DNA of 64,000 nt from an uncultured Acidobacteriota bacterium (GTDB taxonomy: Bacteria > Acidobacteriota > Vicinamibacteria > Vicinamibacterales > 2-12-FULL-66-21): contig CAVVSF010000005.1 of NCBI GenBank assembly GCA_963750915.1, positions 298,709-362,708 of the forward strand, in the 5' to 3' direction. Below the pieces are notes generated by a model that was not told the DNA's origin, made no database searches, and was given only the letters and a program-made list of their open reading frames with translations. Position 1 is the first letter of the stretch; every line of letters starts with the position of its first letter. Positions 1-64,000 of the stretch are shown here, in pieces. Made by a program: the position numbers and the translations under genes.

Positions 1-1
1 G

Positions 2-559
2 GGACGCGTCGCGGCGCTCTACGTGTTCGATCCTGGTCCCGACGGCTCGATTGGCGACGTGTCCTGGATCATCTCGGCGCGGCGGTCCGGCAAGCTGCCG
101 TTTCTCATCGTCCAGGGCGTTTTGCTCACAGATTTGGCGAAGGCGGCCGACGTCGTGCTGCCCGGTGCATCGTGGGTCGAGAAAGACGCGTCCTATGTAA
201 ACAAGGACGGCCGGCTGCAGGCGTCGGCGCGCGCGATGGCGCCGCCGGCGGAGGCGCAGGAGGACTGGAAGGTCCTGACTGACCTCGGCCTGGCGCTCGG
301 CGCCGCGGCCTCGTACGCGTCGAGCGACGAGATTCGCGCGGAACTGGCATCGGCGCTGAGCGGCAACCCGGCCTATGCGGCGGTCGCGAACCTCAAGTTC
401 TCGCGGCCGGTTTCAGCGAAAACCTGGCTGCAGGCCTCCAACCCGTCGGAGCGTTGGAAGTGGGATTTCATGTTCCAGGACCTGCCGCCGGTGAAGTTCG
501 AGGGCCGGCACGGGCTGTCGTCGCTGCTCGGCGCGATCCCGCTCAAAGAACTGAAGTAG
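2..559 (+). CDS. C-terminal fragment (5' end outside window) of a molybdopterin-oxidoreductase-type subunit, NuoG / formate dehydrogenase alpha-like
   Basis: ORF 23..559 stays open to the window edge in the same frame. The stretch VVLPGASWVEKDASYVNKDGRLQ...EDWKVL resembles the C-terminal end of NADH dehydrogenase subunit G-type proteins. Confidence 0.55.
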   Translation, partial: GRVAALYVFDPGPDGSIGDVSWIISARRSGKLPFLIVQGVLLTDLAKAADVVLPGASWVEKDASYVNKDGRLQASARAMAPPAEAQEDWKVLTDLGLALGAAASYASSDEIRAELASALSGNPAYAAVANLKFSRPVSAKTWLQASNPSERWKWDFMFQDLPPVKFEGRHGLSSLLGAIPLKELK

Positions 560-590
560 ACGCGCCGCCTGCGTCGGGACACGAACACGC

Positions 591-1313
591 ATGGGTGAGA
601 ACGTCAGTCTGATCGCAGCCTTCGGCGCCGGCTTTCTGTCGTTCATCTCTCCCTGCGTCCTGCCGCTGATCCCCGGCTACCTGTCGTTCGTCTCGGGCGT
701 CTCGCTCGAGGAGATGCGCGGCGACCAGGCGCTGGCCGCGCGCCGCCAGGTCATTGTCACGTCGCTGGCGTTCGTCCTCGGGTTCTCGCTGGTCTTCATC
801 GCGCTCGGCGCGTCGGCCAGCGCTCTGGGACGCTTCCTCTTTCGCAACAGCACCCTGCTCGAACGCATCGCCGGCGCGCTGGTGATCGTCATCGGCCTGC
901 ACACGATGGGCGTGTTCCGGCTGCCGTTCCTCGAGACCGAGAAACGCCTCCAGGCTGGCACGAAGCCGAAGACGCTGACCGGCGCGGTGCTGGTGGGAAT
1001 GGCCTTCGGGTTCGGCTGGACGCCCTGCATCGGCCCGATCCTGTCGGGCATCCTCGTCCTCGCCGGGTCGAAAGAAACGATCTGGGAAGGCGTCGTGATG
1101 CTCGCGGTCTATTCGCTGGGCCTGGGGATCCCGTTCCTGCTGACGGCCCTGGCGATCAACAAGTTCTTTGCCGCCTCAAGCCGCATCCGCAAGCACTATC
1201 ACGCCATCGAAGTGACGTCCGGCCTGCTGCTCGTCGGCATCGGTCTCCTGCTCTTCACCGGCCAGATGACCGCGATTACGCGCGTCCTCACCCCGTATTT
1301 GCCAACGTTTTAG
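591..1313 (+). CDS. ccdA: Cytochrome c biogenesis / thiol-disulfide transfer membrane protein CcdA (DsbD family)
   Basis: 240-aa polytopic membrane ORF with FISPCVLPLIPGY and GWTPCIGPIL Cys motifs typical of CcdA/DsbD-beta. Confidence 0.85.
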   Translation: MGENVSLIAAFGAGFLSFISPCVLPLIPGYLSFVSGVSLEEMRGDQALAARRQVIVTSLAFVLGFSLVFIALGASASALGRFLFRNSTLLERIAGALVIVIGLHTMGVFRLPFLETEKRLQAGTKPKTLTGAVLVGMAFGFGWTPCIGPILSGILVLAGSKETIWEGVVMLAVYSLGLGIPFLLTALAINKFFAASSRIRKHYHAIEVTSGLLLVGIGLLLFTGQMTAITRVLTPYLPTF

Positions 1314-1346
1314 CTCAGGGACCCGTAGGGCGTGGCTTCAGCCCCG

Positions 1347-1387
1347 CCGGGGACAGTCACTCGGGACAGTCACGGGTGACTGTCCCC
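1347..1387. terminator. GGGGACAGTCAC-family hairpin (copy 1) between convergent ccdA and lipid kinase genes; candidate bidirectional terminator / REP-like element
   Basis: CCGGGGACAGTCAC-TCGGGACAGTCACG-GGTGACTGTCCCC has 12-bp perfect arms. The left arm is duplicated. A 41-nt identical copy lies at 10317..10357. Confidence 0.5.
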
Positions 1388-1391
1388 GGGG

Positions 1392-2288
1392 CTAACTCCG
1401 CACGAGGAGCGCGCCGGGGCGGACCGTAACGACCAGGCGCTTCCCAGCCACGCCCGGCTCCCCGTCCACGTGGTAGACGATGTCGTGATCGGCTTCCACC
1501 GTCGCCGACCGCACGGTCCGCATGAGCAGCCGCGGCGCGCGTTCGATCTTGCCGCGCAGCAGGTGCCGCGCATCCAGGATCCGCGACAGGACCGGCCGGT
1601 CCTCGACGACGCAGCAGTCGAGCAGCCCGTCGTCGAGCCGGGCGGCCGGCGCGATCCGTATCCCCATCCCGTACTCGACGCCGTTGGCGAATGCCACCAG
1701 GAGGGCGCGATGCACCGTCGTGGTCGTGCGGTGGTCGTCGACGAGGGTGATGTTGTAGGTCAGCCCGGCATAGCGGACGCCTTCGCGGAAGCCGATCATC
1801 ACGTAGGGCAGCGGGCCGCGGCGGCCGGGCGGGCGCTGGTTGAAGAGCAGGGCGACGTGGGCGTCGAAGCCGAGGCCGGCGACGTTGAAGAAAGCGCGAT
1901 CGTTCAACAGGCCGACGTCGACGGCGCGGACGCGGCCGTCGAGCGCGGCGGCGATCGCCGCGTTGGGCTCGCGCGGAATCGCGAGACCGCCCGCCAGACC
2001 GTTGCCCGAGCCCGCGGGAACCAGTCCGAGCGCGGTCGAGCTCCCTGCCAGCGCGCTCCCAACCTCGTTGACGGTACCGTCGCCGCCCCAGGTGAGGACG
2101 AGATCCGCCGCTGCCTCGACGGCGCGGCCGGCGATCTCGCGCGCATGGCCGGCGCGCTGCGTCAGGACGACGGAACCGTCGAGGCTGCGGCGATCGAGCG
2201 CGGCGCGAATCATGGCGATCCGATCGGCGGCTGTCTCTGACGTCATGCCGCGGCCGGAGATCGGGTTGACGATGGCGACGATTCGCAT
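1392..2288 (-). CDS. Diacylglycerol / lipid kinase, YegS/BmrU family
   Basis: MRIVAIVNPISGRG N-terminus, a GGDGTVNEV motif and 298 aa are typical of the DAGK catalytic domain family. Confidence 0.85.
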   Translation of the reverse strand: MRIVAIVNPISGRGMTSETAADRIAMIRAALDRRSLDGSVVLTQRAGHAREIAGRAVEAAADLVLTWGGDGTVNEVGSALAGSSTALGLVPAGSGNGLAGGLAIPREPNAAIAAALDGRVRAVDVGLLNDRAFFNVAGLGFDAHVALLFNQRPPGRRGPLPYVMIGFREGVRYAGLTYNITLVDDHRTTTTVHRALLVAFANGVEYGMGIRIAPAARLDDGLLDCCVVEDRPVLSRILDARHLLRGKIERAPRLLMRTVRSATVEADHDIVYHVDGEPGVAGKRLVVTVRPGALLVRS

Positions 2289-2399
2289 GGCTGCGATGAT
2301 GATCGCTGGTGCTATAGTAACCGTTGCCGAGATGCACCACGCTTCGCCGCCGCTGCCTGCGAGCGATGGCGATCGTCACGACGGATCGCAGACATCAGA

Positions 2400-3680
2400 A
2401 TGCACACTCGAGCCGCCCGTCTCGTCCTCCTCGCGATCTTCATCGCTTCCCTTGCCGTCGCCGCGTTCCTGTTTCGAAAGAGTGAGTCGCTCGCTGCGGC
2501 GCAGCTGACGACGGCGCGGACGTTCGAGACCTCGGCGCGGATGGTGGAGCACGGACTCGTCGAGCTTCGTGCCACACAGCGTGGCTACGTTGCCGCCGGA
2601 CAGACAGGGGATTTCTGGATCCCGCGCGTCGCGCAGTCGGTGGGAAGCCTGCAGCAGACGGTGGCCAGCCTGCGGGCGACCGCCATCTCGCCGGTGGCGC
2701 AGGCGTCGCTCGACGAAGTCACCTCCGCGCTCGGCGACTTCGCGCGTGTCGACAAGCGCGCGATCGAGTACATCCGCCGGGCTCAACCGCTGCTGGCGTC
2801 GGACGTGATTTTCGGCGAGGGTCGCGAGCTCACCGACTCGGCCCTGGCCGCTCTCGAACAGGCCCGCGGCGCCGAATCCGGCGCCAGGCTGGCCGCTGCC
2901 GACACTGAAGCGAGGCGCGGGGTCTTTGCGTTGATTGCCGCCGCCGCCTCTTCGCTCCTCGCCGTCCTCCTGCTCGTGCCGCAAAGGGCGCCGGCCAGGA
3001 CCGCCGCCGACGCCGACCGCTCCGCCGGCGTACGGGCGGCGCAGCCGCTCCGCGGTGAATCCGCCACCCCGGCTGCGGCCGCCTCGTCGCAGGAACCGCA
3101 GGCCGACACGATAGCCGCCGAGGCCGGGGCTGAACCCGGCACAGGGGCCGTGGAGGCGTCGCTGCCGGCGCCCGGACCTGCCGGGTTCGGGCCGACGATG
3201 GTTACGACGGACTTCGGTGGAGTCGCGGCCCTCTGCGTCGATCTCGCCCGCGTCGTCGATACCCGGGCGCTGCCGTCGCTGCTCGAGCGGGCGCGGACGA
3301 TTCTCGACGCGTCCGGCATCGTCCTGTGGATTGCCGATCCCGATGGCCGCGAGCTCAACCCGATCTTTGCGCAGGGCTATCCGCCGCAGCTGATCAACCG
3401 GCTCGGGACCATCCCCCGCGACGCGGAGAACGCGACCGCGGCCGCGTTCCGCACCTCGCTGCTGCAGACCGTCGTGGCTGATACGATCTCGGCCGGCGCG
3501 ATTGCGGCGCCGCTCGTGACACCCGGGGGATGCGTCGGCGTCATGGCCGCGGAAGTCATGCACGACGCCGAACGCCAGGACATGAAGCTGGCGGCCGCGA
3601 CGATCGTCGCGGCCCAGCTCGCAACGCTGGTGGGACCGCCCGCCAAGGCCCAGGCCAGGAGCGGAGCCGCGGGCGCGTAG
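2400..3680 (+). CDS. Membrane-anchored sensor-like protein with a C-terminal GAF-like domain and no recognisable output domain
   Basis: N-terminal TM helix, a helical region reminiscent of CHASE3, an Ala/Pro-rich linker, and a C-terminal block (IVLWIADPDGRELNPIFAQGYP...GCVGVMAAEV) resembling GAF. Confidence 0.6.
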   Translation: MHTRAARLVLLAIFIASLAVAAFLFRKSESLAAAQLTTARTFETSARMVEHGLVELRATQRGYVAAGQTGDFWIPRVAQSVGSLQQTVASLRATAISPVAQASLDEVTSALGDFARVDKRAIEYIRRAQPLLASDVIFGEGRELTDSALAALEQARGAESGARLAAADTEARRGVFALIAAAASSLLAVLLLVPQRAPARTAADADRSAGVRAAQPLRGESATPAAAASSQEPQADTIAAEAGAEPGTGAVEASLPAPGPAGFGPTMVTTDFGGVAALCVDLARVVDTRALPSLLERARTILDASGIVLWIADPDGRELNPIFAQGYPPQLINRLGTIPRDAENATAAAFRTSLLQTVVADTISAGAIAAPLVTPGGCVGVMAAEVMHDAERQDMKLAAATIVAAQLATLVGPPAKAQARSGAAGA

Positions 3681-3684
3681 ACCT

Positions 3685-4539
3685 TTAGAGAACCGTCCGC
3701 GTCGCCGCTTTCGGCGCCGCCTCGACTTTTCCTTTCACCGTCATTGTCTTCCTGTCGCGCACGATTGTGAGCGCGAACTCGTCGCCGCTCTCGAGCCGCT
3801 GCGTGCGCCGCGAGAGGCTTGCGGTATCGGCGACGGTCTCACTGTCGATCGCAGTGATGACATCGCCGGCCTTGACGCCTGCCTTGGCCGCCGCCGACGA
3901 CTCGTTCACCGTCGTCACCAGCACGCCCTCTTTCGTACCGAAGTACTCGGCCAGTTGCGGCGACAGCTCGCTGACCGTCACGCCGAGCCGGCCGCCGAAC
4001 ATCTTTGCGATGACCGGCCCGTCGAACTTGAACGACCGCGCCAGCGGCACCGGCGGCGCGGGAGGTGTCGGCGGCACAGGCGGTAACCCGTCGATGAGGC
4101 GGAAACCGCCCTCGCGAGGTTGAACGTTCAGTGCCACCCGCTGACCGTCGCGCGTGACGGCGGCTGGCACCGTGCGCCCGGCGGCGCTCTCCTGCACGAG
4201 ACGCGTGAACTGACGGCCGCTGCGGACCCGTTCGCCGTCGAACTCGACGACGATGTCACCTGCTTTGAAGCCCGCCTTTGCCGCCGGGCTCTCGGCCTCG
4301 ACGTTCTCGATCGCGACCCCGCCGGTGGACGCCTTGCCTTTGAGGTCTTCGTCGGTGAGATCGCGAATCGTCACGCCAATCTGGCCGCCAGCCCCTGACT
4401 TCAGCAGCCGCACCGCCTGGGCCGCCTCAGGCGCCACCAAGGACAAGTCGTCATCGAGGTGCCACCTGCTCTGCGCCCCGGCAGCGGGCCCGATCGCAGC
4501 CGTCGCGAGAATTGCCGTTGTTGCTAACCACACCCTCAT
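3685..4539 (-). CDS. Periplasmic protein with two PDZ domains
   Basis: Signal peptide MRVWLATTAILATAAIGPAAGA. Two PDZ-like blocks: GVAIENVEAESPAAKAGFKAGDIVVEFDG and GVLVTTVNESSAAAKAGVKAGDVITAID. Confidence 0.75.
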   Translation of the reverse strand: MRVWLATTAILATAAIGPAAGAQSRWHLDDDLSLVAPEAAQAVRLLKSGAGGQIGVTIRDLTDEDLKGKASTGGVAIENVEAESPAAKAGFKAGDIVVEFDGERVRSGRQFTRLVQESAAGRTVPAAVTRDGQRVALNVQPREGGFRLIDGLPPVPPTPPAPPVPLARSFKFDGPVIAKMFGGRLGVTVSELSPQLAEYFGTKEGVLVTTVNESSAAAKAGVKAGDVITAIDSETVADTASLSRRTQRLESGDEFALTIVRDRKTMTVKGKVEAAPKAATRTVL

Positions 4540-4973
4540 GTTCAGTCTCCTCTTCGGACGCCGCCGGAAGATCGCGGGGGCCGGAGCTTCGCGAAAGGTT
4601 CTTCTCTGGTACGAAAGCGGGGATGAAGCCCCGGCGGAACCCGGTCAACGCTGGTGAAAGGTAGACGCCGCGTTTTCGGAAAAGGTTGTCGGGTTCCGTC
4701 CCGCGCTGAGGTCACTGTCTGTCCGCGTTCAAGGACGCGCGCCGCCGGACAATCGTGCAGGACCGAGTATTTACTGGGATTTCAACGCTAACGGACGGGC
4801 ACGCGATTTGATGGTCTGGTGGGCAGTCGCGCGGAATCAACGGGGTGCGTTAACTCAGGCAGGCGCTGGCATCGCCGCATCCCGTCGCAAGTAGTCGATT
4901 TCGCGCGGCTATTTTTGTCTCCGTGGACGGATCCTGAGGCCGGCCCGCGGGACCGAAACCAGGGGGAACATCC

Positions 4974-5330
4974 ATGCGCCGTCCACACACATTCCTTGCT
5001 GCCGTTCTGGCGACGAGCGCGATCGTGTCGGGGTGCGCGCTCCGTTCGCCATCCGTCCAGGAGCTCAGGTACAACCCCGGCCGCTACCAGAACCGCACGG
5101 TCGCCATCGACGGCGTCGTGACGTCGTCCTGGGGCACGCGCTTTCTGCCGGTGAACTTCTATAAGGTCGACGACGGTACCGGTGAGGTCACCGTCATGGG
5201 CCGGGAAGGCCGGACGCCGCCGCGGGGCGCCCACGTCCGGGTCAAGGGGAAGGTCAACGATCTGGCGACGTTCGGCGGCGCGAGCCTTGGTCTCCACCTG
5301 CAGGAGACCGATCTCGACTTCAGGCGGTGA
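4974..5330 (+). CDS. Small lipoprotein, possible OB-fold (BOF/YgiW-like)
   Basis: Lipobox AIVSGC after a signal peptide. 118 aa of beta-rich sequence. Function not established. Confidence 0.6.
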   Translation: MRRPHTFLAAVLATSAIVSGCALRSPSVQELRYNPGRYQNRTVAIDGVVTSSWGTRFLPVNFYKVDDGTGEVTVMGREGRTPPRGAHVRVKGKVNDLATFGGASLGLHLQETDLDFRR

Positions 5331-7110
5331 TCCGCACCGCGACCGCCGTCATGTCGTCGTTCGGCGGCGCGCCATTCCGCCATTCATTGACGGCGTCGAA
5401 GATCGCCTTGACGATCTTCGACGCCGGCAGCTCGCGTGATTTCGCGACGACGTCGAGGAGTCGCGTCGCCGTGAACTCCTGGCCGAGGTCGTTCATCGCC
5501 TCGAACACGCCGTCGGTGCAGAAGACGTAAATCTCCCCCGCCTGCAGCGAGAAACTCACCTCGTCATAGCTCGAACCGGCAAACGATCCCAGCGGCACAC
5601 CGGGCAGCTCAATCTGCTCGCAGCTCGTCGCGTTGCAGCGCACCGGGTACGGCAGGCCCGAGTTGGCCATCGTCATCTTGCGGCGCTTGAGGTCGAAGAT
5701 CGTGTAGCAGAGCGTGCAGTAGTACTCTTCGAGCTGGCGCTGGTTGAGGATGGTGTTGATCGACGCCAGCACGCTCGCCGGGCTCGAGCGCTCCGGCAGG
5801 TAGCGGCGGCGGAAGGTGCGGCCGCGCACGAGCTCGGCGGCGAAGGCGCTGTAGAGGGCCGCGGGCACGCCCTTGCCCGAGACGTCGCCGACCGCGACCA
5901 CCAGCGTGTTCGACTCGGGGGCGAGATAGTCGTGAAAGTCGCCGCCGACCTCGCGCGCCGGGTCGAACGCGGCCGCGACATCCACGCCCTTCAGGCGCTT
6001 CGGCGGCTCCGTCGGCAGCAGCGCGATCTGCACGCGCTGGGCGAAGCGGACTTCCTTCTCCAGCCGCGCCTCGTTGGCGCGGAGCTCCTCGTAAAGATTC
6101 GCGTTCTCGATCGCGACCGCGGCCTGGCTGGCGAGCAGCGTCAGGATCTCGACGTCCCGCTTGCTGAACGCGTCGAGCTCCGGGCTCTCGAGGTCGACGA
6201 CGCCGATGCAGCGATCCTTGATCAGCATCGGGATCGCGAGCTCGGAGCGGACGTCGGGCACGACACGGATGTAGCGCGGATCCTGGGCGACGTCGGTAAC
6301 GAGCACCGGCTCCTTGTGCAGCGCGGCGTAACCGACGATGCCCTCGCCGAGCTTGACGCGCGGCAGGTCGCGCTTCTCGCCGAAGTGGACGGCGATCTTG
6401 ATCTCGAGCTCGTCGGCGTCGTTGAGGAGCAGGATGCCGAACGTGCGGTAGTCCACGAGGCGCTTGGTCAGCTGGGCGATGCGCGCGAACAACTGATCGA
6501 GGTCGAGCACGGAGGCGACCTCGTGGCCGATCTCGGCCAGCGTCTCGAGCGCCTCGGCGTCGGCGCGGCTCTGCTCGAACAGCCTGGCGTTGACCAGCGC
6601 GATGGCGACGTGGGCGGCGAACTGTCGAAGGATGGCGATGTCGCGGCCCGTGAATTGATCCCGCCGCCGGCTGAGGATGTTCAGCGCCCCGATCGGCTTC
6701 GACTTGTGCATCAGGGGGACGACGATCTCGGACGCCATCCCCGGCACGAACTCGACGTAGCGAGGGTCGGTCGTGAGGTCGTTGACGAGGAGCGGCGTCT
6801 CGCTGATCACGGCGGCGCCGACGAGTCCCTGGCCGACCTGCAGCCGGAGCGGCTCCGACGTCACGGGATAGCCGACGGAGTAGGCGACCTTGAGCTCGGG
6901 GCGGCGCTCGTCGAGCAGGTAGACCGCGAAGGCTTCGAAAGAGATGACGCGACGGATGAGAACCGGGATCTGCTGGAGGAGCTCATCGAGATCCAGCACT
7001 GCGGTTACCTGGCGGCCAAGGTCGAACAGCGTCGAGACGATGTCGCGCTCGGCGCTGCCGGGGGGCTGCGCCGGCGCGGCGGGGGCCTGATCTACGGGGT
7101 CGTTGCTCAC
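5320..7110 (-). CDS. PP2C/SpoIIE-family serine phosphatase with two N-terminal GAF domains (RsbU-like)
   Basis: Tandem GAF-like blocks followed by a GGDFHDY...VAVGDVSGKGVPAAL...DGVFEA...DDMTAVAVR phosphatase domain. The ORF runs to 7257, but that start would abut fabZ. The in-frame GTG at 7110 is preferred; the start is uncertain. Confidence 0.8.
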   Translation of the reverse strand: MSNDPVDQAPAAPAQPPGSAERDIVSTLFDLGRQVTAVLDLDELLQQIPVLIRRVISFEAFAVYLLDERRPELKVAYSVGYPVTSEPLRLQVGQGLVGAAVISETPLLVNDLTTDPRYVEFVPGMASEIVVPLMHKSKPIGALNILSRRRDQFTGRDIAILRQFAAHVAIALVNARLFEQSRADAEALETLAEIGHEVASVLDLDQLFARIAQLTKRLVDYRTFGILLLNDADELEIKIAVHFGEKRDLPRVKLGEGIVGYAALHKEPVLVTDVAQDPRYIRVVPDVRSELAIPMLIKDRCIGVVDLESPELDAFSKRDVEILTLLASQAAVAIENANLYEELRANEARLEKEVRFAQRVQIALLPTEPPKRLKGVDVAAAFDPAREVGGDFHDYLAPESNTLVVAVGDVSGKGVPAALYSAFAAELVRGRTFRRRYLPERSSPASVLASINTILNQRQLEEYYCTLCYTIFDLKRRKMTMANSGLPYPVRCNATSCEQIELPGVPLGSFAGSSYDEVSFSLQAGEIYVFCTDGVFEAMNDLGQEFTATRLLDVVAKSRELPASKIVKAIFDAVNEWRNGAPPNDDMTAVAVRITA

Positions 7111-7256
7111 TGAGGCCGTTTTCGCTCTGGGTGTGCGACTTCGGTCGACGTTCCCGGACCTTCGCAGGTGAACGTCACGGGAGATCCGGGCTGGTCGCTG
7201 AATCGAATTATACTTGGAAGTTCCGGCGCCGCCGCCGCGCTGTTCCGGCAGAACCA

Positions 7257-7724
7257 ATGGACATCACGCTGCCTCTCGACTACGCCGCGATCGAGCGGAT
7301 CCTTCCGCATAGGTATCCGTTCCTGCTCGTCGATCGCGTCACCGAGCTGGTGCCCGATCAGCGAATCGTCGGCATCAAGAACGTGACGCTGAACGAGCGC
7401 TACCTCGCGCATCGTCCCGGTGAAGTGCCGGTGCTGCCGCCGACGATCCTGACGGAAGCAATCGCCCAGGTCGGCGCCATCCTGATCCTGGCGAAGCCGG
7501 AGAACCGCAACAAGCTCCCGTACTTTCGCAGCATCGAGCGCGTGCGGTACCGGCGCACCGTGCACCCGGGTGACGTCGTGGTCATCGAGGCCACCGTGCG
7601 GCGGCTGCGCAGCCGCGTCGGCGTGCTGCGAGGCATCGCAAGGGTCGGCGGGAAAGTCGTGGTCGAGGGGACGATGACGTTCGCGCTCGGCCCGCGGACG
7701 GGCGCGCCGGACTCCGGCGAATAG
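7257..7724 (+). CDS. fabZ: 3-hydroxyacyl-ACP dehydratase FabZ
   Basis: ILPHRYPFLLVDRV and the HF..PV-type hotdog-fold core. The internal ATG (MDITLPL) gives the usual length of about 155 aa. Confidence 0.9.
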   Translation: MDITLPLDYAAIERILPHRYPFLLVDRVTELVPDQRIVGIKNVTLNERYLAHRPGEVPVLPPTILTEAIAQVGAILILAKPENRNKLPYFRSIERVRYRRTVHPGDVVVIEATVRRLRSRVGVLRGIARVGGKVVVEGTMTFALGPRTGAPDSGE

Positions 7725-7735
7725 ATCGTTCGGGC

Positions 7736-8494
7736 TCACCGCAGCACGAGCAGGACCGCTCCGACCTTCGCCGCCCTCGACAGCCACTTCGGCAGCTCCG
7801 CATCGGGATCGAGATAGCGCCACGCGTCCAGCGCGGCCGGCAGCAGTACCACCGCGCCGATCCACGGCTCCTCCGTCCCGGACGACACCGCCATCCCGCG
7901 GGTGTCGCGCTCGTCCGGCCCAATGCGCGCGAACGCGGCGACCGAGTACATCCCGGAAGCGGCGAGATTGAAGGCGAAGATTCCCTTCAGGTAGGGGTTG
8001 CGTTCGCTGCGCAGCCGCGGCCGGCTCGTGAGCAGCCACTCGTTCGTCGCGTTCTGCACCCAGAACCCCGCCGACGACACCGCAAACTCCTGTTTTGGCG
8101 AAAGATCCGACCGGTGGGTGATGGCGAAAAACGGGATGCCGCCGAACTCGACGCGCTTGACGCCGGGATCGGCATCGAAGATCACATCGAACAGCAGATG
8201 GCCGCCCTCGTGGGCGGCGAAACCGGTCAGCGCGCCGGCGATGAGCCCCCCGATCGCAGCAGTCCGATTCACACTCTGTCGTGGATCCTCCTGCCGCGCT
8301 TCCTGCCCCGCTTCGGCTGAGCTGGCGGCAGCGCCGAGCGCAACCGCCACAATACACAGCAGTAAGCGCGATCTCAGCCGGTGAGCGGTTCCTGCCTCGG
8401 CCGTGGCATATACGTTGCTCGGTAGGCGCCGGAGCCTTAACGCGCCCAGATGGGCGACAAGGAGATGAGAGATGCTCGAAACCATTGCGATCAT
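7736..8494 (-). CDS. Hypothetical secreted/membrane protein with an HExxH motif (possible metallopeptidase)
   Basis: AAHEGGHLLFD motif after a signal-like hydrophobic segment. The start is uncertain (an alternative GTG lies near 8413). Confidence 0.5.
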   Translation of the reverse strand: MIAMVSSISHLLVAHLGALRLRRLPSNVYATAEAGTAHRLRSRLLLCIVAVALGAAASSAEAGQEARQEDPRQSVNRTAAIGGLIAGALTGFAAHEGGHLLFDVIFDADPGVKRVEFGGIPFFAITHRSDLSPKQEFAVSSAGFWVQNATNEWLLTSRPRLRSERNPYLKGIFAFNLAASGMYSVAAFARIGPDERDTRGMAVSSGTEEPWIGAVVLLPAALDAWRYLDPDAELPKWLSRAAKVGAVLLVLR

Positions 8495-8618
8495 TCTGAT
8501 TATTCTGTGGCTGCTGGGTCTCGTCAGCGGCTACACGATGGGTAACTTCATCTATGTTCTGCTCGTGATTGCTATCGTGCTCTTCCTGGTAAGGCTCGTC
8601 AGCGGACGACGGGTCTGA
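8472..8618 (+). CDS. 48-aa two-TM membrane peptide, lmo0937-family-like
   Basis: Not in the ORF track (under 60 aa). AAGGAG lies 6-7 nt upstream of the ATG. Product: MLETIAIILIILWLLGLVSGYTMGNFIYVLLVIAIVLFLVRLVSGRRV. Confidence 0.6.
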   Translation: MLETIAIILIILWLLGLVSGYTMGNFIYVLLVIAIVLFLVRLVSGRRV

Positions 8619-8681
8619 CGTGAGCGCATCCGTAGATACGATGCGGGATGCAGCGCCCTGCATCCCGCATCACCCTCTTAA

Positions 8682-9681
8682 TCAGGCAGGACGTCCGGCG
8701 ACGCGCGTTGTCGCCGACGGCGATTTGGCGAGCCGCGCGGTGAACGCCGCGCGCTCCCAGCGCACTACCGCCACACCGGCGAAGACGAGGGCCGCGGCCA
8801 TCGCCATGCGCCACGTGAACGGTTCGTGCAATACGAGGATCCCCAGCGCGACGGCAATCACCGGATTGATATAGGCATAAAGCGAGACGAACGATACCGG
8901 CAGGTGTCGCAGCGCATAGGTGTATGCGACGAAGCCGCCGATCGCGCCGAGCGTCGCCATATACACGAGGGCAACGGTCGTCCTGGTCGTGAAGAAGAGA
9001 TCGCTCCACTCGCCGCGCAGTGTCCCCACCACGATCATCATCAGGCCGCCGAACAGCATCTGATACGCCGTCGATCCGAGCACGCCGTCCATCGAGTCGC
9101 CGGCCGGCGCGGCAGATGTCGCGGCGGAGCGGCCCTGCCGCTTCGAGTACCGACGACCCAATCGACCAGCCAATCGCCGCGATCTGCAGCGCAACCATGC
9201 CGGCGAGAAAGCCGCGGCTGCTGGCGTTGCCGAGCGTGAGATCCGGCCAGACGAGCACGATGATGCCGCTGAAGCCGATGATCAGGCCGGCGACGACGCC
9301 GCGCCGCAGCGTCTCGCCGTCCGGAAGCAGCGCTTCGACCGTCGCCATCCAGAAGGGCGACGTCGCCACCATCACCGCCGCGAGCCCGCTGGGGACCCAT
9401 TGCTCGGCGAAGACGACGCCGCCGTTGCCGAGGCCGAGAAGCAGGAACCCGAGGAGCGCGATGCTGGCCCACTGCGACGGCGGCGGCAGCGTCTTGCCGC
9501 GGGCGACGAGGTAGAGCGCGAGCAGCGTGCCCGCGATCGTCCACCGCAGGCCGCCCATGAGCGCCGGCGGAATCGACTCGAGGCTGACGCGGATTCCGAG
9601 GTAAGTCGTGCCCCAGATGATACAGACGACGCCCCACGCGAAATAGGCAAGGCGTCGGCTCGCCGCCGCGGCCGGGGTCAT
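8682..9681 (-). pseudogene. EamA/DMT-family transporter interrupted by a single-base frameshift near 9148-9150
   Basis: ORF 8599..9681 reads as a DMT N-terminal half up to ...AAIGWSIGSS. The C-terminal half (YSKRQ...STAYQMLFGGLMMIVVG...YINPVIAVALGILVLHEPF) continues in the frame of ORF 8682..9194. Confidence 0.7.
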
Positions 9682-10166
9682 GACCGAGCCTCCTCGCGTC
9701 GCGTGATCGGCAGCCGCGGCGTTTCCTTGACTGTCTCGAGCACGATGGTCGTCCGTGTCGAGCGGACGCCGCGAATGCGGGAGAGGCGCGTGCGCAGCAG
9801 CTGCCCGAGATGTTCGGCGTCGCGCGCCCGCACTTTGATTAGGTAGCAGTCGTCACCGGCGACGTGGTGCACTTCGAGGACCTCGGGCTGTTCGCTCAAC
9901 GCCTTGGCCATGTCGTGCTCGGAATCCGATTCGTCGGTTCGGACCGCGACGAAGGCAAGCAACCGCTGGTCGAGCGCCTTGGGATCGAGCTGAGCCACGT
10001 AACCCTTGAGGATGCCGCGGGCTTCGAGCTTGCGGATGCGTTCCTGAACCGCCGAAGGCGCCAGGCCGACAGCCTTCGCAATCTCCACTTGGGTCTCGCG
10101 GGCGTTGGTCTGGAGGAGGTCGAGAATCTGCAGGTCGATGTCGTTGAGGTGTTTATCTGTAGCCAC
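9678..10166 (-). CDS. Lrp/AsnC-family transcriptional regulator
   Basis: HTH_AsnC N-terminus (LDDIDLQILDLLQTNARETQVEIAKAVGLAPSAVQERIRKLE) plus a RAM/AsnC_trans_reg C-terminal domain. Confidence 0.9.
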   Translation of the reverse strand: MATDKHLNDIDLQILDLLQTNARETQVEIAKAVGLAPSAVQERIRKLEARGILKGYVAQLDPKALDQRLLAFVAVRTDESDSEHDMAKALSEQPEVLEVHHVAGDDCYLIKVRARDAEHLGQLLRTRLSRIRGVRSTRTTIVLETVKETPRLPITRREEARS

Positions 10167-10316
10167 GATTCAGAAACTATATCTGAATATTTGCAATGTG
10201 GCTAGATTTTGTTCTGATTTTGTGGCCATTACCAGAATGGACTGCGGTATTTGGCCATTTAACAGATGCGCTGCCGCGACCACACCGGGTGCCGGTGGCC
10301 GGCGTGCCGGTGGCCG

Positions 10317-10357
10317 CCGGGGACAGTCACTCGGGACAGTCACGGGTGACTGTCCCC
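10317..10357. terminator. GGGGACAGTCAC-family hairpin (copy 2), downstream of the SDR gene
   Basis: 41 nt identical to 1347..1387. Confidence 0.5.
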
Positions 10358-10383
10358 GACCGACAAAGATCGACAGGCGGCGA

Positions 10384-11214
10384 CTAGACGAAGCCGTAGG
10401 TGCCGCGGGCCAGCCAGGCGCCGCCGTCGATGGTCAGGGTCTCGCCGGTGATGAAGCCGGCGTGGTCGGAGACGAGAAACACGACGGCGTCCGCCACCTC
10501 GGTCGGCCGGCCCCACCGCCGCAGCGGGACGCCGTTCGTGATGCGCGCGACGGCCTCCGGGTTGTTCCAGAGCTGACGCGCCGCGCCGGGTGATTCGATC
10601 GGGCCAGGGGCGACCGCGTTGACGCGGATCCCATGCGTCGCCCACTCGACGGCGAGCGTCTGCGTCATCGACATCACCCCCGCCTTGGCGGCGGCCGAAT
10701 GCACGGTGCCGGCGCTGCCGGTCCAGACGTAGTTGGCCAGCACCGAGACGATCGCGCCGCCCCTGCCTCTCGCGATCATGTGGCGACCGACGGCCCGCGA
10801 ACAGTAGAAGCTGCCGTTGAGCACGCTGCCGATCACGGCGTTCCAGCCGTTCGGCGACAGATCCTCGGCGCGGCAGATGAAGTTGCCGGCGGCGTTGTTG
10901 ATCAGGATGTCGACCTGGCCGTAGTGATGGACGGCGCGGTGCACCATCTCGTCCACCTGGTCCGGCTTGCGCACGTCGACCTGACACGCCAGCGCGTCGC
11001 ACCCGGCGCGTCGCAGTTCGGCCGATCCTTCTTCGAGATGAACCGAGTTGCGGCTGCCGAAGACGATCGTCGCGCCGAGCGCGCCGAGCTGTTTTGCGAT
11101 GGCGAGGCCGATCCCGGTACCGCCGCCGGTGACGATCGCGACGCGATGCTTCAGCGCCTGCGGCGACAGCAGCGTGGACGACGGCGCAGGTGGATTCGGC
11201 GGTGTCTCCGGCAT
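10384..11214 (-). CDS. SDR-family oxidoreductase (2,4-dienoyl-CoA reductase-like)
   Basis: TGGGTGIG Rossmann motif, NNAAG, S...AAKAG (YxxxK-variant) and PGPI motifs. Confidence 0.85.
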   Translation of the reverse strand: MPETPPNPPAPSSTLLSPQALKHRVAIVTGGGTGIGLAIAKQLGALGATIVFGSRNSVHLEEGSAELRRAGCDALACQVDVRKPDQVDEMVHRAVHHYGQVDILINNAAGNFICRAEDLSPNGWNAVIGSVLNGSFYCSRAVGRHMIARGRGGAIVSVLANYVWTGSAGTVHSAAAKAGVMSMTQTLAVEWATHGIRVNAVAPGPIESPGAARQLWNNPEAVARITNGVPLRRWGRPTEVADAVVFLVSDHAGFITGETLTIDGGAWLARGTYGFV

Positions 11215-11245
11215 GGCGAACCCAGCTTAGCCCTGCGGCGGAAGC

Positions 11246-11825
11246 GATGGCAAACGGTGCTAACATCGCGGCCATGAGTGGCGCCTGCGCGCGTCGCGGG
11301 CTGTGCTGGCGGTCGTGGCCGTCGTGGACGTCGTCGACGTCGCTACAGCGATGGGCCGCCATCGCGCTGCTCGTCGCGGGAAGCGGCGCCGCGGCAGCGT
11401 GCAGCGGCGACGGCGCGCGCGAGACGGCGACGGCCGCGAAACCCTCGGCGCCAGCCTATACCGGCGACCTGCCACCGCTGCCTCGAGTCCAGTACGCCGC
11501 GGCCCGGCCCGAGCCTCTGACCCGCGCCGCCTACGAGTTCGCCGGCCGGCATCCCGACGTCCTCAAGCAGATGCCGTGCTTCTGCGGCTGCGAGCGCAAC
11601 AAGCACGCGCACAACGGCGACTGCTTCGTCTCCAGCCGCGAGGCGAACGGCCGGCCGCAGTGGAGTCCGCACGGCATCGGCTGCGCGATCTGCATCGACG
11701 TCGCGCTGCTGGCCGCGCGCATGCACGGCGAGGGCTCGACCGTCGCCGCGATCCGCGCCGCGGTCGAGCAGAAGTACCGCGCCGAGTATCCGACCAGCAC
11801 GCCGACGCCACCCGTCATGCCATGA
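11246..11825 (+). CDS. Cys-rich PCYCGC-motif domain protein
   Basis: C-terminal block MPCFCGCERNKHAHNGDCF...GIGCAICIDVA. N-terminal hydrophobic segment. Start uncertain (11190, 11246 or 11274). Confidence 0.6.
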
Positions 11826-13372
11826 GCGACGCGATCCGCGACCGGGCGCGGAAGCGCGCCACCAAGCCGTCTGCAGGCGCCTTCGCCCGCCTGTTCGAGT
11901 CGGTGCACGAAGGCGTCTACATCGGCAGCGTCACCGCCGATGGCAGTGAAACCATCGCCGCCAACCCGCATCTCCGGCTGATGTTCGGCTTCGCCAGCGA
12001 GACCGCCGACGAGGACGTCCGGCCGTTCGACCTCGATCGTTTTCTCGATCCGCAGGCACGGCCTGGATTTCTCGAACGGCTCGAGCGCGACGGTGCCGTC
12101 ACCGACTACCTGCTGCGGATGCGCCGCGCCGACCGGTCGCCGATGTGGGTCGAGGTCACGGCGCATTCCGAGCGCGGCGGCGACGGCTTGCGCGTCGAAG
12201 CGCTCGTCCGCGACGTCAGCGAGCGCAAGCGGCTCGAAGATCAGACGCGCGATCTCTACCATCAGCTGCTGCAGGCGGAGAAGCTGGCCGCCCTCGGCCA
12301 GACGATCTCCGGCGTCGCGCACGAGCTCAACAACCCGCTGGCGACGATCCTCACCTGGGCCGAGCGCCTGTCGCAGCGTCCCGCCGACGAGCAGACCCGC
12401 CGGGGCCTCGACATCATCCTCGGCGAATCGGAACGGGCCGCGAAGATCGTCCGCAACCTGTTGACCTTCGCCCGCAAGCGCCACACCACCCGGGCCATGG
12501 TCGATCTCAACCAGGTCGTGCGCGAGACGCTGGCCCTGCGGGCCTACGAGCAGCGGGTCAGCAACGTCGCGACGATCGAAGCGCTGGCCGCCGGCCTGCC
12601 GCATGCCTTTGCCGATCCGCACCAGATGCAGCAGGTGCTCCTGAACCTCATCATCAACGCCGAACAGGCGATGATCACCGCCAACGGCCGCGGCACGCTC
12701 ATCGTCCGCACCTGGCACGACATCGAGCGCGACGCGGTGGTCCTCGAAGTCGCCGACGACGGCCCCGGCGTGCCGGAGGACGTGCAGCCGCGCATCTTCG
12801 ATCCGTTTTTCACGACGAAGGAAGTCGGCAAGGGTACCGGGCTCGGACTGACGGTCGCCTACGCGATCGTGCAGGAGCACGGCGGCCGCATCACGATCTC
12901 GTCGGAGGCAGAGCGCGGCGCCTCATTTGCGGTCGAACTGCCGGTTGGCGCCGGCTCGTTGAAGCTGCCGGTGCCGCGGCCGGTGGAAACGTCGACCGAG
13001 GCCGCGGCCGGCGCCTCGGTGCTCGTCGTCGAGGACGAAGCGGCGCTCGGTGCGGCAGTGGCGGAGTCCCTGCAGGACGCCGGCTTCACCGTCGATCGGG
13101 CGAACGACGGCGTCGAAGCGCTCGAACGCGTGCGCGAGAAGCACTTCGACCTGATTATCTGTGACTTGAAGATGCCGCGCGTCGGCGGCATGGAGTTCTA
13201 TCGCGAGCTCGAGGCGACCCACCCGGAGATGACGCGCCGGATCATGTTCGTCACCGGCGACGTCGCCGGGACGGAGGCCGAGCGGTTTCTCGAGGACACC
13301 GGCACGCGCTGGCTCGCCAAGCCCTTCCGGCTGAAGGATCTGCTGCGAACCGCGCGCGACATGGTGTCTTAG
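11822..13372 (+). CDS. Hybrid sensor histidine kinase (PAS - HisKA - HATPase_c - receiver)
   Basis: H-box GVAHELNNPLATI, N box NLIINAEQAM, G boxes DDGPGV and GKGTGLGL, and a C-terminal REC (VLVVEDE...DLIICDLKMP...KPF). ATGA start/stop overlap with the preceding gene. The upstream part of ORF 11303.. is a GC-rich read-through. Confidence 0.85.
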   Translation: MSDAIRDRARKRATKPSAGAFARLFESVHEGVYIGSVTADGSETIAANPHLRLMFGFASETADEDVRPFDLDRFLDPQARPGFLERLERDGAVTDYLLRMRRADRSPMWVEVTAHSERGGDGLRVEALVRDVSERKRLEDQTRDLYHQLLQAEKLAALGQTISGVAHELNNPLATILTWAERLSQRPADEQTRRGLDIILGESERAAKIVRNLLTFARKRHTTRAMVDLNQVVRETLALRAYEQRVSNVATIEALAAGLPHAFADPHQMQQVLLNLIINAEQAMITANGRGTLIVRTWHDIERDAVVLEVADDGPGVPEDVQPRIFDPFFTTKEVGKGTGLGLTVAYAIVQEHGGRITISSEAERGASFAVELPVGAGSLKLPVPRPVETSTEAAAGASVLVVEDEAALGAAVAESLQDAGFTVDRANDGVEALERVREKHFDLIICDLKMPRVGGMEFYRELEATHPEMTRRIMFVTGDVAGTEAERFLEDTGTRWLAKPFRLKDLLRTARDMVS

Positions 13373-13397
13373 GTCAGCGGCCGGCCGGCGGGTCGCT

Positions 13398-14327
13398 CTA
13401 GGCGACGCCCTGGGTTTTCATCGTCGCCGCGGCCGCGAGGCGCTTCTTGCGCGCCGGCGCCTTGGCCGTCGTCGTAATCACCGGCGCGCGGTATGCGAGC
13501 AGGACACCAGACTGGCCCGTGGCCGCCGGCGCGGTTCTCGCCATCTGCATCCGCCGCATCGTGTGCTGGAACGAGAGGATCGCCGGCTTGAGCGCAGCCG
13601 CCGCCTCTGAGGCTGAGCAATCGGCGCCGAGCGCCTTGCGCAGGCGCTGCACGGCGCGGGCATGCAGCTGCGACACCCGCGATTCGTTGACGCCGATCTC
13701 CGCGCCAATCTGCTTCATCGTCGATTCGGCGTAGTAATACATGCCGATGACCTTGCGCTCGCGCGGCGGCAGCGATGCGATCGCGGCGCGGATGCGATCG
13801 CGGACTTCGCCTTCCTCGTAGGCCTTGTCCGGCGACTGCGGCTCGGATGGGACGAGCGCCGGCGGCAGCGAGGCGCCGTCGATGTTCTCGCCAGCCGACA
13901 GCGGCGACGTCGATTCGATCGTGTTGATCCGGACGATGGTGCGGCCGAGCCGCGCCTCGTCGGAACCGACGCGCGCCGCGAGATCGGCCAGTGACGGTTC
14001 CGCGCCGAGCTCGCGCCGCAGCTGCTCGCGCGCCGCTTCGAGCTCGCGCCGCTGACGCCGGACTCCGCGCGGCCAGGCGTCGCGGCGCAGCGCGTCGATC
14101 ATCGCGCCCCGCACCCGCCGCTCGGCGAACGTCTCGAACTTGATGCCACGGCCTTCGTCGAACCGGCACGCCGCATCGATGAGGCCGAGCATGCCGTCCT
14201 GGACGAGGTCGCCGAGCTCGATCGAGTGGGGCATCGACGATGCCACGCGACGGGCAAGCGACTCCACGAAGGGCAAACCGGCGGCGATTCGATCGCGCTG
14301 ATCCTGAACCAAGGGTTGACGCTGCAT
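13398..14327 (-). CDS. Group-3 (FliA/WhiG-like) sigma-70-family sigma factor with a basic C-terminal extension
   Basis: Region 2 (DLVQDGMLGLIDAACRFD...FETFAERRVRGAMID) and region 4 (LPPRERKVIGMYYYAESTMKQIGAEIGVNESRVSQLHARAV). GGAGGAG lies 7-8 nt upstream of the ATG at 14327. Confidence 0.8.
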   Translation of the reverse strand: MQRQPLVQDQRDRIAAGLPFVESLARRVASSMPHSIELGDLVQDGMLGLIDAACRFDEGRGIKFETFAERRVRGAMIDALRRDAWPRGVRRQRRELEAAREQLRRELGAEPSLADLAARVGSDEARLGRTIVRINTIESTSPLSAGENIDGASLPPALVPSEPQSPDKAYEEGEVRDRIRAAIASLPPRERKVIGMYYYAESTMKQIGAEIGVNESRVSQLHARAVQRLRKALGADCSASEAAAALKPAILSFQHTMRRMQMARTAPAATGQSGVLLAYRAPVITTTAKAPARKKRLAAAATMKTQGVA

Positions 14328-14651
14328 CTGAGCCTCTCCTCCAGGGCGGCACATGACGGCCGCGGACAGAGCGGTCCTAGCGCAACGGCAGTACCAATCG
14401 GCCGTCCGCGCCGGACCAAGCCCGACAGTTACCCGTAAGTTATTAATGATGAAGCGTTTATAAATGTGCCGCGGCGTGAATCGGCGTGAAGGAGGGGCGA
14501 TGTCGGCCGACCGTAATCGTCAAGAAGTTGGCGTATCGTCAAAACAATGACGATAGCGATGACGGTCTGATGACATGTCGATGGGCTGGGAAGGATGTCG
14601 CGGAACCGGGGCGCCACCGATTGAGGCATCCCCGGGGCTTGGCGGTGAGGT

Positions 14652-14882
14652 TTACCGGTTGATCAGCCGGATCTGGCGTGCCGTCGCCATCGCGTCGAGG
14701 ACGCTGGCGACGACCTGCGTCGCGCGGGCGCGCGCCGCCTCGTCACCAGCCTTGGCCTCGAGCAGCTCGGCGTTGGCAAGAATGATCCCGAGCTGGTTGT
14801 TCAAACGGTGAAAGAGCAGGCCGAGATCTGACGTGTCGTCCACGGATGTACCGGGAGCCAGGCGCAGGGACGCCGGCATCAT
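14652..14882 (-). CDS. 76-aa stand-alone DHp/HisKA-like mini-protein (no ATPase domain)
   Basis: FHRLNNQLGIILANAELL resembles a histidine-kinase H-box helix and is followed by a second helix. ATGA overlap with the upstream HTH gene. Confidence 0.5.
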   Translation of the reverse strand: MMPASLRLAPGTSVDDTSDLGLLFHRLNNQLGIILANAELLEAKAGDEAARARATQVVASVLDAMATARQIRLINR

Positions 14883-15118
14883 GAAGCTTCTTTGGTGTGG
14901 AACTCGGCAGCCCGGCCGGGCTCGCGCCAGAGCGTGTCGACGAAGATGCGGACCGACCCGCCGGCAGTGCGGACGTATTCGATCTTCCCGCTCGCTATCC
15001 AGTTGTAGATGGTCCGCCGGCTGACGCCAACGAGCTCACACGCCTTCATGATCGAGATGGTCTTTCGTTCAATCATCATCATCGGTGTCCCCGGAGGCTG
15101 GCCATGAAGTGTCGGCAT
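14879..15118 (-). CDS. Excisionase/MerR-type helix-turn-helix DNA-binding protein
   Basis: ISIMKACELVGVSRRTIYNWIASGKIEYVRTAGGSVRI matches the excisionase-family HTH pattern. The start may be the MMM cluster 12 codons downstream. Confidence 0.65.
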   Translation of the reverse strand: MPTLHGQPPGTPMMMIERKTISIMKACELVGVSRRTIYNWIASGKIEYVRTAGGSVRIFVDTLWREPGRAAEFHTKEAS

Positions 15119-15255
15119 TGTTTTTAACCTCCGTCCGCTGTTGTTATCGGAGCTTCGTGCGACTCGCTGTAGGGAGGTTTCCGGGTCGCGGCGGCACTGG
15201 CGACGAGGTGTCCGGCGAGTTACGGGGATGTGTCAAAATACCGCCAACCCCCTAA

Positions 15256-16646
<1,391 letters not shown>

Positions 16647-16647
<1 letters not shown>

Positions 16648-17972
16648 TGCCACCACGACACAAGTACTGGACGATCATCCTCGAAGGCAAGCCGACCGCG
16701 TTCCGCGCCGCCGAGGAGAGCGAGCTGCTGCCGACGCTGAAGCAGCTGCAGCAGCGTCACCCCGACGCGGTGATGAAGTGGTTCGCCGGCGGCCGGCTGT
16801 GGACGTCACCTGAGGAGGAGCGCCTGGCGCAGAAGGCGCGCGGCGGCAAGCGCGAATCGCGCGGCCGCGACTGGCGGCCCGGCGGCGAGCACCGCGACCC
16901 GCGCGAACGCTTCAAGATCCCGCGCGACGAACGACGCCGCCGGTTCCGCGAGCGGCTCTTCGACGATCGTCGCGACGCGCCGGGCGACAAGCCGAGCGAG
17001 GGCGATTCGCCGGCGCCGCCGCCGCGGCGCGAACCGCCGCGCGACCGGCCGTGGCGCGACACCCAGGGTCGGCCACCGGCCGGAGATCGGCCGAACAGAC
17101 CGCCACGCGAGGGCGATCGCGAGCGCCGGCCGCGGGATGGCGAGGGCGGCGACCGGCCGCCGCGCCGGGAGGAGCAGCGCGATCGACCGGCGCGGCACGA
17201 GGGCGATCGGCCGTGGAAGCCGGCGCGGCCGCAGGGGCAGGGTGGGTATGGCGATCGCGACCGTCGGCCGGCACCGGATCGCGATCGACCCAAGGCGCCC
17301 GGTGGGTACGGTGATCGCGACCGCGAGCGGCCGAAGTCCGCGTGGAAGCCGCGGCCGCAGGGGCAGGGTGGGTATGGCGATCGCGACCGTCGGCCGGCAC
17401 CGGATCGCGATCGACCCAAGGGACCCGGTGCGTCCGGCGATCGTGACCGCGAGCGGCCGAAGTCTGCGTGGAAACCGCGGCCGCAGGGGCAGGGTGGGTA
17501 TGGCGACCGCGACCGTCGGCCGGGACCGGATCGCGATCGACCCAAGGGACCCGGTGGGTCCGGCGATCGCGACCGCGAGCGGCCGAAGTCCGCGTGGAGG
17601 CCGCGGCCGCAGGGGCAGGGTGGGTATGGCGACCGCGACCGTCGGCCGGGACCGGATCGCGATCGACCCAAGGGACCCGGTGGATACGCCGATCGCGACC
17701 GCGAGCGACCGAAGGGACCGGGCGGATACGGCGATCGCAATCGAGAGAAACCGAAGTCCGACTCGAAACCAGGGCGGCCATCGAGCCCGCGTGGTGATGG
17801 TCGCGGATGGAAGCCGAATCGTCCACCAGGAGGAGGCGGCGGCAGCGCGGGCGGCGGCAATCGCAGCTGGCAGCGCGGCCCCGACGCCGGGCGGCGGGGG
17901 CCCGGACGGAAACCGGGTGGCGGTAGCGGCGGTGGCGGCGGACGCGGGCCACGCGGCGGTGGCAGCCGGTGA
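16647..17972 (+). CDS. Hypothetical protein: about 65-aa folded N-terminus followed by an Arg/Asp/Pro/Gly-rich disordered region with 42-aa tandem repeats and an RGG-like tail
   Basis: ATG overlaps the NtrC stop (TGATG). The N-terminus is MPPRHKYWTIILEGKPTAFRAAEE..., followed by repeats RPQGQGGYGDRDRRPxPDRDRPKGPGGxGDRDRERPKSAWKP. The coding strand was chosen by coupling to its neighbours. Confidence 0.6.
17225..17730 (+). repeat. Four tandem copies of a 126-nt (42-codon) repeat inside the CDS
   Basis: The GCAGGGGCAGGGTGGGTATGGCGA landmark recurs at 17231, 17357, 17483 and 17609, with an exact period of 126. Confidence 0.85.
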
Positions 17973-18301
17973 TCTCGCACATCGTGCTGTTCAAGCCGCG
18001 TGCGGACATGCCGGCCGCGGACCGCGATCGAGTACTACAAGCGCTGACGACGGCGGCCGTCGACATCCCGGCGATCCGCAGCCTGCGCGTCGGCCGGCGC
18101 GTCGTGCACGGGCTGCCCGGCTACGAGCAGCAGATGGCGCAGGATTTCGAGTACGCGCTGATTCTCGAGTTCGACGATGTCGAGGGTCTGAAGTCGTACC
18201 TGGCGCATCAGAACCACGCCGCGCTCGGTGATCACTTCACCGCCTCGGCTGCCGCGGCGCTCGCTTACGACTACGAGATGCTGGAGTTGAAGACGCCCTA
18301 G
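17969..18301 (+). CDS. Dabb (stress-responsive alpha/beta barrel) domain protein
   Basis: ISHIVLFKPR...LILEFDDVEGLKSYLAHQNH pattern. GTGA overlap with the preceding stop. Confidence 0.8.
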   Translation: MISHIVLFKPRADMPAADRDRVLQALTTAAVDIPAIRSLRVGRRVVHGLPGYEQQMAQDFEYALILEFDDVEGLKSYLAHQNHAALGDHFTASAAAALAYDYEMLELKTP

Positions 18302-19392
18302 CGCGTCGTGTTTTGAAGCGCGATGTCGTCCGTTCCCGTCAGCGGGGCGCTGACGGCCGGCGTGAAGAACTGCGAGATTGCGTCTTCGAGATGCGCGATC
18401 GAGTCGGCCTGGTTGACGGCAATCCGCAGGTGCGAGCCGTTGTCGAGCCCTTTCGTGAACCACGAGTTCAGCGCCCGCAGCTTGTTGATCACCCAGCGGT
18501 CGTGGCCGCGGGCGGGCCCGGCAGCGACCGGCGCGTTCTCCTGTCCCGGCGCAACGTGGCGAAAACCTTTCTCCTCGTGCAGCCGCTCCTGCTGGAGCAT
18601 CGCGATATAGGCGAGGAGGAAGGCGGCGCGATCGGCGTCGGTGACCTCGCGCGGCGCGCGGCCGGCGGCAAGGTCCGCCGCCTGCCGGAAGATCCACGGA
18701 TTGCGCAGCGCGCCACGGCCGACGAGCACGCCAGATACCGCGCCCGACGACAGCCGCGCGACCAGCTGCCGCGCCTCGATGCAGTCGCCGCTGCCGAACA
18801 CCGGGATGCCAACCCCCGCGGCTACGTGCGCAATGAAATCCCAGTCCGACGACCCTGAGTACGATTGCGCCGCCGTGCGGCCGTGCACCGCCACTGCCGC
18901 GGCGCCGGCATCTTCCATCCGCCGGGCGAGCTCGGGCGCGTTGCGTTCGTCGGCATCCCAGCCGGCGCGCATCTTCACCGTCACCGGAATCTTCACTGCC
19001 TTCGTCATCGCCCGCACCACCGACGCCGCGTGTTCCGGCTCGCGCATCAGGCTGCAGCCGGCGTTGTGCTTGGCAATCTTCGGCACCGGGCAGCCCATGT
19101 TGACGTCGACGATGTCCGCCCCCATGCCTTCGACAATCTGCGCCGCCGCCGCCATCTTCTCCGGATCGCCGCCGAAGATCTGGATCGACACCGGCCGCTC
19201 CTCCTCGGTGTACTCCGCGTACTCGAGCGTGCGATCGATGCCGCGAACCAGGCCCTCCGAGCTGACCATCTCGGTGACGACGAGGCCGCAACCGCCCTCG
19301 CGCTTGACGAGACGGCGGAAGGCCGTGTCCGTCATCCCCGCCATCGGGGCGAGGGCGAACGCGGGCGAGAGGTCAATCTTGCCGATCTTCAT
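18298..19392 (-). CDS. dus: tRNA-dihydrouridine synthase (DusB-like)
   Basis: LAPMAGMTDTAFRRL, DVNMGCPV and KMRAGWD motifs of the Dus TIM barrel. Confidence 0.9.
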   Translation of the reverse strand: MKIGKIDLSPAFALAPMAGMTDTAFRRLVKREGGCGLVVTEMVSSEGLVRGIDRTLEYAEYTEEERPVSIQIFGGDPEKMAAAAQIVEGMGADIVDVNMGCPVPKIAKHNAGCSLMREPEHAASVVRAMTKAVKIPVTVKMRAGWDADERNAPELARRMEDAGAAAVAVHGRTAAQSYSGSSDWDFIAHVAAGVGIPVFGSGDCIEARQLVARLSSGAVSGVLVGRGALRNPWIFRQAADLAAGRAPREVTDADRAAFLLAYIAMLQQERLHEEKGFRHVAPGQENAPVAAGPARGHDRWVINKLRALNSWFTKGLDNGSHLRIAVNQADSIAHLEDAISQFFTPAVSAPLTGTDDIALQNTTR

Positions 19393-19411
19393 GCGTTGTT
19401 GAATCTTGTCT

Positions 19412-19501
19412 GGCTCAGGGCTCAGAGGCTCACAGAGCTTTCACTGCACATTCGAAGATCTTGCTTGAGCCCCCTGAGCCGTGAGCCCTGAGCCTTGAGC
19501 C
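19412..19501. repeat. Heptamer-periodic hairpin (GGCTCRG / CYGAGCC arms) between the NusG-like gene and dus
   Basis: The left arm GGCTCAGGGCTCAGAGGCTCAC pairs with the right arm GTGAGCCCTGAGCCTTGAGCC (2 mismatches). The loop is about 48 nt. Confidence 0.6.
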
Positions 19502-19507
19502 TTAGCC

Positions 19508-20083
19508 TTAGTAAGCTCTCACATCCGCCGCGTCGACTTCGACGCTGACGGCCTGGCCAATCAGATCGACGGCGAGGACGAGGCGCGCGTGCGCGCCTTT
19601 GCGCACCAGGCGGCCGGTGACGCCTTTCAGCGGGCCGCCGGTCACCTCGACCATCATCCCCTCGCGGATGAGCGCGCACGGGTCGTACTGCAGGTCGCTC
19701 TCGACAAGTCGGCGGATGCCGTCGATCTCCGGTTCCGGGATCGACGCAATCTCGCCGTTGAACGAGACGATGTTGACGACGCCGGTGCACGTCAGGATCG
19801 GCAGCCGTTCCTTCGGGTCGAACCGCGCGAAGCAGTAGCCCGGAAAGAGCGGCCAGTCGACCTTTTTCTTCCGATCCTTCCACCGGCTCCAGCGGGCGAT
19901 CGTCGGCAGGAAGGCCTCGTAGCCCTTGCCGAGAATTTGGTCGCGGACGACTTGTTCGTGCCGGGAACGGGTCCAGATCGCGAACCACGGCGCCGGCGCT
20001 GAGGGATCAGCCAATATTGTTCGTGTCCAGATTGGCGACGTACCGCTCGTACGCCTTCCGCAGCTCCTCGTTCTTCCAGACAA
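19508..20083 (-). CDS. NusG-family paralog (RfaH/UpxY-like transcription antiterminator)
   Basis: NGN domain (WFAIWTRSRHEQVV...LFPGYCFARF) plus KOW (GMMVEVTGGPLKGVTGRLV). The start is uncertain; TTG at 20014 would shorten the overlap with the upstream PPIase gene. Confidence 0.75.
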   Translation of the reverse strand: MSGRTRSCGRRTSGTSPIWTRTILADPSAPAPWFAIWTRSRHEQVVRDQILGKGYEAFLPTIARWSRWKDRKKKVDWPLFPGYCFARFDPKERLPILTCTGVVNIVSFNGEIASIPEPEIDGIRRLVESDLQYDPCALIREGMMVEVTGGPLKGVTGRLVRKGAHARLVLAVDLIGQAVSVEVDAADVRAY

Positions 20084-21092
20084 TGATGGCCTGGCGCCGG
20101 ACGCGATCGAGGAACTTCCGCATTTCCGAGCTGGCGCGCTGCTGGTAGACGCGATCCGCGACGAGGTCGCGGACGCTGTCGAACGATCGGACCCCGGCCG
20201 GCTTCGAGGTTTCGAGCTTCAGGATCTGGTAGCCGCGTGACGATCGCAGCGGCTGGGTGATGTCACCCGGTTTCATCGCTTCGAGCGTCTTCTGCAGATC
20301 CTGCGACAGCTCGGTGGCGGCGATCGGACCGATCAACCCGCCGTTGGCCTTCGACGCCCCGGCCGAAACCTCGCCGGCAACTTTGGCGAAGTCCTCGCCC
20401 GCGGCCAGCCGCGCCCGTACGTCCGCCGCCTTCTTCGCCGCCTCGTCGTCGCGGCCGACGCTGACCATCGGCTTCCCCTGCTGGTTGACGGTCGGCACTT
20501 CGATCAGGATCTCGCGCAGCGTCACCGTTGCCGGTTCGGCGAATTCCTTCTGGTTCACCTGGTAGTACTGCTTCGCCTCTTCCTCGGTGATCTGGAGCTT
20601 GCCGCCGAACTCATCGCGCTGGACTTCCTGCAGCAGGAACTGCCGCTCGACGTTCTTGCGCAGATCGCTGATCGTCATCCCTTCCTGCTTCAGGGCGTCC
20701 AGGAATCGCTTCTCGTCCTCGAGTCCCTGGTCCTTGCGCATCGACGTCAGCCAGCGATTGAACTGCTCGTCATTGAGCTTCATGCCCTTCTCGCGACCGA
20801 GCTGGGTCAGGAGGAGCTCGTCGATGGCGTTGGCGAGGATCTGCGGCGTCACGTCGGCGAGCGCCTTCTTCAGCTGCTCGTCGTTCTTGAGCACTTCGGG
20901 GTTGACCTGCTTCTGTCGCAGCGCGGCAATCTGCCGCTCCTCGAGTTCGCTCTTAGTGATGATGTCGCCGTTCACCTTCACGAGCACCTGCTCGACGACG
21001 ACGACCTGCGATGCCTGGCCGTAAGCCGTCGCGACGGCGCCGAGGGTGAGCGCGCCCGCCAGGCAGAGGCCGGCAATTCTGAGTTTCAGCAT
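20007..21092 (-). CDS. SurA-like periplasmic chaperone / parvulin-type peptidyl-prolyl isomerase
   Basis: Signal peptide, SurA_N-like helical region, and a rotamase block (ASKANGGLIGPIAATELSQDL...). Confidence 0.8.
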   Translation of the reverse strand: MLKLRIAGLCLAGALTLGAVATAYGQASQVVVVEQVLVKVNGDIITKSELEERQIAALRQKQVNPEVLKNDEQLKKALADVTPQILANAIDELLLTQLGREKGMKLNDEQFNRWLTSMRKDQGLEDEKRFLDALKQEGMTISDLRKNVERQFLLQEVQRDEFGGKLQITEEEAKQYYQVNQKEFAEPATVTLREILIEVPTVNQQGKPMVSVGRDDEAAKKAADVRARLAAGEDFAKVAGEVSAGASKANGGLIGPIAATELSQDLQKTLEAMKPGDITQPLRSSRGYQILKLETSKPAGVRSFDSVRDLVADRVYQQRASSEMRKFLDRVRRQAIIVWKNEELRKAYERYVANLDTNNIG

Positions 21093-21127
21093 TTCTGGTT
21101 CACCTAACTATCTTTGAACACAATATT

Positions 21128-24100
21128 TTAGCCGATCCCGTCGGCGCCGCTCAACTGCCGGAGCAAACCCCCGAGCCGGGCGAACAGCCCGCCTTCGGCC
21201 CGCGGATCCTCCTTCGCCGGGCGCAGGATCTGCTCCCGCGAGAAGCCCGCCGACACGTCTCCGGATTTCGCCCGGGCGGCCCACCAGGACCCCTGCGCCA
21301 CCGGGTCGCCCCCCTTCTTCGGCCTGCCAACCGGCGTTTTCGCAACAGGTTGGGGCCGGACCGGCTCGGGGCGCTTCGCCGCCTTTTCCGCCGCCTTCAG
21401 GTTCAGCTTCAGCGTCGCCGGCGGCAGGAGGACGACGTCGCCGCGCTCCTCTATGATCTTGAGCAGCCAGGCGGGATCGAGCTTGGCGTCGGGCCTGAAC
21501 TTTAGGACGACGGTCGGGCCATCCCGGTCGATCGATTCGACACGGATCTGGTCCGCCATCAGGCGAATCGAGGCGAACTCTGCCAGATTGAGGACCGAGT
21601 CGGGCGGTGGACCGTAGCGATCGCGGACCTCGTCCATGATCCGATCGAGCTCTTCCGCCGTCCGCACCGCCGCCACCCGGCGGTAGACGGTCAGGCGCTG
21701 GTTCATGTCCGGGATGTAGGTCTCGTCCACCCGCAGGTCGACCCGCAGGTTGACCGTGGCGCGGAGATCGTCCTCGATCTCCTCGCCCTTCAGTTCCTTT
21801 ATCGTCTGCTCGAGCAGCTTCATGTACATGTCGAAGCCGACGGCTTCGATGTGGCCGCTCTGTTCGCCGCCGAGGAGGTTGCCGGCGCCGCGAATCTCGA
21901 GGTCGAGCGCGGCGACCCTGAAGCCGCTGCCGAGGTCGCTGAACTCACGGATCGCCGCCAGCCGCTTCTTCGCCACCGGCGAGAGCGCTTCTTCCGGCGG
22001 GATCAGCAGGTAGGCGTAGGCCCGGCGATCGGATCGCCCGACGCGGCCGCGCAGCTGATAGAGCTGCGACAGGCCGTAGCGATCGGCGCGATTGACGATG
22101 ATGGTGTTGGCGTTCGAGATGTCGAGGCCGTTCTCGATGATCGTCGTCGCCAGCAGCACGTCGTACTTGTGCGCGACGAAGTCGACCATGACGCGCTCGA
22201 GCTCGTCCTCGCCCATCTGGCCGTGGGCGACCGCCATCCGCACTTCCGGCACCAGCCGCGTGATCAGGTTGCCGAGCGAGTAGATCGACTCGACCCGGTT
22301 GTGGACGAAGTAGATCTGGCCGCCGCGTTCCATCTCGGTCCGGATCGCGCGCGAGATCACCGCCTGGTCGAACTTGACGACGTTGGTCTGGATCGAGAGT
22401 CGATCGCGCGGCGGCGTCTCGATGATCGACATGTCGCGGATGCCCGCCAGCGACATGTTCAAGGTTCGCGGAATCGGCGTCGCCGTCATCGTCAGGACGT
22501 CGACGCGCTTGCGCATCTGCTTGATGCGCTCCTTGTGGGCGACGCCAAAGCGCTGTTCCTCGTCGACGACGAGCAGGCCGAGATCCCGGAAGGCGACGTC
22601 CTTCGACAGCAGCCGGTGGGTGCCGACCACGACTTCGACCTTGCCCGCCGCCAGGTCTTCGAGCACGACCTTCTGCTCCGCCTTGGTGCGGAAGCGGCTC
22701 AGCATCTCGGTCTTCACCGGAAACGCCGCAAAGCGATCCTTGAGCGTCTTGAGATGCTGGAACGCCAGCACGGTCGTCGGCGCGAGGAACGCGACCTGCT
22801 TGCCATCCATCACCGCTTTGAAGGCGGCGCGCATCGCGACTTCGGTCTTACCGTAGCCGACGTCGCCGCAGAGCAGCCGGTCCATCGTCGACGGCGTTTC
22901 CATGTCGCCCTTGATGTCGGCGATCGCGGTCTTCTGATCGACGGTCAGCTCCCACTCGAACGCATCCTCGAATTCCTGCTGCCAGTGCGTGTCGGCCGAG
23001 AAAGCGTGGCCGGGGACGGCCTTGCGGGCGGCGTAGAGCTTCAACAGCTCCTCGGCCATGTCGCGCATCGCTTTCTTGACGCGCGTCTTCGCCTTTTCCC
23101 ATGTCGTGCCGCCGAGGCGGTCGAGCGCCGGGCGGTTGGCGCCGCTGAACTTCTGCACCAGGTCGAGCCGCTCGACCGGGACGAAGAGCTTGTCCTCCGC
23201 GGCGTAGCGGAGCTCCATGAACTCCTGGTGGTCGAGGCCGACCGAGATGCGTTTGAGGCCGACGAACTGACCGATGCCGTGGTCGACGTGGACGACGAGG
23301 TCGCCCGCCTTCAGATCTCTGAAGTCCGACAGGAACGTCCGGGTGGCAGAGCGGCGGCGCTCGTGCACCTTGCGCTCTTCCTCGAAGACGTCGGTCTCGG
23401 CCCAGAGCTGAAGCTGCGCCTCCGGCAGGCGGAAGCCGCGGCTCAGATGACCGACGCCGACCACCACCGCGGCGGCATGGCCATCGGTCGCGCCCTCGGC
23501 CGCAACCGCGAAGATGTCGTAATCGGCGAGCAGCTCGATCGTTCGCTCGGCGCGGCCGGCTGAATGCGCGATGAAGACCATCGTGTCGCCGCGCTCGCGG
23601 CCGCGGCGGATCTCTTCGACCCACTCGGGCACGCGCCCGGAGTACTCGAGCGACGGCTGGCAGGCGATGTGGACCGCGTCCGTATCGCCGAGGGCGAGGC
23701 TCTCGAGCGCGGTCGCGCCCGACAGCCACGAGGCGACGGCATCCCACTCCAGCAGCAGTTCGGACGGCGGCGCCGCGCGCAGTCCTTTCGCGGTTGCTTC
23801 CTGGAAGCTGGCGTCCACCTGGTCGCGCACCTTGCGGCCCTGGGCGTCAACCTCGTCCGGCTCGACGACGAACAGCGACGGCTGGGCCGACGCGACGTAG
23901 TCGGTGATGGTGGAGGAGCGGTCGAGATCCTCGGGATCGCCCGGCAGTTCCTGCAGCGGCGCAATCGCCGCCTGATCCAGTTCCACCGCCGATCGCTGCG
24001 TCGCCGGGTCGTAGGCGCGAATCGATTCGACCGTGTCGCCGACGAACTCGATCCGGATCGGCTGTAGCGCGCCGGCGGGATAGAAATCGACGACGCCGCC

Positions 24101-24658
24101 GCGAACGCAGAACTCGCCTGATTCATCGACCGGATCCTGGCGGGTGTATCCCGCCTCCGCCAGCACGTCGGCGAGCGCCGTCGGCGGAATGTCCAGTCCG
24201 GGCTTGAGGACGAGCGCCGTGCGCAGCAGTCGATCGGGTTGACTCAGCCGCGGCAGGAGCGAAGCGGCGGACGCGATGACGATGCGGGCGTGCCCGGCGG
24301 CGATCGCGTGCAGCGCCCGGGCCCGCGCCGACGTGATGTCGAAGTGCGGTTTCAGGCCGCGGTACGGATCGACTTCCTGCGACGGAAACGGCAGGACCGC
24401 GCGTTCGACCTCGGCGTCCGACACGCCTTCGAGCGCCGCCAGGAAGAAGCGCGCGTCCATCGTCATCCGCTCGACGTGCGCGTCGGTCGGCACGACCAGC
24501 ACCGTCAGGGTCCTGGCCGCGGAAGCGGCAGTCGCCATCGACATTGCCGACGGCGTCAGGCCGGTGATGCGTCGGGCGGGCACACCCATCCCGAGGCGGC
24601 CGGCGGCCGACTTCAGCACTGCGCGAAGCGTCAGGGAACTCGATGTGTAGGAGGACAC
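21128..24658 (-). CDS. mfd: Transcription-repair coupling factor Mfd
   Basis: 1176 aa. CarD-like domain (GDLVVHVDHGIGQF), helicase motifs (LLCGDVGYGKTEVA, DEEQRFG) and a TRCF C-terminus. Confidence 0.95.
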   Translation of the reverse strand: MSSYTSSSLTLRAVLKSAAGRLGMGVPARRITGLTPSAMSMATAASAARTLTVLVVPTDAHVERMTMDARFFLAALEGVSDAEVERAVLPFPSQEVDPYRGLKPHFDITSARARALHAIAAGHARIVIASAASLLPRLSQPDRLLRTALVLKPGLDIPPTALADVLAEAGYTRQDPVDESGEFCVRGGVVDFYPAGALQPIRIEFVGDTVESIRAYDPATQRSAVELDQAAIAPLQELPGDPEDLDRSSTITDYVASAQPSLFVVEPDEVDAQGRKVRDQVDASFQEATAKGLRAAPPSELLLEWDAVASWLSGATALESLALGDTDAVHIACQPSLEYSGRVPEWVEEIRRGRERGDTMVFIAHSAGRAERTIELLADYDIFAVAAEGATDGHAAAVVVGVGHLSRGFRLPEAQLQLWAETDVFEEERKVHERRRSATRTFLSDFRDLKAGDLVVHVDHGIGQFVGLKRISVGLDHQEFMELRYAAEDKLFVPVERLDLVQKFSGANRPALDRLGGTTWEKAKTRVKKAMRDMAEELLKLYAARKAVPGHAFSADTHWQQEFEDAFEWELTVDQKTAIADIKGDMETPSTMDRLLCGDVGYGKTEVAMRAAFKAVMDGKQVAFLAPTTVLAFQHLKTLKDRFAAFPVKTEMLSRFRTKAEQKVVLEDLAAGKVEVVVGTHRLLSKDVAFRDLGLLVVDEEQRFGVAHKERIKQMRKRVDVLTMTATPIPRTLNMSLAGIRDMSIIETPPRDRLSIQTNVVKFDQAVISRAIRTEMERGGQIYFVHNRVESIYSLGNLITRLVPEVRMAVAHGQMGEDELERVMVDFVAHKYDVLLATTIIENGLDISNANTIIVNRADRYGLSQLYQLRGRVGRSDRRAYAYLLIPPEEALSPVAKKRLAAIREFSDLGSGFRVAALDLEIRGAGNLLGGEQSGHIEAVGFDMYMKLLEQTIKELKGEEIEDDLRATVNLRVDLRVDETYIPDMNQRLTVYRRVAAVRTAEELDRIMDEVRDRYGPPPDSVLNLAEFASIRLMADQIRVESIDRDGPTVVLKFRPDAKLDPAWLLKIIEERGDVVLLPPATLKLNLKAAEKAAKRPEPVRPQPVAKTPVGRPKKGGDPVAQGSWWAARAKSGDVSAGFSREQILRPAKEDPRAEGGLFARLGGLLRQLSGADGIG

Positions 24659-24794
24659 TCTCTGTGCGGCCCTCTTCGGAGGCGCGAATCCTTCATTTTA
24701 CCCCGAGGCTGGTCGCGCACCTACGGCTCAGCTTTTGTTCCCGACGGCAAAGGCCTAGACTCGCGATCATCCGGACACCCCCAGGAGGTGTTGC

Positions 24795-24974
24795 ATGGCG
24801 AAAGTGCTGAAGTGCGCTGACCTGATGCCTGGCTGCGACAAGGTGATCGTGGGGAAAGACGCGGATGAAGTCTTCGCGAAGGCGGAAGCGCACGCGCGCA
24901 AGGAACACAACATGACGATCATTCCGCCGAACATCGTCAGTCAGATCGAGGCGGCGATCAAGGAACGGGCCTGA
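24795..24974 (+). CDS. 59-aa DUF1059-like small protein
   Basis: Not in the ORF track. AGGAGG lies 7 nt upstream of the ATG. Product: MAKVLKCADLMPGCDKVIVGKDADEVFAKAEAHARKEHNMTIIPPNIVSQIEAAIKERA. Confidence 0.65.
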   Translation: MAKVLKCADLMPGCDKVIVGKDADEVFAKAEAHARKEHNMTIIPPNIVSQIEAAIKERA

Positions 24975-25000
24975 CCGCGGGCGCCGGCGCTCGAGGCTCG

Positions 25001-25390
25001 TCAGTCCGCTCGCAGCGTGATCGCCGGATCGATCCTGAGGGCGCGTCGCGCCGGCACCCAGGTCGCCAGGAGCGCCGCCGCAATCAGGATGGCCGAGATG
25101 GACAGATAGGTGATGGCGTCGAACGGCGTGAGGCCGTAGAGGAAGCGACGCAGCAGCAGCGCGGCAGCGGACGACAGCAGGAGGCCGGCGCCGAGGCCGA
25201 GGAGCAGCGGTACGCGTGCGCCGCCGATGACCGTCCACACGATCTGCGGCGCCTGAGCACCGAGCGCCATCCGCACACCAATCTCGCGGCGCCGTTCTTC
25301 GACCGCATAGGCGAAGACGCCAAAGGCGCCGACAGTCGCGAGGATCAGCGCGAGCAGACCAACCCCCGATGCGAATCGGCTCGGCCGGGA
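25001..25390 (-). pseudogene. 3'-terminal remnant of an FtsX-family (MacB/ADOP-like) ABC permease gene
   Basis: The frame is open only from a TAG near 25393. It encodes only the last TM helices (GVGLLALILATVGAFGVFAYAVEERRREIGVRMALGA...LRIDPAITLRAD), about 125 aa of a normally 400-800-aa protein. Confidence 0.55.
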
Positions 25391-25402
25391 TGGTCCGGGA
25401 GC

Positions 25403-25900
25403 CTAGCGAGAGAGCCGTCGAATCCGCTCGACGATCGAGGTCGTGGAGTAGCCCTCCTCGACGGGGACGCGGACGACGCGGCCGTTGCGCGCTTCGACGG
25501 TGTCGCGGCCGACGATGCGATCGGCGGCCCAGTCGGCGCCCTTGACCAGGACATCCGGCTGGAGCGCAGCGATGATCTCCGCCGGCGTGTCCTCGTCGAA
25601 GATGACGACGGCATCGACGGCCGCCAGCGCGAGGAGAAGCTCCGCCCGCTCCGCCTGCGGCGTGATCGGCTTGCCCGGGCCCTTGTTGCGGCCGACCGAC
25701 GCGTCGCCGTTCAGCCCGACGATCAGCGCGTCGCCGAGCGTGCGCGCGACCTCCAGATAGCGCACGTGCCCGGGGTGGAGCAGATCGAAGGCGCCGTTGG
25801 TGAAAACCACCGTTTTCGACGCGGCGCGCAGGGCAGCAGCCAGCGCCGCCGCCGCCTCGCGCGAGAGGAGCCGCTCCGTCCCGCCCGCCTCGACCTTCAC
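25403..25900 (-). CDS. D-glycero-beta-D-manno-heptose 1-phosphate adenylyltransferase (RfaE domain II / HldE C-terminal type cytidylyltransferase)
   Basis: [23 protein letters not shown]...GDASV motifs. GTG at 25900 forms a GTGA overlap with the wzt stop. The ATG at 25945 is an alternative start. Confidence 0.8.
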
Positions 25901-27243
25901 GATTCGTCCGCCCGCGTGAAGCGCATCGACTCCGAGAACTGCCACGTGTGCCGCGGCCTGTAGATGCCGACGTCCTTGGTGCGGGACTTGACGCGGAACG
26001 TGTGCAGCAGCCGGTGATAGTCGTACGGGTAGCCGTCGACCTTGTGCACCGCGACGTCGAGCTTGTAGGTCCCCTCGACGAGGTCGAGGCTCTCAATCGA
26101 GAAGACCGCCTCGGCGTCGCCGAAGATCCGCTGGCCCTTCAGCTCCTCGATCGACGTGTTGGTACCGTAGCAGCAGAGGCCCTCGGCGTTGAAGATGCCG
26201 ACGCCGACGACGAAGTCCTCGATCGCCACCGGCGCGCGCAGCCGCATCCTGACGTCGAGCCGGTCGCCGCTGTGGAAGACGTGGGCGCGCTCGCCGTCAG
26301 GACCGACGAGCGCGACGTCGGTGATCTCGATCTCCCGCGATCCCCAGCGGCCCTCGGTGGCGCGGAACATGTCGACCGGGTTGGTCGCGGTCTCGAGCGG
26401 ATTGTCGGGCAGCACCGCGGCGGCGGGCTCGTCCGGCGAGATCGCTATCGCCGTTTCCTGCGCCCTGGCATCGCCGGCCGCCAGCTGCTCTTCCTCGCTG
26501 GCTTCGACGTCGGTGATATAGGCGCCGACGACCCGCTTCGGATCGCCCATGCCCTTGACCGCGCCACCGTCCATCCACAGCGCCTCGTCGCAGAAGCGCT
26601 CGACCAGGCCGAGCGAGTGGGTGACCAGGAGGATCGTCTTGCCGCGGCGCTTGAACTCGGCGAACTTGTCGAGGCACTTGTGGGTGAAGCCCTCGTCGCC
26701 GACGGCGAGCACTTCGTCGACGAGCAGGACGTCCGGGTCGACGTGGATCGCGACGGCAAAGCCGAGCCGCATGTACATGCCGGAGGAATAGGTCTTCACC
26801 GGCGCGTCGATGAACTCCGCCATCTCGGCGAACTCGACGATCTCGTCGAAACGGCGCGTGATCTCCTTCTTTGTCAGGCCGAGCATGATGCCGTTGATGA
26901 AGACGTTCTCGCGCCCGGAGATCTCGGGATGGAAGCCGGCGCCGAGCTCGATCAGCGCCGAGATCCGCCCGCGCACCACGACCTCGCCGACGCTCGGCTT
27001 GGTGATGCCCGCCACCAGCTTGAGCAGCGTGCTCTTGCCGGATCCGTTGCGTCCGATCACGCCCAGCGTGCGCCCGGCCGGTACCGTGAACGAGACGTTC
27101 CGCACCGCCGGAAACACGTCGTCCGGCTTGAGGTCGCGGATCAGGCTGCCGGACAGCAGCGCGCTCTTCAGCGTCGCGAACTGGCGCCGCCGGTTGTAGC
27201 GCTGGTAGACCTTCGAAACGTCGGTGAGCTGGATGGCGTTCAT
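25897..27243 (-). CDS. ABC polysaccharide/O-antigen exporter ATP-binding protein (Wzt/TagH type) with a C-terminal carbohydrate-binding-like domain
   Basis: Walker [10 protein letters not shown], signature YSSGM, Walker B LLVDEVL, plus a roughly 170-aa beta-rich C-terminal extension. Start taken at [13 protein letters not shown]. Confidence 0.85.
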
Positions 27244-27251
27244 GGCGTTCC

Positions 27252-27365
27252 GTGCCGGGGCTCGGGGCTCGCGGCTCGGGGCTCGAAAAGCTTCTCGATT
27301 CCGGGCCAACGACTTCGTTCAGGAGGAACTTCGAACCCCGAGCCCCGAGCCCCGAGCCCCGGCAC
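27252..27365. repeat. Long heptamer-periodic hairpin filling the wzm-wzt spacer
   Basis: GTGCCGGGGCTCGGGGCTCGCGGCTCGGGGCTCGAA pairs with TTCGAACCCCGAGCCCCGAGCCCCGAGCCCCGGCAC. Arms are about 36 nt and near-perfect; the loop is about 42 nt. The element ends 8 nt from the wzt ATG and starts directly after the wzm stop. Confidence 0.75.
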
Positions 27366-28199
27366 TTAGACTTCCTCCGCAAACGTGTCCCGCAGCCGGT
27401 CGAACACGAAGTAGCCGAACAGGAAGAAGACGATGGAGATCGCGCCGAGCACGAGCAGCCAGAACGCGTGGCCGACCGGCCCGTTGAAGTAGAGGATCTC
27501 CTGGTATGTGATCGCGAGGTGCGTGAAGGGGTTGAGGTTCAGGTAGCGCATCACCCCGGGGTTGAGCTTGAGGATGTCCTGGTACGAGTAGATGATCGGC
27601 GTCGCGAAAAACCAGAACGTCACCAGGTTCGAGAGGATATCGCGCAGGTCGCGGAAGTGCACGGTCAGCGCCGAGAGAATCAGCGCGAAGCCGAGCGTCA
27701 GGATCAACTGGATCAGCACGACGACGGGAAACCAGGCCAGCTCGTTCAGGTGCAGCGGTATCCCGGTATAGAGGATGAACCCGAGCAGGATCGGCAGCCC
27801 GAGGAAGAAGTGCACCATGTTGGCGAGCACGGTGACGATCGGCAGGACCTCGGCGGGGAAGAGCACCTTCTTGATGAGGTTGCCGCCGGAAATCAGGACG
27901 CCGGACGACTCGAGCAGCGACGACGAGAACCACGTCCACGGCAGGATGCCGCAGAACATGAAGACCTCGTAGTGCGGCAGGCTCTCGCCCCCGCGCGGCA
28001 GGAAGTACTTGAAGACGAACGAATAGATCAGCAGCAGGAGCAGCGGGTTGACGAACGACCAGAAGAACCCGAGAACGGATCCGCGGTACCGTGCTTTGAG
28101 CTCGCGTGCGACCAGGCTTTGAATCAGGCCGCGGTAGCGCGTCAGGCGCGCCAGGTTATGGAACATCGACCTCGGCGGCGCCGTCGGCGCGGCGGTCAA
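27366..28199 (-). CDS. ABC-2 type polysaccharide exporter permease (Wzm/TagG type)
   Basis: Six-TM ABC2_membrane pattern (LKARYRGSVLGFFWSFVNPLL...). An alternative start lies at 28166. Confidence 0.85.
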   Translation of the reverse strand: MTAAPTAPPRSMFHNLARLTRYRGLIQSLVARELKARYRGSVLGFFWSFVNPLLLLLIYSFVFKYFLPRGGESLPHYEVFMFCGILPWTWFSSSLLESSGVLISGGNLIKKVLFPAEVLPIVTVLANMVHFFLGLPILLGFILYTGIPLHLNELAWFPVVVLIQLILTLGFALILSALTVHFRDLRDILSNLVTFWFFATPIIYSYQDILKLNPGVMRYLNLNPFTHLAITYQEILYFNGPVGHAFWLLVLGAISIVFFLFGYFVFDRLRDTFAEEV

Positions 28200-28974
28200 A
28201 CTCGAGCACGAGCGCGGTGATGTTGTCGGGGCCGCCGCCGGCGTTGGCGGCGTCGATGAGCGCGCCGCAGATGTCCTGCAATGAGCGCGAGGTGTCGCCG
28301 AGGATCTCGGCGATCTGGCTGTCGGTGACGATAGCGAACAGCCCGTCCGAGCAGAGCAGATAGCGATCGCCGGGACTCGGCTGGACCTCGGTGACGTCGA
28401 CTTCCGGATCCTCGCCGCCCGACAGCGCCCGCGTCACGACGTTGCGCCACGGGTGCTGCCGCGCCGCGCTCGGGCTCATCGTCCCGGCCCGGACCTGCTC
28501 CTCGACCCACGAATGGTCGTGCGTCAACTGCTGCAGGCTGCCGTCGCGGAGGCAATAGACGCGGCTGTCGCCGACGTGGGCGACGCACCCGCTCCGGTTG
28601 CCGGTCAGGATCGCCGAAGCAGTCGTCGCCATGCCGCGCAGGTCGTTGACCTCGGCGATCTTCGACGCGATCTTGCGGTTGGCGAGCTTGAAGGCCGCCT
28701 TCAGGCGATTGGCTTCCAGGCTGAGCGAGGGTTCGAACGGGAACGGCCAGGTCCGGTTGCGGTCGGCGTGGGCGGTCTCGGCGATGAAGGACTGAATCGC
28801 GTCGACGGCAACGCTGGACGCGACTTCGCCAGCGACGTGGCCGCCCATGCCGTCGGCGACGACAAAGAGGCCGATGTCGGCGCGCTCGCAGTGACTGTCT
28901 TCGTTGCTGGTCCGACGCAGGCCCTTGTCAGTGACGACGGCCCACTTGAACGACAGCGACGGCGTTTGGCTCAT
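28156..28974 (-). CDS. PP2C-family Ser/Thr protein phosphatase (Stp1/PrpC-like)
   Basis: TDKGLRRTSNEDS, VADGMGGH, LLCSDGL and GGPDNITALV motifs. Confidence 0.88.
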   Translation of the reverse strand: MSQTPSLSFKWAVVTDKGLRRTSNEDSHCERADIGLFVVADGMGGHVAGEVASSVAVDAIQSFIAETAHADRNRTWPFPFEPSLSLEANRLKAAFKLANRKIASKIAEVNDLRGMATTASAILTGNRSGCVAHVGDSRVYCLRDGSLQQLTHDHSWVEEQVRAGTMSPSAARQHPWRNVVTRALSGGEDPEVDVTEVQPSPGDRYLLCSDGLFAIVTDSQIAEILGDTSRSLQDICGALIDAANAGGGPDNITALVLEFDRRADGAAEVDVP

Positions 28975-28987
28975 GGCCGGCGCGCCC

Positions 28988-29439
28988 TCAGCCCTGTGCC
29001 TTTACCTGTCCGCGCCCGCCCGGGTTGACACCGATCCGCGACGCGACCTGCAGGCGATTGATTGCCTTGGACCGCGCCTTCCGCGCCTGCTCGACCTCCG
29101 GCTCGTGGCCGCCGCGAGGAATCCGCTCCTCGGCGCGCGCCAGCTCCGCTTCGGCACGGGCGACGTCGATGTCCTCGGCCCGCTCGGCGAGCTCGGCGAG
29201 GATAGTGACGCTCTCGCCAAGCACTTCAGCAAAGCCGAACGCGATCGCGACGTAGCGTTTCTCCGCTCCCTTGCGATACCACAGCTCGCCGATCCCGAGC
29301 GCGACGAGGTACGGGCTGTGTCCCGGCAGGACACCGAAGTAGCCCTCGGAGCCGGGGACCTCCACCTCGTCGACGCGCTCGCGGACGACGAGCTTGTCCG
29401 GCGTGACGATCTGCAGATCGATGTGGGTCGGTAGCGCCA

Positions 29440-29440
<1 letters not shown>
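28988..29440 (-). CDS. atpC: F0F1 ATP synthase subunit epsilon
   Basis: LQIVTPDKLV...VPGSEGYFGVLPGHSPYL followed by a helical C-terminus. Directly follows atpD. Confidence 0.9.
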
Positions 29441-30885
<1,445 letters not shown>

Positions 30886-30959
30886 TTAGTGACTTTCTCT
30901 CTGCATTACTCTATGCGCGGGCTGGCTCGGCGCTCCCTGAGCCCTGAGCCCGCGCCTGT

Positions 30960-31830
30960 CTATAACGCCTGCGCCCCGGACACGACCTCGATGATCTCGC
31001 GTGTGATCGCCGCCTGGCGGACCTTGTTCATGTGCAGCGTCAGCTGCTCGATCATGTCCGCCGAGTTGCGCGTCGCCGCGTCCATCGCCGTCATCCGCGC
31101 CGCGTGCTCGGCGGCGGCCGATTCGAGCAGCGCCCGGTAGATCTGGACCTCGATGTGGCTCGGCACCAGCCGCGCCAGCAGTTCGTCCGGCGCCGGCTCG
31201 TAGCGATACTCGATCGTCGGCGCCTTCGGATCCGCGTTGCCGCCGCGCGGGATCGGCAGCAGCCGTTCGACGACGACGTGCTGCTGCATCACCGACTTGA
31301 ACTCGTTGTAGGCAAGGTGAACGCTGTCGACCTCGCCGCTGAGGAACGCGTCGATCGCGGTCTGCGCCATCGCCTTCGCATCCTCGTACTTGAGGGTCGC
31401 GAAGATGTTGACCCGCTCGAACGCGACCTTGAGCGGACGCCGGACGAAGAAGTCGCGGCCGCGGCGTCCGACCAGGCCGAGCGTGACCTGGCGCACCGAC
31501 GACTCGGCGGCAAACGCCGACGCCGCCTTGATGACGTTGGTGTTGAAGCTGCCACACAGCCCGCGATCGGCGGTGATGACGATGAGCAGGGCGCGGCCGC
31601 CGGCCTTCGGCGTCCGCCGCTCGTCGAGCAGCGCGTGCGCCGACGGGTCGACGCGCGACGCCAGGCTGTTGAGCACCCGCTGCATCTGCATCGCGTACGG
31701 GCCGCGCCTGCTGGATCCGCTCCTGCGAGCGGCGCAGCTTCGAGGCCGCGACCATCTTCATCGCCTTGGTGATCTGCTGCGTCGACTTGACGGCGCGGAC
31801 CCGGCGGCGAATGTCGAGAAGGGAGGGCAT
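30960..31830 (-). pseudogene. atpG: F0F1 ATP synthase subunit gamma with an apparent single-base frameshift near 31692-31700
   Basis: ORF 30886..31830 gives the canonical N-terminus [44 protein letters not shown]. The remainder ([12 protein letters not shown]...[12 protein letters not shown]...[15 protein letters not shown]) continues in ORF 30960..31691. Confidence 0.8.
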
Positions 31831-31833
31831 CGA

Positions 31834-33360
<1,527 letters not shown>

Positions 33361-33441
33361 GCTCTATGTCGATCCTTGTCGCTCTCTCGCTGCCCGGCGC
33401 GGTTCGTCTCGCTGCCGCGGCCCGTAACCTCTGGGTGTCTG

Positions 33442-33993
33442 CTAACCGGCGCCCGCCAGCGATTCGCGCAGCCGCTCGAGCTGCCGCGTGACGCTGCCGT
33501 CGTAGACCGTGCTGCCGATGCGCGTCACGGCGCCGCCGATGATCGAGGGATCGACGCGCGTCGCCAGCTGGACGTCGCGCCCGGTGGCGCGCGCCAGGCC
33601 GTCCTTCAGCGCCTGCACCTTGTCGTCCGCAATCGGCGTCGCCGTCACCAGCTCGGCGCGCACGACGTTCTGGTAATCCATCAGCCGATCGTCGAACGCC
33701 TGCGCGACGTCCGGCAGGATGCCGAGGCGATCGCGTTCGGCCAGCATCAGCAGCAGCTTCGCCAGCGGCGGCTGCAGCGCGCCGGCGCGCGCGATCAACT
33801 GCTCGACGACGGCGCGCTTGCGCGCCGCCGGGATGGCGGGGTTGGTGAGGACGCGGCCGAGCGTCGCGTGCTCACGGCCGAGCGCCGCGAAGCTGCGAAG
33901 GTCGCGCGCCACCTGCAGCAGGTCGCGCTGCTCGGCGAGCGTCGTGTCGAACAGCGCCCGGGCGTAGCGAATCGCGGCACCGCGGCTCGTCAC
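33442..33993 (-). CDS. atpH: F0F1 ATP synthase subunit delta (OSCP)
   Basis: IRYARALFD... and the C-terminal GGAVTRIGSTVYDGSVTRQLERL are typical of OSCP/delta. Confidence 0.85.
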   Translation of the reverse strand: MTSRGAAIRYARALFDTTLAEQRDLLQVARDLRSFAALGREHATLGRVLTNPAIPAARKRAVVEQLIARAGALQPPLAKLLLMLAERDRLGILPDVAQAFDDRLMDYQNVVRAELVTATPIADDKVQALKDGLARATGRDVQLATRVDPSIIGGAVTRIGSTVYDGSVTRQLERLRESLAGAG

Positions 33994-34431
33994 CGGACCT
34001 CCACCGAGATGCCGGCCGTCGCCGACAAGGCGAGGGCGCAGTCCCGACCGTGATGCGAAAACTCAATCATTGAGGGAAGCCTGAGATAGTGCCCGAGGAC
34101 GCCCGGATCGTCAGGACGCGAGGCTCCGGACACGCAGGCGGACTCTCACATTGGGGGTCGAACCCGCAATGCAAAACATCAATTTATACCATTCGACGGG
34201 GACCGGTCACAAGGCGTGCGGTCTCGATTGCGGAATCTTTCGGGCGCTGATTCGTCACACGACGCGGATCACGCGGATCTTTTTCACCGGACGCGGATTT
34301 CTGCCACGGGACGCGGATCTAACGGATTCGACAGATCTCGGGGTCATGCTCGAATGGCGGAGACAAACGCCAGCGATGCGGTCCTCTCGCGTCAGGTCGC
34401 TCGCTCGCTGCCAGCGGGTGCTTGCTTTGTT

Positions 34432-34457
34432 GGGGACTGTCACTCGTGACTGTCCCC
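34432..34457. terminator. Short variant of the GGGGAC(A/T)GTCAC hairpin, downstream of selD
   Basis: GGGGACTGTCAC-TC-GTGACTGTCCCC has 12-nt arms with one central mismatch. Confidence 0.4.
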
Positions 34458-34500
34458 AATCTCATCATTTTCGAGGCTCGATTCGAGCTATCTCGTTCTC

Positions 34501-35532
34501 TTACAAGACATTTACGGCCGATCCTGACGATTCTGTCACTCGACCAATGTTCGCCACGACTACACCCGCCGAACGGAGAACATCGAGCGCCACTGACATG
34601 TCAGTAGCGGCAAGCGAAATCAGCAGGCCACCCGACGTCTGCGGGTCGTAGAAGAGCTGGATCAGGTCGGGCGGCACGTCGGCGGCGACCTGTGTCGACG
34701 TGCCGAAATGCTGCGCGTTCGTCCGGCCGCCGCCCGGCACATTGCCGCCGACGAGGTCGCGGGCGCCCGGCAGCAGCGGCACCGACGCGGCGTCGATCTC
34801 GAGCGTGCAGCAGCTCGCGGCCGCCATCTCCATCGCATGGCCAATCAGGCCGAAGCCGGTGACGTCGGTGCAGCCGTGCACGGTCCGCGGCGGCAATCGT
34901 TCCAGGGCCTCTGCCGCGGCGCGGTTCAGCGTCGTCATCGAAGCGACGGCGGCATCGATCGCATGCGCCGGCGCGCGCTGAAACTTGAGTGCGGTGGAGA
35001 TGACCCCGGTGCCGAGGGACTTCGTGAGCAGGAGCACGTCGCCGGGGCGCGCGCCGGCGTTGGACCAGATCGCCGAGGGAGAGATCTCGCCGGTGATGGC
35101 GTAGCCGAACTTGATCTCGGCGTCCTGCACGGTGTGGCCGCCGAGGAGTGCGACGCCAGCCTCGCGCAACGTGTCGAGACCGCCGCCGAAGATGTCGGCG
35201 AGGATCGCGCGATCGGCATCCTTGGGGAACGCGGCGATCGCGAGCGCGGTCAGCGGCCGGCCGCCCATCGCGTAGACGTCGCTCAGGGCGTTGGCGGCGG
35301 CGATGCGGCCGAAGACGCGCGGGTCGTCGACGATCGGCGTGAAGAAATCGACGGTCTGGACGAGCGCGCGATCGCGATCGATTTTGTACACACCCGCATC
35401 GTCGGAAGTCCGGTAATCGATCAGGACCCGTGGGTCGTTCGGCACGCGCAAATCGCCCAGGACCTGGGCGAGCTCGCCAGCCGCGAGCTTACTCGCTCAA
35501 CCCGCGCAGGCGGCGTAGTCAGTCAGTCGCAT
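34501..35532 (-). CDS. selD: Selenide, water dikinase SelD, predicted selenocysteine-containing (in-frame TGA at 35497..35499)
   Basis: ORF track starts at 35451 (TTG). Upstream in the same frame reads ATG-MRLTDYAACAG-TGA-ASKLAAGELAQVLGDL-RVPNDPRVL..., which aligns with the SelD N-terminal loop (RLTQYS..AG[C/U]GCK..P..L..VL). A GC-rich stem (GCGAG..CTCGC, GGCGAGCTCGCC) directly follows the TGA. Confidence 0.8.
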
Positions 35533-35549
35533 TTCTTAATCGGGGGACT

Positions 35550-36067
35550 TCGTCCCCCGAACCCCCTTACACGTTCGCTTGCGGGGGCCCCATTGCCCCG
35601 CGCCGCTCACGTGGCTTCGGTCGCTTCGCTCCCTCGCGGCGCGTCGGGCAATCTCGTCCCCCGAACCCCCGTGCACGTTCGCTTGCGGCGGCCCCATTGC
35701 CCCGCGCCGCTCACGTGGCTTCGGTCGCTTCGCTCCCTCGCGGCGCGTCGGCAATCTCGTCCCCCGAACCCCCCTACACGTTCGCTTGCGGCGGCCCCAT
35801 TGCCCCGCGCCGCTCACGTGGCTTCGGTCGCTTCGCTCCCTCGCGGCGCGTCGGGCGATCTCGTCCCCCGAACCCCCTTACACGTTCGCTTGCGGCGGCC
35901 CCATTGCCCCGCGCCGCTCACGTGGCTTCGGTCGCTTCGCTCCCTCGCGGCGCGTCGGCGATCTCGTCCCCCGAACCCCCGTGCACGTTCGCTTGCGGCG
36001 GCCCCATTGCCCCGCGCCGCTCACGTGGCTTCGGTCGCTTCGCTCCCTCGCGGCGCGTCGGGCGATC
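35550..36067. repeat. Five tandem copies of a 103/104-bp repeat
   Basis: TCGTCCCCCGAACCCCC recurs at 35550, 35654, 35757, 35861 and 35964, with a partial sixth copy at 36068. Units are more than 95% identical by eye. Confidence 0.92.
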
Positions 36068-36074
36068 TCGTCCC

Positions 36075-36137
36075 CCGAGCCCCGAACCCCTAACCCCGAA
36101 CCCCGAGCCTGAGCCCTGAGCCCTGAGCCCTGAGCCG
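36075..36137. repeat. GAGCCCY/GAACCCC heptamer tract ending the tandem array, immediately downstream of the parB stop
   Basis: CGAGCCCCGAACCCCTAACCCCGAACCCCGAGCCTGAGCCCTGAGCCCTGAGCCCTGAGCC. Confidence 0.8.
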
Positions 36138-36150
36138 ATCGAGACTCCCC

Positions 36151-37005
36151 TTAGCCGCTCGTCAGCTGCTCGTAGATCCGCTGCAGCTCGTCTTCGGATC
36201 CGAAATCGATCTCGATCCTTCCGCCCTTGCGCTTGCGCGTGATGCGGACGCGGGTGCCGAGTGAGAAGCGCAGCTTCTCTTCGGCGGCGCGCGTGTGCAC
36301 GTCCTTCGGCGACTCCTCGCGTTCGGTCGCGGGCTCGAGCGCCTTGTTGACCAGGACTTCGGTCTCGCGCACCGAAAGCTTGCGCGCGACGACGTCGCGG
36401 CCGATGCGGAGCTGGGCGGCTTCGTCGGGCAGGCCGAGAAGGGCGCGGGCGTGTCCCATCGCGAGTGCGCCGGAGGCGACGTTCTCGCGCATCTCGTGCG
36501 GCAGCTTGAGCAGCCGCACGGTGTTGGCGATCGTCGAACGATCCTTGCCGACGGCGTCGGCGACCTGCTCCTGCGTCAGCTTGAGCTCGTCGAGCAGCCG
36601 TCGGTACGCGGCGGCTTCCTCCATCGCGTTGAGGTTCTCGCGCTGGATGTTTTCGATCAGCGCCGCGGCGAGCAGCTGATCGTCCGGCGTGTCGCGCTGG
36701 ACGATCGGCACCTTGAGCAGGCCGGCACGCTGGGCCGCGCGCCAGCGCCGTTCGCCGGCGATGATCTCGTAGCCGCTCGCCGACTTGCGCACGACGATTG
36801 GCTGGATGATGCCGTTGGCGCGGATCGATCGCGCGAGCTCGTCGATCCGCTCCTCGTCCATCACCGTGCGCGGCTGGAACGGGTTCGGCGTCAGCAGATC
36901 CGTGTCGACTTCGAGCGGCTTCGCCGAGCTCGCCGCCGGCGCCGGTGTAGCGCCGGGAATCAGCGCGCTCAGGCCGCGGCCGAGGGCCGGACGTTTCTCA
37001 ACCAT
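36151..37005 (-). CDS. parB: Chromosome partitioning protein ParB (Spo0J)
   Basis: LTPNPFQPR box, GERRWRAA arginine patch, HTH region. 8-nt overlap with parA. Confidence 0.95.
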   Translation of the reverse strand: MVEKRPALGRGLSALIPGATPAPAASSAKPLEVDTDLLTPNPFQPRTVMDEERIDELARSIRANGIIQPIVVRKSASGYEIIAGERRWRAAQRAGLLKVPIVQRDTPDDQLLAAALIENIQRENLNAMEEAAAYRRLLDELKLTQEQVADAVGKDRSTIANTVRLLKLPHEMRENVASGALAMGHARALLGLPDEAAQLRIGRDVVARKLSVRETEVLVNKALEPATEREESPKDVHTRAAEEKLRFSLGTRVRITRKRKGGRIEIDFGSEDELQRIYEQLTSG

Positions 37006-37801
37006 AGTGAGGCTCCGTATACGCGGGCGGCGAGCCGGGGACGCGGTCCAGGAACTCGCGCGCGAGGGCGATGTAGGCGTTGGCGCCGCGCGACTTGACG
37101 TCGTAGAGGATCGCGGGAATGCCGTGGCTCGGCGCTTCGCCCAGCTTGATGTTGCGCGGGATGACGGTCTCGTAGACGCGATCCTGGAAGAACTCGCGGA
37201 TGTCCCGCGCCACCTGCTGTCCGAGATTGGTCCGCTCGTCGTACATCGTCAGCAGCACGCCGGCGATGTCGAGACCGGGATTAAAGGAGCCGCGGATGCG
37301 GCGCAATGTCGCCACGAGATCGGCGAGCCCCTCGAGCGCGAAGTACTCGCAGGTGAGCGGAATCAGCACCGCGTCGGCAGCGACGAGCGCGTTGAGCGTG
37401 AGCAGGCCGAGCGACGGCGGCGTGTCGATGAAGATGACGTCGAACGAATCACGCAACGGCTCCAGGATCTTGCGCAGCCGGCGCTCGCGATCCTCGAACG
37501 CGACGAGCTCCACCTCTGCGCCCGTGAGATGGCGGTCGGCCGGAATCAGCGAAAGGTTCTTGATCTTCGTGGGAACGACGACGGACGCCGGTTCCGGCGT
37601 GTCGGCGGTCAGAGCGGTGTAGATGGTGATGTCGGTCTGACCTTTCAGGCCGACGCCGCTGGTGAGATTGGCCTGCGGATCGAGGTCAACCAGGAGGACG
37701 CGCTGCTCCGCCATCGCGAGAGCGGCGGCGAGGTTGATGGCGGTGGTGGTCTTGCCGACGCCGCCTTTCTGGTTCGAGACGGCGATCACGCGGGCGGACA
37801 T
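36998..37801 (-). CDS. parA: Chromosome partitioning ATPase ParA (Soj)
   Basis: Deviant Walker A NQKGGVGKTTT. Start taken at MSARVIAVSNQKGG (267 aa). The longer ORF to 38119 runs through the parS/heptamer spacer. Confidence 0.95.
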   Translation of the reverse strand: MSARVIAVSNQKGGVGKTTTAINLAAALAMAEQRVLLVDLDPQANLTSGVGLKGQTDITIYTALTADTPEPASVVVPTKIKNLSLIPADRHLTGAEVELVAFEDRERRLRKILEPLRDSFDVIFIDTPPSLGLLTLNALVAADAVLIPLTCEYFALEGLADLVATLRRIRGSFNPGLDIAGVLLTMYDERTNLGQQVARDIREFFQDRVYETVIPRNIKLGEAPSHGIPAILYDVKSRGANAYIALAREFLDRVPGSPPAYTEPHYG

Positions 37802-37959
37802 TATATCAATTGACCTATTTATGTGTGAGTCGCTGCTAGCGGACAAGAGATCATAAGGGCTGCGGGTGCCGGATTCCAAACGCGACCTTGCCGTATTCGT
37901 AGCTGCTGGAGGATTGGACATCCGGGCTCTGCGATGACGACATACGAAGCGGCGGATGA

Positions 37960-37975
37960 GGTTCCACGTGAAACA
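37960..37975. promoter_or_regulatory. parS site (GGTTCCACGTGAAACA, 1 mismatch to the TGTTNCACGTGAAACA consensus)
   Basis: Read directly from the sequence, 160 bp upstream of the parA start. Confidence 0.75.
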
Positions 37976-38017
37976 CCGGCGCGAGCCGGGACCTTGAATG
38001 CGAGTCGCACCGTCGGG

Positions 38018-38077
38018 CCGAGCCCGAGCCCCGAGCCCCGAGCCCCGAGCCCCGAGCCCCGAGCCCCGAGCCCCGAG
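38018..38077. repeat. Direct heptanucleotide microsatellite (CCGAGCC)n, about 8.5 copies, between the two parS sites
   Basis: GGGCCGAGCCCGAGCCCCGAGCCCCGAGCCCCGAGCCCCGAGCCCCGAGCCCCGAG. No complementary arm is nearby. Confidence 0.85.
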
Positions 38078-38082
38078 AAGAA

Positions 38083-38098
38083 TGTTCCACGTGAAACA
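38083..38098. promoter_or_regulatory. parS site (TGTTCCACGTGAAACA, perfect match to the consensus)
   Basis: Read directly from the sequence. The flanking CC(C)GGCGCG is shared with the first site. Confidence 0.85.
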
Positions 38099-38226
38099 CC
38101 CGGCGCGTGTCAACTCCACCTGAAACGCAACTTCGGCGCTTCAGCTGGCGATTGCTGAACGAACCCAGCGAGCGCCCCGAACCCCCTGAGCCCTGAGCCC
38201 TGAGCCCTAAAAAGCGCAGCGCCCAC

Positions 38227-38880
38227 CTACTGGCCGATCCGGCGCTTCACGAGAACAGTGACTCGACTCTGAAGGGCCTCAATCAGGGGATAGGTCCCGG
38301 AAAACTCCAAGGGCGGGACGATGACGGAAGGGGATTGAGGGCCATCGGGACCGCGAAAGAGCACAAGCGAACCGCCGGGAGCGAGAAATGCCTGAAGGGT
38401 GGTCAGCACTCGAGCCTCGACACGCACGGCTCGAACTGATACGACGTCGTTCGATTCGTGGAGCTCAGGCCTGGCGAGCAGCTCCTCATAGCGGGAGGTT
38501 TCGACGCGCGCGTCGGTCAGCCCCAGCTTCCGAATCGCCTCCCGCAGGAACGCCGACTTCCTCGCCTTCACCTCCACCATCGTCAAACGCGCGGCGGGGA
38601 AGGCAAGCTTGAAGGGAATCGCCGGCGAACCACCGCCTGAACCGATGTCCATGATGCTGCGGACGTTCTGAGACAGGTGCCTCGCAGCCGCGATCGGCTC
38701 CAGCAGCAGCCGATCGACCCCGTCGTCCACATCCTTGATTGAGGTGAGGTTGATCTTCCGATTCCAGCCGGAGAGAAGCTCGTAGTACGCCGCCAGCTGC
38801 GCCGCGAGCGGTTCTGAAATGAAGACGTTTATCCGGGAAGCGCGCTTGAGGAGGCGACCCGCGACATCGCGTGACGGCAC
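38227..38880 (-). CDS. rsmG: 16S rRNA (guanine527-N7)-methyltransferase RsmG (GidB)
   Basis: WNRKINLTS and DIGSGGGSPAIP SAM motif. Synteny with mnmG and parAB. Confidence 0.9.
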   Translation of the reverse strand: MPSRDVAGRLLKRASRINVFISEPLAAQLAAYYELLSGWNRKINLTSIKDVDDGVDRLLLEPIAAARHLSQNVRSIMDIGSGGGSPAIPFKLAFPAARLTMVEVKARKSAFLREAIRKLGLTDARVETSRYEELLARPELHESNDVVSVRAVRVEARVLTTLQAFLAPGGSLVLFRGPDGPQSPSVIVPPLEFSGTYPLIEALQSRVTVLVKRRIGQ

Positions 38881-38892
38881 GCCTGAAGCCTA

Positions 38893-40732
38893 TCAGACTG
38901 AGACTGGGCTGCGCGGGCGATCGAGATAGACGGCGAGAACGGCGACGGCCGCCGGTGTCACTCCGGGAATTCGTGAAGCCTGGCCGAGCGTTTCCGGCCG
39001 TACAGAGGTGAGACGCTCGACCATCTCGCGCGACAGCCCGGGAATGCCGGCGAACGTGAACCCGCGAGGAATCTGACGCCCTTCCTGGCGACGCTGGCGC
39101 TCGATGGACGCGGACTGGCGCTCGATGTACCCGAGGTACTTGAAGTCGGTTTCGAGCGTGGCGAGATCGAGATGGCGGGACGCCTGGGAAAGATCGAGCG
39201 TCAACTGGCCGGCGTCAACGAGTGCGTCGAGGCGGGTTTCTGGCTGCTTGAGCGCCTGGGTCGCCGGCAATCGCTTGCCGTTTGCGGCGGTGACAACCGA
39301 TCTCGAGACAACTGCACGGTTCGCTTCGTAGCGGGCGCGCCGTTGATTGAACGCGTCCCACCGGTCGTCGGCCACCAGTCCGGCAACGCGTCCGAGCGGC
39401 GTCAGGCGGAGATCGGCGTTGTCGGTTCGTAGCAGCAAGCCGATGCTCCGCCCGGGACGTGAACATCCGGTACGGCTCGAGACATCCCTTCGTCGTCAGG
39501 TCGTCGATCATCGTGCCGATGTAGGAGTCGGCGCGCGTGAGGAGGAGGGGGGGAGCGCCTCCGGCGTGGAGGGCGGCGTTGGCACCCGCAACCAGTCCCT
39601 GCGCCCCGGCTTCCTCATAGCCGGACGTTCCGTTGATCTGCCCCGCCAGAAAGAGGCCGGGAAGCCGCTTCGTCTCGAGAGTGATTTTAAGTTCGGTCGG
39701 TTGCACGAAATCGTACTCGACGGCGTAACCATAACGCAGCAGGACAGCATCATACAAGCCTGGAAGTGCTTGTACCAGCTTGGTTTGTACGTCTGGAGGC
39801 AAGCTCATCGAGTAGCCGTTCAAGTAGATTTCGTCGACGTCTACACCCTCGGGCTCGAGAAACAATTGATGCCGCTCGCGATGCGGGAACCGCATGACCT
39901 TGTCTTCGAGCGAGGGACAGTAACGCGGGCCGATTCCAGCAATCTGGCCGTTGTAGAGAGGCGACTCGCCGATGTGCTCGCGCACGAGGTCGTGCACGCG
40001 GTCGGTCGTGTGGAGGATGTGACAGTCGATTTGAGTGCGCTCGATGCCGCAGGTGAGAAACGAGAAGGGCACCGGCGGATCGTCGCCAGGTTCCACGGCA
40101 AACCGCGAGAAGTCGATGCTCTTTCGATCGAGACGCGGCGGCGTTCCCGTTTTCAGCCGCCCCCACGCAAAGCCGATCGACTTGATCGACTCCGCGAGAT
40201 CGCGCGACGGCGGCTCACCGGCTCGCCCGGACGGTCGCTGATCGCGGCCGACGTGAACCAGTCCGTTGAGGAACGTTCCAGTCGTGATCACCAGCGCCCG
40301 GCAGGAGTAGGCTTCGCCGCTCTCGAGCGCGAGCCCTGTGACACCGTCGCCGCTGGCGAGAATCCGACCGGCGCGGCCGAAGATCCAGTCGATGCCAGGC
40401 TGCGCCCGCAGCGCGTCGTACACCCACTGGCTGTAGCGGCGCTTGTCCGCCTGGGCGCGCGGCGACCACACCGCCGGTCCGCGGCTGCGATTGAGCAGCT
40501 TGAACTGGATGCCGGTCGCGTCGATCGCCAGCCCCATCAACCCGCCGAGCGCGTCGATCTCTCGAACCAGGTGTCCCTTCGCAGTGCCGCCGATCGCCGG
40601 ATTGCACGGCATGTGCGCCACCGTCGCGTCGGAGAGCGTACAGATCGCGACGCTGCGGCCCATCCGGGCCGCCGCCCACGCCGCCTCTACGCCGGCGTGG
40701 CCGGCGCCAATGACGATGACGTCGTAATCCAT
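38893..40732 (-). pseudogene. mnmG: tRNA uridine 5-carboxymethylaminomethyl modification enzyme MnmG (GidA) with an apparent single-base frameshift near 39437-39440
   Basis: ORF 39215..40732 is canonical up to ...PYRMFTSRAEHRL. The expected continuation LLRTDNADLRLTP... is in ORF 38893..39438. Confidence 0.8.
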
Positions 40733-40765
40733 CTCTGGTGGGGTTGAATCTGATCCCAGACTAAC

Positions 40766-42109
40766 TTACTTGCCGATGCAGAAACGTTCGAAGATCGCGC
40801 GCAGCACGTCGTCGCTCGTGCGGACGCCGGTGACCTCTTCGAACTTGCGCCGGGCCTCTGTCAGGTCGGCGACGACGAGTTCTTCGGGCTGCATCGCGGC
40901 CGCGGCCGCCGACGCGCGGTCGAGCGCCTGACGCGCCTGCGACAACAGCTCGGCGTGTCGCACGTTCGTGATCGCAGGCACATCGCGCAGCGGTTCGCCC
41001 GACGCCGCTTCGACGATCGCGCGCCGTAAGCGATCCATGCCGTCGCCGCTCTTCGCGGAGACGAACACGAGTCGCGCCTCGCCGACGTCCTGCCACGCCG
41101 GCGCGAGGTCGCTCTTGTTCGCGACGACCACCCGCCGCCGCGGCGACGTCGCGGCGAGGAGATCGCGATCGACATCTTCGATCGGCCGCGCGCGGTCGAG
41201 GACGACGATGATGACGTGCGCGACGTCACGGGCCGCTGCCGCGCGCGCGATGCCTTCGCGCTCGATCGGATCCAGCGTCGCGGTGCGCAGGCCGGCGGTA
41301 TCGACAATCGTCATCAGCACGCCGTCGACGTCGACCGTCTCCGTCAGCAGATCGCGCGTCGTCCCCGGGACCTCCGTTACGATCGCGCGCCCCGCCCCCG
41401 CGAGCTGGTTGAACAGGCTGGATTTGCCGACGTTCGGTTTGCCCGCGATCGCGACCTGCAGGCCTTCGCGGACGAGCCGGCCGCGCGCCGCGGTTGCCAG
41501 CAGCGCGTCGAGCTCGCCGATCAAGCTCGCGATCTCGCGCGCCGCGTCGCCCGACTCGATGAAGTGGTAGCCCTCATCCGGAAAATCGAGGGAAGCCTCC
41601 AGCCGCACGGTCAGGTCGAACAACCGCGAGTCGAGCCGGCGAATCTCGCCGGTCAGCGTCCCTTCGAGCTGGTCGTAAGCAGCCCGTGCCTGCAACGGCG
41701 TCACGGCATCGACCAGGTCCCGCACCGCTTCGGCCTGCACCAGATCGATCCGCTGCCGCAGGAACGCCCGGAATGTGAACTCGCCTGGCTCGGCCAGCCG
41801 CGCGCCGCCATCCATCGACGCTTCGAGGATCGCCCGCAGCAGCACCGGGCTGCCGTGAGCGCTGATCTCGACGACGTCTTCGCCGGTGAAGGAATGCGGC
41901 GCCGGAAAGAACGTGATGATGACTTGATCGGAGGCGCCGGCCGCGGCAATCCGCGCGAAGGTCGCGCGCCGTGGCTCGAGCGGGATTCGCCGGCGACAAA
42001 GCCCGGCGGCGATCTCCAGCGAGTGCGGACCACTGATGCGCACGACGCCGATGCCGCCGCGGCCCGGCGGCGTCGCAATCGCGACGATCGTGTCGTCGGG
42101 GTTGAACAT
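40766..42109 (-). CDS. mnmE: tRNA modification GTPase MnmE (TrmE)
   Basis: TIVAIATPPGRGGIGVVRISG, G1 GKPNVGKSS, and the C-terminal FCIGK. Confidence 0.95.
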   Translation of the reverse strand: MFNPDDTIVAIATPPGRGGIGVVRISGPHSLEIAAGLCRRRIPLEPRRATFARIAAAGASDQVIITFFPAPHSFTGEDVVEISAHGSPVLLRAILEASMDGGARLAEPGEFTFRAFLRQRIDLVQAEAVRDLVDAVTPLQARAAYDQLEGTLTGEIRRLDSRLFDLTVRLEASLDFPDEGYHFIESGDAAREIASLIGELDALLATAARGRLVREGLQVAIAGKPNVGKSSLFNQLAGAGRAIVTEVPGTTRDLLTETVDVDGVLMTIVDTAGLRTATLDPIEREGIARAAAARDVAHVIIVVLDRARPIEDVDRDLLAATSPRRRVVVANKSDLAPAWQDVGEARLVFVSAKSGDGMDRLRRAIVEAASGEPLRDVPAITNVRHAELLSQARQALDRASAAAAAMQPEELVVADLTEARRKFEEVTGVRTSDDVLRAIFERFCIGK

Positions 42110-42126
42110 CTTCGCCGCGCCGGGGC

Positions 42127-42582
42127 CTAGCGGCGGCTTCGCTGCGAGATGATGACGGTCTTCAGGAACGCGTCGCCGATGCTCTCGGAGCTCATCTCGG
42201 GATCCTCGGCGACCGCGAGGTGCACCAGGCGGCGCGCGTACGGATTGAGCGGCCCCATCTCCTGCGGCGCCCCCGTCGTCTTCGCCTTCTCGATCATGAA
42301 CTTCGCCATCTGCTTCAGCTCGGCGTCCTTGCCCTTGCGATAGTCGAGGCTGTCGAGCACGAAGGTGCGGTCGTCCTTGAGCTGACGGCGGAAGCCGGTG
42401 TTGACGATATGCTGCAGCGCGTCGAGCGTTTCAGCGCGGCGCCGCAGCAGCACGTCGGCGCCGTCGCCGGAGAGCTGCAGGCGAACGCTGTCCGCCGTGT
42501 CCTCGACGTCGATCTGGAGCGTCAGGCCCATGGCCTTCAGGGTGGCGTCGAGAAAGTCACGTACCTGGGCGTGCTGTTCCAT
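42127..42582 (-). CDS. Jag/KhpB-like RNA-binding protein (KH + R3H domains)
   Basis: Conserved position after yidC. The R3H-type motif is PLNPYARRLVHLAV. Confidence 0.8.
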   Translation of the reverse strand: MEQHAQVRDFLDATLKAMGLTLQIDVEDTADSVRLQLSGDGADVLLRRRAETLDALQHIVNTGFRRQLKDDRTFVLDSLDYRKGKDAELKQMAKFMIEKAKTTGAPQEMGPLNPYARRLVHLAVAEDPEMSSESIGDAFLKTVIISQRSRR

Positions 42583-44308
42583 TTACTTCCGCTCCTTGAC
42601 CACCTGCGCCGAGCGTCCCGCGCCGGCGTTCTTCATCTGTCGTTCGGCCGGCGGCCGGACATTGTGCTGCGGCGGCGGTCCGATCAGCCGGTTGGTGATG
42701 ACCTGCTGCCCGATCGTCCAGATGTTGCTCGCCGTCCAGTAGAGCACCAGCCCGCTCGGCATCCACAGCAGCATGCCGGTGAACATCAGCGGCATGAACA
42801 GCATCATCTTCTGCTGCACCGGGTCGGCCGACATCGGCGTCATCTTGGTCTGGACGAACTGCGTCAGGCCCATGAGCACCGGCGTCACGAACAGCGGGTC
42901 GTGCGCCGACAGGTCCCTGATCCAGCCCATGAACGGCGCCCCTCGCAGCTCGATCGCGACCGACAGCATCGAGTAGAACGCGATCAGGACCGGCAGCGTC
43001 AGCAGCATCGGCAGGCACCCGGCAGCCGGGTTGGTCCCGTGCTGCTTGTAGAGCGCCATCACTTCCTCGTTCATCTTCTGCCGCGCCGGGTCGGTCACCT
43101 TCAGCTTGGCGTAGCGATCCTGGATCGCCTTCATCTGCGGCTGCAGCTCCTGCATCTTCCGCATCGAGACGACGCTCTTGTGGCGGAGCGGGAACATCGC
43201 CAGGTTGATCAGCACGGTGAGCGCGACGATCGACCAGCCGTAGTTGCCGATGTAGCCGTGCACCCACTTCAGCGCGCGCAGCAGCGGCACCACCAGCCAG
43301 TCGAAGATGCCAAAGTGAATCGCCCGCACCAGGTCGGGCTTGACCGACTGCAGCACGTCGAGGTCCTTGGGGCCGAAGAAATACTCGGCGCCGTTCGCGG
43401 CTTCCGGCGAGCTGACCCGCCAGGTGATGAACTGCAGCGCCTGGCCGCCGTTGCTCTCGGCCGGCACGACGATCGGATCGAAACGGAACTGCGCCGGCTG
43501 CGCTCCCGACACCAGCGCGCTGAGGAAGTAGTGATCGTCGACGCCGGCGAACCCGAACGTCCCCTGCTCCTGGCGATGCTGCTCAATCGAGCCGATGTCG
43601 ACACGCGTCACTTCGCGGTCGCGATAGAAGATCGGCTGCGGCGCCGGGGCGTAGCTCATGCCACCGCTGACGACGCCGGTGCCGAGCGCCGGCCCCCAGT
43701 CGACAGTCGGCGTCAGCGGCGTCGATCCCTGCGACACGGTCGCCGTGAACTTGATGTTGTATGGCCGCGCTGTCGAGAACCCGAACTCCTTGCGTGCCTT
43801 GAGGCCCGCCGCATCCTCGGTACTCGAACACCAGCGTCGACCCGGCCGCATCGACGGTCAAGGACGTCTTGTCGGGGAGGAACAACGCCTGCTTCAGTTT
43901 CGCCGTCGTCGCGGCGTCGTCGACGATGAGCGTGAAGGGTTTGTTGGCGTTCTCGATCTTCTGCGGGATGAGCTCGAGGTCCTCGCCGACGCCGTCCCGG
44001 TAGCCCTTGAGGCGCCAGCTTTTCAGAACGCCGCCGCGGGTCGTGAACGTCGCCTTCACCATCTCGTTCTCGACGACGACGTCCTGTTCGGCCGGTGCGG
44101 CGACGAGCGCCTTCGGCAGCTCAACGGCGACCTGCGGTTCCGTCGGCGGCGCCTGCACCGTCGTCGGCGCCTGCGTACCCGACGGCGTCGACGTCACCGT
44201 CTGCGGCTGTGCCTGCGGTTTCGGCGGCGGCGGCGGCGGATAGAGTGCCTGCCACCCGTAAATCACGAGGAAGCTGAGCACGATGGCGAGCAGAAACTGT
44301 CTTTGCAT
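42583..44308 (-). pseudogene. yidC: Membrane protein insertase YidC with an apparent single-base frameshift near 43818-43822
   Basis: ORF 43583..44308 gives the N-terminal TM and periplasmic domain up to ...AGSTLVFEY. The continuation EDAAGLKARKEFGF... and the conserved 60KD_IMP core (WGWSIVALTVLINLAMFPL...) are in ORF 42583..43851. Confidence 0.8.
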
Positions 44309-44344
44309 CGAGGGGTCGGAATGAAAGCCCGGAATGAATTTCGT

Positions 44345-44617
44345 TCAGGAACGCGTGATGCGATCGGTCTGCGGCACGGGATCGAAGCCGTACGATCCAA
44401 GCGGATTGCAGCGCGCCAGCCGGCGCGTCGCGAGCCACCCGCCGCGCAGGGCGCCGTGCTGGATGATGGCCTCCCGGGCGTACTGAGAGCAGGACGGCAC
44501 GTACCGGCACGAGCCGGCGTACCACGGCGAGGCTAGTGTCCTGTAGATCGTCAGGAGCGCGATCAGCCCGCGTTGGCCCAGATTCGGGCGGGCTTCGCGA
44601 CGGCGAAAATCGCGCAT
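44345..44617 (-). CDS. yidD: Membrane protein insertion efficiency factor YidD
   Basis: CRYVPSCSQYAREAI..HG motif. The ORF extends to 44671; the start was chosen at the internal ATG to limit overlap with rnpA. Confidence 0.85.
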   Translation of the reverse strand: MRDFRRREARPNLGQRGLIALLTIYRTLASPWYAGSCRYVPSCSQYAREAIIQHGALRGGWLATRRLARCNPLGSYGFDPVPQTDRITRS

Positions 44618-44657
44618 CGCGGGGTCAGAACCCTGGAGTCGATTGGGGACGGCGGTT

Positions 44658-45041
44658 TCAGGAGCGGCCATGTTTGCTTAGACGCGCGGCGCAGCGTTCG
44701 AGCGCGGACCTGAAATCCTCTTCGAGACTGGCGTAGGGCGCCTGGAAGAGCTCGGTGCGCGGGATGACCACGATATCGACGCCGGCCAGGACCGTCTTGT
44801 TCCGGCGAAAAATCTCTCGAATCAGTCGTTTCGCGCGATTTCTCCGAACCGCATCACCCAGCTTCCTGGACGCGACGATGCCGAGGCGCGTCTGCCAGTT
44901 CGGCGTCGGTTTCGTCAGCAGCGTGAAGTAGCGGCTGCGCATCCGGTTCGCGGCGTCGAATACCTCCTGGAACTCGGTCCGGCGCAACAACCGGCGGTCT
45001 TTACCGAACTTCGATCCGGATCGCGGCTCGAACTCAGGCAT
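44658..45041 (-). CDS. rnpA: Ribonuclease P protein component
   Basis: Basic 127-aa protein with the RNR-type motif (RRNRAKRLIRE), located between rpmH and yidD. Confidence 0.88.
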   Translation of the reverse strand: MPEFEPRSGSKFGKDRRLLRRTEFQEVFDAANRMRSRYFTLLTKPTPNWQTRLGIVASRKLGDAVRRNRAKRLIREIFRRNKTVLAGVDIVVIPRTELFQAPYASLEEDFRSALERCAARLSKHGRS

Positions 45042-45118
45042 TGGTAATCAGGAGCGCGGGAACTGGAATTGCCCGGCAGACCCAATTGACGGCTGCCGTG
45101 ACGCGTCCGTTGCGCGGG

Positions 45119-45262
45119 CTAGCTCGACGAGACCGTAAGACGCTTGCGGCCCTTGGCGCGGCGACGCTTCAGAACCTGCCGGCCATTCTTAGTGCTCATA
45201 CGCACGAGGAACCCGTGGGTCTTTGCGCGGCGGCGGCGATTCGGTTGAAACGTGCGCTTCAT
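45119..45262 (-). CDS. rpmH: 50S ribosomal protein L34
   Basis: Not in the ORF track (47 aa). Translates to [47 protein letters not shown]. Confidence 0.93.
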
Positions 45263-45538
45263 GGCTCTCGATACCCCTGTCTCAGAAAATCCTGTGGGCG
45301 CCCGTCAAGGGACGGCCGACGTGTCCAGCCTCCGCGCCGGGACTCACCGTGGTGGCGCGGTTTGAGGCCCTGCGACGCCCGTTGGCTGGCGGAGAAACGT
45401 CGATGATATCGAACCCCGGCAGGCCCTGTCAATGAAGCCAGGCGTCTCTTTTTGGCCGGTTTCGACGGCCTTGGTCGGGTCCGGACCGTGTGCTACAGTC
45501 ACGTCCCCTGCGTGACCGTCCGGGGTCTCCTTTTGAAG

Positions 45539-45570
45539 TTTTCCACAACTGTGGAAAAAAATGTGGAAAA
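45539..45570. promoter_or_regulatory. Cluster of three DnaA boxes (TTTTCCACA, then two TGTGGAAAA) upstream of dnaA
   Basis: Boxes at 45539-45547, 45550-45558 and 45562-45570. Each differs from TTATCCACA at one position. Confidence 0.7.
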
Positions 45571-45761
45571 GCCTCGGTTTTCGCCCCAGTGGCGGCCACC
45601 GATGCGGGAGCAGCACGGGTTTTCGCGGGGCGAAGGCTGAATTGCACGCATTTTCCGGCCTCTATTGGCGTCGGTTCGTGTAAGCGTCGCGTAACGCCGC
45701 GGTATCGGCGAGGCGAAAGTCCGGCGGACGCCATGTTTTCGAAGCGTTTTAGGGGTTTGCA

Positions 45762-47117
45762 GTGGCAAGCACAGGCGTGAAGAAGCTCAATGTCTGGGAT
45801 CAGGTCCTCGAGCGGATCGAAACCAAGGTCAACCAGCACATTTACGCCACCTGGTTCAAGCCCACCGCGTTCGTGTCCGACACCGGCACCCTGGTCGAGG
45901 TCCGGGTGCCGAATGCGCTCTTCAGCAACTGGCTGACCAAGCACTACTCGGTCGTGCTCGACGAGGCGCTGGCAGAAGTCGAGCGGCGCGGCTGTACGGT
46001 CTCGTTCGTAACCGAGGAAGCGGCTGCGGCCGCGCAGCGTGAGGAAGAGGCCGCCGCCCTGCCGAGCGTCCAGGCGATCGAGGACGTTGACCAGCCCGCG
46101 CCCGGCAGCCTTGCGCCCCGCTACTCGTTCGACGCCTTCATCGTCGGTCCGTCGAACCAGTTCGCGCACGCCGCCTGCCGCGCCGTCGCCGAGTCGCCGT
46201 CACGCTCGTACAACCCGCTCTTCATCTACGGCGGCGTCGGTCTGGGCAAGACTCACTTGATGCACGCGATCGGCCACTACGTGCTGACGCACCTGAAGAA
46301 CCTGAAGCTCACCTACATCTCGTCCGAGCGGTTCATGAACGAGATGATCAACGCGGTGCGCTACGACCGCATCCTCGATTTCCGCGAGCGCTACCGCAGC
46401 GTCGACGTGCTGCTCGTCGACGACATCCAGTTCATCTCCGGCAAGGAAGGCACGCAGAACGAGTTCTTCCACACCTTCAACGCGCTCTACGATTCGCAGA
46501 AGCAGATCGTCATCAGCAGCGACTGTCCGCCGCACGAGATCCCGGCGCTCGAGGAACGGCTCCGGTCGCGATTCGAGTGGGGGTTGATCGCCGACATCCA
46601 GCCGCCGGACCTCGAGACCAAGGTCGCGATCCTCAAGAAAAAGGCGGAAACTGAAGGCATTCCGCTGCCAGACAACGTCGCGATCTACATCGCCGGCAAG
46701 ATCAAGTCGAACATCCGCGAGCTCGAAGGTTCACTGATCCGGCTGATCGCTTACGCCTCGTTGACAGCGCGCGAGATCTCGCTCGGCCTCGCCCAGGACG
46801 TCCTCCGCAACGTGCTGCAGCACGACGATCGCGCGGTGACGATCGAGATCATCCAGAAGTTCGTCGCCGACTACTACCAGTTGAAGCTCGCCGAACTCAA
46901 GTCCCGCAACAACTCGAAGTCGGTGGCGATGCCGAGACAGATCTCGATGTATCTCTGCAAGACGCTGACGACCGCGTCGCTGCCGGAGATTGGTCGCAGC
47001 TTCGGCGGTAAGCATCACTCGACCGTGATCCATTCGATCCGCAAGATCGAGGACCTCCGTCAGCGCGACGGAGATTTCAACAACCTGATCGCGGGCTTCC
47101 TGGAGTCGTTCCGTTAG
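45762..47117 (+). CDS. dnaA: Chromosomal replication initiator DnaA
   Basis: AAA+ core ([29 protein letters not shown]) and the domain IV signature ([15 protein letters not shown]). GTG start. Confidence 0.97.
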
Positions 47118-47405
47118 GGAAATGCGCCGGCTGGTCGGTTTTCCACAGCCCGCGCCGCGGGCTCCTGCGGAGGTTCTGTGGGCGGCCGATCCGGGTCGGG
47201 GCTGCGGCCCGGAACCGCGCCGAAAACCCGCCGTGGTACCGAAGCGGTTTCCACAGTTTAAGTGACTGAAGAACAAGGACTAATCGTCACGATTAATGTT
47301 TTCAACAGCACCTTATTCCTGTTATAATTTCTTGTTCTTTGATCTCCCTCTTCAGTAAAGAGATCTACGCGCCGGCCCGGCGCTTTCCCGCGAGGTCATC
47401 ACCAC
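47118..47405. other. Candidate oriC: DnaA boxes plus an AT-rich unwinding element in the dnaA-dnaN spacer
   Basis: TTTTCCACA at 47139-47147, GTTTCCACA at 47247-47255, then about 120 bp (47256-47375) of strikingly AT-rich sequence with two GATC sites in an otherwise GC-rich genome. Confidence 0.6.
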
Positions 47406-48524
47406 ATGGAGTTGGTCGTCCGTAAGACCGATCTGTTGCGCGAACTTCAACTCTTCCAGGGCATCGTCGAGCGCAAGAACACGATTCCGATTCTTGCCAA
47501 CGTGCTCCTCGAAGCGAAGGGGGAAGAGGTCAAGTTGCTCGCGACCGATCTCGAGGTCGGGCTGCGCAGCCGGTGTGCCGCGTCGGTGGCGAAGGGCGGA
47601 TCGTTGACGCTACCGGCGAAGAAGCTCTACGAGATCGTCAAAGCGCTGCCGGAGACCGACGTTCGCATCGAAGAGGACAAGAACGGCGTCAAGGTCGCCG
47701 CTGATCGCTTCGACTCGCGGATGCAGACACTGCCGCGCGAGGACTTTCCGAGTCTGCCGGAGGCATCGGGAGTAATCAGCGCCTCGCTGCCGCGCGATGT
47801 CGTCAAGCAGATGGTGTCGAAGACGCAGTTTGCGATCACCGGCGAGGACACACGCTACTTCCTCAACGGCGCGCTGTTCATCCTGCGTCCCGACTCGATG
47901 AGCCTGGTGGCAACCGACGGCCATCGGCTGGCGCTGGTCACCGTGCCGCGCGCCGCCGGCAGCAAGGTCGACAAGGATGCCGACGATGTCCGCGTGATCC
48001 TGCCGCGGAAGACCCTGCTCGAGCTCGGCCGGCTCCTGGGCGAGGGTGAAGGGGATATCCAGTACGAGCGCGGCGAGAACCACCTGTTCTTCGACATTGG
48101 CGGCCGGCTCCTGATCTCGAGGATGATCGACGGCCAGTTCCCGGCGTTCGAGCGGGTGATTCCGAAGAGCAACGACAAGCGGGTCGAGTTCGATCGCGAT
48201 CGGCTGACCAGCGCGGTGCGCCGCGTCGCCCTGCTGTCGAACGAACGCTCGCGCGCGGTCAAGTTCCAGATCGACAAAGGCAAGGTGGAGATCACTTCGA
48301 GCAGCCCGGAGTTCGGCGAAGCCAAGGAAGTCGTCGTTGTCGACTACAACGCCGCACCGGTGACGATCTGTTTCAACGCGCAGTACGTCGTCGACTTCCT
48401 GGGCGCCGTCGAAACTGATTCCGTCGCCCTCGACTTCAAGGACGAGATGAGCCAGGCGGTCCTGTCGCCGGTCGGCGCCGAGGGCTACAGCTACACCTAC
48501 GTCATCATGCCGATGCGGGTCTGA
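47406..48524 (+). CDS. dnaN: DNA polymerase III beta sliding clamp
   Basis: 372 aa, three-domain clamp pattern, immediately after dnaA. Confidence 0.97.
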   Translation: MELVVRKTDLLRELQLFQGIVERKNTIPILANVLLEAKGEEVKLLATDLEVGLRSRCAASVAKGGSLTLPAKKLYEIVKALPETDVRIEEDKNGVKVAADRFDSRMQTLPREDFPSLPEASGVISASLPRDVVKQMVSKTQFAITGEDTRYFLNGALFILRPDSMSLVATDGHRLALVTVPRAAGSKVDKDADDVRVILPRKTLLELGRLLGEGEGDIQYERGENHLFFDIGGRLLISRMIDGQFPAFERVIPKSNDKRVEFDRDRLTSAVRRVALLSNERSRAVKFQIDKGKVEITSSSPEFGEAKEVVVVDYNAAPVTICFNAQYVVDFLGAVETDSVALDFKDEMSQAVLSPVGAEGYSYTYVIMPMRV

Positions 48525-48539
48525 CGTCAGCTAGATTAA

Positions 48540-51203
<2,664 letters not shown>

Positions 51204-51204
51204 G

Positions 51205-51294
51205 CGGCTCAAGGCTCAGGACTCAGGGCTCAGGAGGGCTCAGGGCCGTCGAGCCTTGAGTCCCCCTGCGCCTTGAGCCCTGAGCCCTGAGCCG
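51205..51294. repeat. Heptamer-periodic hairpin (GGCTCAR / YTGAGCC arms) in the gyrB-gyrA spacer
   Basis: CGGCTCAAGGCTCAGGACTCAGGGCTCAGGAGGGCTCAGGGC faces GAGCCTTGAGTCCCCCTGCGCCTTGAGCCCTGAGCCCTGAGCCG. The complementarity is long but imperfect. Confidence 0.6.
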
Positions 51295-51306
51295 ACACGA
51301 TTCACC

Positions 51307-53835
<2,529 letters not shown>

Positions 53836-53854
53836 GGCGGGCTTCAGCCCCGCC
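53836..53854. terminator. Short GC hairpin (GGCGGG-CTTCAGC-CCCGCC) between convergent gyrA and uvrD/pcrA
   Basis: CGTAGGGCGGGCTTCAGCCCCGCC. A near-identical CGTAGGGCGTGGCTTCAGCCCCGCC lies at 1324-1348. There is no T-tract. Confidence 0.4.
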
Positions 53855-53866
53855 TCGATCAGTCCC

Positions 53867-56146
53867 TTAGGCCAGCTCGAGCTTTGCGTATTTCGACAGC
53901 AGCTTCTTCACGCCGACCGAGGCGAAGCGCACGGTCACCTTCAGATCGTCGTTGTGCTCTTCGACCGCGACCACGGTGCCGACGCCGAACTGCGGGTGGC
54001 GCACGCGCGTGCCGCTGCGCAGGCCGGTCACCGACTGATCCTCGTGGGCGTAGTCGTACGACGCCTCTTCCTTCACCCGCCGGCCTTTCTGGCTGTACGG
54101 ATTGGTGCGGAAGTTATAGTGGTTGTGGCCGTAGCTCCCGCCCTGGAACGCGCTCGTCCAGGTCGGCGCGATGCGCTCGACGAGCTCGGCCGGGATCTCG
54201 TCGAGGAACCGCGACGGCTCCGTCGACTGGTACTCGCCGAAGACACGCCGCCGCGCCGCGCTCGTGAGCACGAGGTTGGACTGCGCCCGTGTCATCCCGA
54301 CGTAGCAGAGGCGCCGCTCCTCCTCGATGTCGTCTTCGTCTTCGCCGGCTCGGGCGTGGGGAAACAGCCCTTCTTCGAGCCCGGCGATGATGACGAGCGG
54401 GAACTCCAGCCCCTTGGCGGCGTGCATGGTCATCATCCAGACCCTGGCTTCGCGGCTTCCGGACTCCTCGTCGGCCTCCGAGAGCAGCGACAGCCGGTCG
54501 ACGAAGCCGCCGAGCGATGCCTCGGCTTCCCGCGCCTCGTAATCCCGCGCCGCCGACACGAGCTCCATCAGGTTCTCGATGCGCTCGTTGGCTTCCTCGC
54601 TGTTCTCGTCGCGCAGCGCCTTGAGGTAGCCGGTCTGGTCGAGCATCTTGCCGAGCACGACCGAGACCGTGTCTTCCCGCGCCACCTGCGCCAGGCTCGC
54701 GAGCATGTCCCTGAAGCCGCGCAAAGCCGATGTCGCCCGCGCCGGCAGCCTGCTCTCGTCGACGGCATGCGTCAGCTTCGACCAGAGCGAGCGCGCCGAG
54801 GCGACCTCCGCGAGTCCGATCGCGAGCAGCGGCGGTGCATCCATGCGCACCGCCTCGGGATCGATCGCCTGCAGCCCGTCCATCACACCCTTGCCGACGC
54901 CGCGAGCCGGCACGTTGATGACGCGGCGCAGGCTGACGTCGTCGTGCGGGTTGATGATGAGCTTGAGGTAGGCGAGCGAGTCCTTGATCTCCTTGCGTTC
55001 GTAGAAGCGGACGCCGCCGATGATCTTGTAGGGAATGCTCTCGCGCATCAGCGAGTCTTCAATCGCCCGCGACTGCGAGTTGATGCGGTAGAGCACCGCC
55101 TTCATGTTTCCGACGCCGTCGACCTGCTCGGCGCGCGCCTGCTTGATCGTCCGGACGATGAAGTCCGCCTCTTCGAGCTCGTCGTTGCCGCGGTAGGAGA
55201 TGATCTTCGCGCCGCCGGCACGATCGGTCCACAGCCGCTTCTCCTTGCGGTTGCGGTTCTGGCTGATCACGGCGCTCGCGGCGTCGAGAATGACCTGGGT
55301 CGAGCGGTAGTTCTGCTCGAGGCGAATCGTCTGAGCTTCGGGGAAGTCGTGCTCGAAGTCGAGGATGTTGCGCAGGTCTGCGCCGCGCCACTTGTAGATC
55401 GACTGGTCCGGATCGCCGACCACCGCGAGGTTGCGGTGCACCTCGGCCAGCCGCTTGATCAGCATGTACTGCGGCCGGTTCGTGTCCTGGTACTCGTCGA
55501 TCATGATGAAGCGGAACTTGTTCGAGTAGTAGCCCCGCACCTGTTCGGAGGTCTCGAACAGTTCGACCGTCTTCAGCAGCAGATCGTCGAAGTCGAGAGC
55601 GTTGGCATCGCGGAGCGCCGTGACATAGCGCTCGAAGATCCGCGCGATCTGCTCGTCGCGCAGGTTGTAGGAGCCGCGCAGCGAGTCGGGGCCCTCCATG
55701 CGGTTGCGGGCATGGCTGATGCGGGACAGCGCCTGCCGCGGCGGCACGAACTTGTCGTCGATGCCGAGCTCTTTCTCGATCTGCTTGACGACGGCGACCT
55801 GGTCCGACGAGTCGTAGATGACGAAGTCGCGCGAGAGCCCGATCTTCGGCGCCTCGCGCCGCAACAGCCGGGCGCAGAGGGCGTGAAACGTCGACAGCCA
55901 GACGCCCTTCCCATCCTCGCCAATCAGCGCCTCGACCCGCTCCCGCATCTCGCCCGCGGCCTTGTTCGTGAAGGTCACCGCCAGCACCTCGTCGGGCCGG
56001 GCGTGGCCGTCGCCGATGAGATAAGCGATGCGATACGTGATGACGCGCGTCTTCCCCGACCCGGCGCCGGCGAGGATGAGCAGCGGCCCATCGCGATGAA
56101 GCACGGCTTCGCGTTGTTCGGGGTTCAGCTTGGAGAGGAAGTCCAT
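53867..56146 (-). CDS. ATP-dependent DNA helicase, UvrD/PcrA family
   Basis: LNPEQREAV, GAGSGKTRV, IDEYQDTN and a C-terminal Tudor-like tail (GTRVRHPQFGVGTVV). Confidence 0.93.
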   Translation of the reverse strand: MDFLSKLNPEQREAVLHRDGPLLILAGAGSGKTRVITYRIAYLIGDGHARPDEVLAVTFTNKAAGEMRERVEALIGEDGKGVWLSTFHALCARLLRREAPKIGLSRDFVIYDSSDQVAVVKQIEKELGIDDKFVPPRQALSRISHARNRMEGPDSLRGSYNLRDEQIARIFERYVTALRDANALDFDDLLLKTVELFETSEQVRGYYSNKFRFIMIDEYQDTNRPQYMLIKRLAEVHRNLAVVGDPDQSIYKWRGADLRNILDFEHDFPEAQTIRLEQNYRSTQVILDAASAVISQNRNRKEKRLWTDRAGGAKIISYRGNDELEEADFIVRTIKQARAEQVDGVGNMKAVLYRINSQSRAIEDSLMRESIPYKIIGGVRFYERKEIKDSLAYLKLIINPHDDVSLRRVINVPARGVGKGVMDGLQAIDPEAVRMDAPPLLAIGLAEVASARSLWSKLTHAVDESRLPARATSALRGFRDMLASLAQVAREDTVSVVLGKMLDQTGYLKALRDENSEEANERIENLMELVSAARDYEAREAEASLGGFVDRLSLLSEADEESGSREARVWMMTMHAAKGLEFPLVIIAGLEEGLFPHARAGEDEDDIEEERRLCYVGMTRAQSNLVLTSAARRRVFGEYQSTEPSRFLDEIPAELVERIAPTWTSAFQGGSYGHNHYNFRTNPYSQKGRRVKEEASYDYAHEDQSVTGLRSGTRVRHPQFGVGTVVAVEEHNDDLKVTVRFASVGVKKLLSKYAKLELA

Positions 56147-56168
56147 TGGGGGGTCAGGTGATTATAGC

Positions 56169-56235
56169 TGCCGGTTGTGCGGTTGTGCGGTCGTCCGGTT
56201 GCGCGGTTGTGCGGGTGGTTCGGTCGTCCGCACGG
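56169..56235. repeat. Left inverted repeat (8-nt periodic CGGTTGTG/CGGTCGTC units) flanking the four-helix-bundle gene
   Basis: TGCCGGTTGTGCGGTTGTGCGGTCGTCCGGTTGCGCGGTTGTGCGGGTGGTTCGGTCGTCCGCACGGC is imperfectly complementary to 56784..56847. Confidence 0.65.
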
Positions 56236-56276
56236 CGATCGACGACCGACACTCGACACCTCAGTTGATCGCGCGG

Positions 56277-56666
56277 TTACGGTCGCTTCTGTTCCTTGAT
56301 TGCGCGGAGGGCCCGCAGCAGGCCATGAAGGAGCTGGCGCGTGCGTTCCAGCTTTCTGCTCACACTTTGAATCGCCGGCTCGTCGACCATTCGAAGGCGT
56401 TGCGCCACGTCGACTTGAGTCTCCAGCTCCGCGAGTGAACCGAGCGCAATCCGAACGTGCCGCCGATACATCTTCGGCAAGGTTCTGAAGGCGTGTCCTT
56501 CGGCAACGTTGCTTGGCACGGACACGACCGCGCGTCGCATCTGTGCCGACAGTTCGAACCGCTCAGTTGCCGGAAGCTCCTCGACCAGCTGATAGATGGA
56601 GACGACGAGTTCCATTCCCGCCTGCCAGGCGTCGAGGTCCCTGAAGCTGCGAATGCGCTCGTTCAT
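56277..56666 (-). CDS. Four-helix-bundle protein (23S rRNA intervening-sequence protein family)
   Basis: 129 aa. FRDLDAWQ...L...IY.....P..E.F.L..Q.RRA..S...NIAEG pattern (here SVPSNVAEG). Confidence 0.8.
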   Translation of the reverse strand: MNERIRSFRDLDAWQAGMELVVSIYQLVEELPATERFELSAQMRRAVVSVPSNVAEGHAFRTLPKMYRRHVRIALGSLAELETQVDVAQRLRMVDEPAIQSVSRKLERTRQLLHGLLRALRAIKEQKRP

Positions 56667-56783
56667 GTGCCGAGTACCTCACTTTCTGCAACAGCCAGAT
56701 CGGTGTGAGTGTGCGTTATCTGCCAACAACCGGCGGAACCGCAGGATCTGAGCGTGTGCCCTGATCTCCGTCGCAACGAAGAG

Positions 56784-56847
56784 GCCATGCGGACAACGGC
56801 CAACCGCACGACCGGCCAACCGGACAACCGGGCGACCGAATCACCCG
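56784..56847. repeat. Right inverted repeat flanking the four-helix-bundle gene
   Basis: GCCATGCGGACAACGGCCAACCGCACGACCGGCCAACCGGACAACCGGGCGACCGAATCACCCG. Its reverse complement aligns with the left repeat. Confidence 0.65.
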
Positions 56848-56870
56848 ACTGCGTAGTACCATCCTTGGTT

Positions 56871-58283
56871 ATGCCCGGCTCCACCCTTCTACAGAAAGTC
56901 TGGGACGCTCACACCGTCCGCAAGCTTCCCAACGGCCAGACCCAGCTGTTCGTCGGTCTGCACCTCGTGCATGAGGTGACGAGCCCGCAGGCGTTCGACA
57001 TGCTGCGGGCGCGCGGGTGGAAGGTGCGGTATCCGTCGCGGACGATCGCGACGGTCGACCACATCGTGCCGACGCGCGATCAGCGGCGGCCGTTCGTCGA
57101 CGTGATGGCGGAGGACATGCTGTCGGCGCTCGAGCGCAACTGCCGCGAGGCCGGCGTCACCCTGCTCAACCTCGACAGCGGCTCGCAGGGCATCGTCCAT
57201 GTAATCGGTCCCGAGCTCGGGCTGACCCAGCCGGGGATGACGATCGCCTGCGGCGACAGCCACACCTCGACGCATGGCGCGTTCGGCGCGGTCGCCTTCG
57301 GCATCGGGACGTCGCAGGTACGGGACGTCCTGGCGTCGCAGTGCCTGGCGCTCGAGCCGTTGAAGGTGCGGCGGATCCTCGTCACCGGCAGGCTCGCGGC
57401 GGGTGTTTACGCGAAGGACATCATCCTCGAGATCATCCGGCGGCTCGGCGTCAACGGCGGCGTCGGCTTCGCCTACGAGTACGCTGGCGACGCGATCGAG
57501 CACCTGTCGATGGACGAGCGGATGACGATCTGCAACATGTCGATCGAAGGCGGCGCTCGTGTCGGCTACGTCAACCCGGACAAGACGACGTTCGAGTACC
57601 TGCGCGGCCGCCGGTTCGCGCCCCAGGGCGACGACTTCGACCGCGCCGCGGCGTGGTGGGCGAGCATGGCCTCCGATCCGGGCACGAGCTACGACGACGA
57701 GGTGTCGCTCGACGCCGCCGCGATCCGGCCGACGGTGACCTGGGGGATCAATCCGGGGCAGTCGGTCTACGTCGACGAGCGGCTGCCGCGGCCGTCGGAG
57801 ATCGAGCCGGCGGGGCGCGAATCGCTGACCGAGGCGCTCGACTTCATGGGGTTCCACGGCGGCGATCCGATCAAGGGCACGCGCATCGACGTCGCGTTCG
57901 TCGGATCGTGCACGAACGCTCGGCTGTCGGACCTGCGCGAAGCGGCGCGGATCGTCCGCGGCCACCACGTCGCGCCGCACGTCAAGGCGCTGGTCGTGCC
58001 GGGATCGCAGGGCGTGCGGGCGGCGGCCGAACGCGAAGGGCTCGACCGCGTGTTCACTGACGCCGGTTTCGACTGGCGCGGCGCCGGCTGTTCGATGTGC
58101 CTGGCGATGAACCAGGATCGCCTCGAGGGCGAGCAGGTCTGCGCCTCGTCATCGAACCGCAATTTCAAGGGGCGGCAGGGCAGCCCAACGGGACGCACGC
58201 TGCTCATGAGCCCGGCGATGGTGGCGGCGGCGGCGCTGGCAGGGGAAGTCGTCGACGTGCGGGAGATGACCAATGGCCGTTGA
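56871..58283 (+). CDS. leuC: 3-isopropylmalate dehydratase large subunit
   Basis: LLQKVWDAH start, aconitase-family Cys ligand motifs ([15 protein letters not shown]). The internal ATG at 56871 gives the usual 470 aa. Confidence 0.95.
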
Positions 58284-58887
58284 GCGGATTCGTCAGGTCT
58301 CGGGCACGGCGCTGCCGCTGCCGGGCGACAACATCGACACGGATCGCATCATCCCGGCGCGCTACCTGCGCTCGGTGTCGTTCGAAGGGCTGGAGCAGCA
58401 CCTGTTCGCCGACGATCGCGTCCAGGTCGACGCGCAGGCGCCGGGGACCCACCCGTTCTCGAACCCCGCTTACGACGGCGCCGCGATCCTGATCGTGAAC
58501 GCCAACTTCGGCTGCGGCTCCTCGCGCGAGCACGCACCGCAGGCCATCCGCCGCCGCGGCATCCGTGCCATCGTCGGCGAGTCGTACTCGGAGATTTTCT
58601 TCGGCAACTCGGTGGCGCTCGGGCTTCCGTGCGTGAGCGTGGCGCCGGAAACGGCCGACACGCTGATCGAGATGGTCACCGCCAACCCGGCGCTCGACGT
58701 TGCGATCGACATCGCCGCCGGCACGGTGACGGCCGGCGGCCGCAGCTTCCCCATGACGCTTCCGTCCGCGGCGCGCGATGGATTCCTCGACGGCGGCTGG
58801 GACGCGACCGGCCTGCTCCTCGACAAGTACGAAGAAGTCGAAGCCGTCGCCGCGGCGCTGCCCTACGTCAGCGGCCGCTGGTCGTAG
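58273..58887 (+). CDS. leuD: 3-isopropylmalate dehydratase small subunit
   Basis: [13 protein letters not shown] and [14 protein letters not shown] motifs. Overlaps the leuC stop. Confidence 0.92.
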
Positions 58888-58897
58888 TCGCCCGTAG

Positions 58898-58917
58898 CGC
58901 GGAGCGTCAGCTCCGCG
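58898..58917. terminator. GC hairpin CGCGGAGC-GTCA-GCTCCGCG between convergent leuD and the lysR-type gene
   Basis: 8-bp perfect stem with a 4-nt loop. Preceded by CGTAG, like the hairpins at 1324 and 53831. Overlaps the LysR stop codon. Confidence 0.4.
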
Positions 58918-59812
58918 ACCCAGGCTCGGGTTCCGGGCGCACCGAGGCGCGGACGACGGAGAGGAAGGCTTCGGCGGCGTGCGACTGCTCGCCGCGGCGG
59001 AAGACGAGGCGCACCTGCCGTTTCGCGCTCAGGCCAGGGACCTTGATCGCCACCAGCTGACCGCGCGCGATCTCCGTCAGGGCGCAGCGGCGCGGCAGCA
59101 CGGCGACCCCCACACCCATTTCGACCGCGCGCTTGATGCCGTCGAGGCTCGGCAGCGCGACCTGGATATTGATCGGCGTATGCCGCCGCTCGTAGGCGCG
59201 GAGCACGCGATCGCGCGCCGGCGACGGATCGTTGTGGGCGATGACGGTCTGCTGCCCGACTTCCTCGATGGTGGCGCGGCGGCGGCCGGCGAGCGGATGC
59301 CCCGGGTGCGCCAGCATCACGAGCTCGTCGCCCCCGAGCGAGATCGACTGCAGGCCGCGGTCGACGGGCTGGAAGGTCAGGACGCCGAAATCCAGGTTGC
59401 GGGTGAGCAGCTCCGCGGCAATGGCCCGCGACCGGACCCGCCGAACCTCGACGATCGCCTGCGGATGGGCTTTGGCGAAGCTGTCGAGGAAGGGCAGCAG
59501 GCTGTGCACCGCCGCCTCGTTGGCGCCGATAATCACTCGACCGCGCCTGACCTGCTGCAGCTCCCTGACCGCCACTTCGGCGTCGGCGGCCAAGCTGAGG
59601 AGCCGGCTCGCATACTCCTGCAGCAGCCGCCCGGCCTCGGTCAGCGCGCCATTGCGGACCGAGCGGTCGAAGAGCCGATCCCCCAGCTCCTCCTCGAGCC
59701 GGCGGATGGCCTGGCTGACCGCGGGCTGGGTGCGGTGCAGCTTCTTTGCGGCGACCGAGAAACTGCGTTCGCTGGCAACCGTGACAAATGTGCCCAAATC
59801 CTGCAATTGCAC
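58907..59812 (-). CDS. LysR-family transcriptional regulator
   Basis: N-terminal HTH ([38 protein letters not shown]) and a LysR substrate-binding domain. Confidence 0.9.
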
Positions 59813-59901
59813 GGCAGGATTATAATGGGGAGTTATTTAAACCAAGTAAGTATAAATTGGACAGCATTTCGGCTCGGGGGTACAACGTACCGGGGCAACT
59901 T

Positions 59902-61152
59902 ATGACCACCAACCGGCTCACCATCTTCGACACGACCCTCCGCGACGGCGAACAGGCGCCCGGCTTCTCCCTGCGCATCGACGAGAAGCTCAAGATGGCC
60001 CGTCAGCTGTCGTCGCTGGGTGTCGACATCATCGAAGCCGGCTTTCCGATTGCCTCCGATGCCGACGCCGAGGCGGTCCGCGTCATCTCGTCGAGCGTCC
60101 ATGGACCGGTCATTGCCGCGCTCGCGCGCTGTCATCCCGCCGACATCGATCGCGCCGGCGAAGCGCTGCAGCCGGCGCCGCGGCGCCGTATCCACACGTT
60201 CATCGCCACCTCCGATCTCCATCTCGAGCGCAAGCTGCGGATGACGCGCGAAGCCTGCCTCGAGACTGCCGTGGCGGCAGTGCGTCAGGCCCGCATGTAC
60301 ACCGACGACGTCCAGTTCTCGGCCGAAGACGCGACGCGCAGCGACCTCGACTTCCTCTGCCGCGTCGTCGAAGCAGTGATCGAGGCGGGGTGCACGACCG
60401 TCAACCTGCCGGACACCGTCGGCTTCGCGGTGCCGCACGAGATGAGCGCGTTCTTTACCGCCATCCTGTCGCGGGTACCGAATGCCGACAAGGCGACGTT
60501 CAGCACACACTGCCACGACGACCTCGGCCTCGCGGTCGCAAACACGCTGGCGGCAGTGCAGGCCGGCGCCCGCCAGGTCGAGTGCACGGTCAACGGGGTC
60601 GGCGAGCGCGCCGGCAACGCGTCGCTCGAGGAGATTGTCATGGCGACGCGCGTGCGCAGCGATCTCCTGCCGTACGACACGGCGATCAACACCCGCGAGA
60701 TCTACCCGTCGAGCCAGATGTTCACGAACCTCACCGGCGAGGCGGTGCAGGCGAACAAGGCCATCGTCGGCCGCAACGCGTTCGCGCATGAAGCCGGCAT
60801 CCACCAGGACGGCATGCTGAAGGATCGGCGGACGTACGAGATCATGCGCCCGGAAGACGTCGGCGTGCCGCAGGCGACGCTGGTACTCGGCAAGCACTCC
60901 GGCCGCCACGCCGTGCAGCGCCGCTGCGAACAGCTCGGCATCACGCTCGAGCGGCAGCAGCTCGACCAGGTCTACCGCGCCGTCATCGCCCACGCCGACC
61001 GCGAGAAAACAGTCAGCGACCGCGACCTCACGACGATCGTCGATCGTGTCCGCGGCGGCGACACCCGGCGCCCGGCCCTGAGCGGCTCACCCGTCGCGGG
61101 CCACGACTTCACCAACACCCCGGCCGAGAGCGGCTACGGCCACGGGGTCTAG
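59902..61152 (+). CDS. leuA: 2-isopropylmalate synthase-family enzyme, short form lacking the C-terminal LeuA regulatory domain
   Basis: DTTLRDGEQ, the HxH motif ([13 protein letters not shown]) and GERAGNA. Only about 416 aa from the ATG at 59902. Confidence 0.82.
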
Positions 61153-61187
61153 AGTTGCGCTCGGGCGCGGGCGCGGGCCCGTGCACC

Positions 61188-61220
61188 AACTTCGAAGTTC
61201 GAACTTCGAACTTCGAAGTT
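61188..61220. repeat. 33-nt near-perfect palindrome of TTCGAA-based heptamers in the leuA-leuB spacer
   Basis: AACTTCGAAGTTCGAA-C-TTCGAACTTCGAAGTT has perfect 16-nt arms. Confidence 0.8.
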
Positions 61221-61253
61221 TCTTCCTGAGCCCGACACGTTAAACATTCCGCC

Positions 61254-62312
61254 GTGACATCCAAAATCCTTCTCCTCCCTGGCGACGGCATTGGTCCGGA
61301 AGTCGTCGCCGCGGCATCGACGGTTCTTCGTGCGGTAGCAAGCCGCTTTGGCCATCACTTCGAATTGACCGAAGCCATCATCGGCGCCGCGGCGCTGCGG
61401 CAAGGGTTGCCGCCGCTGCCTGATGCGACCCTGGCGGCGGCGAGGTCCGCCGACGCGATCCTGCTCGGCGCTGTCGGCGATCCCGAGTTCGATCGCGGAC
61501 CATCGTCGGGGCGGCCGGAAGCGGCGCTGCTCGGAGTGAGGAAGGCGCTCGGGCTCTACGCCAACCTGAGGCCGGCGCGGACCTACAAGGGACTCGAAAC
61601 GGCGGGGCCGCTGAAGCCGGAGGTGCTGGCCGGCACCGACATGCTCGTCGTGCGCGAGCTGACGGGCGGGCTGTATTACGGCGAACCGCGAGGCATCGAG
61701 GCGGACGGCAGTGCCGCCTACAACACGATGCGCTACTCGAAGATGGAGATCGAGCGCATCGCGCGGCGTGCGTTCGAGGCGGCGCGCGGGCGCCGGCGGC
61801 GCGTGACCTCGGTCGACAAGGCCAACGTTCTCGAGACGTCCCGCCTGTGGCGTTCGGTCGTGACCGAAGTCGCAGCCGGCTACGCTGACGTCGCGCTCGA
61901 CCACATGCTCGTCGACAGCTGCGCCATGCGCATCGCGTTTGCCCCGGCCAGCTTCGACGTGATCGTCACCGAGAACATGTTCGGCGACATCCTCTCCGAC
62001 GAAGCCGGCGCCATCGTCGGCTCGCTTGGCCTGCTGCCGTCAGCCAGCCTTGGCGAGGGCACGGGCCTCTTCGAACCGGTGCACGGCTCGGCGCCGGACA
62101 TCGCCGGCCGCAACGTCGCCAACCCGCTGGGCGCAATCGCGTCAGCGGCGATGCTGCTGCGCCACGCGCTCAAGCTCGAGACCGAAGCCCGCGCTATCGA
62201 AACCGCTGTCGAACGCACGCTGCAGGATGGCGTCCGCACGGTCGATCTTGCGCAGGGCGGAGCGTCGGTCGGAACGCGCGAAATGGGTCAGGCGGTGGTG
62301 GGGAGGCTTTAG
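61254..62312 (+). CDS. leuB: 3-isopropylmalate dehydrogenase
   Basis: LLPGDGIGPEV, NLRP, DMLVVRELTGG.YYG and ENMFGDILSDE motifs. GTG start. Confidence 0.95.
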   Translation: MTSKILLLPGDGIGPEVVAAASTVLRAVASRFGHHFELTEAIIGAAALRQGLPPLPDATLAAARSADAILLGAVGDPEFDRGPSSGRPEAALLGVRKALGLYANLRPARTYKGLETAGPLKPEVLAGTDMLVVRELTGGLYYGEPRGIEADGSAAYNTMRYSKMEIERIARRAFEAARGRRRRVTSVDKANVLETSRLWRSVVTEVAAGYADVALDHMLVDSCAMRIAFAPASFDVIVTENMFGDILSDEAGAIVGSLGLLPSASLGEGTGLFEPVHGSAPDIAGRNVANPLGAIASAAMLLRHALKLETEARAIETAVERTLQDGVRTVDLAQGGASVGTREMGQAVVGRL

Positions 62313-62313
62313 G

Positions 62314-62407
62314 CAAGTTCGAAGGTCGAAGGTCGAAGTTCGAAGTGAAGTTCGAAGTTGAAGCTTCGAGGTTTACTTCGAAGTTCGACCTTCGGCCTTC
62401 GAACTTG
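62314..62407. repeat. Long heptamer-periodic hairpin (GTTCGAAG/GTCGAAG arms) filling the convergent leuB-glmS spacer; candidate bidirectional terminator
   Basis: CAAGTTCGAAGGTCGAAGGTCGAAGTTCGAAGT pairs with ACTTCGAAGTTCGACCTTCGGCCTTCGAACTTG. Arms are about 33 nt with few mismatches. The element spans stop codon to stop codon. Confidence 0.75.
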
Positions 62408-62408
62408 T

Positions 62409-64000
<1,592 letters not shown>

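Follow-up and report, generated by a model that had tools for sequence, protein, structure and literature searches.

The pneumococcal BOX element (boxA-boxB(n)-boxC) is a modular, structured intergenic repeat in which the number of modules varies and which can alter the expression of an adjacent gene. They are not known to occupy a fixed place with respect to start codons. The 5′ stem-loop of ompA and the T7 RNase III sites, stabilizer or processing hairpins of 5′-UTRs and intercistronic regions, are stable, irregular and situated immediately before a translation start. REP/BIME elements are short GC-rich intergenic palindromes that are often transcribed and differ in copy number between strains; they lie mostly downstream of genes, and their clusters are reiterated in tandem together with flanking DNA (PMC3733652). 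MIRUs, as described in PMC4473831 (after Supply et al., 1997), are dispersed intergenic units of 40–100 bp that are oriented as the flanking genes and vary in tandem number; by definition they are without dyad symmetry, and they contain small ORFs that overlap the stop and start codons of their neighbours.

The array analysed here lies between parB and selD in the window, by which we mean the whole 64-kb stretch of DNA under study (66.8% G+C). The window is a replication-origin neighbourhood, with dnaA, dnaN, gyrB and gyrA on the + strand and mnmE, mnmG, rsmG, parA, parB, selD and the atp genes on the minus strand. The repeated element is a new, orientation-specific variant of the dispersed intergenic repeats of the REP/BIME/MIRU class. 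Its conserved unit of ∼75–104 nt has two hairpin domains (denoted H1 and H2), whereas a REP is a single palindrome of 20–40 bp. Like the ompA and T7 RNase III-site hairpins, it is oriented with its genes and occurs in leaders and between cistrons, but those hairpins are single-locus structures and the selD-array element is a dispersed repeat family. It differs from BOX in that the whole unit is reiterated and not an internal module; BOX is also from another phylum and unrelated in sequence. Vicinamibacterales (Acidobacteriota) are abundant in soil and their genetics has barely been studied. A structured repeat that stands only in sense just before start codons would offer a handle on their mRNA leaders and intercistronic regions.

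The tandem array between parB and selD

The spacer from the parB stop (36151) to the selD ATG (35532) is filled by five repeat units, a partial sixth and heptamers. An earlier note on this DNA had reported five 103/104-bp tandem repeats, a hairpin beside selD and heptamers at the other end of the array, all of which are present on inspection. Tandem Repeats Finder returns 35550–36083 with a period of 104 (5.2 copies, 96% matches, score 991), and the 17-mer TCGTCCCCCGAACCCCC recurs exactly at 35550, 35654, 35757, 35861 and 35964, with two mismatches at 36068; five exact occurrences compare with 0.02 expected from shuffles. The parB stop and the corrected selD start proposed before are confirmed. 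Exact look-ups of the ParB and SelD proteins matched no record. The features are as follows (+ strand coordinates).

34501–35532, minus strand: selD (TIGR00476, 323.8 bits), ATG at 35532–35530
35541–35559, minus strand: H2 hairpin, in sense CGGGGGAC-GAA-GUCCCCCG (fold and family covariation)
35567–35615, minus strand: H1 domain of the selD-proximal (canonical) copy (covariance model, 72.5 bits; MFE fold, z = −3.57)
35671–35719, 35774–35822, 35878–35926 and 35981–36029, minus strand: H1 in the four distal copies (covariance model, 66–69 bits)
35550–35653, 35654–35756, 35757–35860, 35861–35963 and 35964–36067, minus strand (sense for parB and selD): five head-to-tail units
36068–36136, minus strand: end of the array, a partial unit merging into heptamers (GGGCUCA)n(GGGGUUC)n, G-rich in sense (sequence and repeat finding)
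36151–37005, minus strand: parB (TIGR00180, 196.9 bits), stop TAA at 36153–36151

The units measure 104, 103, 104, 103 and 104 bp and abut one another with no unique spacers, which is unlike CRISPR, as had been noted. They differ at three variable sites whose pattern is non-periodic. The two spots recognized earlier are both real; a third had been missed and reads GCGGGGGCC in the selD-proximal unit versus GCGGCGGCC in the other four. GTAG, GTAA and GCAC variants occur next to the G-run, and there is one CACGTG per unit. Two internal complementarities had been proposed: CGCGCCGC...GCGGCGCG is not kept in L024, a metagenome contig that carries the same locus, but GCGGGG...CCCCGC is the inner stem of H1. 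The heptamer tract itself occupies 36073–36136, and a canonical G4-type motif lies at 36080–36104 within the partial unit and heptamers. Searches of the 64-kb window with blastn, with nhmmer and with a covariance model run without filters gave no further copy of the unit; in the last of these the five units score 66–72 bits and the next best match 15.8 bits.

The selD-proximal copy has an outer H1 stem CACGU/ACGUG, a middle GC/GC step, an inner stem GCGGGGC/GCCCCGC and a loop AAUGGG. Its H2 (on the + strand CGGGGGAC-TTC-GTCCCCCG) ends 8 nt upstream of the selD AUG, with the A/U-rich AUUAAGAA (35533–35540) in between. Intact H2 is limited to this copy: in all four distal copies the 3′ arm of H2 is replaced and the inner H1 stem carries a derived CCCCC→CCGCC change. 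The distal units are 97–99% identical to one another, in keeping with the recent amplification or homogenization suggested before. When an interior unit was folded, the family structure was not recovered and z was −1.0 to −1.63, little better than shuffled sequence; folding whole units or the whole array gave z values of only −1.0 to −1.3. Thus, the canonical family arrangement is kept by the proximal copy alone and the distal copies are structurally degraded. Because the interior unit folds little better than shuffles, one cannot speak of structured RNAs throughout the array. The earlier idea of a structured RNA array in the selD 5′ region holds insofar as RNA structure is the most plausible level, but only the proximal copy has the family fold. 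The bulk of the array may have no function.

A coding repeat had been thought unlikely on the ground that the period is not a multiple of three. The array is indeed non-coding, as its absence in relatives indicates, but the argument from the period is weak, since two units add up to 207 nt (103 + 104, or 69 codons) and all three + frames are open throughout. These frames are antisense to selD, the sense strand has stops and relatives do without the array; a coding repeat was therefore rejected. An integron attC site was likewise rejected, parB and selD being syntenic core genes in all relatives. No known RNA family accounts for the element: the suggested comparison with Rfam (release 15) gave no match at gathering score in the window and only matches with E-values of 3.6 or worse inside the array, and ten loci of the family described below gave no match at E up to 1. 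The array is a non-coding, lately homogenized tandem repeat, a strain-variable expansion.

Structure and placement of the dispersed family

Related sequences were retrieved from soil-metagenome contigs, which are probably short-read assemblies, with an exact 20-mer seed from the sense strand of H1 (CGGCGCGGGGCAATGGGGCC). Thirty-seven contigs matched. In 32 of these similarity extends over 70–100 nt around the seed; the other five are chance matches within coding sequence. De-duplication leaves ∼22 distinct gene contexts, and all family copies are intergenic. The most sampled context, an HNH locus (seven contigs), is named Vicinamibacterales by its source, as are the ParB relatives of the window, and at least some of the 32 element-bearing contigs are from this group. 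A scan of a species-representative genome collection with a CACGTG-centred 20-mer, the least conserved part of the unit, gave one chance match in a response-regulator coding region and is uninformative on isolate genomes. Ten matches to a 16-mer in viral contigs are also chance, in coding sequence and without flanking similarity, and a phage origin of the unit was rejected.

The element has the orientation of the downstream gene in every one of the ∼22 contexts. A co-oriented ATG with a credible N-terminus lies 64–78 nt after the seed start in 21 of them, and the element usually ends 5–12 nt upstream of this ATG. The downstream genes are unrelated. Those assigned by Pfam encode URO-D-like, ECF sigma factor, HNH nuclease, HD hydrolase, O-acetylhomoserine sulfhydrylase (metY), carboxyltransferase, cupin, ThiS, DHODH-like and xylose-isomerase-like barrel proteins; ornithine aminotransferase, MltG, HlyD, HD-GYP and ThiG were judged from translations only, and in L024 the gene is selD. 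In at least ten contexts the element lies between co-directional genes, always in sense, and at three loci (L015/L025, L021 and L032) the stop codon of the upstream gene abuts it. In the divergent spacers of L005, L006 and L023 it follows a TATAAT-like (−10-like) box by a few nucleotides.

A family member consists of H1, a linker, H2 and a tail that runs into the AUG. H1 has three tiers (an outer stem of 5 bp, a middle step of 2 bp and the inner stem GCGGGGC/GCCCCGC, which closes the loop AAUGGG). The linker is short and purine/G-rich and contains a GGRG run, which 19 of 21 sequences have 5′ of H2. In H2 a GC-rich stem of 6–9 bp carries a loop of 3–5 nt, and the tail comprises 5–12 A/U-rich nucleotides. 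Folding of six members independently (MFE) recovered H1 and H2 and left the start codon unpaired, with z between −1.5 and −3.9. Invariance of the inner H1 stem is by construction, as it served as the search seed. The outer stem covaries: CACGC/GCGUG (as in L031 and L038), CACGU/ACGUG (as in the window), GCCGC/GCGGC and GGACGC/GCGUCC all occur. The H1 covariation score is 0.171, compared with 0.060 in shuffles (0 of 500 reach the observed value) and at most 0.073 with slid partners. In an H2 alignment of 10 sequences picked by eye from two subfamilies, 91% of cells are paired and 16 are changed on both sides versus 5.4 expected (0 of 500 shuffles). These folding and covariation results, of the kind proposed by the earlier note, support the structure. 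A third subfamily has H2 replaced by a near-copy of the inner H1 hairpin. G–U pairs are found in the sense strand, in H2 of L013 and in H1 of unit 3 of L024, in agreement with folding of the sense RNA. Two direct G-rich heptamers and one inverted heptamer make up H2, which reproduces in miniature the arrays of inverted heptamers that occupy other spacers of the window and its relatives.

One could view the element as a selfish REP/BIME-like DNA repeat, moved by a RAYT-type or other transposase, with hairpins that are recognition structures in single-stranded DNA and a functionless cluster at selD. The element is palindromic, GC-rich and extragenic (H2 and the inner part of H1 are short imperfect palindromes forming hairpins of 19 and 20 nt), it occurs at selD in one shallow lineage only and elsewhere at other genes, and tandem reiteration together with flanking DNA is known for REP clusters (PMC3733652). 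GTAG even stands beside the G-run in one unit. However, the stable GTAG or CGTC tag at the palindrome end of REPs is not kept: the position is variable within the array, and the tag is absent from the other subfamilies. REPs are found mainly 3′ of genes, in spacers flanked by co-directional or convergent ORFs, and in either orientation (PMC3733652), whereas all of the ∼22 contexts have the element in sense and 5′ of a start codon, with no convergent or antisense placement among them. The family also appears to be low-copy, judged from a single locus in the 64-kb window and no copy in ∼100 kb of unselected DNA from the origin regions of relatives; REP/BIME elements are marked by many copies per genome and an associated RAYT (Y1 transposase) gene. 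Duplications within the family point the same way. In L009 a 143-nt tandem duplication, ∼330 nt upstream of metY, comprises the last ∼30 nt of the upstream gene and the whole of H1–H2; the orthologous locus (L014) has a single copy. L013 has a tandem copy at the contig edge and L038 a partial duplication. Because the duplication boundaries vary, and that in L009 lies inside a gene, slippage or unequal recombination is indicated rather than element-specific transposition. We therefore regard the selfish-repeat explanation as unlikely. The earlier note had allowed that the unit might be a dispersed REP/MITE-like repeat with no positional preference; it is dispersed, but its preference for position and orientation is strong. 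Were the element merely selfish, the array would still be explained and the idea of a partition platform (see below) removed.

Origin and possible role of the array

We consider it very likely that the array is an amplified copy of the dispersed, oriented and structured element. The fuller account that we favour, and hold to be reasonably probable, is a VNTR-type amplification of a ∼104-nt dispersed Vicinamibacterales element, in which the distal copies were produced by slippage or recombination and the spacer is transcribed, with the element acting at the RNA level. Synteny of parB and selD is conserved among Vicinamibacterales relatives but the spacer is not. L024 is 97.5–97.7% identical to the window in parB/selD and has four units where the window has five, differing in length and sequence; array length thus varies between strains, as the earlier note had proposed to check, and the element shares with MIRU-VNTRs both the orientation of the flanking genes and a variable tandem copy number. 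Identity between the two arrays is 96% for the proximal units, whereas the distal units of the window are only 88–92% identical to the L024 units. Relatives at 82–90% ParB identity have spacers of 20–175 nt from which the element is absent: ∼20 nt in L004 (85% ParB identity), 31 nt in L045/L047, ∼130–135 nt of inverted heptamers, different from those of the window, in L003 and L042, and ∼175 nt with other repeats in L043/L044. The element thus precedes selD in a single shallow lineage, and other lineages have it at other genes. By sequence comparison the array is young and variable, and it is a ready strain-typing (VNTR) marker beside the replication origin.

We infer that slippage or unequal recombination between direct repeats, the G-runs at the unit ends, gave rise to the distal copies, which have been homogenized within this lineage. 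An assembly artefact, namely repeat collapse or inflation or a chimeric join, is very unlikely. Short reads make the assembly of near-identical 104-bp units difficult, and a further contig (L002, 97.9% identical in parB/selD) breaks off within unit-junction sequence, 73 nt beyond the parB stop. Nevertheless, in the independent contig L024, which reaches from parB to selD, four units stand at this same site and in the same orientation; the differences at three sites of the units are non-periodic, and the flanks join parB and selD cleanly. The exact copy number of the near-identical units is uncertain if the source assembly is a short-read one.

The whole spacer would be transcribed with parAB into selD, read-through being suggested because no sigma-70 promoter consensus or intrinsic terminator was found in the spacer. 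The stable hairpins of the element may influence mRNA stability or processing, with the start codon left in an open A/U-rich stretch. The proximal canonical copy would be the leader structure and the distal copies by-products; the extra copies may be neutral or may merely modulate selD expression. From its sequence features, the element may act as an mRNA leader structure. Its function at the RNA level, for which orientation, position, covariation and G–U pairs are the only indications, we put forward tentatively, as a serious possibility that falls a little short of likely. Taken by itself, the array is a VNTR-type expansion of an ordinary kind, and what underlies it, a leader element with a locked orientation, is more interesting and more open to test. 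A hairpin-bridged Shine-Dalgarno sequence was also considered but is unsupported, as many genes of the window are without any Shine-Dalgarno sequence.

A bolder proposal, which we think rather improbable, is that the H1–H2 cassette is an undescribed, portable post-transcriptional control module of Vicinamibacterales, which dozens of unrelated genes have acquired at their 5′ ends. Its invariant loop and stem might be bound by a global RNA-binding protein or an RNase, or the four G-tracts and two C-tracts might switch between hairpin and G-quadruplex; the selD array would then be a copy-number dial on a self-dependent selenoprotein gene.

Translational coupling in the manner of MIRUs, by which small ORFs in the repeat would link termination upstream to initiation at selD, is very unlikely. 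The element is oriented with its flanking genes, 18 of 23 loci have a stop codon 2–9 nt ahead of the ATG, and in the window a 93-codon sense ORF (35817–35536) ends 3 nt short of the selD ATG. Yet many loci have no start codon in that frame, a CCCC/CCCCC indel changes the frame between members, and the conserved AUG of the H1 loop opens an ORF ending beside the main AUG in only 5 of 23 loci. The element consists of covarying hairpins with no conserved ORF; MIRUs, by definition, are without dyad symmetry, and they contain small ORFs (PMC4473831).

Very improbable, and rejected here, is a platform of repeated DNA sites that would bind ParB or some other DNA-binding protein through a CACGTG core, in line with the earlier suggestion of a protein-binding platform: although the array adjoins parB, has one CACGTG in each unit and includes an imperfect DNA palindrome (inner H1), canonical parS sites lie elsewhere (37960 and 38083) and share just a 6-bp core with the unit, CACGTG is an arm of a covarying stem that becomes CACGAG in the sister array of L024 and CACGCG in other members where the opposite arm has changed to compensate, unrelated genes remote from any par locus are preceded by this element too, and relatives are without it at this position.

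parS sites, heptamer tracts and the selD start

A search of the window for the 16-bp parS palindrome TGTTNCACGTGAAACA, with up to four mismatches, gave matches at 37960, 38083 and 40089 only. Two are canonical parS sites upstream of parA, TGTTCCACGTGAAACA and a one-mismatch copy on the + strand, at 37960–37975 and 38083–38098. The pair flanks an eight-copy (GGGGCTC) heptamer array, and the distal site is closely preceded by a TTGACA hexamer.

The selD frame contains a TGA at codon 12 (35499–35497), followed by hairpins at 35489–35471 and 35470–35454. From its sequence context, this TGA is likely a selenocysteine codon with a SECIS-like element at 35454–35489. The codon and its context are conserved in L003, L004, L024 and L042–L047, and E. 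coli SelD has a Cys at this position. Gene callers start selD after the TGA, which yields a 316-aa product.

Many confident gene starts (21 are listed, among them gyrA and gyrB) have no Shine-Dalgarno sequence within 15 nt, and several follow a short A/T-rich stretch, which suggests a weak reliance on Shine-Dalgarno pairing in this organism.

A 126-bp tandem repeat at 17224–17714 (3.9 copies, 94% matches) encodes a 42-aa Arg/Asp/Gly/Pro-rich sequence (…RPQGQGGYGDRDRRPAPDRDRPK…) within the + strand ORF 16329–17972. This is probably a protein-coding tail of low complexity rather than an intergenic array. The hairpin CACTCGGG-ACAGTCA-CGGG-TGACTGT-CCCC occurs twice, at 1358–1390 and 10328–10360 (∼9 kb apart), and may be another small dispersed palindrome.

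Heptamer microsatellites (GGGCTCA, GGGGCTC, GGGGTTC, AAGTTCG and their complements) are found in many spacers of the window, in the following tracts:

19472–19509, 27256–27361, 36073–36136, 38018–38077, 38184–38208, 51206–51246, 61188–61217 and 62315–62394: heptamer tracts

Three of them are canonical G4-type motifs, all on the minus strand. Some of the heptamers stand as inverted pairs with the potential for long hairpins, such as (CGGGGCT)4 and (CCCCGAG)4, separated by 47 nt, at 27256–27361.
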